The position numbers and the translations under genes are program-made. Below the pieces are notes generated by a model. The model was given only the letters and a program-made list of their open reading frames with translations, was not told the DNA's origin and made no database searches. This document shows, piece after piece, positions 1 to 64,000 of a stretch of DNA of 64,000 nucleotides. Positions within the stretch are counted from its first letter, which is position 1; each line of letters opens with the position of its first letter. Source of the DNA: Octopus sinensis (Eukaryota); contig NC_043012.1 of assembly GCF_006345805.1 (NCBI RefSeq), positions 930,001 through 994,000 on the forward strand, in the 5' to 3' direction.

Positions 1-46
1 TGTGTGTGTGTGTACACATATGTATGAATATTTAAGTTCATATTGA

Positions 47-501
47 CACATACATACATACATACATACATACATACATACATACATACGTACATACATA
101 CATACATACATACATGCATACATACGTACATACATACATACATACATACATGCACACATACATACAAACATACATACATACATGCATACATACATGCATG
201 CATACATACATGCATGCATACATACATGCATACATACATACATACATACATACATACGTACATACATACATACATACATACACACAAACACATACATACA
301 TACATACATACATACATACATACATACATGCATACATACATACATGCATACATACATGCATGCATACATACATGCATACATACATACATACGTACATACA
401 TACATACATACATACGTACGTACATACATACATACATACATACACACATGCATGCATGCATACATACATACGTACATACATACATACATACGTACATACA
501 T

Positions 502-534
<33 letters not shown>

Positions 535-860
535 TACATACATACATACATACATGCATACATACATACATGCATACATACATGCATGCATACATACATG
601 CATACATACATACATACGTACATACATACATACATACATACGTACGTACATACATACATACATACATACATACATACGTACGTACACACATGCATGCATG
701 CATACATACATACGTACATACATACATACATACGTACATACATACATACATACATACACACACACAAACACATACATATATACATACATACATACATACA
801 TACGTACATACATACATACATACATACATACATAGATACATACATACATACATACACATA
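47..860. repeat. (CATA)n tetranucleotide microsatellite with CATG/CGTA variants
   Basis: Continuous tacatacata array; the overlapping ORFs are HTYI/MYVC repeat translations. Confidence 0.95.
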
Positions 861-1302
861 TGTATAATATTCCCTTCTCTGTGAGACTCTTTACAAAACC
901 AGTCCCCAACAGCCCACCATTACATCCCTCCAGACATGAAAATAACACAAAAGAAAAAGAAAAACAAAACAAAAACAAAAGAAAAATGTGCCCACACCCA
1001 CCTCCACAGAGCTTCATTCCTTTACAGTGAATTGTCCATTGCATAGATGACTGACCAACACTTGCTTATTGTCCAGTTTGTTGGGAGCTAACCAACAAAG
1101 TGACCAGAGACAGAAGTGGTGGGTTCAGGTGTGTGTATGTGGTGGTGGTAGTAGTGGTGGTGGTGGTGGGGGTGAAACAAAATACCAAAAGTAAACAAAA
1201 AGAAAAGAAGACGAAAGATAGACAAAGGGAAAAAAGATGACAAAGAAAACCTAGATGCAGAGAAATCAGTGTAAAGTTGTTTATTGTACAAATGTTTCAT
1301 TA

Positions 1303-1341
<39 letters not shown>

Positions 1342-1354
1342 GTATGTATGTATG

Positions 1355-1417
<63 letters not shown>

Positions 1418-1515
1418 ATAAATATATATATAGTATATATATGTATGCATATGTATATGCATATGTATATATATATATATATATATATATCTATATATAG
1501 ATATATATATATATG

Positions 1516-1555
<40 letters not shown>

Positions 1556-1624
1556 TGTATATATTATAGATTCATATGTATGTATGTGCATGCATATATA
1601 CATATATACATATATTACATATAT

Positions 1625-1658
<34 letters not shown>

Positions 1659-2469
1659 TGTATGTATGTATGTATGTATGTATGTGTGTATGTATGTGTG
1701 TATAGGAATTTTATTTTTACTTTCCCCACTGATAAATGAAATCTATTTATAAAGTTGTCGTAACTGTAACATATTTGGTGTTATGCATTGACTCGATGCA
1801 CTAAATATGCATTATAGAGTTTGCCATTAGCTAGATTTGCTTGTTTGTATGTTTTTGTTTTTGTATTTATATTTTGTTCTGATTTTGGCTTTTGTATTTT
1901 CGTATCTGTGTCGTTTAAGTTAAGCTGGCATGGGTTCAAGTAGTCATAGATATTTAATAATAGTTAGGCTGCAGGAAGCGAGATTTGGCAAGGGAGACAA
2001 CGAAAATATATCACTTGACTGAATGATTGAATGATGGAATAACGGAATGACAGAATCACTGAATAATTGTTCTAACTGTTGTTGTTGTTTAATTGTCAGT
2101 GCATTGGATAGATCTCTGCTGTTTGTTCTGACACCTAGTATCATGAGTTCATATCCCAGCAAGGTCAACTTTGCCATTTTTTTTTCTTTCTTTTGGTTTT
2201 AACAACAGATCACTAATCCAGACAAATGAATTGAGAGAACTGTAAGAGCATCAAACAGCTTTGCTTTTGCTATTCTGAGTTCAAATCTTACCAAGGTTTA
2301 TTCAGATGGCAGATATAATAAGTCACTCAATTTAATACTTGGGTGAGTTCAGCAGAGTCAACCCTGTTGCAAGTTTTCAGGCCAAGTCCCCAGTTTGAAG
2401 ATAACTTCATCCTTCCCCTCCAGTGTTTGAATGGATTTGGTAAATGGAAACTGAAAGAAGCCCATCTTT

Positions 2470-2503
<34 letters not shown>

Positions 2504-2506
2504 ATA

Positions 2507-2727
2507 TAGGGTGGCCCAAAAGTAGGTTTACAGTTATTTAACTATTTCTTTCACATTCATATATTAACAGTTTAGATTTTAATAATAAAAATATATGAAA
2601 ACATTATTCTATGCTAATTTAGTTAATTTTGCCAAGTTCCCTTTTCAGTTTGTAAGAGAGAAATGAAATGTTTTAAAACAAATTTGAAATGCCTATATGA
2701 TAACTGTAAACATACTTTTGGGCCACC

Positions 2728-2730
<3 letters not shown>
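2507..2730. mobile_element. Tc1/mariner-type MITE inserted in (TA)n
   Basis: ~30-bp TIRs: TAGGGTGGCCCAAAAGTAGGTTTACAGTTA (2507) vs reverse complement of 2701-2730, CAGGGTGGCCCAAAAGTATGTTTACAGTTA; TA on both flanks; AT-rich non-coding interior. Confidence 0.85.
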
Positions 2731-2787
<57 letters not shown>

Positions 2788-2821
2788 GTAAATTAATATG
2801 TTACTATTATTCAATAGCCAA

Positions 2822-2882
2822 GATAAAACTCTGAGTTTTGGATGCCAAAGTGAAAATCCACAACACCATCTCTTCGGTTATC
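2822..2882 (-). ncRNA. Hammerhead-ribozyme-like motif (CCGAAGA core, decayed GAAA) in a probable Penelope-like terminal fragment
   Basis: Minus strand: GATAA-CCGAAGA-GATG...CATCC-AAAA-CTC-A-GAGT-T-TTATC; stem I GATAA/TTATC, stem II GATG/CATC, stem III ACTC/GAGT. Confidence 0.45.
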
Positions 2883-2987
2883 GGGCCATCTTAATTTACA
2901 GATAAATTTCCTCTATTTACATAATATTGAGGTCTCTTTCTTTCTTTTGTTATCTTACTATTTTTACCAATATATATATATATAAAA

Positions 2988-3152
2988 GACGGGCTTCTTT
3001 CACTTTCCTTTTACTAAATCTATTCACAAGGCTTTGGTGGAACCAAAGTGAGGCTATAGCAGAAGACACTTGCCCAAGGTGTAACCCAATGGGATTGAAC
3101 CTGGAACCACGTAGTTAGGAAGCAAGCTTCTTACCACACAGCCATGCCTGCA
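2988..3152 (-). mobile_element. tRNA-derived SINE family A, 5' half
   Basis: Reverse complement of the head GCAGGAGTGGCTGTGTGGTAAG...GGTTCAGTCCC...CCTTGGGCAAGTGTCTTCT seen in full copies at 8761, 20029, 34262 and 41430. Confidence 0.8.
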
Positions 3153-3225
3153 CTTATGGTGAATCTTTTTCCAATGCTTGCAATTATACTATATCTGTGA
3201 TATGCCATTAATTATCATACCAATT

Positions 3226-3436
3226 AAGGTGGCAGAATCATGATAGTACCAGTCGAAATGTATAGTAGCACTCCTTTGAGATGTAATTCTGAGTTCAAAT
3301 CCTACCAAGGTAAATGTTGCTTTCCATTTTTATGGGATTGATAAAATAAGTATCAATTGAGCACTGGAATTGATTTCATTGTCTTACCCCTCCCCTCAAA
3401 ATTACTGGTTTGGATCTAAAACTTAGAAAGAATTAT
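3226..3436 (+). mobile_element. SINE family B, diverged
   Basis: TGGCAGAATC...TTCTGAGTTCAAAT...GATAAAATAAGTA...GCACTGG, collinear with the copy at 54711. Confidence 0.7.
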
Positions 3437-3449
3437 TAATAATACTAAA

Positions 3450-4008
3450 AATGGTTTCTAAAGTCTGAAATTTAGGGAAGCAGGGTAAGCTGTTTACGTC
3501 GACCCCAGTATGTGAATGGTACTAATTTCATTGATCACAAATGGCTGAGAGGTAAAGTCATAATAATATAATAATAATAATTGTGTACAGTGCTCAGGTG
3601 CACTACAACTCATCTAAAGTGTATATATAATCAGGTGTAGTTTCGGCGGATTTCGGAAAGCATGAGGGCCTTAAAGGATGCAGTGTCATGGCAGTCAACA
3701 ACTGACGCAGGCAGTTTATTCCATGCTTCAGCAACTCTGAGCGTGAAAAAATGTTAACGAAAGTCATGGGAGCTGTGTTGTTTTCTGACTTTGTAGGCAT
3801 GTCCACATGTGTTGGACACATGGAGATCAAAAAGGTGTTCAGTGTTGTTGTTGGTGAGGTGGTTGATAACTTTGTGGGTGTTTACCAAGTCCGTCGCCAG
3901 ACGCCGGAGCTTCATTTTGGTAGAATTTGAACTCAGAAGGTAAAGACGGGCGAAGTACTGCAAAGCATTTTGTCTGGTATGTTAATGATTTTGCCAGCTG
4001 GCCACCTT
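3450..4008 (-). mobile_element. SINE family B interrupted by a CR1-type LINE fragment
   Basis: SINE B sequence stops at ...GGTAAAGTCA (3560) and resumes at TTTTGGTAGAATTTGAACTCAG (~3915), running to GCCAGCTGGCCACCTT. Confidence 0.7.
3561..3914 (-). pseudogene. CR1-group LINE 3' end (ORF2 C-terminus, 3' UTR, (ATT)n tail)
   Basis: Translates ...LRRLATDLVNTHKVIN...GHAYKVRKQHSSHDFR*HFFTLRVAEAWNKLPASVVDCHDTASFKALML; matches the CR1 pattern GHxxK...FFxxRVxxxWNxLP; stop at 3631-3633. Confidence 0.85.
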
Positions 4009-4061
4009 AATAATGATAATAATAATGATGGTGATTATAATAATAATAAAAATAATTATAG

Positions 4062-4277
4062 TTTTTTCTACTTGAAGTACAAGGGCCCCAAATTTGGGGG
4101 AAGGGATTAAGTCGATTACATCGACACCAGTACATAACTGGTGCTTATTCAATTGACCCTGAAAAAATGAAAGGCAAAGTTGACTTTCATGGAATTTGAA
4201 CTCAGGACGTAGCGGCAGACGAATTACTGCTAAGTATTTCGCCTGGTTTGCTAACGATTCTGCCAGCTCACCACCCT
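4062..4277 (-). mobile_element. SINE family B
   Basis: GAAAGGCAAAGTTGAC...GGAATTTGAACTCAG...GCTAACGATTCTGCCAGCTCACCACC is the reverse complement of the family B head. Confidence 0.85.
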
Positions 4278-5304
4278 AATAATAAAATAATAATGATGCT
4301 GATTATAATAATAATAGTAATAGTAATAATAATAATAATAACAATAATAATAGTAATAATAATAATTGTTATTATTATTATTTTTATTATTATTATTATG
4401 GAAATGTAATAATAAGGATAATAAGCAAAGAGTTAATTTAACAAGAGATAAGAGACAAATGGTTGGATATTGCAAATACAACAGGACAGAAGCCAAAAAA
4501 ATAAAATTTCATGCATCGTCAATGATCGGTTGTTCCATGTATTGAGTTGCAAGTTTTGCCAATAGATTGCGCCGCTGATATCTCTGAAAAGCAATAATGG
4601 AATAGATAGATAACACTCATTGTTTCATAATTAACCCAAAGTTAAATTTGGCTTCCAATCTTGCCTTGTTTCCATTCTAACCCCCACCCCTACCCCCATC
4701 CATGCAACATTATTGTTTTTATTTTATTTATTTTTATTTTAGTTTTTTTTTAGTTTTTATATTAGTTTCTAATTAATGGTTTGTGAAAGATAAATAAAGA
4801 AATGAATAGTAAACAAATTATTTAATTAACGATATATATGTATATATGCGTGTATATATATATATATTTATATGTATATATATGTATATATAGATAGATA
4901 GATAGATATAGATGTAGATATAGATATTATATATATATATATATATATAAATATAATGATTTATAAATAAACGAATATAATTGAGAAATTTTTCTACTCC
5001 CCCGCCATCACCACCAGCATTCCTGAAATCCTTGTTCTCTGCTCTGATTGGTCAATTTTCTCTCTCTGTGGACTTGCATGAGAGAAGCTACAAAAGGTAC
5101 AATGGTGATTCTATCATTGATATGGCCTTCACAGAAATAAATTTTTGTAATAAACATAACATATTGCATTTAACACCACTGACAGATCAATAGCATTCCA
5201 GCCATGACCAATACCTCAGTTCCTATTTGGTTGTGGTGGTGGTGGTGGTGGTTGGCGGGGGGAATATGGGTTGTATATTGGACCATGGGTTGTATATAGG
5301 ACCA

Positions 5305-5600
5305 ATATGGCTAAATAGTTAAGAAGCTTACTTTGCAGTCATGATGTCCTGAGTTCAATTCCAGTATGTGGCACATTGAGCAATTGTTATTTTTTTTATA
5401 ACCTTGGGTTGCCTCATACCTTGTGAGTGTAATTAGGTAAATGGAAACAGTACAGAATCCTATCCCATGGATTACCTGTAATTCAAAATGTATCGCCTTG
5501 TTGCTTAAGGGTACATGTATATGTCTGTGGAATTCTGAGTCACTTACACATTAATTCAGAGAAATCATAATTCATTTGATCAATCAACTGAATCCTCATG
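5305..5600 (+). mobile_element. Chimeric old SINE: family A head joined to family D2 tail
   Basis: Head (GAGTTCAATTCC...CCTTGTGAGTG...ATGGAAAC) followed by TTAAGGGTACA...GTCTGTGGA...CACTTACACATTAATT, as in the D2 tail at 61649-61830. Confidence 0.55.
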
Positions 5601-5617
5601 ACCTAAGTCACATGTGT

Positions 5618-5642
5618 ATCATCCTCATCCTCATCCTCATCC

Positions 5643-5688
<46 letters not shown>

Positions 5689-5850
5689 TTAACATCCGTT
5701 TTCCATTCTAGTATGGGTTGGACAGTTTAACAGAAAACTGGTAAGCTGGAGAGCTGCACCAGGTTCCAATCTGGTTTGGTATAGTTTCTACACCTGGATG
5801 CCCTTCCTAACGCCAACATTCCAAGAGTGTAATGGGTGCTTTTTATGTGT
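5618..5850 (-). mobile_element. RTE-LINE 3' UTR fragment (family C) with (GAT)n tail
   Basis: (CAT)n-TTTAACATCCGTTTTCCAT...GGATGCCCTTCCTAACGCCAAC...GGGTGCTTTTTATGTG. Confidence 0.75.
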
Positions 5851-6029
5851 ACATAGATTCTTCTCAATTTCTGTCTATAAAATATCCTTCCAAGGATTTG
5901 GTCACCCCCATGGCAATTCAGGCAGTAGGGCCAAATCTGGAACCACATGGTTAGAAAGTACACTTTTAAATCACACAGTCATGCCTGCACTTTTGTATGT
6001 ATGTGCGTGTGTGTGTATGTGTGTGTGTG

Positions 6030-6400
6030 TGTGCATATGTGTTCTTCTGTGTGTGTATGTGCATGTGTGTTCTTCTGTGTGTGTGTGTGTGCATATGTAT
6101 TCTTCTGCATGTGTGTGTGTGTGTGTATATCTGTTCTTCTGTGTGTGTGTGTGTGTGCATATGTGTTCTGTGTGTGTGTGTGTGTGTATGTGGGGGGTGC
6201 ATATGTGTTCTGTGTGCGTGTGTATGTGTGTATGTGTGAATATGTGTTGTTCTGTGTGTGTGTGTGTATGTGCACATATGTGTTCTGTGTACGTATGTGT
6301 GTGTGTATGTGCACATATGTGTTCTGTGTACGTATGTGTGTGCATCTGTGTTCTTCTGTGTGTGTGTGTATGTGTGAATATGTGTTCTTCTGTGTGTGCG
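6030..6400. repeat. ~28-bp minisatellite (GCATATGTGTTCTTCTGTGTGTGTGT) grown from (TG)n
   Basis: About a dozen imperfect copies of catatgtgttc(ttc)tgtgtg. Confidence 0.75.
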
Positions 6401-6419
6401 TTCATGAATGTCTGCAACT

Positions 6420-6650
6420 GAAGGTAGAGGTACAGTGTCTTCTCAAGTCTTACCGACTCATAAGGTCCAGTTCCTTGGTCTCCATGCCATATAGATTCCC
6501 CACCAGGAAGCAGGATCACTCAGTTTTGCCAGATGAGCAGACTGGAGCAATGTTAAATGAAGTGTTTTGCTCAAGAACACAATGCATCGCCCAGTCCAGG
6601 AATCAAAACCACAATCTTACAATCACGGGTCCTACACACTAACCCCTAAC
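6420..6650 (-). mobile_element. tRNA-derived SINE family E (CORE-like middle)
   Basis: Reverse complement contains GTGTTCTTGAGCAAAACACTTCATTTAACATTGCTCCAG; similar pieces at 40760-40878 and 52655-52895. Confidence 0.6.
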
Positions 6651-6889
6651 CCACATGTCTCCATAATGTATACAACTACATGCATATGTATAAATATCGG
6701 AGAAATGACAATAATCACAAGTTTGTATTATTTTTTCCTACATTGTGGTTATTTGGAACTCTGCACTGGATGTTCCGAGTGCAATTGTATGCTTAACAAC
6801 AACATGTATATCTGTATGTATGTTTGTATATATGAATATATCACATATATATTATGTTTTGCTATTTATACATGTATGTGCTTGTGGGC

Positions 6890-7212
6890 TCCAAAAAGAG
6901 TCTCAGGAAATAGTGTCCCTGCCTTCCTGAGCTAGTTTTCCACCACATTTCTTAAAAATCGTGGTAGAAGCCTTAGTCCCGGGACTACTCATGTCTAGAA
7001 ACTGAGGTTGGGGGTAATCAAGGGGATGCTCCCCATAAAAAAATTCAGCTCTAAAGAAGCCTCATGATAGCAAGGGAGAATGGGCACCAGCCAGCCCAAA
7101 GTTTCGGCTAGGCTGCACCTTCCTGCCTCAGCTGCTAGAGTATGGAGTTAGATCCAGCTACCCCCGTTAATGGGGGCAAAACCCTGGTTTAAAACACTAG
7201 ATGATGAGGATT
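6890..7212 (+). mobile_element. Unclassified GC-richer interspersed repeat ending in GATGATGA
   Basis: Abrupt compositional shift inside a TG/TA microsatellite; short GAT tail; no ORF. Confidence 0.35.
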
Positions 7213-7999
7213 TACACATGCATGTATATATATGTATATATGTGTATGAGTGTGTGTGTGCATACACATCAGCATGCACACGCATACAAATACAGGTAAA
7301 CGCACACACAGGAACACGTTGCTCTTTTACATCCATATCTCCAAAAGCGCATGGGTGAGCGGATTTCTCTGTTGGATCAATTGTTTTTCACAATTGGATG
7401 CCTAAACTGCTTCTAACCAGTCAACTGTGATGCATTGTTCTATTTTGTTCAGTGATGCAAAATTATGTGCATTGCTCAGGTGCACAATGCAATAACAGTA
7501 ATGAAATCAAAACTCATCTGGATATGGTCAGTCAGCCAGCTCTGTAACTATGCTTCCGTGTGTATGTGCACGTGTGCATGCATGTATGTGTAAGTATTGG
7601 CCTGGTGGGGTTTATATGCACATGGATATAAGCATATATATGTATATATATATATATATACATACATGCACACACATATGCATATGTATATTAATATATG
7701 CATACATCTACACACACACACATATATATATATATACATATATAACAGTACAAATCAATTTATATGTCCGCGTGTGTGAGTGTGTGTTGTGTGTGTGTAT
7801 ATGTGTGTGCGTGTGTGTATATAAAAAATCATAATCATTTTAATATGTATTCTTCCATGCTTGCATGGGTCAGACACACATACACATGCACACAAGCACA
7901 TACATGTGTAGATATCAAAACATAACATATATGTGATATATTCATATATACATACATGCATATATACATATAGATATATAGATATATATATGTATGTGT

Positions 8000-8055
<56 letters not shown>

Positions 8056-8060
8056 ATATA

Positions 8061-8098
<38 letters not shown>

Positions 8099-8099
8099 T

Positions 8100-8132
<33 letters not shown>

Positions 8133-8133
8133 G

Positions 8134-8191
<58 letters not shown>

Positions 8192-8212
8192 TAGATATAT
8201 ATATGTTTGTAT

Positions 8213-8417
8213 GTGACCGCGTGTGTACCATTGGCAATTTTTTTTCCTCTGTCTTCCCTTCTTCGGATCTTTCCTTCTCCTATGTTTCCGACGAAGAGCT
8301 CTGCTCGAAACGTTAAACCCTCCTTCTTCCCTTCCTTCCTGAGCGTCCAATAATACTATATTTGTTCCACGTCCTCGCGTTGTGTTTTCTTTTTGTTTTT
8401 TCATGTTTGGATTAACT
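8213..8417 (+). mobile_element. Penelope-like terminal fragment with minimal hammerhead motif (8284-8318)
   Basis: GTTT-CCGACGA-A-GAGC-TCT-GCTC-GAAA-CGT-T-AAAC; flanked by TA/TG repeats; homologous to 43286-43500 and 35960-36120. Confidence 0.65.
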
Positions 8418-8422
8418 TTATG

Positions 8423-8481
<59 letters not shown>

Positions 8482-8760
8482 TGATATTGATATACTGTAT
8501 ACTAGATTAATAACAAGAAGAGCAAAGGAGTGTGGTTTATGAATAAAGAAATGGTGTTTTTTATGATTAAGAGCCACATATATATCTGTGTCGTTAAGAA
8601 ATTCACTTTACTAATATTTAACCCCAGGCTGAGTCCCACTACACGATACTTTGAACCATTACCCTCCACTACAGCTGCAGTCCAAATAATGTATTGTGAG
8701 GTTTCATAACTTACTATTAGTACAATACCAAACAGCTGAAATATGTCCCAGACTTATAGA

Positions 8761-9168
8761 TACTCTTTTACTCTTTTACTTGTTTCAGTCATTTGACTGC
8801 AGCCATGCTGGAGCACCACATTTTTAATCGAGCAACTCGACCCCGCGACTTATTCTTTTGTAAGCCCAGTACTTATTCTATCGGTCTCTTTTGCTGAACT
8901 GTTAAGTAACGGAGACATAAACACACCAGCATCGGTTGTCAAGCAATGCTAGGGGGACAAACACAGACACACAAACACACACACGCATATATATATACAT
9001 ATATACGACAGGCTTCTTTCAGTTTCCGTCTACCAAATCCACTCACAAGGGTTTGGTAGGCCTGAGGCTATAGTAGAAGGCACTTGCCCAAAGTGCCACG
9101 CAGTGGGACTGAACCCGGAACCATGTGGTTGGTAAACAAGCTACTTATCACACAGCCACTCCTGCGCC
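8761..9168 (-). mobile_element. SINE family A, full length
   Basis: A-box-like TGGCTGTGTG and B-box-like GGTTCAGTCCC head, internal (TA/TG) tract, tail ...ATGACTGAAACAAGTAAAAGAGTAAAAGAGTA. Confidence 0.9.
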
Positions 9169-9315
9169 TAAATGTGTAAGAGAGATGATACAATCATCTA
9201 TAATCTGCCAATCTAGTGCCCCAGCATGGCCTCATTCAAGTAGCTAAAATATGTAAACAAGTAAGCAGAAATATAATTCATGTCACTATAAAATTATATC
9301 CCTTTATTAAATCTA

Positions 9316-9869
9316 TTGGGTTGTCCGAAAAGTTCATGGCGATTTTTAAAGGAAAGAAAAAGTCAATAAATACTTGCCATTACATTTTTAATCAACCAAA
9401 TATGAACGATTTTGTTGCACAATGCGTCTCCATCTTTCCTTTAACTTGAAAATACTCTCTTCCCAGAATTGAGGTGGTTTCATGGCAAAGAATTCATCAA
9501 GGTATCTTTTCACGTCATCCAAGGAATTGAAATTTTTACCATTAAGACTATTCTGCAGAGACCTGAATAAGTAGAAATCTGAAGGAGCAATATCTGGTGA
9601 ATATGAAGGGTGGGGTAACGCATCCCTGCCTAGCTGCAGCAATTTTTGTCTGGTTCCCAAAGCATCAAGTGCCGAAAATGAACTTTCGTATTTTCTATTT
9701 TAAAGCGATACAGAATTAACACAGGTTATAGGAACATAAACCTTCTTCCACGAAAAGATAGCTTAAATTGTGTTCTAAATGGACCCCTATTTTATGGACT
9801 CAACCATGTTCTAAAATAAGTTGAAAGGTAAGCTATTATAAACCGGCATGAACTTTCTGGACAACCCAA
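9316..9869 (-). mobile_element. Internally deleted mariner (DD34D) transposon
   Basis: TIRs TTGGGTTGTCCGAAAAGTTCATG / TTGGGTTGTCCAGAAAGTTCATG with TA TSDs (9314-9315, 9870-9871); transposase C-terminus PHPSYSPDIAPSDFYLFRSL (9388-9660) and N-terminal stub ENTKVHFRHLMLWE. Confidence 0.93.
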
Positions 9870-10214
9870 TATTTCGTGTTTGACAGCTTGGAATTTAGAG
9901 ACACACTTCAGCAGGTTTCTTCTGTTTTATAACTCATCAGAGATTGAAATTGCTTATCTTTGTCTTTCAGGTAGCTAGTGAAGATAAGGGAAGAAGATCT
10001 ATTTATTGAAGAAGTAAACAAAATTATGACTAGCACAGCTTTGTTTCCATAAATGTTATGAGCGTTGGTGGATTGTCATTGATTGATTAGATCAATAATA
10101 AAGTCGTTACACCTACACAGTTACCTGGGTTATACTCCCACACACATACACACATATATATATGTGAGAAAGTGAGAGAGTGAATGACATGTTTAGCCTT
10201 ATTATCCTAGATAA

Positions 10215-10420
10215 AAGTGGTGTTAGCATGCCGGACAAAATGCTTAGAGGCTTTTCATCAGTCTTTACGTTTTGAGTTCAAATTCTGTCAACGACAATTT
10301 TGCCTTTCATACTTTGGGGTCAATAAGATAAGTACTAGTTAAGCATTGGGGTCAATGTAAGTGAGTTATCTCCTCCTCCACTCTTTCTGGCCTTCTGCCA
10401 AAAATTTGAAATCAATATTA
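10215..10420 (+). mobile_element. SINE family B, diverged
   Basis: GTTAGCATGCCGGACAAAATGCTTAG...TGAGTTCAAATTC...TTTGCCTTTCAT...GGGGTCAATAA. Confidence 0.75.
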
Positions 10421-10424
10421 TTTT

Positions 10425-10830
10425 CCTGCCATGTCTTCTCCCTGCATCCATGACTTGTCTTTTCAAAACCCTCCAGTTTTCCCTTTGTGCGGCATGCATA
10501 CAATTAGCAAGGTTCTTGTTTTCAGTCCATCCTTTAAAGCCACGTCAATCTACAAACATCTTTGATATCCTCTTGTTCTCTTCCACTCACCACTTCTGCC
10601 AGGGTGGTCTTGGGTGGTAACTCGTGGTGCACTGTATGTCTAAAATATGATACTTTTGTGGATGATACTTGATTCTCAACAATATGTGTTTTAGATTTTC
10701 AGCTTTTCTAGTACTGCAGCTTTTGCTACCATATCCTTCTAGCTTATCCTGCCTGATCTACGTAACATCCACATTTCAAAGGCTTCTATTTTTTTTTTTT
10801 TTACTCCAGAGCCATATACATTGTCCAAGG
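10425..10830 (-). pseudogene. Old RTE-clade LINE RT C-terminal remnant
   Basis: IEAFEMWMLRRSGRIS* followed by degenerate KVSYFRH, KRTRG and AAQRENWR in shifting frames. Confidence 0.7.
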
Positions 10831-12535
10831 TCCTATGTCTGAGATAAAAAAAAAAAAAATAACAAGATTGGAGGTGAAGATTGGAGATATAGACCTGCTG
10901 AATGTAGGCTAACACAGGGCTAAATACCATCACCACCACCATGAAAGCAGCAGCAACAACAACAACAACAACAACAACAACAAGAATGGCAGCACTTAAA
11001 TCTGTGCCACACAAAATCTTGTAAAATAAAAACATTTGATTAGTATTAACGTTGTTATCTCTATCTCCATATTAGGAAGCCATATTGATTATCCTGTTGT
11101 TGTTGGTAGTGGTGTTGTTGTTATTATTGTTATTGCTATTCCTGCTGTTTATGTGAAATATGATTTTTTTTATATATTTTTTTAGAATTATTTCTGAGAT
11201 TCCAAATTACATAGTTTGATTAAGGAATCTTTATTATAGACATTAAGACAATTTTCTTTTTTTATTTCGTTATTATAATCTATGTGCTTTTTTTCATTAT
11301 TCATTTTGTGTGTGTGTACCTATGTGAATTTTATGCTTCTGCATGTACGTTCTTGTGTGTCTGCATCTCGTCTTGTTTACATTTGTGTGCACAAACATGC
11401 ACATACACACTCACAGAGATTCTGTGTACATGCATATATATATATATATATATGCAAGTCTGTTTGTATATGCACATGCATCTATGCATCTATCTCCAAG
11501 TGTTGGCATTTCATATGTTTGTGCATACACAAACATATGCATGTATATGTGTGTGTGTGTCTATGTGTGTGTGTGTGTATGAGTGTGTGTTTCTAAGCAT
11601 GTTTTTGCATATACATCTGTTTGTTTATTTCTTTATAAGTCTGCATACACACATATGTATATGTGTGTGTGAATGTGTGTGTGTGTGTGTGTGTATACAT
11701 GTGTGAGTGTATGTGCATGTCCTAATTATGTTTCTAGAAGTATAGGTGTGTGTGTGTGTGTGTGTGTGAATGTTTGCGTGTATGTATACATGCATGTGTG
11801 TATGTATACGTCTAATTATGTTTCTAGAAGTACAATGTGTGTTTGCACATGCCTGTGTGTGTGTGTCTGTGTGTGTGTGTGAATGTGTATGTGTATGTAT
11901 GTATACATGTGTGTATATATATATATATATGTCTAATTATGTTTCTAGAAGTACAGATGTGTATTTATGCATTTGTGCGCGTGTGCATATGTCTGTATGC
12001 GTGCGTGCAAGAGCATGGAGATATGTTTGTGTTTCGTTGCTCTCACACACACACGTGTGTGTGTTTGCGTGTATTTATAAATCCACATGTGCTTGTGTGT
12101 GTGTGTCTCTGTGTATATACCATTAACGTGTCTCTATCCATGCATGTTGTTTTCTACTTTAAGCAGTGAGATGAACAATTTAAAACGTTTCGCTTCCAAA
12201 ATTGGCTTCCATAATTAAGTATCACAAACATTATTGCCTTCACTTCTTCTTCACCATCCTCATCATTACTATCCCATCCCCATCACTCACCACTGTCATC
12301 ATCAACATCATCGTCATCATCGTCATCACCACCAACATCAACACCAGCACCACCACCACCACCAACAACAACTATGACTACAATCACCACCAACACCACC
12401 ATTGCCATCATATTCACCATCACCATCATCATCATCATCATCATCATCTGAGATCTCCCTCCCCTTTCCTATCCTCATCATTATCTGCCATAATTGTTAT
12501 GGTGCCTATGTTGCAATAGTCAATAGTAATGATTA

Positions 12536-12581
<46 letters not shown>

Positions 12582-13395
12582 CATTATTATTATTATTACT
12601 ATTATTATTACTATCATTATTATTATTATTATTATTATTATTGTTAACATTATTCCCGGAAACTAACATATTCGGAATCAGCAACATTATCATCATTATT
12701 ATAAATATTATTGTTTTTGTTGTTGTTCTTTTTCTTTCACAGAATTTGTTTTCCAGAAATAAATATGTTAGAGGGGAAAAAAATTACACATACACAACAT
12801 ATATATTTAAAAAAAAAAGACAGAAAACATTATATTTGAATAAATCCCCACATTGAATTGAACCTGTGAAGCCAAATTTACTTTCCGTTTTATTTATCTA
12901 TTTGTTTAATTATTTATTTATTTATTTTAATAATCTTTTTATTTTAACTCTGATAATTTTAAATAATATTTTTAGTTGCTTTTCCTTTTTTTTTTATCGT
13001 TATATTTTCAAATTAAAATCTTCATCATGTTATTGTTGTGCCACTCACTCCCTGTTATGGTAAACCTTTTAATCTTTCAAATAACCTGTTGGCCAGCATG
13101 TTGCACAAAAATAATTATTTCTAAATGAGGTACATGCATAGCAACATGGTTTAGCAGTTTGCTTACCAACTATAAGCTTTTGATTTCAACCCCACTACAC
13201 AGCAAAAGGTCAACCAAAGTATTGAGAGTGAATTAGCCAGACAACTGAAAGAAGCCTGTCTTGTTTACATACACATATATTGACTACTGTTTCCCAATTA
13301 CATGGTTCCAGGTTCAGTTCCACTGTGTGGTACCTTGGGCAATTGTCTTTGATCTGACCAAAGCCTTGTGAGTGCATTTAGTAGACAGTAACTTA

Positions 13396-13898
13396 TGTAC
13401 ATGATGGCTATCCACTCGTGACTGAGGAAGACCATTGCCGACCTTCAGGAACATTGTGCGCTCTAGGACTAACTTATATTTTGCATTTGCGGCTCCGTTG
13501 GTGGCTAATGAGCCCTCCTCTTGACAAGCATACACGACTGCAAACATTGCAGACCAAGCTTTCCCCATTCACTATACGAGCCATGCGCTTTCGTGCAGCT
13601 CGCTTAAGTTCTTCATGCTGGATACGTGCTCTCTCAAAAGTGTCGATCCCCTCCTTAACCTGCTTCCTCCATCTGTGGCGATGACAGGCATTGTTCTCCC
13701 AGTCAGTGTCCTACATATCACAGGCCTTTAATGAGGGCTTGACACAGTCCTTAAATCGCAGCCTTGGTTTCTGCTGGAGTCTCCTTCCATTCACAAGTTC
13801 TCCATAGAGCATCTGCTTAGGAATCCTTCTATCCTTCATTCTAATAAGGTGTCCAGTCCAACGCAACCGGTGCTTGTGCACCATCATCTCAATATTCA
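13396..13898 (-). pseudogene. RTE-clade LINE 3' end with C-terminal zinc-finger-like motif
   Basis: IEMMVHKHRLRWTGHLIRMKDRRIPKQMLYGEL...KPRLRFKDCVK...*DTDWE...RWRKQVKEG...LVCNVCSRVCLSRGGLISHQRS; one internal stop (13711-13713), terminal stop 13474-13476. Confidence 0.88.
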
Positions 13899-13967
13899 AT
13901 ACATACATACATACATACATACATACATACATACATACATACATACATACATACATACATACATACA

Positions 13968-13996
<29 letters not shown>
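13899..13996. repeat. Near-perfect (ACAT)n microsatellite
   Basis: Uninterrupted atac repeats abutting the RTE truncation point. Confidence 0.95.
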
Positions 13997-13998
<2 letters not shown>

Positions 13999-14179
13999 TT
14001 CAGTGACAATGAACAAAGTACCAATAAAGCACTTGGGTTGATGTAATCTATTTGCCCCACACTCCTGAAATTACTGAAATTGTGCCAAAATTTGAAACCA
14101 TTAACATTATCATTATTATTATTATTGTGGCTATGTATAGGCATAGGAGTGACTGTGTTATAGGCGTAGGAATGGCTGT

Positions 14180-14387
14180 GAGTCTTGTTTGTCCCCCCTC
14201 TCCAACATTGCTTGACCACTGATGCTGGTGTGTTTACATCCCCATAACTTAGTGGTTCAGCAAAAGAGACTGATAAAATAAGTACTATGCTAACAAAGAA
14301 TAAGTCCTGGGGTTGATTTGTTCAACGAAGGCAGTGCTCCAGCATGGCCACAGTCAAATGACTGAAACAAGTAAAAGAATAAAAGAA
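14180..14387 (+). mobile_element. SINE family A, 3' half
   Basis: TTGTCCCCCC...GATGCTGGTGTGTTTAC...CAGCATGGCCACAGTCAAATGACTGAAACAAGTAAAAGA. Confidence 0.85.
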
Positions 14388-14424
14388 TTATTATTAGTAG
14401 TTTTATTATTGTTGTTCCTACATT

Positions 14425-14935
14425 GGACACAAAACTCTGCTTGTGAAGACCTGTTGAGGCAAGTGAAATTGAAATCAAATCAAATTTGCAAATTTGATGA
14501 CTGGCATCTATGCCATAGGAGCGCTAAGAGCATCGTCCGAGCATGATCGCTGCCAGAGCAGCTGACTGGCTTCCGTGCTGGTGGCACATAAAAAGCACCA
14601 TTCAAACGTGATCGTTACCAGCGTTGCCATACTGGCACATGAAAAACAACATTCGAGTGAGATCATTGCAAGTGCTGCTGGACTGGCTCCTGTGCAGGTG
14701 GCACATAAAAAACACCACTTGAGTGTGGCCATTGCCAGTACTGCCTGACTGGCCCTTGTGCCGGTGGCACGTAAAATCACCCACTACACTCTTGGAGTGG
14801 TTGGCATTAGGAAGGGCATCCAGCTGTAGAAACTCTGCCAGATCGGACTGGAGCCTGGTGCAGCTATCTGGTTCGCCAGTCCCCAATCAAATCGTCCAAC
14901 CCATGCTAGCATGGAAAGCGGACGTTAAATGATGT
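14425..14935 (+). mobile_element. RTE-LINE 3' end (family C) with five tandem structured 3' UTR units
   Basis: Starts with ORF-end-like TGCTTGTGAAGACC...GCAAGTGA; repeats of GTGCnGGTGGCAC-TAAAAA-CACC at 14574, 14691 and 14757 plus two degenerate units; ends CCATGCTAGCATGGAAAGCGGACGTTAAATGATG. Confidence 0.8.
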
Positions 14936-15177
14936 TGAACAACAAGATAAGCAATATTTCATCTGTCTTTACATTCTCAGTTCAAATTACTTGTATATTT
15001 AAAAATACAAAGTTATAGTTATAACTAGGAACAAAATGAAACTGAAAATTACACCATAAAATACTTTTATTATAAAATTCGGATGCAAAGGTTTATATCA
15101 TTGAGAAGGAAACGAATTAATGTCATAGGTGAAATATAACTATGCGGAAATTAATATTTCAAAGACGGAAAAATCTA

Positions 15178-15308
15178 GTATGTCCTTGATGAAGTAATAG
15201 AAAAGGTCACTTATGTCCTTGATAAAATAATATAAAACCATGGAAGGTCACTTACATCCTTGATGAAAATAATATGAAAGCATGGAAGGTTAGCTTATAC
15301 CCTTGATG
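15178..15308. repeat. ~41-bp minisatellite, 3-4 copies
   Basis: GGTCACTTATGTCCTTGATAAAATAATATAAAACCATGGAA and variants. Confidence 0.75.
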
Positions 15309-15795
15309 TTGTAACGGTATAAATATTGATGGCTGTACAGGACTTGGTAAGCGCTAAGGAGAAGAGGAAAAAGGCAAAAGGCAAAAAGGGGGAAAAAATA
15401 TATGTATTAAAAAAAAACGAAAATAAAGAGGAATATTTTAACATGTCAGAAAGTTGACTTTAATGATCGATCATACAGAATAGCAAATAAAAAAAAAAAA
15501 AAGGAAAAGATATGAAAGAATGATGGAAAGAGAGCAACAAAAGAACAGATTGACTGTGATACAATTCCTTGTTGAATTGATAGAAAAAGAAAGGAAAAAA
15601 GGAATGAGTAACATAAGAGAGAGAGAGAGAGAGAGAGGGAGAGAATGAGACAGGCATCATCGTCATCATCCTAACAGAACGTAATATGTTAAGGACCATT
15701 TATATTCCTTCTGTGAAAGAGAAACAAAAAGTAACAGTTTTCAAAATGAGTTATGTCTTCAACCAAAACACCAAACTATGCTTCAATATATTATC

Positions 15796-15796
<1 letters not shown>

Positions 15797-15838
<42 letters not shown>

Positions 15839-15842
15839 TGAA

Positions 15843-15893
<51 letters not shown>

Positions 15894-16054
15894 AATAATG
15901 ATAATAATGATAATAAAATATAATAATAATAATAATAATAATAATACTGATAATAATAATAATAATATGATGATGATGATGATGATGATGAAGATGATGA
16001 TGATGATGATGATGATGATAATATAATAATAATGATAATAATATAATAATAATA

Positions 16055-16089
<35 letters not shown>

Positions 16090-16102
16090 AATGATGATGA
16101 TG

Positions 16103-16136
<34 letters not shown>

Positions 16137-16230
16137 TAATAATGATGATAATAATGATGATGATGATGATAATAATAATAATAATAATGATAATAATAAT
16201 AATGATGGTGATGATGATGATGATGACGAT
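15797..16230. repeat. Compound (AAT)n/(GAT)n microsatellite
   Basis: Direct inspection. Confidence 0.95.
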
Positions 16231-17779
16231 TTTGATGTTGATGATGTTAGAACGTTTAGAATATGGCGGAACAAAACCATACGCAGATAAAGAATAATAA
16301 ATATAAAGATAAAAAGTTAAGGAAAAAAACAACAACAAACAGTGAAACAAAACAAAATCAATAAATACTGTTATTTTTCGCTCGGTATATGATACCGGAC
16401 GAACTAGTTGGTTGTTTCATTGACCTAATCTATCAATAGCTTACGTATTTAGATGGCAGGGTGGTGTGAGGGGGGGGGAGCGTTGCGGGGTGGGTGTTGG
16501 ATGGTTGGGAAGGTGTTTGGGGGTAGAGGGTGGATGATGGTAGAGGTGGCGCTGGAGATGGTGATGGTGATGGTGATGCGGATGGTTTAGAAGTTAGGGT
16601 GAAAAAGAGAAGAGAAGAAGGTGAGTGGGTGGCTGAGAGAGAGAGAGGGAGGGAGGGAAGAGAAAGAGAGAGGGTGGGAGGTGAAAGAGAGAGGAAGAAT
16701 TATGAAAGATCAATGAAAGAGAGAAAGAGAGAGAAAAGAGAGAAAGAGATACATCAAAACATGTTTGTCTTGTATTGTTGGGATTTGTGGATGGATGTTG
16801 GTCGGGCTGGACTCTCTACATTCTAGGTTCAAATCCTGATGAAGTCAACTTTGGCCTTCTTCCTCCTGGGGCTGAATGGAGCATTGGGTGGGGTGTAGGT
16901 TTGGTGGTATCGAGTGGCCCCTTTATAATCATTGGCCTTGTGTCTAAATCATAGACCATACATTTTGTTGTTGCTGTTGTTGTTGTTGATGACAATGACG
17001 ATGACGACGACTATGTTGTTGATGTTATTGTTGTTACTGTTGTTCTGTTTACCAGAATCTTATGATTTCTAAAATGCAGCCAGTTAAAACATTAATACAC
17101 TGATAGTCTAATTAAATTGAGTTAATTAAATTTATTTAGTAGTAACAGATGTTAATTTAACTTTTGCTATGTTGTTTGAGCTTTTTTGTTTTTTTAATGT
17201 GTTTTTTAATGTCTAGAGGAAGCAGTGGGTGGGTGGGTGTGTGAGCATTTGTTGCAGTTGTGCTTATGGCCCTCTCAGGCCCTCCAAGTCAACCAGCTTA
17301 ATGAGGTTGTAAACAAGATTTTGACTCTCGGATATAACCAATCATCTCAATTTATGCCTCATGGATTGGTTTAGTTGGTCTTGTCAGATACCTCACCCAT
17401 CTCCACTTACTTGTAACATCTTGTAAATATTCTCCTATTTAAAACAACAAAACCAACAACAGCAACAAAAGTCTCTATCTATGCTCTCATCCCACAAACA
17501 AACCTAATGAATGTATTGTTACTGATTACTGAAATCTCTCTATGGTATATATGATGATATTATCAACAGTTATGTGGTATATAGGAATGTGGTATATATA
17601 TTATGTGGTATATAGGAATAACCGAAGACCTAGTTTTCTATGACTCTACAGGGCTGCAGCATAAAGGAATTTTTATAGAAGAGACAAAAACTGTGGACCA
17701 TTAGAATGCCCAATTATCTGTCCCCACTGGTTTACCATACATCTTCAGCCTCCATGGCGTTCACATCATCATATGATGA

Positions 17780-17930
17780 TATCATCATCATCACTCAACG
17801 TCTGTTGTCCGTACTGGCATGGGTTGGACGGTGTGACTGGGATGGCATGCTGGAAGGCTGTGCCAGGATCCAGTCTGATTTGGCATGATTTTTTCCATGC
17901 CTTGATGCTCTTCCTAATGCCAACCACTCC
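17780..17930 (-). mobile_element. Family C (RTE 3' UTR) fragment
   Basis: (CAT)n...GCATGGGTTGGACGG...TTCCTAATGCCAACCACTCC. Confidence 0.7.
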
Positions 17931-18299
17931 ATATACCATTCCCAAGTCAATAGAGGCAATGTTATGCCACACATTGGTCAAGGCTTCTTCCAGCCATTTT
18001 CTTGTTGCTATATAAGTTCACTACATCATTTATTTTTGGAATCACAGCCATATATTACATTCTTCATTGTCTATTCTTGGTTGTATTCCTCAGGCAAAGA
18101 GGTACTGTCTTTTGTAACATATTGCACCTATTTCTTTTCTTATTTTGCAACATTTGTTTTTTTTTTCACCTGAAGCCAACCTATGACCAACAATTAATTC
18201 CGGCTGGTAGCAAAAACAAAGCCGTTATTAAAATTCAGGTTATTGTTATTTGTATGTGTCAAGGTACAAACATTAAATTTTGGGAAATACATTTGTCAA

Positions 18300-19107
18300 T
18301 GATGTTGATGATAATGATGATGGTGATGATGATAATGATTAAACTGATGTTAACATCAATAATGACAGCAATGGTATAGTGGTGGTGATTATGGTGGTGG
18401 CGGTGGTGGTGGTAGTGGATGTGATGATGATAATGGTGGTGGTGGTGGTGGTGGTGGTGGTGGTGGTGGTAATAACAGTGGTGATTTTGATGGTGGTGAC
18501 GATGATAAAGATCATGATAACAATGGTGATGACAGCAATGGTAGTGGTAGGAATTGTGGTGGCGATGGTGGTGGTGATGGTGGTTGTAGTGGGAGTAGCT
18601 GTCACATGATGGTGATGACAATAACGATGATGGTTATGGTGGTGAAGGTGATGGTGTTGTTGTTGGTGGTGTTGGTGAAGGGGAAGGTTATGATAATGGT
18701 GATGATGATGATGATGTTGTTGTTCTTGTTGTTGTTGTTGGTGGTGATGATGATGATGATGATGATGATTTATCAGTGATGGTTGTTGATGGTGATCATC
18801 AGGTGAATACTTATCTCTTGTTCTGCAAGTAAATCTTGTTTGTAGTTTATATAGTGGTGTGATGTGAAAGACACACACACACTCACACACACACACATAC
18901 ATGCATACCTCACACACACACGCATGCACAAACATACACACACACATTCATATATGTAAGCACTTTCCTACACATGTATATATATTGTGTTGGTGATTGC
19001 AATGGTAGCGATGATGATGGTGGGGGGGATGATGATAATGGTGATGATGATGGTGGTGGGGGGGATGATGATAATGGTGATGATGATGATGATGATGATG
19101 GTGATGG

Positions 19108-19174
<67 letters not shown>

Positions 19175-19550
19175 GATGATGATCACAATGATCACAATGA
19201 TGAAGATGATGACGATTATAATGATGGTGATGAATGGTGATGATGATAATGGTGATGATGACGACGACGACGACGGTGGTGGTGATGATAATGATGATGA
19301 TGATGATGACGGTGATGATGATGATGATGATGATAATGGTGATGATGATGATGATGGTGGTGGTGATGATAGTGTTGGAATTGTATACTGCAGTGATGGC
19401 AGTGTTGGTGCAGTTATATAGTAGTAGTAATAGTAGTAGCAGCAGCAGCAGCAACAGCAGTAGTAGTTGTAATAGTAGCAGCAGCAGTACTTATGGAGGT
19501 GGCAGTGGTGGTGGTGGTAGTGGTGGTGGTGGTAGTAGTGCTTGGGTTGG
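18300..19550. repeat. Compound (GAT/GGT/GTT/AGC)n trinucleotide region with a central (CA)n
   Basis: Direct inspection; poly-His/Val/Met/Asp ORFs are artefacts. Confidence 0.9.
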
Positions 19551-20028
19551 ATGAGTGGACGGATACGTAAGTTGGCTGGCTGGCTGGCTGGTTAGCTAAC
19601 TGGTTCGTTGGTCGGTCGGTCAGTTGGTTTCATGGTTAAATACATATAAAAATAACATGTCTATGAAAAATTAATTGGTATCGATACAGTGTTGGAATGG
19701 TGAAACAGCTGTTGTTACAAGAGTCGGCATGAGATTGCTTCAGGGCGACAACTTTGTTGCTATTATGAGAAATAATCCAAATCTTGGAAGAAAACAAGAC
19801 ATATACAAAAACAAAACAAAAATATAAAAAAAAAGGAAATGAAAGTAAAGTTTTAGGAAAATAAGACAGAAAACTGTTTTACTGTTTTATATATGGAGAT
19901 GTGCGTATGTGCGTGTATATATATCTGTATGTATGTATGTATATATATATATATAACAGCAAAACATGTATATATGTTTATATATACATGTTTTGCTGTT
20001 ATATATATATATACATAAATATATGTAT

Positions 20029-20190
20029 GCTCAGGAGTGACTGTGTGGTAAGTAGCTTGCTAACCAACCACATGGTTCCGGGTTCAGTCCCACTGCGTGG
20101 CATCTTGGGCAAGTGTCTTCTACTATAGCCTCGGGCCAACCAAAGCCTTGTGAGTGGATTTGGTCGACGGAAACTGAAAGAAGCATGTCG

Positions 20191-20234
<44 letters not shown>

Positions 20235-20447
20235 AGTGTGTTTGTGTGTCTGTGTTTGTTCCCCCAGCATTGTTTGACAACCGATGCTGGTGTGTTGACA
20301 TCCCCGTCACTTAGCGGTTCAACAAAAGAGACCGATAGAATAAGTACTGGGCTTACAAAGAATAAGTCCCAGGGTCGATTTGCTTGACTAAAGGCGGTGC
20401 TCCAGCATGGCCACAATCAAATGACTGAAACAAGTAAAAGATTAAAG
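20029..20447 (+). mobile_element. SINE family A, full length
   Basis: Collinear with 8761-9168 and 34262-34705. Confidence 0.9.
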
Positions 20448-20466
20448 AGAGATATATACATCTATA

Positions 20467-20518
<52 letters not shown>

Positions 20519-20525
20519 TACATAC

Positions 20526-20559
<34 letters not shown>

Positions 20560-21127
20560 GCACAGAATAGAAATTTAAACAAGCCATTATATTTACCTAT
20601 TTATCGGTCTGTCTGTCTGTCTGTTTGTCTCTCTGTCCATATATATATCTATCTGTCTACACATACACACACACACATATATATATGTACACCTATACAT
20701 TGTACATATATGTATAAATCATATATCTATGTATATATATTATATTTATATATTCTTATGTGTGCATGCATGAATATATATTTATATATACACACACACA
20801 CACATATATATATATACATACATATATATATATATAGAGAGAGAGAGATCGTAAGAGAGAGAGACAGAGACATGGAGAAAGAGAAAGAGAAAAGCAAAGA
20901 AAAGGAAATTTGTGTATTAAAGCATTCATTTACTCTTGTATCTACAATATCTGTTTGGTCTCCTGCAAAAGACCATTTCTTCTCTAATGTTTAGTAGGAT
21001 CAATGCTTCAATTTTGTAATATGAGCATCAGACTTCCATCAGTTTGAGACTGCAATCTTCCCCTATTTTGCTGATGGTTGGAGTCATATAGCTTCAAATA
21101 CTTACCACTGTCATACATCACACCACT

Positions 21128-21446
21128 ATCATCGTCATCATCATCATCGTTTAACGTCCGTTCTCCATGCTAGCATGGGTTGGACGGTTCGACCGGGGAT
21201 CTGGGAAGCCAGAAGGCTGCACCAGGCTCCGGTCTTATCTGGCAATGTTTCTACAGCTGGATGCCCTTCCTAACGCCAACCACTCCGTGAGTGTAGTGGG
21301 TGCTTTTTACATGCCACCTGCACTGGTGCCAGGCGAGGCTGGCATCGGCCACGGTCGGATTGGTGCATTTTACGTGCCACCGGCACGGAAGCCAGTCGAC
21401 GCGGTACTGGCTTCGGCCACAATTCGGATGGTGCTTTTTACGTGCC
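21128..21446 (-). mobile_element. Family C (RTE 3' UTR), 2.5 structured units
   Basis: Pseudoknot motifs at 21299-21324 and 21362-21387; truncated inside a third motif at 21446. Confidence 0.85.
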
Positions 21447-21639
21447 TTGCAGAACAAGAGATAAGTATTCACCTGATAATCACCATCAACAACCATCACT
21501 GATAAATCATCAACATCATCATCTTGAGAAGGGCATGAATGCCGTAACATCACATAATTATTATCCATTGCCTTTTTAAAAATATTTGGCATTCTCTAGT
21601 CATTTAACACATTTAACATATATGGAATTATAGTAATAT

Positions 21640-21850
21640 TTGTTTCAATTTTTGGCACAAGGCCTGCAAGTTTAGGGGAGAGGTTAGTCAAGTACATCAA
21701 CCCCATTGTTCAACTGGTACTTATTTTATAGACCCTGAAAGGATGTAAGGCAAAGTTGAGCTTGGTAGAATTTTAACTTAGAACATAAAGATAAACGAAA
21801 TGCAGCTGAGTATTTTGATTGGCATGTTGATGATTCTGCCAGTTCACCAT
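21640..21850 (-). mobile_element. SINE family B
   Basis: GACCCTGAAAGGATGTAAGGCAAAGTTGA...GATTCTGCCAGTTCACC. Confidence 0.75.
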
Positions 21851-23345
21851 TTTTGGAATCATAGTAATACTAACAAGAGCACTCAGAGAGCACAAACCTC
21901 TGCCAAGTCAACACCAATGTCTTCTCAATGATTACCCGGAGAGGATTTTTAAAATGAGGATATCTGAAATAAACTCGACTGCTCTCACAAACAAGAATAC
22001 TAAAAATGCTCAATGGGGGCTTATTTTACCAAGCTTGGAAAGATGAAAGGCCAAGTCAACCCGGACATTATTTGAACTTAGAGTGTATAGAGTCAGAAGA
22101 AATAGTGCCATGTATTTTTGTTCATCATGTAAATAACGATTCTGTCGGTTCTCAGGAACTGTTGTTATTTTGGCCCTCATCTAAGAAATCATGAAGAAAC
22201 CTTCTTATGCTGAAGAATTCTCATTTCTGAAATTTCTTGTACTTGGAAGGTTCAATGTTATATATATAAAAAAAATAATAAGTGATGTGGTGAAGTGGAT
22301 AGAAGTACTGGATCAGAAACCATACAAACCTATATGATCTGAGTTCCAATCCTGTTTGTACTGAAATTACTTTTGTTTCTTTTAGAGTTAATTAAGTAGT
22401 AGTAATAAACCAAGGTCAATGCAATTAGCTGCCCTTCTCTTTATGCACTTTCACCTTGTTATATGTACAGAAACTTAAAGGGATAGAGAAAGAGAGAAAG
22501 AGAGATTGTAAGACAGATAAAAATATAAGGCAGGAGAGGTTTAAAAGATTGGGAGAGAAGGGAAAGACAAGAATGGAGAAGGGAACAGGGACGGAGAGAG
22601 AGAGACAGAGAAGAAGAGACAGACAGAGGGAAGAAGCAATATAAAGAGAAAAGAGACAGATAGAATGAAAGAGGCAGAAAGAGAACAAGAGGAGGAGGAG
22701 GAGATAATACTGGAGAAAATGGCAATGCCTGAAGCAAAGAATGGACTATAAAATATATGTTTTGAAATTATTTTCCTCTTAGAAGGTTTAATAAAAGAAC
22801 CGGTAAAATTTGGTCTAGAATTAGATATTCAGTCACAATAAGTTTTGCCTTCAAACCATTTCCTGGTTTTACAAACATATTAAGAATCTCACAAACAATT
22901 TCTAAATTATACCAACCTAATGAACGAAGAGGGACCAATGAAATAACTGGCATTAGGGGCTTTATTCTGAAGAATTCTGAAGAATATACCCTAAAGATTC
23001 TTCTTTATCTTCTTCAATATTCTTCTTGTAAATTATTATTGATAGACATTGCTTATAAGTAATAGAAAAATGTATTCCTAAACTATTTGGGAACATTGAT
23101 AAGATTCCAGTTCTACATAATATTGGTAATTAGAATTTCTTCTTACCAATTTTGAATTCTTCTTGCTCTTGAAATTTATTGGTACTTCTTTTAAATTTTT
23201 CTGCTTTTCATTTATTTACTAACACTTAAACACGTATAATTTAATCACATCAAATATATATATATATATATATATATACCGGAGTAAACACATAAATGTG
23301 AAACAAGGTGGAAAAAAGAGTACTCAAATACCAGTGGTAGAGTAA

Positions 23346-23413
23346 TATGCTTTATTTTAAGCAGCAGAAGTAACAGATTTTGTTGAATTTTCTGCTGCTT
23401 AAAATAAAGTATA
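23346..23413. repeat. ~23-bp inverted repeat inside a small TA-flanked element (from ~23278)
   Basis: ATGCTTTATTTTAAGCAGCAGAA ... TTCTGCTGCTTAAAATAAAGTAT. Confidence 0.75.
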
Positions 23414-23556
23414 TATATATATTATATATATATATATATTATATATACATACATACATGCATGTGTATGTATGTATTGTGTATGTTTGTGTATAAGTATT
23501 TATGTTAAGTACGCACTTACATAAGTAAGTTACATAGAACATAATTACGTACATAT

Positions 23557-23638
<82 letters not shown>

Positions 23639-23651
23639 GTATATATGTTAT

Positions 23652-23915
23652 CCGTGCCGGTGGCACGTAAAAAGCACCATCCGTCCGTGGCCGTTTGCCA
23701 GCCTCGTCTGGCACCTGTGCGGGTGGCATGTAAAAAGCAGCCACTACACTCACGGAGTGGTTGGCGTTAGGAAGGGCATTCAGCCATAGAAACACTGCCA
23801 GATCACACTGGGCCTGGTACAGCCTTCTGGCTTCCCGGACCCCAGTTGAACCGTCGAACCCATGCTAGCATGGAAAGCGGACGCTAAATGATGATGATGA
23901 TGATGATGATGATGA
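23652..23915 (+). mobile_element. Family C (RTE 3' UTR), 2 structured units
   Basis: Begins at CCGTGCCGGTGGCACGTAAAAAGCACC; ends CCATGCTAGCATGGAAAGCGGACGCTAAA(TGA)n. Confidence 0.85.
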
Positions 23916-23937
23916 TATATATATAAAGATATATATA

Positions 23938-24018
<81 letters not shown>

Positions 24019-24636
24019 ATATGTATATATACATATACACACACACACAAATCTAAATTCATAGACATCAGGAAAAAAATACTTGTATGTAGACATATAT
24101 ACAAGAGAATGAATAGATCATAGCATGTGACTGTGATTGTGATATATATAGATATAATATAATACACACACACACACACACATATGTATGTGCTTGAGAA
24201 GAAGATCCATGAAGCTGGGCAAAATCGCAATTGTGGCAGATTACGGTGTTACACAAATTGGCACCCATGCCAGTTGGCACATAGAAGCACCTGTTACACT
24301 CTCGAAGTGGTTGGTGTTAAGAAGACCATCCAGCATGGCCCCATTCAAATGATTGAAACAAGTAAAGGAGTAAAAGAGTAAAATAACGAAGAACTTTGCA
24401 AAATAATTTTATCATTATTAAACTGGTGCTATGAACATAAATTAGCATGAAATTTTGATGGAAGATTTTAATCTTGATCACTTTAACTATATTTCTGATG
24501 AAATACATTCCTATCATTTAAACTGATTTTGAAAATAATTAATTTAGCAAAATTATTTTATCATTATTAAACTGGTGCTACGAACATAAATTGACATTAA
24601 ATTTTGATTGGAAGATTTTAATTTTGTTCAGTTTAA

Positions 24637-24831
24637 CCCTTTCATTACTGAATTTATTTTGAGGGGTTCTGTGTTTCTTTCAGTTACATTAAATATAACA
24701 AAGAATTTCATGAAATAACTTGGTTATCATTAAGCTAGTGTTAGGAACATAAATTGTGACTAAGGTTTGGTGGAAGATTTTAATTCATAACTTAGGAAAA
24801 CTAAGTTTCAGCCGGGTTGGTAATGAAAGGG
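24637..24831. mobile_element. piggyBac-type MITE nested in older relatives (24380-24875)
   Basis: TTAA TSDs (24633-24636, 24832-24835); perfect 12-bp TIR CCCTTTCATTAC/GTAATGAAAGGG. Confidence 0.85.
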
Positions 24832-25102
24832 TTAAAACAGAAAATTTGTATCAGAGAATCTCGAGTAGGCATAGGTTTTTATGAAAACAGCAACCAAATT
24901 CCATTCTGTTGTCAGTATTCGGGCCAAGTAATTGGTCTGAAGATAACCCAGAAATCGCAGTCCAGAAATCGCAGTTTCTTTCTTTCAAGAGGTTTTGTTA
25001 TTTTAATTATATAACCTTGTTAAACAATAATTAAAAAGACAGATAATGAATACCTTTTAGCTTCTCTGTTTTCCCGTTTATAAATACAATGCTGCTGTTA
25101 GT

Positions 25103-25315
25103 TACAAGCTGTGTTCCAGAAGTTTTGGGACTTTTTTTTTTTTTTTTTTTGGAAGCAACAGTTATTAATTTCAAAGAAGTACAAAACTCGAAATCTCCTT
25201 CGAAATATGATCCTCCAACTTCAATGTTCTCCTTGTAGTGTTCCAGCCACTTCGTGGAGGCCCGATGGAGGTCTTCCAAGGTAACAACATTGACAGCTCG
25301 GCTTATTAGATAAAT
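25103..25315 (-). pseudogene. mariner transposase C-terminus and 3' end remnant
   Basis: ...TLEDLHRASTKWLEHYKENIEVGGSYFEGD resembles mariner W..R..KCI...GxYFEG; TIR-like TACAAGCTGTGTTCCAGAAG. Confidence 0.65.
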
Positions 25316-25600
25316 ACTCTTTACTCTTTTTACTCTTTCACTTGTTTCAGTCATTTGACTGTGGCCATGCTGGAGCACCAGTTTGCGTGACACCAGTATC
25401 TGCCACGACTGCAATTTTGCTCAGCTCCTAAGTAATGCCAGTGTAAAATTTAAATGAAATCAGTTGGGTAGTGCTCAAGTTTTAATGATGCGCACATACA
25501 GACTCACACATTCTCACCTTTATATATATAGATTATATTATACACACATTTTCAGAGAGGAACAGGAAGAGAGAAATAAATAACTATATATATATGTATA

Positions 25601-25641
<41 letters not shown>

Positions 25642-25860
25642 GAATATATATGTATATATATATAGAGAGAGAGATATATATGTATGTATATATATATAGA
25701 TATATGTATATATATTATATATATATATGTGTGTGTGTATATATATATATATATATAATTATTTATTATTTTATATATACATATATATATGTATGTATGT
25801 ATATATATATATATATATATATACATATATATATGTATATATAGATAGATATATATATAT

Positions 25861-26010
25861 ACAATTGCAGTGTGGAAGGTGTTTGTAAGCCATTTAAGAA
25901 ACACACAAAAGCCGTTCTATTCACTTCAACATTTAAGTTTAATTTGTCAAAATATTTTCGTCGCTATAAGACCGCTACCTGTTCACTGCTATGCAAGTAC
26001 ATCTCCGGGA
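25861..26010 (-). mobile_element. Small TA-flanked element with a degenerate hammerhead-like fold (Penelope-like?)
   Basis: Minus strand: CAGTGA-ACAG-GTAGC...GCGAC-GAAA-ATAT-TTTGAC. Confidence 0.35.
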
Positions 26011-26662
26011 TATATATATATATATATATATATATGTGTATATATATATATAGATTATATATATTTATTCTATATATATATATATATATATGTGTATATA
26101 TATATATATTTATTATATGCATATATATATATATATATATACATAATTATTTATGCAGGTATGTATATGTGTATATATCCTCATCAGCATCTGACATCTG
26201 TTGTCCATGTTGGCACATGAGTGTGTGTTTGTGTGTGTGCTTGTCAGTGTGTATGTGTGTTTGTATTATATTGTAAAGTCTGTAAAGAGTTTCCATTAAA
26301 TAGTCTCCCAGATTGACCAATTATGATCACTGCCAACTTGTTTTTAACATAATGTACTGACTGACATAGAAACACATAGTCCGGAAAAAAAAAAAAACAA
26401 TCACTGTATTAAACATACCACCTACAGCAACAACAACAGCTACAACCTCAGCAATAACAATAGCAATAACAACTCTACCCCCTCCCCAACAGCAGTAACA
26501 ACAACAACAACAACAACAACATCAAGAGTAATAGGATCATCACAGACATAATAAAAAGACTGTGAAGCCACCACCGTCACCGCCACTACCATGAGTGACA
26601 ACCACCACCACCTTCATGCCAACATCATCTCCACTACCACTGCAATCACCTCCACCATCACC

Positions 26663-26694
<32 letters not shown>

Positions 26695-26835
26695 CAACAA
26701 CACCATCATCACCACCAACTACAGCAACATCAACAACACTAACAGCAAATGCAAGAATACCATCACTGAAACCAACAATGCTAGCAATAACAACATTCCC
26801 ATCCAGCCATGACCACCAACTCTACTGCTGCTACC

Positions 26836-26867
<32 letters not shown>

Positions 26868-26979
26868 CAACAACCATAACAACAACAATAACAGCAACAC
26901 TAACACCAGCACCATAAATGTTATCTTCACCACTACCTCTCCCTTCCCCCACCATCACCAACAACAGCGCCAGCACCAC

Positions 26980-27370
26980 AACTACCACCATCATCACCAC
27001 AACTACCACCATCACCACCACTTCTGCCACCACCATCACCCCCTACCATCACCACCACTACCACCATCACCACCATCACCCCTACCATCACCACCACTAC
27101 CACCATCACCACCATCACCACCACTACCACCATCACCACCACTTCTGCCACCACCATCACCACCATCACCCCTACCATCACCACCACTACCACCATCACC
27201 ACCACTTCTACCATCACCACTTCTGCCACCACCATCACCCCTACCATCACCACCACTACCACCATCACCACCACTTCTGCCATCACCACAACTACCACCA
27301 TCACCACCACTTCTGCCATCACCACAACTACCACCATCACCACCACTACTGCCATTACCAACACCAACAC
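26980..27370. repeat. (CAC/CAT/CTA)-derived minisatellite
   Basis: Recurring ccctaccatcaccaccactaccaccatcaccaccacttctg units. Confidence 0.85.
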
Positions 27371-27992
27371 CACTAACACCCAAAGGAATTCCACCCCCCC
27401 TCTCTAACACCTGGTATTATTTTGTCTTTGCACTTCCTATTTTTCGCTCCCAACTTCCACCTTGTGTCTTTCCTTCTCTCTCTTCTTCCCTCGTTAAATG
27501 CACCATGCATTGTTGTTTTAATTACAACGTGGCTAAACAATAATTACAGAAGAAATAATTAGTGTTTTTTCTATCTTTCCTGTCTTCCTGTTTACCTATG
27601 TAACTCAGAGAGAAATTTTGAGTGCCAGATCCATAGAAGAGGGTCAGTAGTTCAAATCTCAGCTGTGACACTGTATTGTTTGTTAAAAGCTAAAAATATA
27701 TTTGAAACATGATCCAATGATGGATCCACCATGTGGTCATTAGACCTGCTAGAAATTACAAATAAATAACCCCTCATATCTCTCCGGCATGTTTTCTTTT
27801 TTTGTTTTACTCTAGGCACAAGGCCTGAAATTTTGGGGGAGGAGGTCAGTCGATTAGATCAACCCCAGTATGAAACTGGTACTTATTTTATCAACTCTGA
27901 AAGGATGCAAGACAACGTCGACCTCAGTGGAATTTGTACTCAGAATGTTACAAATAAAATGTAGAATAAGATATAATTTAAATAATTTTTTT

Positions 27993-28292
27993 TAGGAGTG
28001 GCTGTGTGGTAAGTAGCTTGCTTACCAACCACATAGTTCCGGGTTCAGTCCCACTGTGTCGCACCTTGGGCAAGTGTCTTTTACCATAGTCTCAGGCCAA
28101 CCAAAGCCTTGTGCGTGGATTTGGTAGTTGGAAACTGAAAGAAGCCCGTCATATATATAGATGCGTGCTGCCCCACCATCACTTGACAACCAATGCTGGT
28201 GTCCCCGTAACTTCGCAGTCTAGCAAAAGAGACTGAAAGGATAAGTACTAGGTTTACAAAGAATAAATCCTGGGATCGATTTGCTCGACTAA
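27993..28292 (+). mobile_element. SINE family A (3'-truncated); SINE B fragment upstream at 27800-27950 (-)
   Basis: AGGAGTGGCTGTGTGGTAAGTAGCTTG...GATTTGCTCGACTAAA. Confidence 0.85.
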
Positions 28293-28389
28293 ATGGTTAA
28301 TGGGTTTATGTTTGATAGACTGAGGAATTATCTATATATATGACGGGCTTCTTTCAGGCGTAAAGAAGATGAATGATGGAAAAATCTAA

Positions 28390-29892
28390 TAAAGGTAAAC
28401 AATAGGACAGATCTGTAAAAAGGGAAACAGAAAAGAAGTTAACAGATGAAATGAAGATAAACAATGAACTAAATATAAAGGTGAACAGTGCACCAGATGT
28501 AGTGAAGATTAACAAGGGAACAGATTGAGTGAAGGTAAACAAAGGAAGAGATGTGGATAAGGTGAACAAGAGAATGATGTATTGAAGGTGAACACTGGAT
28601 AGATGAAATGAAAGTGAACAAGGTTACAGATATAATGGAATTAAACAAGCGAACAGATTTAGTGAAGGTGAACAAAGGAACAGATGTAAATAAGGTGAAC
28701 AAGAGAATAATGTATTGAAGGTGAACACTGGATAGATGAAATGGATGTGAACAAGGTTACAGATATAATGGAATTAAACAAGTGAACAGATTTAGTGAAG
28801 GTGAACAAAGGAACAGATGTAAATAAGGTGAACAAGAGAATAATGTATTGAAGGTGAACACTGGATAGATGAAATGAAAGTGAACAAGGTTACAGATATA
28901 GTAGAATTAAACAAGTGAACAGATTTAGTGAAGTGAACAAAGGAACAGATGTAAATAAGGTGAACAAGAGAATAATGTATTGAAGGTGAACACTGGATAG
29001 ATGAAATGAAAGTGAACAAGGTTACAGATATAGTAGAATTAAACAAGCAAGCATATTTAGTGAAGGTGAACAAAGGAACAGACTTAAATAAGGTGAACAA
29101 GAGAATGAGGTATTGAAGGTGAACACTGGATAGATGAAATGAAAGTGAACAAGGTTACAGATATAGTAGAATTAAACAAGCAAGCAGATTTAGTGAAGGT
29201 GAACAAAGGAACAGACTTAAATAAGGTGAACAAGAGAATGAGGTATTGAAGGTGAACACTGGATAGATGAAATGAAAGTGAACAAGGTTACAGATATAAT
29301 GGAATTAAACAAGCGAACAGATTTAGTGAAGGTGAACAAAGGAACAGATGTGAATAAGGTGAACAAGAGAATGATGTATTGAAAGTGAACACTGGATAGA
29401 TGAAATGGATGTGAACAAGGTTACAGATATAGTAGAATTAAACAAGCGAACAGATTTAGTGAAGGTGAACAAAGGAACAAACTTAAATAAGGTGAACAAG
29501 AGAATGAGGTATTGAAGGTGAACACTGGATAGATGAAACAAAAGGGAACAAGGTTACAGATATAATGGAATTAAACAAGCGAACAGATTTAGTGAAGGTA
29601 AACAAAGGAACAGATGTGAATAAGGTGAACAAGAGAATGATGTATTGAAGGTGAACACTGGATAGATGAAATGAAAGTGAACAAGGTTACAGATATAATG
29701 GAATTAAACAAGTGAACAGATTGAGTGAAGGTAAACAAATGAACAGATGTGAATAAGGTGAACAAGAGAATAATGTATTGAAGGTGAACACTGGATAGAT
29801 GAAATGAAAGTGAACAAGGTTACAGATATAATGGAATTAAACAAGTGAACAAATTTAGTGAAGGTGAACAAAGGAAATGAAAGTGAACAAGG
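28390..29892. repeat. 133-bp higher-order satellite (5 x 26-27-bp monomers), ~10 units, with a monomeric left flank
   Basis: Marker CTGGATAGATG at 28595, 28728, 28861, 28993, 29126, 29259, 29392, 29525, 29658, 29791. Confidence 0.95.
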
Positions 29893-30329
29893 GTTTAAAG
29901 AAAGTAGACTGGTTTGACAGTTGTTTATACATTTAGTTCTGTCACACCTGAGGTATTAAAGGTGAAGTCCAAGATGTTGCTAAGCTAAGTACATCGGCAA
30001 CACATGATCTATTGTTTACGTACAGAGGAGGAAAGAGGAGGAAGAAGGGAATGCCAACAACAGTAACAACAGCAACAACAATACTGATTGTAACAAGGAA
30101 ATTATAGTGTGGGTGTGGGGTATCAATCAATAGGTTGATATTGTAGTTTTCTTGACCAATGCTTATTGTAATTTATTAGCACCTTTTATATTGAGCAAGA
30201 GCCACCCCCCACCTCACTTTCCCTTTATGTGTAATTTTTAAATATTTTTTGGTATATTTTGTTGTTGGGTTACCTTAATTTCCTTAATGCAAATACACTT
30301 CAGAGCAAATTATAATTGTTGTTCATCTC

Positions 30330-30520
30330 TTTACTTTTTTACTCTTCTACTTGTTTCAAGTCATTTGACTGCGGCCATGCTGGAGCACCACCTTTAGTCG
30401 AACAAATTGACCCCAGGACTTGTTCTTTGTAAGCTTAGTATTTATTCTATCGGTCTCCTTTGCCGACCCACTAAGTTACAGGGATGTAAACACACCAACA
30501 TCTGTTGTCAAGTGATGTTT
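30330..30520 (-). mobile_element. SINE family A, 3' half
   Basis: TACTTGTTTCAAGTCATTTGACTGCGGCCATGCTGGAGCACC... Confidence 0.85.
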
Positions 30521-30658
30521 CAGCATCTAGCGTGTCTTCCAGTCCTATATAATCTTAACAAAAGATGAAGTAGACTGATATGTAATTTTTTAACCTGTGG
30601 AAGGCATGCAAGATGCTGAAATATCGTTCAACCAATTTCACATGATAACTATGGCACT

Positions 30659-30694
<36 letters not shown>

Positions 30695-32293
30695 TAATAA
30701 TAATAATAATAATAATAATATTAATAATAACAATAATAATAATAACAATAATAGTCTATACTATAATAAAACATGTTGCATATTAATTAGTTGGAATTAT
30801 GTAGCTTTGATTAAAAGAAAGAAATGATTAAAGTCTACAATATCAAGGAAATGCATATAAATTTCAATTTCAATACCTTTTTATCAAAATAAGGTTTTCA
30901 AACTTCTTTTATTATTGGAGATTCATGCATAAATTTCATTCATTAAATAAATTCATTCACTGTGATAAACTTCAAACATAATTTTTATTTACTGGGACAT
31001 GCTTCTCTTTCTCTTTCTCCTTTTCTCTCTCCTTCCGCACTCTCTCTTTCTCTCTCTCTCTCTCTCACTTACTCCGTATTGCTGTATTTAATTGTTTTCA
31101 TTAAAAATAAGTGATTACAAAATTTTTCTTTGAGACATTTTTGAGAATATTTTCAAAATATATGTATATATCACATCAAAATTGCTTAAAAGTTTTATTT
31201 AATCATAGACAAACATATCAACCATTCTATTTTGAATAATGGAAGCCTGAGATTATTCTTTGTCTAAACCAAATTTGCTTTATTTTTAGATTATAAAATG
31301 ATGTTTGATTTTCGTTTTTCAACACTTTATTCCCTTAGGTTTTCATTTATTTCATTCTCTTTCAGCAACTGTGTTCATAATTCTTACCTTATCATTTCAT
31401 AATTCTACTTTTTGTATTTCCCTCCTTCACACTCTATCACATTCATTTTCTTTCCTTACAATACAGTCTCTCTCTCTCTCCATCTCTCTCTCCTTTGCAC
31501 TCTACCACCTTTTGCTTAGTTGTTTTCTATTGAAGTAAGTTTATTACAAAGTTTTTACCTTGAGATAATGTGAGAATATTTGTGAAAGGTTTAAACACTC
31601 TATCTATCAAATCAAAATTACGATCTTTTTATCCTATTTTTTTTTCTTTGCCACAAAAAAATGTGAAAATGTGGGATGAATGTAAGAAAACATCATTCAG
31701 AAGGAAGTTATTTCATTGCATGTGTGTGCGTATGTGTGTGTGTGTCTGTGTGTCTGTGTGTGTGTGTGTATGTGTGGTGTGTGTGTGTGCATCTATATAT
31801 GCATGTATGTATGTATGTATGTATGTATGTATGTATATATGTGTATGCGTGTGTGTGTGTGTGTGTGTGTGTGTTCAGCATCCCACCCATAAGAAATCGA
31901 TGCTAGATGGGTCGAAACAATTGTAGTGATCAATAAACTTCCTCTTATCTTCCATCTTCCATCTCTCTCATTAATCAAATATATATAGATGTATATCTAT
32001 GTGTACATATATCCATATATTTATAATGTGTGTATGTATGTAGATATATATATATATATATATATATATAAATGTGTGTATGTGTGTATATATATATACA
32101 TGTATATACATATGTGTATATATATATTATATATACATGTGTGTATATGCACACGCATACACATACACACATACACACATACACACACACATGTATATTG
32201 ACAAAAATACACACCATGGTAGTTTCCTGCATGCAAGCGTGACATATCCTTGCAGACAACCACCTGGTGAGTGGGGTGGTGTTTCCGCAAATG

Positions 32294-32346
<53 letters not shown>

Positions 32347-32717
32347 CACAACAACAACAACAACAATAATAAATGATAATAATCGCTTCAAATTTTGGTA
32401 CAAGGCCAGCAATTTTAGAAAGAGTGGTAGAGAAGGAATTTTCAATTACATCAACCTCTGTACTTGACTGGTACTTTATTTTATCGGCTTATCCCCACCA
32501 CCAAAAAAATAATAATAATAATACTAATAATAATAATTTTTTGTATTTAAAAAAATTTTTTTTTATTATGTATTAGACATTCATTAGTACAAACACCCGC
32601 AACAACCCCAAATATGGCACTAGGCATAACAACAACGTGAACTTCCAACCTGTGTCTTTGAGGTCTCTGGGTGAGACTTGAGCCACTGTACAGACATAAA
32701 GCAAAAGTCAAACATAG

Positions 32718-32787
<70 letters not shown>

Positions 32788-33174
32788 CCCAAAGTTGAAT
32801 TTGGCAGACATTGAACTCCACATGCAAAGAGACAGAAAGGAGAAAAGCTTCAAAGCCAATTTACCATTCCCAATAATGGTTGTAACATAAGCACAAGGCG
32901 GCCAAATGAAATGAGGAGAAGAGTGTGTGTGCGTGCGTGTGTGCAGCGGGAGGGGGAGGGTGTACTCGATGAATTAAAGTACTGCACTTGGAGGTACTTC
33001 ATCTTTCATCCTGTAGGTGGGAGGATTGATAAGACACAATCGAGCTCGACAGGAATTCAACTTTGAAGGAAGAAAAGCTAAAACGCATGGAAGCATTTCA
33101 TTCCGACATTGATAATACCGATTTCTTTGGTTTTCATGACAATCTTTCCTGGTTAATTCCATATTCCATATTCC

Positions 33175-33183
33175 ATAATAATA

Positions 33184-33216
<33 letters not shown>

Positions 33217-33243
33217 TAAGAGTAATAATAATAATGATAATAA

Positions 33244-33274
<31 letters not shown>

Positions 33275-33326
33275 TATGATGATGATGATGATGATGATGA
33301 TAATAATAATAATAATAATAATAATG

Positions 33327-33375
<49 letters not shown>

Positions 33376-33386
33376 CGATAATAATG

Positions 33387-33433
<47 letters not shown>

Positions 33434-33491
33434 TATAATAATTATAATAATAATAATAATTTTAATAATAATGATAATAATAATAATAATA

Positions 33492-33528
<37 letters not shown>

Positions 33529-33530
33529 AT
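33175..33530. repeat. (AAT)n microsatellite switching to (ATT)n near 33493
   Basis: Direct inspection. Confidence 0.95.
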
Positions 33531-34261
33531 AATAACAAATTTTTGATAGCAATTGTATGACTGACATTCTGGCTTGCATTGAAAGACAAAACAATAACAA
33601 TACAACACTCTGCAATTGCACATGAACATAATTATCTACCAAGATTCTTTAAATGGAATTATATTTTTATATTCTGGTATTAACTGATTTGCAATCAGTC
33701 TTTGTAAAATTGTAAAGAAATTCAGAAAAGATATTCCAGAAGTCTTCTGACATCTAAAAGCATCGACGGAAATTTTGTGGAATAGCTGCAGATTAAATTT
33801 ATTTTAAACAGCACAATTCAATCTCTAGATGCACAGTAGCTTTTCTGTTCAGTGCACAATGTGTGTGCAGCAGGTTTTTAAATACTTGGTGGTATCTATT
33901 TTTTGTTTTTGCAACGAAGAATTCTCTTCTTTCATTTGTTGTATTTTTATACCAACTTTGTTTCCATCGGTGCTTGTTTTTGGTTTTTTGTGAAAGTTAA
34001 TCTGTATATGTTTATGAGCATAAATAAGTGTATACATATGCATATATACATGCTTGCATGTATGTCTCTATGCAGGTTTTTGTATATGCACAATATATGT
34101 CTATATATGTACAGTTTTTGTGTATATTTCTTTCTCTCCCTTTCTCTTTCTTTCTTTTGCTCTCTCCCCATTTTCTCCATTTCCACCTCTCTCTGTGTAT
34201 ATGCATTTATGTCTACATGTGTGTATATAATATGAATGTGTTAATGTATAATTATAAACAT

Positions 34262-34705
34262 AGGCGCAGGAGTGGCTGTGTGGTAAGTAGCTTGCTTACC
34301 AACCACATGGTTCCAGGTTCAGTCCTACTGCATGGCACCTTGGGGAAGTGTCTTCTACTACCGCTTCGGGCCAACCAAAGCCTTGTGAGAGGATTTGGTA
34401 GACAGAAACTGGAAGAAGCCCCGTCTATATATGTATATATATATATATTATATTATATATATGTATGTATATATAGATATATGTATGTATATGTTTGTGT
34501 GTCTGTGTTTGTTCCCACCAACACCTGTGACAACTGATGCTGGTGTGTTTACATCCACGTAACTTAGTGGTTCGGCAGAGAGAGAGACGATAGAATAAGT
34601 ACTAGGCTCACAAAGAATAAGTCCTGGGGTCGATTTGCTCGACTAAAGGCGGTGCTCCAGCATGGCCGCAGTCAAATGATTGAAACAAATAACAAAATAA
34701 AAAGA
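34262..34705 (+). mobile_element. SINE family A, full length
   Basis: GGCGCAGGAGTGGCTGTGTGG head through CAGTCAAATGATTGAAACAA tail. Confidence 0.9.
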
Positions 34706-34717
34706 ATATATACATAT

Positions 34718-34953
34718 TATTCTGTTGTGTCTGGGGAGAATCATTCTCTTTTAGTGCCTTATTATTTAACACACTTACTGATAAAATTTCCACTTATTTC
34801 TTTCATTTTCTAAAATTTTCGTTGCGTCTTGCAACCTTTTCAATAGTTTTGGCTATTGAAAAAGTTGCAAGACGCAACAAAAATTTTAGACGGTGAGTGT
34901 GTTAAATAATAAGGCACTAAAAGAGAATGACTCTCCCCAGACACAACAGAATA
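34718..34953. repeat. ~236-bp near-perfect foldback (palindromic element)
   Basis: Outer ~62-bp arms TATTCTGTTGTGTCTGGGGAG... / ...CTCCCCAGACACAACAGAATA; inner ~38-bp arms around loop TTTTGG; ~28-nt bulge on the left arm. Confidence 0.92.
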
Positions 34954-35369
34954 TGCTTCAACACACGAACTCATATAAAGAATCTTGAAAACCAAGTCCA
35001 AAAACGAAATGCATATTATTGTTAGGCACATTTGTAAAGTTATACCTATCTTTTATTTTAACTGTGTGTGTGTATTTGTTTGGGTTTATTCCCAGTGCAT
35101 GGCTCCAAAGTGCCATGCATTAGGACTTTGGTCAGTCTTTTAATATAGCCCCAGGCCAACAAAGGTCTCATGAGTGAATTTAGTAGACAGAAATTGAAAG
35201 AAATGCATACATACATACATACAGACAATGCTAATAGCAATAATAAACATGAAACTTATTGCAACGGTCCTCAAGATTTTCCATATTCTGTAAAAGAACT
35301 CAGAGGATTGGTTCTCCAGCCAAACATTTTTTGATACCCTTTAAGCCAGGAACTTTTTGGCACCCCATC

Positions 35370-35420
<51 letters not shown>

Positions 35421-35423
<3 letters not shown>

Positions 35424-35640
35424 AGAATTCATGAAAAAACAAAAGTCGAAGACAGGTGGTATATAAAACTAACAGATGTTTTAGTATAACGCTTAGGAAT
35501 TGAAAAAGTCTTTTATGTTTCGAGCCTATGCTCTTCTACAGAAAGGGACACAGAAAAAAACCAGGGAGAGAAAAAAACCAAGGAGAGAAAAAAAGGAGAC
35601 AAAAAGAAAAGGGTAGTGGCTACCGATCTATCATGGCAGT
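35421..35640 (-). mobile_element. Penelope-like terminal fragment with hammerhead-like motif (35510-35545)
   Basis: Minus strand: CTTT-CTGTAGA-A-GAGC-ATAG-GCTC-GAAA-CAT-A-AAAG; inverted partner at 35960-36120. Confidence 0.6.
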
Positions 35641-35829
35641 ATGTATGTATGTATGAATATATATTCTTTTATTCTTTTACTTGTTTCAGTCATTTGACTG
35701 CGGCCACACTGGAGCACCACTTTTAGTCGAATCAAATCGACCCCAGGACCTATGCTTTGTAAGATTAGTACTTATTCTAACAGTCTCTTTTGCTGAACCT
35801 CTAAGTTTACACACAGCCACTCCTGCACC

Positions 35830-35884
<55 letters not shown>

Positions 35885-35912
35885 TATATTATATCTATAT
35901 ATTGTATATATG

Positions 35913-35946
<34 letters not shown>

Positions 35947-35959
35947 TGTATATATATAT

Positions 35960-36120
35960 TTTCTCTCCTTTTCTTCTCTCCTTGTTTTTTCTGTATCCCT
36001 TTCTGCAGAAGAGCGTAGGCTCGAAACGTAAAAGACTTTTTCTATTCCTGAGCGTTATACTAATACATCGTTTGTTTTGTACACCACCTATCTTCGTCTT
36101 TGTTTTTTGCATAAACTCTC
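35960..36120 (+). mobile_element. Penelope-like terminal fragment with hammerhead-like motif (35999-36034)
   Basis: CTTT-CTGCAGA-A-GAGC-GTAG-GCTC-GAAA-CGT-A-AAAG. Confidence 0.6.
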
Positions 36121-36168
36121 TATATATATATATATATATATATACATATACATAAATATCTATATTAT

Positions 36169-36258
<90 letters not shown>

Positions 36259-36264
36259 AATATC

Positions 36265-36301
<37 letters not shown>

Positions 36302-36541
36302 TCCTACACACATGTTCAGCATATGTGCACACACACATAGACACTCAGAGACATGTATACTCATATACACATATTTATATATATCATGAGAAGAAGAGAG
36401 CGATGTATGTTTGCTTTCATATATGACGTTCGGTGTAAACAAGTATCCATATATAACACACAATACATACTCGCACATGTGTGTATGTGTGCATATTTGT
36501 GTATGTGCTAGTGTGTACATGCTTGTTCACATGTGTGTGTA

Positions 36542-36581
<40 letters not shown>

Positions 36582-36975
36582 TGTGATGATGTAACAATTA
36601 TCCAATCATATTACTCGCTATTGATACCCAGCTATCAACAGACAGGAAAGCTTTTAGAGAAATTAAATAATTAGATCGTTCTTTCTTTTTGAATTACTAC
36701 CTGTCTGTCTGTCAGCCTGTCCGTCCGTTTGTCCGTGTGTATGTGTGTGTTGTGTGTGTGTGTGTATCTGTGTGTGTGTGTATGAAATCAAGAGAGTATA
36801 GACTTTTATAGTTATATGTGTGCCATTGTTTGTATTTGTGTATGTATGTGTGTGTTTGTGTCCTTGGGCTTTTGTGTAAATGTGTACATGTGTATGTGGG
36901 CATAGGAGTGTGCCTCTGTGTATGCATACATATATATATACATATATACACATATCTATCTGTGTGTATATATAT

Positions 36976-37016
<41 letters not shown>

Positions 37017-37107
37017 ACATACATACATATATATATATATATACACATATATATATACATACACACATACATATATACACATATCTATCTGTGTGTATAT
37101 ATATATA

Positions 37108-37139
<32 letters not shown>

Positions 37140-37760
37140 TATCATATATATAATACATACACACATACATATATACACATATCTATGTATGTGTATATAT
37201 ACACACACACATACACATAGATATATACATACAAAGGATGGAGATAAGGAGGTAATGTGTTTTACGTGTGTGTGTGTGTGCATATGTGTGTCTCTGTGTG
37301 TACTTGTCTGCATCCTGTATGTATGTTCAAATATGTGTATGCCTGTGTGTATCATAGGAATATATATCTATATGTATATGTATATGTATGTGTATGCATG
37401 CACTTATATGTATGTATCTATATATGTGTATGTATGGGTACACATGTACTTCTCTGTATGCGTATGTATGTGTGAATATGTATATCTCTATGCATATGTA
37501 TGTCTATGCATTTACATACATGTAGACATCTGTATATGTGTGTGTGTAGGTATGTGTGTGAATGTATGTGCGGATTGGTAGGCTAGATTTAGCATCAAAT
37601 GAAAGAAGAATTTGTTTTCAATGAAGTAAATTCCCAGAAGGTTGTCACCTATGTTAAGCAATCAAATTCAACAGTGAACAGTAGAGTTATAAGTTCAATC
37701 CCATTCCTCATTCTATTCTATACACACACATATATACATATACATATATATATATATGTA

Positions 37761-37809
<49 letters not shown>

Positions 37810-38114
37810 TATATGCTAGCATGGAAAGCGGACGTTAAATGATGATGATGATGATGATGATGATGATATATATATAGCAATAATAAATCTCTGAACGAGA
37901 TGTAAACAGTAACCGCTTGACAACGTAAAGTATAATAGCCATCTCAATATGGCTAACCACTAAGGGTGGGTGTTACTGTAGCTTTTAGCCCCAGGAGATC
38001 ATCGTCTCCAGCTGGCTTTAGGGCACACTTTCTGTGCCCTTATGATATTTGCAAAGGGAGGTCATCCCTCTCTTGTAAACCTAAGTGATATGCATGGACT
38101 GCATACCTCGAAAC

Positions 38115-38326
38115 CTTTTCTTCTAGACGCAAAAAGCTTCGGATTGGTGGGGAGGGGGTAAGTCGATTACATTGATTCTAGGGTTTCACTGGAACTTAAT
38201 CTATTGACCCCGAAGGGATGAAAGGCAAAGACGACCTCGGTGGAATTTGAACTCAGAACGTAGCAACAGACAAAATGCCATTAAGTATTTTGCCCGGCAT
38301 GCTACTGGTTTTGCCAGTTCACTGCC

Positions 38327-38327
<1 letters not shown>
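38115..38327 (-). mobile_element. SINE family B
   Basis: GACCCCGAAGGGATGAAAGGCAAAGACGACCTCGGTGGAATTTGAACTCAGAACG...TGCCAGTTCACTGCC. Confidence 0.85.
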
Positions 38328-38362
<35 letters not shown>

Positions 38363-38396
38363 TAATAATAATTAATAATAATAATATATAATGATG

Positions 38397-38489
<93 letters not shown>

Positions 38490-38502
38490 TTTAATAATAA
38501 TT

Positions 38503-38760
38503 AATTCTTTTATAGGCCACAAGGGCTGACAAAAATTAATTATAACATAAAGGGACAAAACACAGGACGAAGGTTACAAAGGGTTTTGTCCTGTGGAAAA
38601 ATCCGTATAAAAACAGTGTAACAACGAAAAATTATAACAATGTAAAACTCCCAATAGGGGGAGGCACTTCGAAAGGTTCTTGGGGGAAAAACCCATAAAA
38701 GCCATGGGAGCCTGGTCAAAAGGGGGGGGGGTAGAGAACCCCTTTCTCCTTTTGTAATAC
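38503..38760 (-). mobile_element. LINE-like 3' UTR abutting (TAA)n (possible microsatellite-associated LINE)
   Basis: Minus-strand end ...TTGTCCC...CAGCCCTTGTGGCCTATAAAAGAA, similar to 45548-45761 and to the SINE B long tail. Confidence 0.5.
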
Positions 38761-38932
38761 CTTTTTCTTACAGGTGTATCCTCAGAATGGCTCCTTTCAC
38801 ACTGGCCATTCTTGCGACATTTATCCATCTTTCAGTAAACTTGCTATTGGACAGCACTTCCCTCTCTACTCTCACCTTCCTTTTCAAGTGAAACTTGAAA
38901 AAGTTGATGAGGCCTGGGCCAAAGAGGAAAGT

Positions 38933-38972
<40 letters not shown>

Positions 38973-39223
38973 TGGTGGAGATAACGATAGCTTTTTAGCT
39001 TTTACTTGGTTCAGTTGTTTGAGTGCAGCCATGCTGGGGCAATGCCTTGAAGAAATTCTTGTCGAAAGAATCGACCCCAGCAATTAGTTTTTTTAAAATA
39101 TTTTTTAAGCCCGGTACGTATTCTGTTGGTGTCTCTTGCTGAACTGCTAAGTTATGGGGATGTAAACAAGCAGTGGAGCAGAGACAAACAGATACAAAGA
39201 CAGTCATATACACACACACACTC

Positions 39224-39254
<31 letters not shown>

Positions 39255-39271
39255 TGCACACACATACAAAC

Positions 39272-39306
<35 letters not shown>

Positions 39307-39463
39307 GTGTGTATATATATCCTCATATATATACGTCCACAGTTATACAAGTATATAAAGATGAATTAGGTACTTTAGTTGAAGCACTAAGTCAGTGCGG
39401 TATTGTCTGTACAACTCAAATGGGAATAATATCAAAATAAGCAACGGGGTATCAAGAAGTGAT

Positions 39464-39547
39464 GCAGTACGACCGTTTCAAGCAGCTCCATTTAATTGAA
39501 TAATGCAATCATTATATCAATTTAAATGCAAGGCTATCCTCAGCTGC
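39464..39547 (-). ncRNA. Type I hammerhead ribozyme motif with canonical core and long stem II
   Basis: GCAG-CTGAGGA-[TAGC...17-bp AU-rich hairpin...GCTT]-GAAA-CGGTCGT-A-CTGC; stem I GCAG/CTGC; stem III ACG/CGT; predicted GUA cleavage between 39468 and 39467. Confidence 0.7.
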
Positions 39548-40045
39548 GCAAATAAATTAATAGAATTTTTAATCAGTGTGTCCAACGATGATGATGATGA
39601 TGACGGTGATGATGCTAATGATGATATTGATGACGACGATGACGACGACGACGATGATAGTGGTGGTAGTGGTGGTGATGACAATAATGACGACGGTGAC
39701 GACACAATATTTGAAGAAGTCTTTCTACCATTTCCTTTTATATAAGGCTGGGGTGGGTTTGGCATTTGGCTGCCATGTGAAGTTGTGATACGTATTCATC
39801 GTCAACAAACAAACAAACAGGCAATAATAATAAAAAAAGGTAGAAACAGACACTGGAAAACAACAACAACAATCACAGCAACATCAAAAGCAATCAATGA
39901 CTAATTAGTCGTTTGATTTCACCACACCTTGCCTAAAGTACCTACTACTACTCCAAATATATCTACTACTACTACTACTATACTACTACTTCTAATGTTG
40001 AGCTGCTGCTGTCACCACTACCACCACTACTATTGTTAAAACACT

Positions 40046-40087
<42 letters not shown>

Positions 40088-40171
40088 AACTACTACTGCT
40101 GCTACTGCTGCTGCTGCTACCACTACTGCAGCTAATGTAACTACTATTAACCTTTATTTATTACTATCCAA

Positions 40172-40215
<44 letters not shown>

Positions 40216-41429
40216 TATTACTACTTGTGCTACAATAGAAATGCGAACAATAGCTCTCATGTTGATACTGTCACCATCACCACCACTACCACCAACACTT
40301 CTACCACTATCACCACTACTACCACCAACACTACCACCATCACCACCACCACCACCACCACCACCACCCAAACCACTACTTCTGGCTCCACCTCTACCAC
40401 CACCACCACCACCACTACAACTGCCAGCTCTACAATTAATTATAACAATGGCAGCAACACACAAACAATTAATAAGTTACTCGTTAGTATCTCTGTGCCA
40501 TTAATACCAGATCTATATTGAGGTGTTATCTCATCATTGGACTTTTTGTTTTCGTTGTTTGTTTGTTTGTTTGTTTGTTAGTTTCTTTCTGACAAACATT
40601 ACATCATTGCCAGAGTCGTACTTGTCTGGCAAGTGACGTCATTGGAGGAGGTCATATTTGGAAGCAGAACTCACTACATCATGGGAAAGACATTTAACCA
40701 ACCAAAAACATGCTAAAACAAAAATCTTTTCAATTCACTGTTCATTTATTTTGTGAAAGCACCTGACCCAGTGGTTAGAGTGTTGCACTCATGGTCGCCA
40801 TATCGTGGGTTCAATTCCAAGACTAGGCGGCGTATTTTGTTCTTGATCAAAACACTTCACTTAACATTGCTCTAGTGTTGTGTGGGGACCAGCAAGCCAA
40901 AATATACACCCAACATTAGTTCTATGTATCATTAAAGGTAACTAAAAGAGGTCGCGGGTGGATCTGCACTCTGACCTCATAAAAACCCTCACCAGCAATG
41001 ATTACCCAAACAAATCCATGGGTTAGAATAGTAGTTCTCAACCAGGGTCCGTATAAGATTTTTAGGATCCATGAAACAAAATAGTAAATTTGGGATCCAC
41101 AACAGTAATTTTTGGGGGCCCTGAAAAAGGTTTTGCTTTACATGTATGTATTGGTATGTATTGCAAGAAAGGGCTAGATTTCTTTTTCTAGCATTTTACA
41201 TAGTTTAACCAAAGCAATACAAAAAGAAGTTTGAAAGAAGTTTTTATAAAACTAGTTTTTTAAGCATCAAATGGCTATAGGGCTCCACCACAATAATTTA
41301 GTTATCAAAAGGATCCATTGATAAGAAATGGATGAGAATCCCTGCTTTAGTTGTGTGTATTGGTATGTATTGCAAGAAACAGCTAAGTTTCTTTCTCTAT
41401 CATTTTACAAGTTAATATCTTTACATTTT

Positions 41430-41819
41430 TTTTTTTACTTGTTTCAGTCATTTGACTGTGGCCATGCTGGAGCACCGCCTTTAGTCGAGCAGATCGACCC
41501 CAGGACTTATTCTTTGTAAGCCTAGTACTTATTCTAATGCTCTCCTTTGCCGAACCATGAAGTTATGGAGATATAAACACACCAGCATCAGTTGTCAAGC
41601 GATGTTGCGGGGACAAACACAGATGCACAAACACACACACACATATACATACATACGCCAGGCTTCTTTCAGTTTCCGTCTACCAAATCCACTCACAAGG
41701 CTTTGGTCGGCCCGAGGCTATAGTAGAAGACACTTGCCTAAGGTGCCATGCAGTGGGACTGAACCCGGAACCATGTGGTTGGAAAGCAAGCTACTTACCA
41801 AACAGCCACTCCTGCGCCT
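41430..41819 (-). mobile_element. SINE family A, full length
   Basis: Collinear with the other family A copies; splits the second MITE unit. Confidence 0.9.
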
Positions 41820-41971
41820 ATAATATGTGAAAAATAAAATAAGAATTCTGAAAGAAGTTTCTATAAAACTAGTCTGTAAACATTGAACGGCTGCTGGCGT
41901 CTACCAGAATAAAATAGTTATCAAAGGGATCTATAGACAAGAAATAGTTGAGGGCTCCTGCTTTAGATGTA

Positions 41972-42537
41972 CACTTGCGTCGGAAATTAATTAGCACTTC
42001 TCAAATTTCTACATTTTCTTACATTTTCTTAATTTAATTAACTTATTATCAGAAACGAACTCGTTTTTAATCAAAAATTTATTAAAACATATCCCAGCAC
42101 ACCACATAATTGTTATTAATCGTGAAATTTAGTCAATATCTTGTTGCTCCTCTTTTGGCAGCAATGACAGCTGCTACGCGGGTCGGCATGCTGTCTATGA
42201 GTGCCTGCAGGTACTGGTGCAGGGATGGCCCCTCATGCAGCAAGAAGTGCCCCAAACAGCTCGTGTCGGTTCCTGTATTGCTGCACATTCAAATCCCTAC
42301 CATCGACTCCAGAGGTTCTCAATAGGGTTCAGGTCAGGTGACTGGCCAGCACGTACTCCTCGCCACCAAAGAGGTATCCCGTACTATCTCAACGTACTTT
42401 GCTGCGTTGATGTTGCCTTCGACGGCATAGAGCCGCCCAACACCACTGTAGCTGAACGCCCCTCACACCATCAGACCACCCCCACCATGCTTCATGGTGA
42501 GCAAATCAAGGGTGCTAATTAATTTCTGACGGTTGTG
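41972..42537 (-). mobile_element. Internally deleted Tc1-like (DD34E) transposon
   Basis: TIRs CACTTGCGTCGGAAATTAATTAGCAC / CACAACCGTCAGAAATTAATTAGCAC with TA TSDs; minus-strand peptides TMKHGGGGLMV*GAFSYSGVG, QSPDLNPIENLW, LIDSMPTRVAAVIAAKRGATRY*. Confidence 0.92.
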
Positions 42538-42674
42538 TATGTATTGTAAGAAACAGCCAGGTTTTTTTCTCTGACATTTTACATAGTTCAACCTGCATAA
42601 GGGAATGCGTGAAAAAACGAAATAGGAAGTTTGAATGAAGTTTTTATAAAACTAGTTTTTTTAAACATCAAAAG

Positions 42675-42918
42675 GAAATTGTAGTTGTGATAAATGTGCT
42701 GGTGGCACGTAAAAAGCACCAACTGATCGTGGCCGTTGCCAGCCTTGCCTGGCACGTAAAAAGCACCCACTACATTCATGGACTGGTTGGTGTTAGGAAG
42801 GGCATCCAGCTGTAGAAACACTGCCAGATCAGACTGGGCCTGATGCAGCCTCTTGGCTTCCCAGTCCAACCTTTGCTAGCATGGAAAACAGACGTTAAAC
42901 GATGATGATGATGATGAT
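42675..42918 (+). mobile_element. Family C (RTE 3' UTR)
   Basis: Pseudoknot motif 42695-42720; tail GCTAGCATGGAAAACAGACGTTAAAC(GAT)n. Confidence 0.8.
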
Positions 42919-42940
42919 GGTATATATATATATATATATA

Positions 42941-43247
42941 TGGGGACAAAGTAGCCGAGCTCCTTTTGAGGTTTGGGCCACACAAGGGTAATGACTAAAG
43001 CCTTTGGCATTATGTCGTGCTTGAGAAGAGACCCATCAAGTTGAGCAAAATCGCAGTCATGACAGATTCTGGTGTCACGTAAAAGCAGCCATTACACTCT
43101 GAGTGGTTGGTGTTAGGAAGGGCACCCAGCCTTAGAAACCATGCCAAATGAGACTGGATTCTGGTGCCACCTTCCAGCTTACCAGCCCTGGTCAAATCGT
43201 CCAAGCCATGCCAGCATAGACAACGGACGTTAAATGATGATGATGAT
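42941..43247 (+). mobile_element. Family C copy retaining the RTE ORF C-terminus
   Basis: Frameshifted peptide resembling ..DKV...LGHTRVMTK-LWHYVVLEK (RTE W..VV..DL..LGL...M..DR..WR..V) precedes the family C UTR and (GAT)n tail. Confidence 0.65.
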
Positions 43248-43250
43248 ATA

Positions 43251-43285
<35 letters not shown>

Positions 43286-43289
<4 letters not shown>

Positions 43290-43500
43290 AATTAAAAAAA
43301 ACAGAGAAAAGAAACAAAGGAAAAAACAAACAAATGTGAGAACATAGCACAAGCAATGTATTAATACGATGCTCGGAGAAGAAAGAGAGTAGTTGTTTTA
43401 CGTTTCGAGCAAAGCACTTCTTCGGAAAAAGGAAAAATGGGGAAGTTTGAAGGGAAAGGAGGAGCAAAATTGCCAACCATCAACGTGTAGCTACATTCTG
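43286..43500 (-). mobile_element. Penelope-like terminal fragment with hammerhead-like motif (43396-43428)
   Basis: Minus strand: TTT-CCGAAGA-A-GTGC-TTT-GCTC-GAAA-CGT-A-AAA; homologous to 8213-8417. Confidence 0.55.
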
Positions 43501-44835
43501 AATATAGTGTGTATATAGTGTGTGTTTGTATGTATGTGTGTATCTTAGTGTCTGTTTTTTTTTCCCACCATCACTTGACGACTGGCGTTGGTATGTTTAC
43601 ATCCCCATAACTTAATGGATTACAAATTCTTCAAGAGAGTGCTCCAGCATGGCCACACTCCAATGACTGAAACAAGCAAAAGATGAAAGATAACGAGGAA
43701 AGATATAATTTTATGATAATGCATCATACTTAAGTAAGACTGTAGTTATGCAAACATTTGTGATATTTCCCAGTAAATCATATGACAAATCCCTAATCAC
43801 ATCCAACCATGTCCTCCACTCCTCTTTGTTCCACGAATAACTTCTCCTGTTCTCTTTAATACTAAGTTTACATATTCTTAATTGGATAAAGAAAGTTTGT
43901 CTAAGTTATCGGTAAGGCCTATCCTACAACACTAGATTTCAACACCCCAGGTGATCTGTTAGTTTTCTTAGTACATAACACCAGCCCTGCTTAACGCACT
44001 AACTACATCGCAACATAACTGCATACCTATCTACAAATCTACTTAACTTCCTAACTAGCGACTTAACTAGCTTTCTACTCACTAACCACTTACCTGCCTA
44101 ACTCGCTTATTATCTACCGACCTACCTGTATGGCACATTAACTACCTACCTACATCCATATCAAACTAGCAGCCTAACTAAGTACTTACCTTCCTAGTTA
44201 CACACGTATAGATCAATACCTGTCTCATCAATATATAGAGATATGTTTTTTTTTATAGCTTATACGGCTGTGTTATTTTTTCTGACTACTTGATGTCAAG
44301 TTTTCATCACCATTCTCTGTCTCCATCTATGTCTCCTCTTCACAACCACTTATACATATGTGTGTATATATCTACGCATATATGTGTGTATATATACATA
44401 ACTGAATGTTTGCATGTAAGTATGTATATATATATGCAGGTACAGATGTATTCACACATACATTTATATATATGTATATATATATATATATATATGTATA
44501 GTTAGTTATACATATATGTGCACACATACTTACGCATATGTTTATATACATGTATATATATATATATATGACATGTGTATATATGTAATATATATCAACA
44601 CATATCTACGTATACACACATATATACACATATGTCCATGCACACATATAAATAATATATACATATACATATATATATATCGTATATATATATATATGTA
44701 TATGTATTTATGTATATGTGTATATATATATATGTATATATATACACACATATATAATATATATATAATACTATATATATACATACATATATATACACAC
44801 ATATAAAAAGATACATACATACTCACATACATACT

Positions 44836-44879
<44 letters not shown>

Positions 44880-44899
44880 TATATATATGTATGTGTATG

Positions 44900-44931
<32 letters not shown>

Positions 44932-45218
44932 TGATTGTGAAATGACAGAATGGGAAGCAGGAAATGCATCATCATTGATTTGGTAGACATAAGAGAGAAC
45001 ACCAAAGCTAAGTGCAAATAATAAATCCTTGGTGAACAGTAAAATAAAATAGAAGCTACATGACTGGAGCGGTTATATCTTTACCATGATCAGTATGGTG
45101 GCTGCATGGATTATGGAAGGGAAAATATGCTACGATCTGAGTGAAAACAAGCCACCTGTGAATGTTTATTCAGTGGTGGCTTCAATCTTGTTCCACCCCA
45201 CTGAGCTGGCAAGAGGGG

Positions 45219-45250
45219 TATTTTCTGAAGATGTCGAAACCATCAAGATA
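45219..45250 (+). ncRNA. Collapsed minimal hammerhead motif
   Basis: TATTTT-CTGAAGA-TGTC-GAAA-CCAT-C-AAGATA; stem I TATTTT/AAGATA; stem II reduced to 4 nt. Confidence 0.45.
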
Positions 45251-45255
45251 GATAA

Positions 45256-45299
<44 letters not shown>

Positions 45300-45300
45300 G

Positions 45301-45352
<52 letters not shown>

Positions 45353-45391
45353 AGATAGATAGATAGATAGAGATAGATAGTAGATAGATAG

Positions 45392-45471
<80 letters not shown>

Positions 45472-45483
45472 AGACAGATAGAC

Positions 45484-45534
<51 letters not shown>

Positions 45535-45761
45535 AGATGGATAGATAAGTTTCTTTATTGGCCACACAGGCTGCACACAGATGGGACAAGTTACAAGGTA
45601 GAGCTTTTCTTTTGGGAGATGAAAAAAAAAAAGGTTTTCGATCAAAAGGATCGTAAAAGGTGGAAAAAAGGAAAAGAAAAAATAAAAAGGGAAAGGAACA
45701 AAAGAAAAGAAAAATGAAAAAAGAAGAAAAAAGAGGGAAAAAAGGGGAAGAGAAAAAAAAC

Positions 45762-45805
<44 letters not shown>
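45248..45805. repeat. (GATA)n microsatellite containing a LINE-like 3' UTR (45548-45761, minus strand)
   Basis: GATA arrays on both sides of an insert whose minus-strand end is ...TTGTCCCATCTGTGTGCAGCCTGTGTGGCCAATAAAGAAA. Confidence 0.8.
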
Positions 45806-45807
<2 letters not shown>

Positions 45808-46248
45808 GTGAAACACTGCTAAATATTTTTTTGCTTGGTCTCATAAATATTTTGTATGTGTTAAATCCTGAAGGTTACGGTACTGAATCAGCAAATATTT
45901 CTAAATAAGTATACACTTCAACTAAAGTACCCAGTGATCTTTTTTATATAAGCATAAATGCTTTAACTCTTTGATACACCCTTCATCAGCTCTTGACCTG
46001 AGATCTTGATGGTTTCTATCTATTTATCTATCTATCTATCTATCTATCTATATGTGTGCATGGGTTTTTTAAGTGTATGTGTTTGTCTATGTGTAAAGTG
46101 TCAATGCTGTGTTTGTATATTGATATGTTTCTAATTCTAGTGTTAATTACACTTCCATTGCTGTTACAGTGTATAGGTATGTATGTGTATACATATATAT
46201 ATATATATATACACACACATATATATGCATACATACATATATACCTAC

Positions 46249-46285
<37 letters not shown>

Positions 46286-46289
<4 letters not shown>

Positions 46290-46481
46290 TCATCATCATC
46301 ATCATCGTTTAACGTCCGTTTCCATGCTAGCATGGGTTGGACGGTTCGACCGGGGATCTGGAAAGCCAGAAGGCTGCACCAGGCTCCAGTCTTATCTGGC
46401 AGTGTTTTCACAGCTGGATGCCCTTCCTAACGCCAACCACCCCGTGAGTGTAGTGGGTGCTTTTTACGTGCCACCTGCACA
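46286..46481 (-). mobile_element. Family C (RTE 3' UTR), 1 unit
   Basis: Near-identical to 21128-21324; the 5' end coincides with the first base of the pseudoknot motif (46456-46481), then (AT)n. Confidence 0.88.
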
Positions 46482-47426
46482 TATATATATTATATAATAT
46501 ATATATATATATTATATACATACATATATATACACACACGCATGTGTATGTACAGTGAGAGAGAGAGAGAGAAATAATGATAATGTAAGTGTTGTGTATT
46601 TCCTGCACTTATTACATCTCAACAGATCTTTATCAAGTCCTTTACTCAAATATATACTTATTCTTATCCATAAGAGATTATGTTCTGGTGTTATAAGTAT
46701 ATATATATGTAGATCCATTCTTCCATTCTTTTGCATGGAAGTGAGGATGTTCCAGTGATGATATATATACATATGTGTGTATGTGTGTGTGTGTGTGTGT
46801 GTATGTATAGATGTATTTATATGCATATATATGTATAGCGTATGCGTCTGCACACATACACTTGTCATCAACAATAAAGAATTACATGGCGACTGACTCC
46901 ATTCAATAATATTACAATGACAATCTCGGTGATGAAAGCGGTGCCGGGGTTGGTGCTGGCAACAGCAGAGAGAGAGTGGTGGTGATTGGGGGGGGGGTGC
47001 TGGTGCCGATGCTGGTGCTTCTACTGCTGCTGCTGCTACTGCTACTTGATGATGATGATGATGATGATGCTTGTTCTAGAGAAAAGATCAAAGAAAACAT
47101 TTGATAGCTTAATGGCATCTTCATCTAATTGCACACTCACTCAGAAGTACATGGATGTATACCCCCCCCCTTTATATGCGCATGTATATATATATATATA
47201 TATATATATACACAAATGCATGTATGTATATATATATTTACATATGAACATGTATATGTGTATGTATATATAGTGTGTGTATGTATAGGTGTGTGTGTGT
47301 ATACATATATATAGTATATATAAATATGTACACACACACAGATATATATATATATCAAACAAACATATATAACTATATATATATATATATATATCACATA
47401 TATATCAATTATATATATATTATATA

Positions 47427-47478
<52 letters not shown>

Positions 47479-47605
47479 CATATATATATATACATATATA
47501 CAGGCACATACATATACATAGACGATAGCATCAAGTAGGCTTGCCACTAAGTGAAGTGCCTGTTGAGAAGCAATATATATATATGTATGTATGTATATAT
47601 GTATA

Positions 47606-47639
<34 letters not shown>

Positions 47640-47919
47640 CAAAACATATGATATTATATAACACTTGTATAATAAACCACTTCTGTCTTCATGTAATCTC
47701 TGTGAACGTGAATTTGTGTGCCAGTGTGCACAATGCTACAGGAAATACCAATTCCTGGAAACTTAAAATTAATCTTCTGATCTTTCATTTGCATGTATGT
47801 ATATACATACATGTATGCATCAATATACATACTTAGGCACATGCATTTATTCATGCTTATATATATAAATATATATATATATATATACGTATATATATAA
47901 TATATATAATATATATATA

Positions 47920-48082
47920 TATCATCATTTAGCGTCGCTTTCCTCCATGCTAGCATGGGTTGGACGGTTCAACTGGGGTCTGTGAAGCTGGAAGGCTTCG
48001 TCAGGCCCAGTCAGATCTGGCAGTGTTTCTACGGCTGGATGCCCTTCCTAACGCCAACCACGGAGTGGTTGGCGTTAGGAAG
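47920..48082 (-). mobile_element. Family C fragment ending in a 17-bp foldback inversion
   Basis: CTTCCTAACGCCAACCA-CGGAG-TGGTTGGCGTTAGGAAG (48044-48082). Confidence 0.85.
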
Positions 48083-48112
48083 TTATATATATATATATAT
48101 ATATATTGGCGT

Positions 48113-48151
<39 letters not shown>

Positions 48152-48189
48152 TACATACATGTATATATACATGTATATAAATATATATG

Positions 48190-48240
<51 letters not shown>

Positions 48241-48297
48241 TATATATATATATATATATACTGTATTGATATGTTTGGAATAGTCATTTTCTTTTAC

Positions 48298-48342
48298 CAA
48301 GTAAACTTTCATCACATACCCTGTGATCTCTTCGGTAACTCT
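48298..48342 (-). ncRNA. Hammerhead-like motif (CCGAAGA core)
   Basis: Minus strand: GAGTTA-CCGAAGA-G-ATCACA-GGGTA-TGTGAT-GAAA-GTT-TACTT; perfect 6-bp stem II; stems I and III decayed. Confidence 0.45.
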
Positions 48343-48418
48343 CCATCTTAAGTGTCTCCTGATCCGTTTATTCCATAATATATCCATCCATCCATCTACC
48401 TATCTATCTATCTATCTG

Positions 48419-48567
<149 letters not shown>

Positions 48568-48768
48568 AATGTGTGTGAGTGTGTGTGTGTGTGTTCTTTT
48601 ATTCTTTACTTGTTTCAGTAAAGGGTGTTAGTCGAAGAAATTAACCCAGGCTTTATTCTTTGTAAGCCTAGTATCTATTCTATCAGTCTCTTTTGCCAAA
48701 CCGCTAAGTTAGGGTGACATAAAAACACCAGCATCAGTTGTCAAGTGATGTTGTGTGGTGGATAAACA

Positions 48769-48803
<35 letters not shown>

Positions 48804-48806
<3 letters not shown>

Positions 48807-50470
48807 TTAGCGGCAATAAATGAAATAAAACACAATTCAGCAGTAGGGCCCGATAGGTTCCCTGCTTGTGTCCTGAAGGTGTGTCGACACCAACTTGCAT
48901 CTCCCCTTGCTAATCTGTGGAGAAACTCACTGGATGCTGGCTATATTCCAAAAAACCTTCTGTCCCAGTCTGTTGTCCCAGTTTTCAAAAAGGGAAACAA
49001 GTCCCTTGCAGTGACTACCGTCCGATCTCACTCACCTCTCATATCATCAAGGTATTTGAGAGGGTGGTGAGATCTCGAATAACCCAATTTCTGGAAAGCA
49101 ACAGACGGCTGATCTCTAACCAACATGGGTTCCGTAATGGAAGGGACTGCCTAATGCAGCTCCTGCATCACTTTGATGACATTTTGAGAGCTTTGGGAGA
49201 GGGCTCCAACACCGATGTCATCTACCTTGATTTCAGTAAGGCCTTCGACAGGGTCAATCACAAGATCCTATTGAAAAAACTATCCAACATTGGTGTCTCT
49301 GGAAAGTTACTGAAATGGATCAAGTGTTTCCTGACAGACAGATCTCAACATGTTGTAGTTGAAGGGGTAAAATCAAGCCCAGCCAAAGTCAGTAGTGGCG
49401 TTCCGCAAGGCACTGTGCTGGGCCCACTTCTTTTCATCATCTACATTAATGACATCAATGACATCATCAAGCACAGCAACATAAAAATCTTTGCAGATGA
49501 TTCCAAGCTACAGAAGGTCATAAATGAGGTGAGTGACCGGACATGCCTTCAGTCAGATCTACTGGCTGTTATCCAATGGGCAGAAAAAAACAATATGCTG
49601 CTGAACGAGGATAAATTTGAGTTAATCCACTTTGGAAAAGAGGATGCCCTGAAACTCCCATACTCCCTTCCTTCAGGTGAAACTCTCGCGGCGTCCAACA
49701 ACATCAGAGACTTGGGAGTAATTGTGGACAACAACATAAGCTGGGCCACTCATATAAACACCAAAGTTGACATGGCCCGCAGAATGTGTTCCTGGATTCT
49801 CAGAACTTTCCAGTCGAGAGATATCCACACCATTATCCTTCTCTTCTCCACTTTTGCCCGACCCCACCTTGAATACTGTTGTCCACTGTGGTCTCCCCAC
49901 ACAATACAAAGTATCATAAAAGTTGAAGCACCTCAAAGGGCAATCACAAGAAAGATAGATGGCATGACAGGCCTCGACTATTGGGGTCGACTAGAAAAGC
50001 TAAAACTTTATTCTCTCCAACGTCGTCGTGAGCGCTACATCATCTGCATGATGTGGAAAATATTCCATCAGCATTGCCCAAATGATGTTGGCATCACCTT
50101 TAAGGTACATCCAAGGCTTGGGCCCCGTGCCATCCGCCCAAAACAAAAATCGCACTCTCATCTCATAACAACAATACGGCACAATTATTTCACCTCAATT
50201 GGCCCCGCTCTCTTTAACATTACACCAAAACACATTAAAACAGAAACTGACCCTATAGGGTTCAAGAAGTCTTTGGACAGATTCCTTCAAGAAATCCCGG
50301 ATAAACCCCCTACACCTGGATATGTCTCTGTAAACAATAACTCTCTACTTGAGTGGGCCATAGTGCCCAAATTCTGACTTGAAAGACTTCACCAGGTGGT
50401 GCTATTAAGTTAGACATGGCCTGGGCCAATAATGGCCGAAACCTATCAAAGTATCAAAGTATCAAAGTAT
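48804..50470 (+). mobile_element. 5'-truncated CR1/L2-group LINE inserted in (TA)n; RT domain, one frameshift near 49013
   Basis: VLAAINEIKHNSAVGPD...VVPVFKKG / YRPISLTS...QHGFR...YLDFSKAFD...SGVPQGTVLGPLLF...FADD...RDLGV...RPHLEYC; stop at 50377; 3' hairpin GGCCA-ATAA-TGGCC (50424-50437); (TATCAAAG)3 tail; no endonuclease domain. Confidence 0.96.
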
Positions 50471-50486
50471 ATATATATATATATAC

Positions 50487-50537
<51 letters not shown>

Positions 50538-50551
50538 CATACATATATATA

Positions 50552-50590
<39 letters not shown>

Positions 50591-50717
50591 CACATATATA
50601 TATATATATATGCATATATATATCTACATACATATACATATATATGTATATATATACTTTTACCTTTTTCACTTTCTGGGTATCTGTCTATCTCTCTCTG
50701 TCTATCTCTCTATCTAT

Positions 50718-50795
<78 letters not shown>

Positions 50796-51539
50796 ATCTA
50801 TCTATCTATCAATCCATCTGTCTGTCTATCTATGTGTGCATGTATACATACACACACACACACATACACATATATATGCACATGCATTGCACACATACAT
50901 GCACCCACTCTCTTTCCCCCATCACATGCATTTTCACTTCCCAATTGTCAAGACTGCTTCACATACATACACATACATACATACATACACACTCACATAG
51001 ACACATATAGCCATACACACAGACATGCACACACACATCTACCCTTCAAGTCAAATTGTTTAAAAGTGAGAAGTAAAAGTATTTGTTCACAGTGTATTAA
51101 CACAGATGCAATATTTGTTCTCGCGTATTTAGTAAACCCTGGAGAATTTATTAAAAATCTTCTATACAATACACTCCACCCGTCCTACCGTCCTATCTCA
51201 GAATTCTTTCCCCTAAAACAAATGAAGATTATATGATGCCTTCCCACTCGTCATATCATTGATTTCTATTTGTGTTCTTCACCTCATTAATTCTCAAAAT
51301 GTTTAACAACAGCCCTCAAACACCTCATGCTGCCTGATCTATCACTGCTAGTTTGGTCTTAGGGGGATTCTGTCTGAGTGATAGATGTAAACTATGCCAC
51401 AGTTTAACACCCCCGTTTCACCATAGGGCTTATGGCTTTGTAGTTAGAGCATTCAGATCAGGATCGTAAGGCTGTAAGTTCAGTAAACTGGTGCACATTG
51501 GGTCCTTGAGCAAGGCCCTTTATTGCCGTCAATCTAGCT

Positions 51540-52522
51540 CAGTGCTCCACAACCGATATCCTGTGGCACATTGTGTGCCATGAGACGATGCTAGGTGTGC
51601 CGCGGTGTAACCTGAATATAATTTTTTCCCTATACCTTTAGTTATATTTGTAGTTCAGGTGTGCCACCAAATTTTGAAAAAAAGATAAGTGCAACTGGTA
51701 TGCTGTGACACACTGCACACTGATGTGCCATGAGACAACGCTAGGTGTGCCATAGTGTAACCTGAATATAGTTTTTTCTCTATACTTTCAGTTATATTTA
51801 GTTATATTTGTAGTTCAGGTGTGCCACCAAATTTTGGAAAGAAGATAAGAGCAACTGGTATGCTGTGACACACTGAACACTGATGTGCCATGAGACAATG
51901 CTAGGTGTGCCATAGCATAACCTGAATATAGTTTTTTCTCTATACTTTCAGTTATATTTAGTTATAATTGTAGTTCAGGTGTGCCACCAAATTTTGAAAA
52001 GAAGATAAGTGCAACCGGTATGCTGTGACACACTGCACACTGATGTGCCATGAGACAATGCTAGGTGTGCCATAGTGTAACCTGAATATAGTTTTTTCTC
52101 TATACTTTCAGTTATATTTAGTTATATTTGTAGTTCAGGTGTGCCACCAAATTTTGAAAAGAAGATAAGTGCAACCGGTATGCTGTGACACACTGCACAC
52201 TGATGTGCCATGAGACAACGCTAGGTGTGCCATAGTGTAACCTGAATATAGTTTTTTCTCTATACTTTCAGTTATATTTAGTTATATTTGTAGTTCAGGT
52301 GTGCCACCAAATTTTGGAAAGAAGATAAGAGCAACTGGTATGCTGTGACACACTGCACACTGATGTGCCATGAGACAACGCTAGGTGTGCCATAGTGTAA
52401 TCTGAATATAGTTTTTTCTCTATACTTTCAGTTATATTTAGTTATAATTGTAGTTCAGGTGTGCCACCAAATTTTGAAAAGAAGATAAGTGTGCCACAAG
52501 TGAAAAAATGTTGCAGGCACTG
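51540..52522. mobile_element. hAT (Charlie-like) MITE expanded by an internal 160-bp tandem repeat (6 units)
   Basis: TIRs CAGTGCTCCACAAC / TGTTGCAGGCACTG; 8-bp TSD ATCTAGCT/ATCTAGTT; TGATGTGCCATGAGAC at 51721, 51881, 52041, 52201, 52361. Confidence 0.92.
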
Positions 52523-52654
52523 ATCTAGTTATCTATCCATCTATTTATCTTTTTTGATGGTTAATCCATGTATTCATCTCTTTAGTGAGGTCCCTGTCCC
52601 TTTAACCTAGTTTCTTATCCCTCAATTTTATATGTAACCCAGTTGAGGGGGTCT

Positions 52655-52895
52655 TGTCAATTCCTGGTGGCATGTTGTGTCCTTAAGCAAGACTCTCTAT
52701 TTCATATTGCTCCAGTTTACTCAGTTGCCAAAAATGTGTTTTAACTGTAATCCAAAGCCCCAACTTTGTCTCATTCTGTGTAACGATGAATCTCCTTGAA
52801 AACATTAATGGTACGAGAATGTGTGGAGTACTCAGCCGCTTGCACATTAATTTCATGAGAAGCCTATTCCAGTGATCGGATCAACTGGAACCCAG
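52655..52895 (+). mobile_element. SINE with family E middle and D2-type tail
   Basis: GTGTCCTTAAGCAAGAC...TTGCTCCAGTTTACTCAG followed by GTGGAGTACTCAGCC...TTAATTTCA...GATCGGATCAACTGGAACCC. Confidence 0.65.
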
Positions 52896-53574
52896 GTCAA
52901 GAAACTTATATCAGTATCAAATTTCCCTGGGGTCAATCGTACAGAATGGCTTCTTAGGCAAGTTTCTTTTAGCCATAGACTTGGATTGAATTTGGGTAAA
53001 TGGAAACTGTGTAGAAGCCTGTTATGCACTGTGTCATGCTGATTCTGTCTGTGACTTATATTAAGTGTACACGTGCCTGTGGAGTACTCAGCCATTTATG
53101 CTCTCAGCCCTGGCTGCTTTGCTGCACCAAAGACGGTGGGAGGGCAAGAGAGTGACTATTTCTGCTCATTACTCCCTAGGGACCTAAAACAAATAGCAAA
53201 AGGTATCTTACAAAGTATCATGTAGTACATGCTTAAAAAAAAATTATGGTTAAGGTTGATGGTGGGAAGGAAAACGATTATGGCAAAAATGATGGCAGTG
53301 GAGTTGGTGGTTGTGGTGGTAGCAGTGATTGTAGTGGTGGTGGTGGTGGTAGTTGTGGGGGAGGGTAGTGGTGGTGGTAGCAGTGATTGTGGTGGTGGTG
53401 GTGGTGGTGGTGGTGGTGGTGGTGGTGGTGATGGTGGTAGTTGTGGGGGAGTGTGGTGGTGGTGGTGGTAGTAGTCATGGCAATGGTAGTTATACGAGTG
53501 ATGGTGATGGTGATGATGGTACTGGTGGTGCTTGTGATGCCAACAGCAATGGTGAAAACATCAGCAGCAGCAAC

Positions 53575-53614
<40 letters not shown>

Positions 53615-53734
53615 TTGGTTCTTGTGAGTAGTAGTAGCAAGAGCAGCAGTATTAGTTATAGTAGCTGTAGTGGTAGCCAAGGTGGCGGTGGCAGCTTTGG
53701 CTGAGGTGGTGGTGGTGGTGGTAGTGAGTCTCAT

Positions 53735-54200
53735 TAATGTATTATCCATTATCCGCGTAATGTCTTAAAATATTTCCGCCTAATCCAGGATTTGCATTCC
53801 CTCCCCCCCCGCCCCCTTTCTTTCCCCTAAAAATGATAAACGGATGCCCTAAGATCAAACTACTCTGGCAGGCGAAGCGTGACCGTTTAGTGCAATGGGT
53901 TGCACCCACTCATTGAACTATCTGAACAATTACAGGTATGAAAGCATGGCAGGTGAAAATAACAGCGTTTAGGCAATGGGCTGTGACCTCACGTTCAACT
54001 AACTGAACAATTTGAGCATCAATTTAAGCAATGGGCCATGACTACTTGTCAAGCTAGCAGAACAATACAGGTACGGCGGCGTGTGCGAGATGAAGGTGAG
54101 GGCGTTCTTAGAACAAACAGGAGATATCAGGGCATTGTGTGTCTTTATTGCTCACAGGGTTATTATGGCGGTTATTATTATCGATGCTGCCAACGTTCTT
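53735..54200. promoter_or_regulatory. Unique, CpG-retaining island; candidate enhancer or non-coding exon
   Basis: Non-repetitive; three GAACAAT (SOX-like), three GCAATGGG, two GAACAAT(T)ACAGGTA composites. Confidence 0.3.
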
Positions 54201-54710
54201 CTGGATGTTGTTGTTGTTGTTGTTGTTGTTGCTTTGGGAAATCTTTCATTGCTTCCTTTTTGCTGCTGCTGCTGCTGCTGTTGTTATTGTTGCTGTTATT
54301 GTTGTTGTTGTTGTTGTTGTTGTTGTTATTGTTATTATTGTTGTTATTGTTGTTGTTGTTATTGTTTTTGTTGTTGTTGTTTTTGTTGTTATTGTTGTTG
54401 TTGTTATTGTTGTTGTTGTTATTGTTATTGTTGTTATTATTGTTGTTGTTGTTATTATTGCTATTGTTGTTATTGTTGTTGCTGCTGCAGCTGTTGTTGT
54501 TGTTGTTATTGTTATTGTTGTTGTTGTTGCTGTTGCTGCTGCTCTCTTTGTTTTTGTTGTTGTTATCCTACTTCCTCTATTTTATACCTCTTGTCAATCT
54601 TGTTGCTGCAGCTTTTGAAATTGTTGCTGTTTTTTAGGTGACATCTTTATTTCAGTCCCTGGTGCCATTACCGTTTTTGTTGCAGCAATAACTGCACCTA
54701 TTTAACTGCA

Positions 54711-55037
54711 AAGGTGATGAGCTGGCAGAATCGTTAGCACACCAGGCGAAAGGCTTAGCGGTATTTTGTCTGCCGCTACGTTCTGAGTTCAAATTCCGCC
54801 GAGGTCGAATTTGCCTTTCATCTTTTCGGGTTCGATTAAATAAGTACCTGTTGTGCACTGGGGTCAATATGATTGATTTAATCCATTTGTCTGTCCTTGT
54901 ATGTCTTCTCTGTGTTTAGCCCCTTGTGGGTAGTAAAGAAATAGGTATTTCATCTGCCGCTACGTTCTGAGTTCAAATTCCGCCGAGGTCGACTTTGCCT
55001 TTCATCCTTTCGGGGTCGATTAAGTAAGTACCAATTA
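54711..55037 (+). mobile_element. SINE family B with head-to-tail partial duplication (period ~184 bp)
   Basis: GGTATTT...CTGCCGCTACGTTCTGAGTTCAAATTCCGCCGAGGTCGA occurs at 54760 and again at 54944, directly after the tail AAAGAAATA. Confidence 0.9.
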
Positions 55038-55662
55038 ACCCCTGCCCCCCAAGGACAATTGCCCCTGAGGACAACAGATGATGATTTAATACTTCTTAAT
55101 TTATTAGAGATGGAGTAATTAACCAGGTGGGTGGAATTGTCTTAGGGGTAGTTGATGTTGGGGGGAATTGTTCTGTGGGGAGTAATTGTCCAGATATGAT
55201 ATATATGTATATATACACACACATACACACATATATACACAGAGATATTTATATGTATGTATATATGTATGTAAAAATTTATATATATGATAGCCACTGT
55301 TTTAATTGCTGCCATTTATTATCCAAACAAAGTTTTAGTTTTCTATAATATCTTGTATGTCACTAACCAAATGGATGATACTGTGTTTAATTAATTACAA
55401 ACTATTTCTTGTGTAGCTTTTAAACTATAAATGTCCATATCTCTTAGCACATAACATTTTGTATTCTATTGTTTAAACAAATATCATGATTAAATATCCT
55501 TTCTACTATAAGCACATGATTAAATATCTTTAAATAATATATGATGTATTTGTATTATATTTGCCCTCAAGCTATTAGAAAAGCTTGTGATATTTGTGCT
55601 GGATCTTCAAGTTCAGAGTTCAAATCCCACTGGAGACAACCTTTACTTATGATGCTCATCAG

Positions 55663-56041
55663 CATCATCATCATCCTCGTTTAATGTCTGCTTTCCATGC
55701 TAGCATGGGTTGGACGATTTGACTGAGGACTGGCGAACCAGATGGCTGCACCAGGCTCCAATCTGATCCGGCAGAGCATCTACAGCTGGATGCCCTTCCT
55801 AACGCCAACCACTCTGAGAGTGTAGTGGGTGCTTTTATGTGCCACCAGTATGAGGGCCAGTCAGGCAGTACTGTCAACGGCCATGCTCAAATGGTGTTTT
55901 TTATGTGCCACCTGCACAGGAGCCAGTCCAGTGGCACTGGCAACGACCTCGCTTGAAAGTTCTTTATGTGCCACTGGCACAAGTACTAGTAAGGCGACGC
56001 TGGTAACGATCACGTTTGAATGGTGCTTTTTATGTGCCACA
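55663..56041 (-). mobile_element. Family C (RTE 3' UTR), ~3.5 units, same subfamily as 14425-14935
   Basis: Unit-by-unit correspondence with 14574-14930; truncated inside a pseudoknot motif. Confidence 0.85.
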
Positions 56042-57102
56042 GGGATCAATTCAAGGCTGTAGCCGTAAATATTTGGTTAAGGTGCCTCTGCATTGAGATT
56101 GAACCTGGTGCCATGTAGACACAAATTAATCTGCTTAACTACACAGCTAAGCCAGATTTTTGGGGGGTAGGTGGGAAATTAGTCAACATCCTAAATTTTA
56201 CCCTTAATTTTTTTGTCTATCACATTTACTTTGGGAAATGTTACTTGTGGTGCACAGCTTCCTATCCAGGAGGTGATGTTTATATAAGCATCAAAAGGCA
56301 GAAGATGTCTTAGCATCGTTCAGTAAGAACTTTTGTAAATCACTCACCAGAATCATCATCATCATCATCATCTTCATAGCATATCAAGGACTCTATTTTA
56401 CCACATGTCCTTCCCCACTTTTGTTTTTTTTATTTTGCCTTATCTTTATTTCCAATACAATATACCAAGTGCAATCTGAGTGAGACTTAGCTGCTACTTC
56501 TAGCAGCTTGAACAGATTCAAATGCTCACATTCTCCTACGTAGGGCAATCTGAGCTTGCCCTGTCGATCGACTCTGCTTACAATCCCTTTCCTCGTTGCT
56601 TCTTCATTGGCTCATTGTGCCCCCTTACCCACAACCACCACCACCACCACCACCACCACCGCCACCGCCGCCGCCACCATGTGATCTAAACAACAAGATG
56701 AAAGCAGATTGCTTGTGATATATTTATAGCAAAAACACCCACACACATGCATAATTAATTAGACATAATTAAAGTATACGTAATTTGACCATTACTTGAC
56801 TGTCGGCAATGAAGGCCTTGTATGAAAACTGACCTCTCATAATCAATGTTTGATAAAGACAAGGCTGTCGTTGTTGTTGTATTGTTGTTGTTGTTGGTGG
56901 TGGTGGTGGTGGTAGTGGTGGTGGTGGTGGTGGTAGTGGTGTTGTGGCTATTTCAATCTCTACCTAACCGATGGATCTTCTAGTGATAGAAAGCAGCAGT
57001 AAGGCAGATCAATAAATCAATAGACAAATAGATATAAAAGGCAAAAAGTTGGAATCTGGTCAACAGGGAAATGAAACGAAAGAAACAGTGATGTTATAGC
57101 GG

Positions 57103-57161
<59 letters not shown>

Positions 57162-57555
57162 CTTGTTGTTCTTGTTGTTCTTGTTGCTTCATAAATCACC
57201 ACAGAAGCAAGCACACATACACAAACATATATAAATTTATATGCATACACACAAACATACAAACACAAATGCATGCACACACACACACACATACACATAT
57301 ACACACACATACGAATGCACACACACACACACACACACAAACACATAGCATTTACATAAACTATATAAGAATATGTGTGTGTGTAGGGGAGAATCTGTGT
57401 GTGTGTTTGTGTATGTATATATATATATATATGTGTCTATGCGTGCATCTATGCATATTTATATATGTGAGTCTATATACATAGATACATACATACATGC
57501 ATATGCACACACACAACATACACATATATACATATATGTATGTGTATGTATATAC

Positions 57556-57602
<47 letters not shown>

Positions 57603-57607
57603 ATATA

Positions 57608-57645
<38 letters not shown>

Positions 57646-57994
57646 TATCTATACACACACATATGTGTGTGTGCATGTGTGTGTGGCACCAAATCAGCCC
57701 TGATTGAATAAATTGTTTGATCAAAGTCCTTCAAGCTTTCACGAATTCTGATCATATCTTTTTTTTTTTTCATTATTATTTTTTTGTTGTTGTTGTTGTT
57801 CCAAGAATAGTAATAACCCAAAGTACATTGTTTCATGTGTTATTTTTGAAGAGGATGGAGTGGGGTGAGGTAAGAGGGGAGGTTTAGCTGCGAAGTAGAG
57901 TAACAATGTCGAAAACTCCCCCGACACTTTAAATTCCAAAATAAACCAAAGCCTTTAGTAGGATATATGGGGAAAGCATTGCCACGAATTGTCA

Positions 57995-58001
57995 TTGTAA
58001 C

Positions 58002-58044
<43 letters not shown>

Positions 58045-58550
58045 TTCATCATAATCCTCCTCCTCGTCATCATCATCATCATCAGCATCATCACCATCAT
58101 CACAATCACTGCCACCACCACTAGAGCAACGATCATCACCACCACCACTACCACCACCACCTACACCAACACCAACACCACCGTCGTCATCATGATTATC
58201 GTCGTCGTTGTCATCATCACCATCATAATCCTCATCATCATCACCACCATCGCAATGACTGCCACCACCACTACAGCGATAATCATCACCACCACCACCA
58301 CCAACAGCAACAACAACAACAACAACAACACCAATACCAACATTACCATCTTCATCAAGATTATGATGATGATGATGATGATGATGATTATCATCATTGT
58401 CATTATTTTCATCGTTGTCATCATCCTGACCATCACCACCACTGTGAGCATCGTTTTTACCATCATCTTCACCACCACCTGCACCATTTCCACTACCACT
58501 ACCACCATCACTGTTGCTGTGGTCTTCATTCTTATCATCATCATCATCAG

Positions 58551-58592
<42 letters not shown>

Positions 58593-58900
58593 CAACCTTG
58601 TCCTCATTATTGTCGCTATTATTGTCATAGCGTCATCTTCATCATCAGCGCAACCACCACCACCACCATAATCACCATCATCAGTAACACCACTGCTACC
58701 TCCACCTCCACCTCCACCACCACCACCACCACCACCACTACCATTTCCAGCATCATCATCCTCGTCACTACCTCCACTACCATTACCATCGACGTCAGCG
58801 TCATTGTCATTTTCCTCATCCTGCTCCTCATCTTTGCCTTTGTCATCACCAACATACATCATCATCATGACTGTCATCATTATCACCACCACCAACATCA
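57995..58900. repeat. Compound (CAT/CAC/AAC)n low-complexity region
   Basis: Direct inspection. Confidence 0.9.
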
Positions 58901-59080
58901 CCATGTCCGTTTTTCTCCATGCCTTCCTGCATGATGCGAATTCTTTCTGATGCCATATCTCTCCAGTTATCACATTCCTTCATTTTCATCACAAAATTCA
59001 CCCCTCTAAGGTCAGCCTTAACCACTTCTTCCAGAATCTTCTTTAGTCTCTCTCGTCTACAACTTTTTCCCATTTGTTAT
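58900..59080 (-). pseudogene. Old RTE LINE 3' end with short UTR
   Basis: GKSCRRERLKKILEEVVKADLR...DNWRDMASER, then GCATGGAGAAAAACGGAC resembling the family C terminus GCATGGAAAACGGAC. Confidence 0.6.
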
Positions 59081-59652
59081 TTCCAGGCACTCATTTACCC
59101 CTCTATTAATGTTATATGAGTGCAGTGGCTGTGTGGTAAGTAGCTTGCTTATCAAACACATGGTTCTGGGCTCAGTCCCACTGTGTGAAGCAAAGAAAGA
59201 GAGCTAGCAGTCCTAGTTGTGGCCAGTTGGCGAGCTGACTGCCCAAAAGAGAAAAGAGGTAGAGTCCTGTTATATGCCTTTCACGACTTCCATTAAGGGC
59301 TGTTGTGTTTTGTGCATGCGTCACAGCTGCCCACTTCATCCCTTCCGGCCCTTTTATGTTTAGCCCTGAGATAATGCAAGCAAGTGCGATGGGTATGCTG
59401 CACATTTGTACAACAAGGCAGCAAACTGGTGGAAGCATTACTGTGCTGGACAAAATGATTAACGGCATTGCATCTATCCCTACATTCTGGGTTCAATTCC
59501 CACTGTGTTCAGCTTTGCCATTCATCTTACCAGGGCCAATTCAATAAATATCAGTCATGCACTAGGACCAACGGGATTGACTGGCATCCCCCTACCTACC
59601 CAAAAATTTCAGGTCACACGCCTATTGTAGAAAGAATTATCAACATCCATAT

Positions 59653-59876
59653 TTAATCTATTTGATGCCAAACCACTCGAGACTTCTTTGATCCTATGAT
59701 ATAAACTTCCTGATTTAATGGGATTTAAATGAAAACCATCCATCATATTAATTCAAGCACCAAATACCTGTGTAACTGTGATAAAATTATTTTACTAAAT
59801 TGTTTTAGTACTGTTTCAAAATTAATTAAAACAAAAGCGATGCATTTCAACAGAAATTTGTCCATAAAAGGGTTAA
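59653..59876 (-). mobile_element. Old piggyBac-type MITE, related to 24380-24875
   Basis: Ends AAAAGGGTTAA, TTAA at the other end; interior similar to the 24380-24630 units. Confidence 0.55.
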
Positions 59877-60120
59877 TGACCTTTAAATGTTATTGTATAT
59901 AAAAAGCAAGTTTCTATCATTGATTTTCTTGTTTACTTAGGAATTATTTAAACATAAAACTCATAGCTGTAATCTTTCCAATTGCAGTTTAAGAATGAAA
60001 TTTATAAAATATTTCTCTGCATCCTTCTATTGTGTTATTTACTACCACTTTAGATTGTTTACCCTACTGCAAATATCCGGAAGATTAGCTGAAATATCAA
60101 TCAAACAACCTAGCTATCTG

Positions 60121-60169
<49 letters not shown>

Positions 60170-60201
60170 TTATCTATCTATCTATTTATCTATCTCACTG
60201 T

Positions 60202-60262
<61 letters not shown>

Positions 60263-60263
60263 A

Positions 60264-60297
<34 letters not shown>

Positions 60298-60348
60298 TTA
60301 TATATCTATCTATCTATTTATCTATCTATCTATCTAGCTATCTGTCTG

Positions 60349-60379
<31 letters not shown>

Positions 60380-60848
60380 CTATTTGTCCGTCTATCTCTG
60401 TCTGTATGCATGTATGTCTGTCCGTTCGTCCGTCTGTCTGTCTGTCTGCCAGTCTGCCTGCCTGCTTGTCTGTGTGTCTGCCTTCCTGCTCGTTCATCTA
60501 TCTTTCTCTCTTTCTCCTCCTCTCTCTCTATCTATCTTTCCCCCAATATATATATATATATATATACATGTGTGCTTGTATGTGTATGAGCATGTTTGTA
60601 TGTGTGTTGTGTGCTTTTGTATGTGTCTGTGTGTTTGTGTGTGTGAATGTGTCTGTGTGTTTGTGTGTGTGAATGTGTGTACAGAACAAAAGAGAAATGG
60701 AGAGATGAGAAACATGTAGGTACACATGTATACACAGCAGCAAGCTGGCAGAATCATGGGCACACCGGAAAAAATGCTTGGCAGCCAGCATTTCTTTGAG
60801 CATTACATTTTGAGTTCAAATTCAGCTAAAGTCAACATTACCTTTCAT

Positions 60849-61172
60849 TACACGGAAAGTGTAACCTCTCGAAAGAGCTGTTCTTCACTCCTGCTCCAGA
60901 GCGTCGGCTGCGGGGTCATTTCGAAAAGCTCTACCTGCAACGATTTCATCTCAATCGAAGGAGAGGAGCTTTCTCCGTCCGGGTTGTGGATCCGTGGAAC
61001 AGGCTGCCAGACGAGATGGTGAAGATGCCGACGACCGCTTTGTTCAAAGCCTCCCTGGACCTCAAGTGGCCTGAACTCTTTACATGAACACCACCCTGTA
61101 CTTAACTCCATGTCCCCCTACATGGCTTTGCTATTTGCTTTTGAGCCAAATTAACTAACTAACTAACTAACT
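60849..61172 (+). pseudogene. CR1-group LINE 3' end inserted in a SINE B (60735-61190)
   Basis: HGKCNLSKELFFTPAPERRLRGHFEKLYLQRFHLNRRRGAFSVRVVDPWNRLPDEMVKMPTTALFKASLD...* (stop 61085-61087); (AACT)n tail; SINE B ...CCTTTCAT before and TGGGGTTAA after. Confidence 0.9.
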
Positions 61173-61378
61173 TGGGGTTAATGTGTAAGTGAAAAAAATT
61201 GTGCATGGACCTAGATGTTATCTGATTAGACCGTTCGTACTGTAAGTAATACAGTATTTCATTACAATTTGCTAAATGGTTTGTATGTCTTTGTAAGTGT
61301 GTATGTGTGTGTATATGTGTGTGTATATGTGTGTGTGCACGTGCACCTCTGTGTCTGTGTGTATATATATATATATAT

Positions 61379-61632
61379 ATCACGATCACGTGACCGACCA
61401 GACCATCAGATGTTGCTACACAACGCTGGTCACAATGTGTTCGCATTGTTTTAGCCTTCGAATGACGCCACCCCGCTGGCTAAGCGAGCAGGCCAACAGA
61501 CGAAAGAGTGAGAGAGAGAGTGATGAAAGAGTACAGCAGGGATCTCCACCCCCTGCCGGAGCCTCGTGGAGCTTTTAGGTGTTTTCGCTCAATAAATACT
61601 CACAATGCCCGGTCTTGGAATTGAAACCGCGA
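61379..61632 (-). mobile_element. tRNA-derived SINE D1 (5'-truncated)
   Basis: Shares ~130 bp with D2, then has a different tail ending GGTCGGTCACGTGATCGTGAT. Confidence 0.8.
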
Positions 61633-61648
61633 GATATATATATATATA

Positions 61649-62035
61649 TTGGGAAGCACTCCGTTGGTTATGACGATGAGGGTTCCGGTTGATCCGATTC
61701 AACGGAACAGCCTGCTCGTGAAATTAACGTGTAAGTGGCTGAGCACTCCACAGACACGTGTACCCTTAACGTAGTTCTTGGGGATATTCAGCGTGACACA
61801 GAGAGTGACAAGGCCGGCCCCTTGAAATACAGGTACAACAGAAACAGGAAGTAAGAGTGAGAGAAAGTTGTGGTGAAAGAGTACAGCAGGGATCACCATC
61901 ATCCCCTGCCGGAGCCTCGTGGAGCTTTAGGTGTTTTCGCTCAATAAACACTCACAACGCCTGGTCTGGGAATCGAAACCGCGATCCTATGACCGCGAGT
62001 CCGCTGCCCTAACCACTGGGCCATTGCGCCTCCAC
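61649..62035 (-). mobile_element. tRNA-derived SINE D2, full length
   Basis: Head GTGGAGGCGCAATGGCCCAGTGGTTAGG (A box) and GGTTTCGATTCCC (B box); CpGs largely intact; TA-flanked. Confidence 0.88.
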
Positions 62036-62341
62036 ATATATATATATATATGACTGAGAAAAAGAAGAAAATGGAGAAATTGACAAATAGACATCAGTTT
62101 ATTCAAAGATATTCAAATCAATATAATATGAAATTCATATCCCTACAGCTGTTTCCATAGCCAAAAAATTTAATTAGAGAAATTAAATTAAATTATATTA
62201 AATTAAGATATTCATATTGAAACTAGTTAATGGGTTTTTCATTGGGGAGAATTTTCCAGAAAGGAATTACAGTCCAATGTGTTGGTCGACCTTTGACAGA
62301 CTCAGATCCTGGGCATAATTAAATTTATATATATATGTATG

Positions 62342-62412
<71 letters not shown>

Positions 62413-62446
62413 TGTATGTATGTATGTATGTATGTATATATATGTT

Positions 62447-62652
62447 GACCTGGCAGAACTGTTAGCACACTAGGAAAATTGCTTAACAATATTTCATCTA
62501 TCTTTACATTCTGGGTTCAAATTCTGCTGAGGTTGGCTTTGCTTTCCATCTTTTTAGGGTCGATAAGATTAGTACTGGTCAAGTACTGGGTTTGATGTAA
62601 CCAACCTAACCCCTTCCCTGAAATTGCTGGCCCGGTGCCAAAATTTGAAACC
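62447..62652 (+). mobile_element. SINE family B
   Basis: CTGGCAGAACTGTTAGCAC...GGTTCAAATTCTGCTGAGG...GGGTCGATAAG. Confidence 0.8.
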
Positions 62653-62667
62653 TATATGCTTATAAGT

Positions 62668-62703
<36 letters not shown>

Positions 62704-63624
62704 CCTTCTGTGTATGCGTGTCCATGTCTTTATATATGTTTAATGCCTGCCTCTATACATATTTGTGTGAGAGTATGTATGTGTATATATATATATGTGT
62801 GTGTGTGTGTGTGAGAGAGAGAGCGAGAGAGAAAGATAGGAAGAAAAAGTATGTGTGTGTGTGTATGCATATGTGCACACATATGTGTGTCTGTGTGTTT
62901 GTATATGTCTATATGTATGTACCTCTGTTGCATGTGTCCATCTGTTTACAGCCTGTGAATATCTGTACAAATTGATGCTAATCCAAAAGTAATATCCCTC
63001 TGTGCAAGAAGATATTTCCGTTTTCCTCCCTCCTACCTTCACTCTCTTCCTCTCCCTTTACTCTTCACCTCTCCTCCAATACATACAATATATTTTTGGA
63101 TCTCCTTCAATATCCAATCACGATCTGTCTATTGAAGTATTACAGCAAGGATTTGGACATACAGATTCAAAAATTCTTTGGAAAACTTTTCGGAAGTGGC
63201 ATCACATTGAATATTTATTTAAAGTCAATTCGCAATCAAAAGAATCTTAATAAACCATTCACGATGTAAGTTGATTTGTCGTTTCAGAAGTTCCGCTAGA
63301 TACATTTCATGTCTTCACGCCTTTCGTGTATTGTTTGACTTTGTGTTGTTCCACTTCTTCTGGTAAACCGTTATATTGAAATATTTGGCACCGAGGCCTG
63401 GCATTGTTTCTGTGACTGATATTTATTCTCCTGATGTCACAACGGTTGTATGAAGTGTCGGTAGGTGTCTGGGGCAGTGTTGGGGAGAGGAAAAGAAGGT
63501 ACTATAGTCTTCTGGGTTTCCTTTTCAAAATTTCTCACCAATAGACAAAATTTGACAGTTTGCAGTAAAGAAAAATGACTTCTGCTTTGCAATTTAGACA
63601 GCTTTAAGTAGCTATATCGAATAC

Positions 63625-64000
63625 GTATGTATGCATTATGTATGTATGTATGTATGCATGCATGCATGTATGTATGTATGTATGTATGTATGTATGTATG
63701 TATGTATGCATGTATGTATGCATGTATGTATGTGTATATGTATGTATGTATGTATGCATATATGTATGTATGTTTGTATGTATGTATGTATGTATGTATG
63801 TATGTATGTATGTATGTATGCATGTATGTATGTGTATATGTATGTATGTATGTATTTATGTATGTATGTATGTTTGTATGTATGTATGTATGTATGTATG
63901 TATGTATGCATGTATGTATGCATGTATGCATGTATGTATGTATGTATGTATGTATGCATGTATGTATGTATGCATATATGTATGTATGCATGTATGTATG
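63625..64000. repeat. (ATGT)n microsatellite
   Basis: Direct inspection. Confidence 0.95.

What the first reader, a model, noticed from the sequence alone, without database searches (positions are those of the whole stretch)
14500..14935. Tandem array of compact H-type pseudoknots plus hairpins in an RTE LINE 3' UTR
Seen: a 26-nt motif CGTGC-N-GGTG-GCACG-TAAAAAG-CACC recurs every ~60-67 nt, with 1-5 units per copy (14574, 14691, 14757; 21299, 21362; 23653, 23716; 42695; 46456; several in 55828-56040). It can fold as stem 1 CGUGC/GCACG, a 1-nt loop 1, stem 2 GGUG/CACC and an A-rich loop 3. The loop-1 base takes all four values (C at 23653/21362/14757, U at 14574/42695, A at 14691/21299/46456, G at 23716) while its neighbours are largely fixed, which favours the pseudoknot over a simple GUGCC/GGCAC hairpin. 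Spacers keep a second stem with variable loops (GAAGCCAGT/ACTGGCTTC, TGCCAG/CTGGCA, GCCAGT/ACTGGC). Three copies (14425, 24190, 42941) place the array right after an RTE ORF-end-like sequence (..VLEK..). Established: this topology resembles compact viral pseudoknots with A-minor loop-stem contacts. Inference: an amplified, selected RNA module for stability, RT binding, nuclease blocking or catalysis. I do not recognise it as described, but cannot rule that out.
Basis: partly seen in the sequence, partly recalled or inferred. Interest (0 to 1): 0.8.

Follow-up and report, generated by a model that had tools for sequence, protein, structure and literature searches.

The report
Repeated pseudoknot-like module in octopus retrotransposon
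A very abundant jumping gene in this probably octopus genome carries one to nine copies of a 26-letter motif in its untranslated tail; the motif could fold into a compact RNA pseudoknot that likely helps the element's RNA bind protein, but neither the fold nor the function is shown.

Summary
The array is real. It lies in the 3' UTR of a young, very high-copy RTE-type LINE (endonuclease-RT-PHD ORF of about 1,059 aa) with 31,351 exact motif matches in the genome. The unit is kept across subfamilies whose spacers differ, and an older family repeats the bare 26-nt unit. It has no Rfam match, and 90 loci of relatives in other organisms lack it. The pseudoknot is plausible but unproven. Among 40 unit classes, only two core columns show all four bases, and both are unpaired in a luteovirus-like redrawing: 4+4 bp, 2-nt loop 1, 1-nt bridge. 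Against it, stem 2 shows no compensatory change. Stem 1's fifth pair shows no covariation genome-wide (711 T-A against about 690 expected). One internal unit type has lost stem 2, and a 6-bp hairpin competes with the fold. An apparent pile-up of 5' truncations at the unit failed a pre-registered test (3 of 41), so cleavage or nuclease blocking has no support. Best reading: a redundant, weakly selected RNA handle multiplied by RT slippage, analogous to the R2 3' UTR pseudoknot. A second motif downstream may be another pseudoknot, sitting at the 5' end in a relative.

The parts
14418..14938 (+). 5'-truncated copy of the RTE-type LINE, 3' UTR only, ending in a short (TGA)n tail
   Evidence: boundary call, self-BLAST of the window, comparison with full-length copies
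14425..14466 (+). UTR block resembling the ORF end; it lies downstream of the true stop codon in full-length copies
14509..14535 (+). diverged 5'-most unit (type D1); stem 1 slid by one base, loop still 5 nt
   Evidence: 25 copies sorted to this type; this copy listed
14552..14570 (+). spacer hairpin GCCAG...CTGGC
   Evidence: sequence
14574..14599 (+). pseudoknot-like unit 1 (loop-1 T, probably CpG decay of C)
   Evidence: class majority C
14617..14653 (+). spacer hairpin fused to a unit remnant by a deletion between two TGGCAC repeats; this unit type also lacks CACC
14668..14716 (+). spacer hairpin (14668-14687) and unit 2 (14691-14716, loop-1 A)
14734..14781 (+). spacer hairpin (14734-14753) and unit 3 (14757-14781, loop-1 C)
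14787..14799 (+). short hairpin CACTC-TTG-GAGTG
   Evidence: sequence; predicted only
14799..14839 (+). second conserved motif (GGAAGGGCATCC ... TGCC), a candidate second H-type pseudoknot, also found in distant relatives
   Evidence: 72,380 genome matches
14893..14934 (+). terminal stem-loop CGTCC/GGACG enclosing CCATGC/GCATGG, then TTAAA and (TGA)n; likely RT recognition site
   Evidence: fold of the same part in L010, z -2.1; similar stem-loop in relatives L061 and L149
21141..21450 (-). another truncated copy with units at 21362 and 21299
23647..23915 (+). another truncated copy with units at 23653 and 23716
42680..42920 (+). another copy; unit at 42695 plus a fused (deleted) unit
46299..46481 (-). 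copy truncated at its last unit (46456)
55671..56045 (-). copy of the same subfamily group as the finding, with four unit positions

Best explanation
The 26-nt unit lies, in one to nine copies, in the 3' UTR of a very high-copy RTE-type LINE; it is predicted to fold as a compact H-type pseudoknot that likely serves as a redundant protein-binding handle on the element's RNA, upstream of the terminal stem-loop where reverse transcription would start. The fold that best fits the variation has stem 1 CGUG/CACG, a 2-nt loop 1, stem 2 GGUG/CACC, a 1-nt bridge that pairs with loop 1 only when it is G, and an A-rich 6-7-nt loop lying in the stem-1 minor groove (inferred). Copy number changes by RT or replication slippage between short repeats (deletions shown, mechanism inferred). 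Selection on master elements keeps the core but is weak, because units back each other up (inferred). The binding partner is most likely the element's own ORF protein, by analogy with R2 (untested).
For: Shown: UTR position behind an intact APE-RT-PHD ORF. Core kept across 48 unit classes defined by flanks alone, while columns just outside show 3-4 states. In 40 internal classes only loop-1 base 2 (C30 T5 A4 G1) and the bridge (G35 A3 C1 T1) take four states; 15 of the 16 paired columns take at most two. An older family repeats the bare 26-nt unit with G->C at the bridge, moving one pair from stem 1 to stem 2 at equal stacking energy (-21.0 kcal/mol both). Type D1 slides stem 1 by one base and keeps five pairs and a 5-nt loop. 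Geometry background is about 5e-5 per position. Precedent: A-clade R2 proteins bind a 3' UTR pseudoknot-hinge-stem, with disrupt-and-rescue shown (PMC11601368, passages).
Against: Stem 2: 0 of 4 pairs with a two-sided change in 32 representatives, and its departures are all unpaired cells. Pair 5 genome-wide: T-A 711, C.A 5,641, T.G 5,594; about 690-1,000 T-A are expected with no coupling. Stem-1 pair 1 changes are CpG-type and include 5 unpaired of 32. After 540 spacer-anchored cores, 60 lack CACC, about half of them one fixed unit type. Type D2 breaks stem 2. For loop-1 C units a 6-bp hairpin of -8.6 to -9.0 kcal/mol is within error of the pseudoknot (about -10 to -11 with recalled loop penalties). 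Units were detected by core similarity, which inflates apparent core conservation. Relatives in other organisms manage with short UTRs and no unit. The same UTR duplicates other blocks of about 36 and 98 nt as well. No binding or probing data exist here.
Confidence: 0.4

Rival explanations
1. No pseudoknot: the unit is a simple stem-1 hairpin plus a single-stranded sequence motif (A-run, CACC) kept for protein recognition.
For: The nested MFE of a canonical unit is the 6-bp hairpin (87% of the ensemble). Units that lost CACC keep stem 1. Stem 2 has no covariation.
Against: Loop-1 A/G units and the thousands of C.A and C.C pair-5 units would be left with a 4-5-bp hairpin. For one loop-1 A unit no nested fold near the minimum contained stem 1. 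GGTG and CACC are both nearly invariant and complementary.
Confidence: 0.25
2. Neutral by-product: a self-complementary stretch in a duplication-prone UTR was multiplied by slippage and homogenised by conversion, with no function.
For: Other UTR blocks and 605-nt 5' monomers are also tandemly duplicated. Unit number varies from 1 to 9; 5'-most units decay; 24 deletion events were seen beside 175 intact units. Relatives lack the unit.
Against: Old and young families share the core but not the spacer. Variation in the spacer is confined mostly to the loop, with one two-sided stem change (L186 class). Every subfamily keeps a complete last unit.
Confidence: 0.2
3. A different pseudoknot register: GUGC(N) pairs with the second GCAC (after the A-run), and upstream CACC/CC pairs with GGUG/GG.
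For: Diverged D-type units keep GTGCT and AGCAC and vary the middle; a flanking pair reads T-A, T.G and C-G in D1, D3 and D2. One subfamily has GTGT with ACAC. Last units and the old family have upstream CACC.
Against: Internal units offer only about two upstream pairs. The first GCACG is nearly invariant yet would be unpaired. Four of the 48 classes have a C.A mismatch in this register.
Confidence: 0.1
4. The unit cleaves itself or blocks a 5'-3' exonuclease, producing defined short RNAs.
For: A first look gave 22 of 98 truncations at the 5' edge of stem 1 against 29 of 288 simulated (p=0.003, post hoc).
Against: The pre-registered repeat on new copies gave 3 of 41 (p=0.8); the first set was biased towards intact motifs. 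No Rfam ribozyme or xrRNA match. Cleavage inside the 3' UTR would separate the ORF from its RT recognition site.
Confidence: 0.05

Closest known systems
A-clade R2 3' UTR pseudoknot-hinge-stem (PMC11601368; passages read)
   Same: A pseudoknot in a non-LTR retrotransposon 3' UTR upstream of a terminal stem; proposed role as protein handle.
   Different: R2 has one pseudoknot within the last 65 nt, 6 nt from the stem, contacted by ZnF3. Here the protein is APE-type without those domains, the unit is tandem, and the last one lies about 110 nt upstream of the terminal stem. Binding is untested.
Luteoviral frameshift pseudoknot, PLRV (PMC5416846; passages read)
   Same: About 26 nt, 2-nt loop 1, one bridge nucleotide between the stems, A-rich loop against stem 1.
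   Different: Here it is outside any ORF, so it cannot stimulate frameshifting; it is repeated; triples are not shown.
TMV upstream pseudoknot domain (PMC4683447; passages read)
   Same: [quoted passage not shown]
   Different: Viral RNA with three fixed, probed pseudoknots. No sequence relationship was tested. Here copy number varies and hairpins alternate with the units.
Bipartite RTE derivatives and RTE 5' UTR domains in SINEs (PMC5786205, parts 2-4 of 5 read; PMC7245038, passages)
   Same: The last 140 nt look like a 5'-region motif joined to an RTE 3' end: the GGAAGGGCATCC motif lies near the start of the ORF in relative L149.
   Different: Here it forms the 3' end of an autonomous LINE. 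The motif was not found in that paper's supplement.
Nin-DC/Deu/Snail SINE domains (PMC4758252 and PMC4824008; passages and supplement hits)
   Same: Snail consensus sequences have CGTG...GCACG followed by TTAAAGATCC; a BivaMD-SINE1 primer reads GCACGTWAAAGAACCC when reversed.
   Different: Only 12-16 nt are alike, the loop is much longer, and that exact word has just 62 matches in this genome. Homology is not established.
RTE-2_OV of Octopus vulgaris (PMC9115989; passages)
   Same: RTE-clade LINE with an intact ORF in an octopus.
   Different: Its 3' UTR is described as mostly microsatellite and it has a C2H2 finger, so it appears to be another family; sequences were not compared.

Membership tests
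RTE-clade LINE | single long ORF with apurinic endonuclease and RT | tested here: met
   1,056-1,059-aa frames in L281-L284; Pfam RVT_1, Exo_endo_phos_2, PHD
RTE-clade LINE | 3' end in a short tandem repeat, copies 5'-truncated | tested here: met
   (TGA)n tails and scattered 5' ends
RTE-clade LINE | placement in the RTE clade by RT phylogeny | not tested
   no named reference LINEs were at hand; the label RTE rests on architecture and on a recalled C-terminal motif
H-type pseudoknot (fold) | two interleaved complementary stems with feasible loop lengths | tested here: met
   sequence; background about 5e-5 per position
H-type pseudoknot (fold) | compensatory changes in both stems | tested here: not met
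   stem 2: 0 of 4 pairs; pair 5 no excess; stem 2 varies little, so power is low
H-type pseudoknot (fold) | loop-stem triples, protection in probing | not testable with these tools
   needs SHAPE/DMS or NMR
Luteoviral frameshift pseudoknot | position in coding sequence behind a slippery site | tested here: not met
   units begin 160 nt or more after the stop codon
A-clade R2 pseudoknot-hinge-stem | single pseudoknot joined by a 6-nt hinge to the terminal stem | tested here: not met
   last unit ends at 14781, terminal stem starts at 14893
A-clade R2 pseudoknot-hinge-stem | bound by the element's protein and needed for insertion | not testable with these tools
   no RNA-protein tool or assay
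Tobamoviral upstream pseudoknot domain (works-like) | tandem pseudoknots upstream of a terminal structure | tested here: inconclusive
   position fits; folds are only predicted
Tobamoviral upstream pseudoknot domain (works-like) | supports translation or stability in place of poly(A) | not testable with these tools
   no raw RNA reads were served
Self-cleaving ribozymes of LINEs (HDV-like, twister and others) | match to a curated model | tested here: not met
   Rfam: 0 at gathering; two chance hits at E 2.4 and 7.7
Self-cleaving ribozymes / exonuclease-resistant RNAs | defined RNA 5' ends at the element, read out as a truncation phase in genomic copies | tested here: not met
   3 of 41 in the pre-set bin against 29 of 288 simulated; an indirect test that sees only RNAs copied to their end
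Nin-DC/Deu SINE domain | extended similarity to the domain consensus | tested here: inconclusive
   short word only; 62 genome matches; figure alignments and one supplement file could not be read

The most novel reading that the evidence does not exclude
A LINE that ends in (TGA)n rather than poly(A) has built a tunable array of luteovirus-sized pseudoknots in its 3' UTR. The array works as a multivalent binding platform or poly(A) substitute, like the tobamoviral pseudoknot domain, and helped drive the element to about a hundred thousand copies or more. Together with the GGAAGGGCATCC motif it would define an unrecognised class of RTE pseudoknots.
Probability: 0.2. Interest if true: 0.7.

Novelty: new variant of a known kind. 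Interest (0 to 1): 0.38.

Why it matters
How RTE LINEs pick and protect their own RNA is little studied, and pseudoknot recognition is shown for R2 in the papers I saw. A small, modular unit in a young element with intact ORFs makes this directly testable. It also puts tens of thousands of potentially structured modules into this genome. If the unit proves neutral, it is still a clean case of a UTR array built by slippage.

Tried and rejected
Truncation phase as a readout of cleavage, Xrn1 block or RT stop: positive post hoc, failed on 41 new copies, rejected. The T-A variant of pair 5 as compensation: looked clean in one class (7 of 7), no excess genome-wide, rejected. The alternative hairpin CCT-GTGC-AGG as the cause of loop-1 A/G: fits most classes but not one with C before it, left open. 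Rfam: nothing. Unit in relatives: covariance model found 0 in 90 loci, 270,312 bases. Viral contigs: 0 for the protein, the unit and the second motif. Sequencing runs: no RNA holder listed, contigs only; laying four runs showed the same variants in four organism codes and says nothing on expression. MetaSINE or Ceph-domain origin: no matching words in the readable supplements. Nin origin: inconclusive.

Full report
Observation. The genome G000 (2.72 Gb) holds 31,351 exact matches to the 25-mer and none to the reversed control. The host is probably an octopus; this is inferred from the nearest named protein, Octopus vulgaris at 83% over 57% of the query. The copy at 14418-14938 has a diverged first unit, three recognisable units (14574, 14691, 14757), one unit damaged by a deletion, a second conserved motif, a terminal stem-loop and a short (TGA)n tail.

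The element. A search with the C-terminal 139 aa gave 64,023 candidates; 150 were scored, several with open frames of 1,056-1,059 aa. The protein has endonuclease, RT and PHD matches. In these young copies the units begin 160 nt or more after the stop codon, so the 3' UTR location is shown. Of 330 copies anchored on the downstream motif, 288 had the tail; 207 of these fell into six subfamilies, 2.9-7.0% diverged from their majority. The label RTE rests on architecture; I built no tree.

Variation of the unit. Among 588 units, loop-1 T is largely CpG decay, but C, G and A are subfamily states. I grouped 1,092 units by their flanks only; 48 classes of four or more members hold 656 units, and the other 436 were dropped. 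Genome-wide, the pair that this G was thought to form reads T.G 5,594 times, C.A 5,641 times and T-A 711 times. With about 31,000-46,000 C-G units (scaled by the A-run lengths), 690-1,000 T-A are expected with no coupling. So that pair is not constrained. The better drawing is 4+4 bp with a 2-nt loop 1 and a 1-nt bridge, the layout described for the PLRV pseudoknot (PMC5416846, passages).

For the pseudoknot. The freely varying columns are unpaired ones in that drawing. An older family (149 exact matches to its word, some of them point mutants of young units) repeats the bare 26-nt unit and has C at the bridge. That moves one pair from stem 1 to stem 2 at equal stacking energy. The D1 unit slides stem 1 by one base and still has five pairs. 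The strict geometry arises about 0.014 times per 290 nt in resampled UTRs, though I fixed the geometry after seeing the motif.

Against it. In 32 natural representatives stem 2 has no two-sided change, and its few departures break pairs; the whole-structure measures are only slightly above shuffles, which ignore relatedness. Of 816 spacer-like matches, 480 are followed by a full core, 60 by a core without CACC, 23 by a fused remnant, and 253 by no core (not examined). D2 units break stem 2. A 6-bp hairpin of -8.6 to -9.0 kcal/mol competes; the pseudoknot has -21.0 of stacking, less loop penalties of about 10 that I recall and did not compute. A second register, with GUGC on the later GCAC, fits the diverged units about as well. 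Detection by core similarity inflates core conservation. I put the chance that the pseudoknot forms in the RNA at about one half.

Function. If units cleaved or blocked Xrn1, copies might start at a fixed phase. A first look gave 22 of 98 at the 5' edge of stem 1 against 29 of 288 simulated. I fixed that bin in the notebook and tested new loci: 126 new copies, 73 assigned to the main subfamilies, 41 callable, 3 in the bin. The first peak came from stretches chosen around intact motifs. Rfam has no match. Relatives at 30-59% protein identity mostly end shortly after the ORF (output partly cut) and contain no unit (0 in 90 loci), so the unit is not a general need of this family. The UTR duplicates other blocks too. 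A 15-16-nt deletion between two TGGCAC repeats occurs in 24 of 30 pattern hits, beside 175 intact units, in several subfamilies. This points to slippage as the engine. Retention of the core across families that share no spacer points to some selection. The most likely role is a redundant protein handle upstream of the terminal stem-loop, by analogy with A-clade R2 (PMC11601368, passages). That step is inference. A poly(A)-substitute role like the TMV domain (PMC4683447, passages) is the bolder version.

Second motif. GGAAGGGCATCC has 72,380 genome matches in its longer form. Its loop GGCA can pair with TGCC after the A-run, kept in 261 of 309 parsed copies (411 examined) while the three bases before it vary. 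In foreign loci the partner is TGCC (L096, L141/L142, L149) or TGCTC (L148, L149); it is missing at that distance in the commonest foreign family and in L101 and L122. In L149 the motif lies about 200 nt before the endonuclease region (by eye), and it is absent from the 5' region of L283 and L284. The 3' end may therefore derive from a bipartite RTE derivative, a kind described in PMC5786205 (parts 2-4 of 5 read).

Literature. I found no description of the unit. Searches: pseudoknot + RTE + non-LTR + UTR, 5 papers, listings only; the motif words, 3 unrelated papers; a six-term search, 0; non-LTR + pseudoknot + TPRT, 17 papers, mostly R2 and ribozymes, listings only apart from PMC11601368; octopus + RTE, 16. 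The word pseudoknot does not occur in the main text of PMC13282606 or PMC9115989 (passages). PMC4824008: parts 1-2 of 6 and supplement searches. PMC4758252 and PMC7245038: passages. One supplement file each of PMC4824008 and PMC4758252 could not be searched, and figure alignments are not held; they bear on the SINE-domain question. Subscription papers, Repbase and Dfam were not searched, and the element itself may well be in a repeat library.

Verdict. A real, lineage-restricted, heavily amplified 3' UTR module with a credible but unproven compact pseudoknot and no demonstrated function. New variant of a known kind; interest 0.38.

Noticed in passing
window 14799-14839; L149:150-205; L148, L141, L142, L096: The GGAAGGGCATCC motif is shared with distant relatives, sits near the ORF start in L149 but in the 3' UTR here, and could form its own H-type pseudoknot (GGCA with TGCC or TGCTC). 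It may be the better target for cross-species covariation.
   Followed up: partly
L283 (minus strand, upstream of the ORF): The 5' region of one full-length copy carries about four tandem monomers of about 605 nt at 96-98% identity; L284 and L281 have one.
   Followed up: no
L309, L316, L319, L330: An older family has head-to-tail 26-nt units with C at the bridge and no spacer hairpin.
   Followed up: partly
window 14617-14653 and 42738-42770; 22 further loci: Recurrent 15-16-nt deletion between two TGGCAC repeats removes most of a unit, in several subfamilies.
   Followed up: partly
L284:2851-6027: A PHD-finger match follows the RT domain directly; the same architecture occurs in cnidarian and bivalve proteins.
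   Followed up: no
L061, L149 3' ends; window 14893-14934: The terminal stem-loop is kept in relatives at about 45% protein identity, with changed outer and inner stem letters (seen by eye).
   Followed up: no
L093, L107, L117: A repeat in foreign loci has TGCCGGGTGGCAGGTAACA (L117) or GGGTGGCAGGTAAAA (L107), resembling the middle of the unit; the covariance model did not score it.
   Followed up: partly
L006 about 980-1060; L256 downstream of the main copy: Short elements with the second motif and a similar 3' end but no unit.
   Followed up: no
window 28511-29876: Tandem array of a 133-nt unit, 10.3 copies, 94% matches.
   Followed up: no
window 15203-15308: 42-nt tandem repeat, 2.5 copies, just downstream of the finding.
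   Followed up: no
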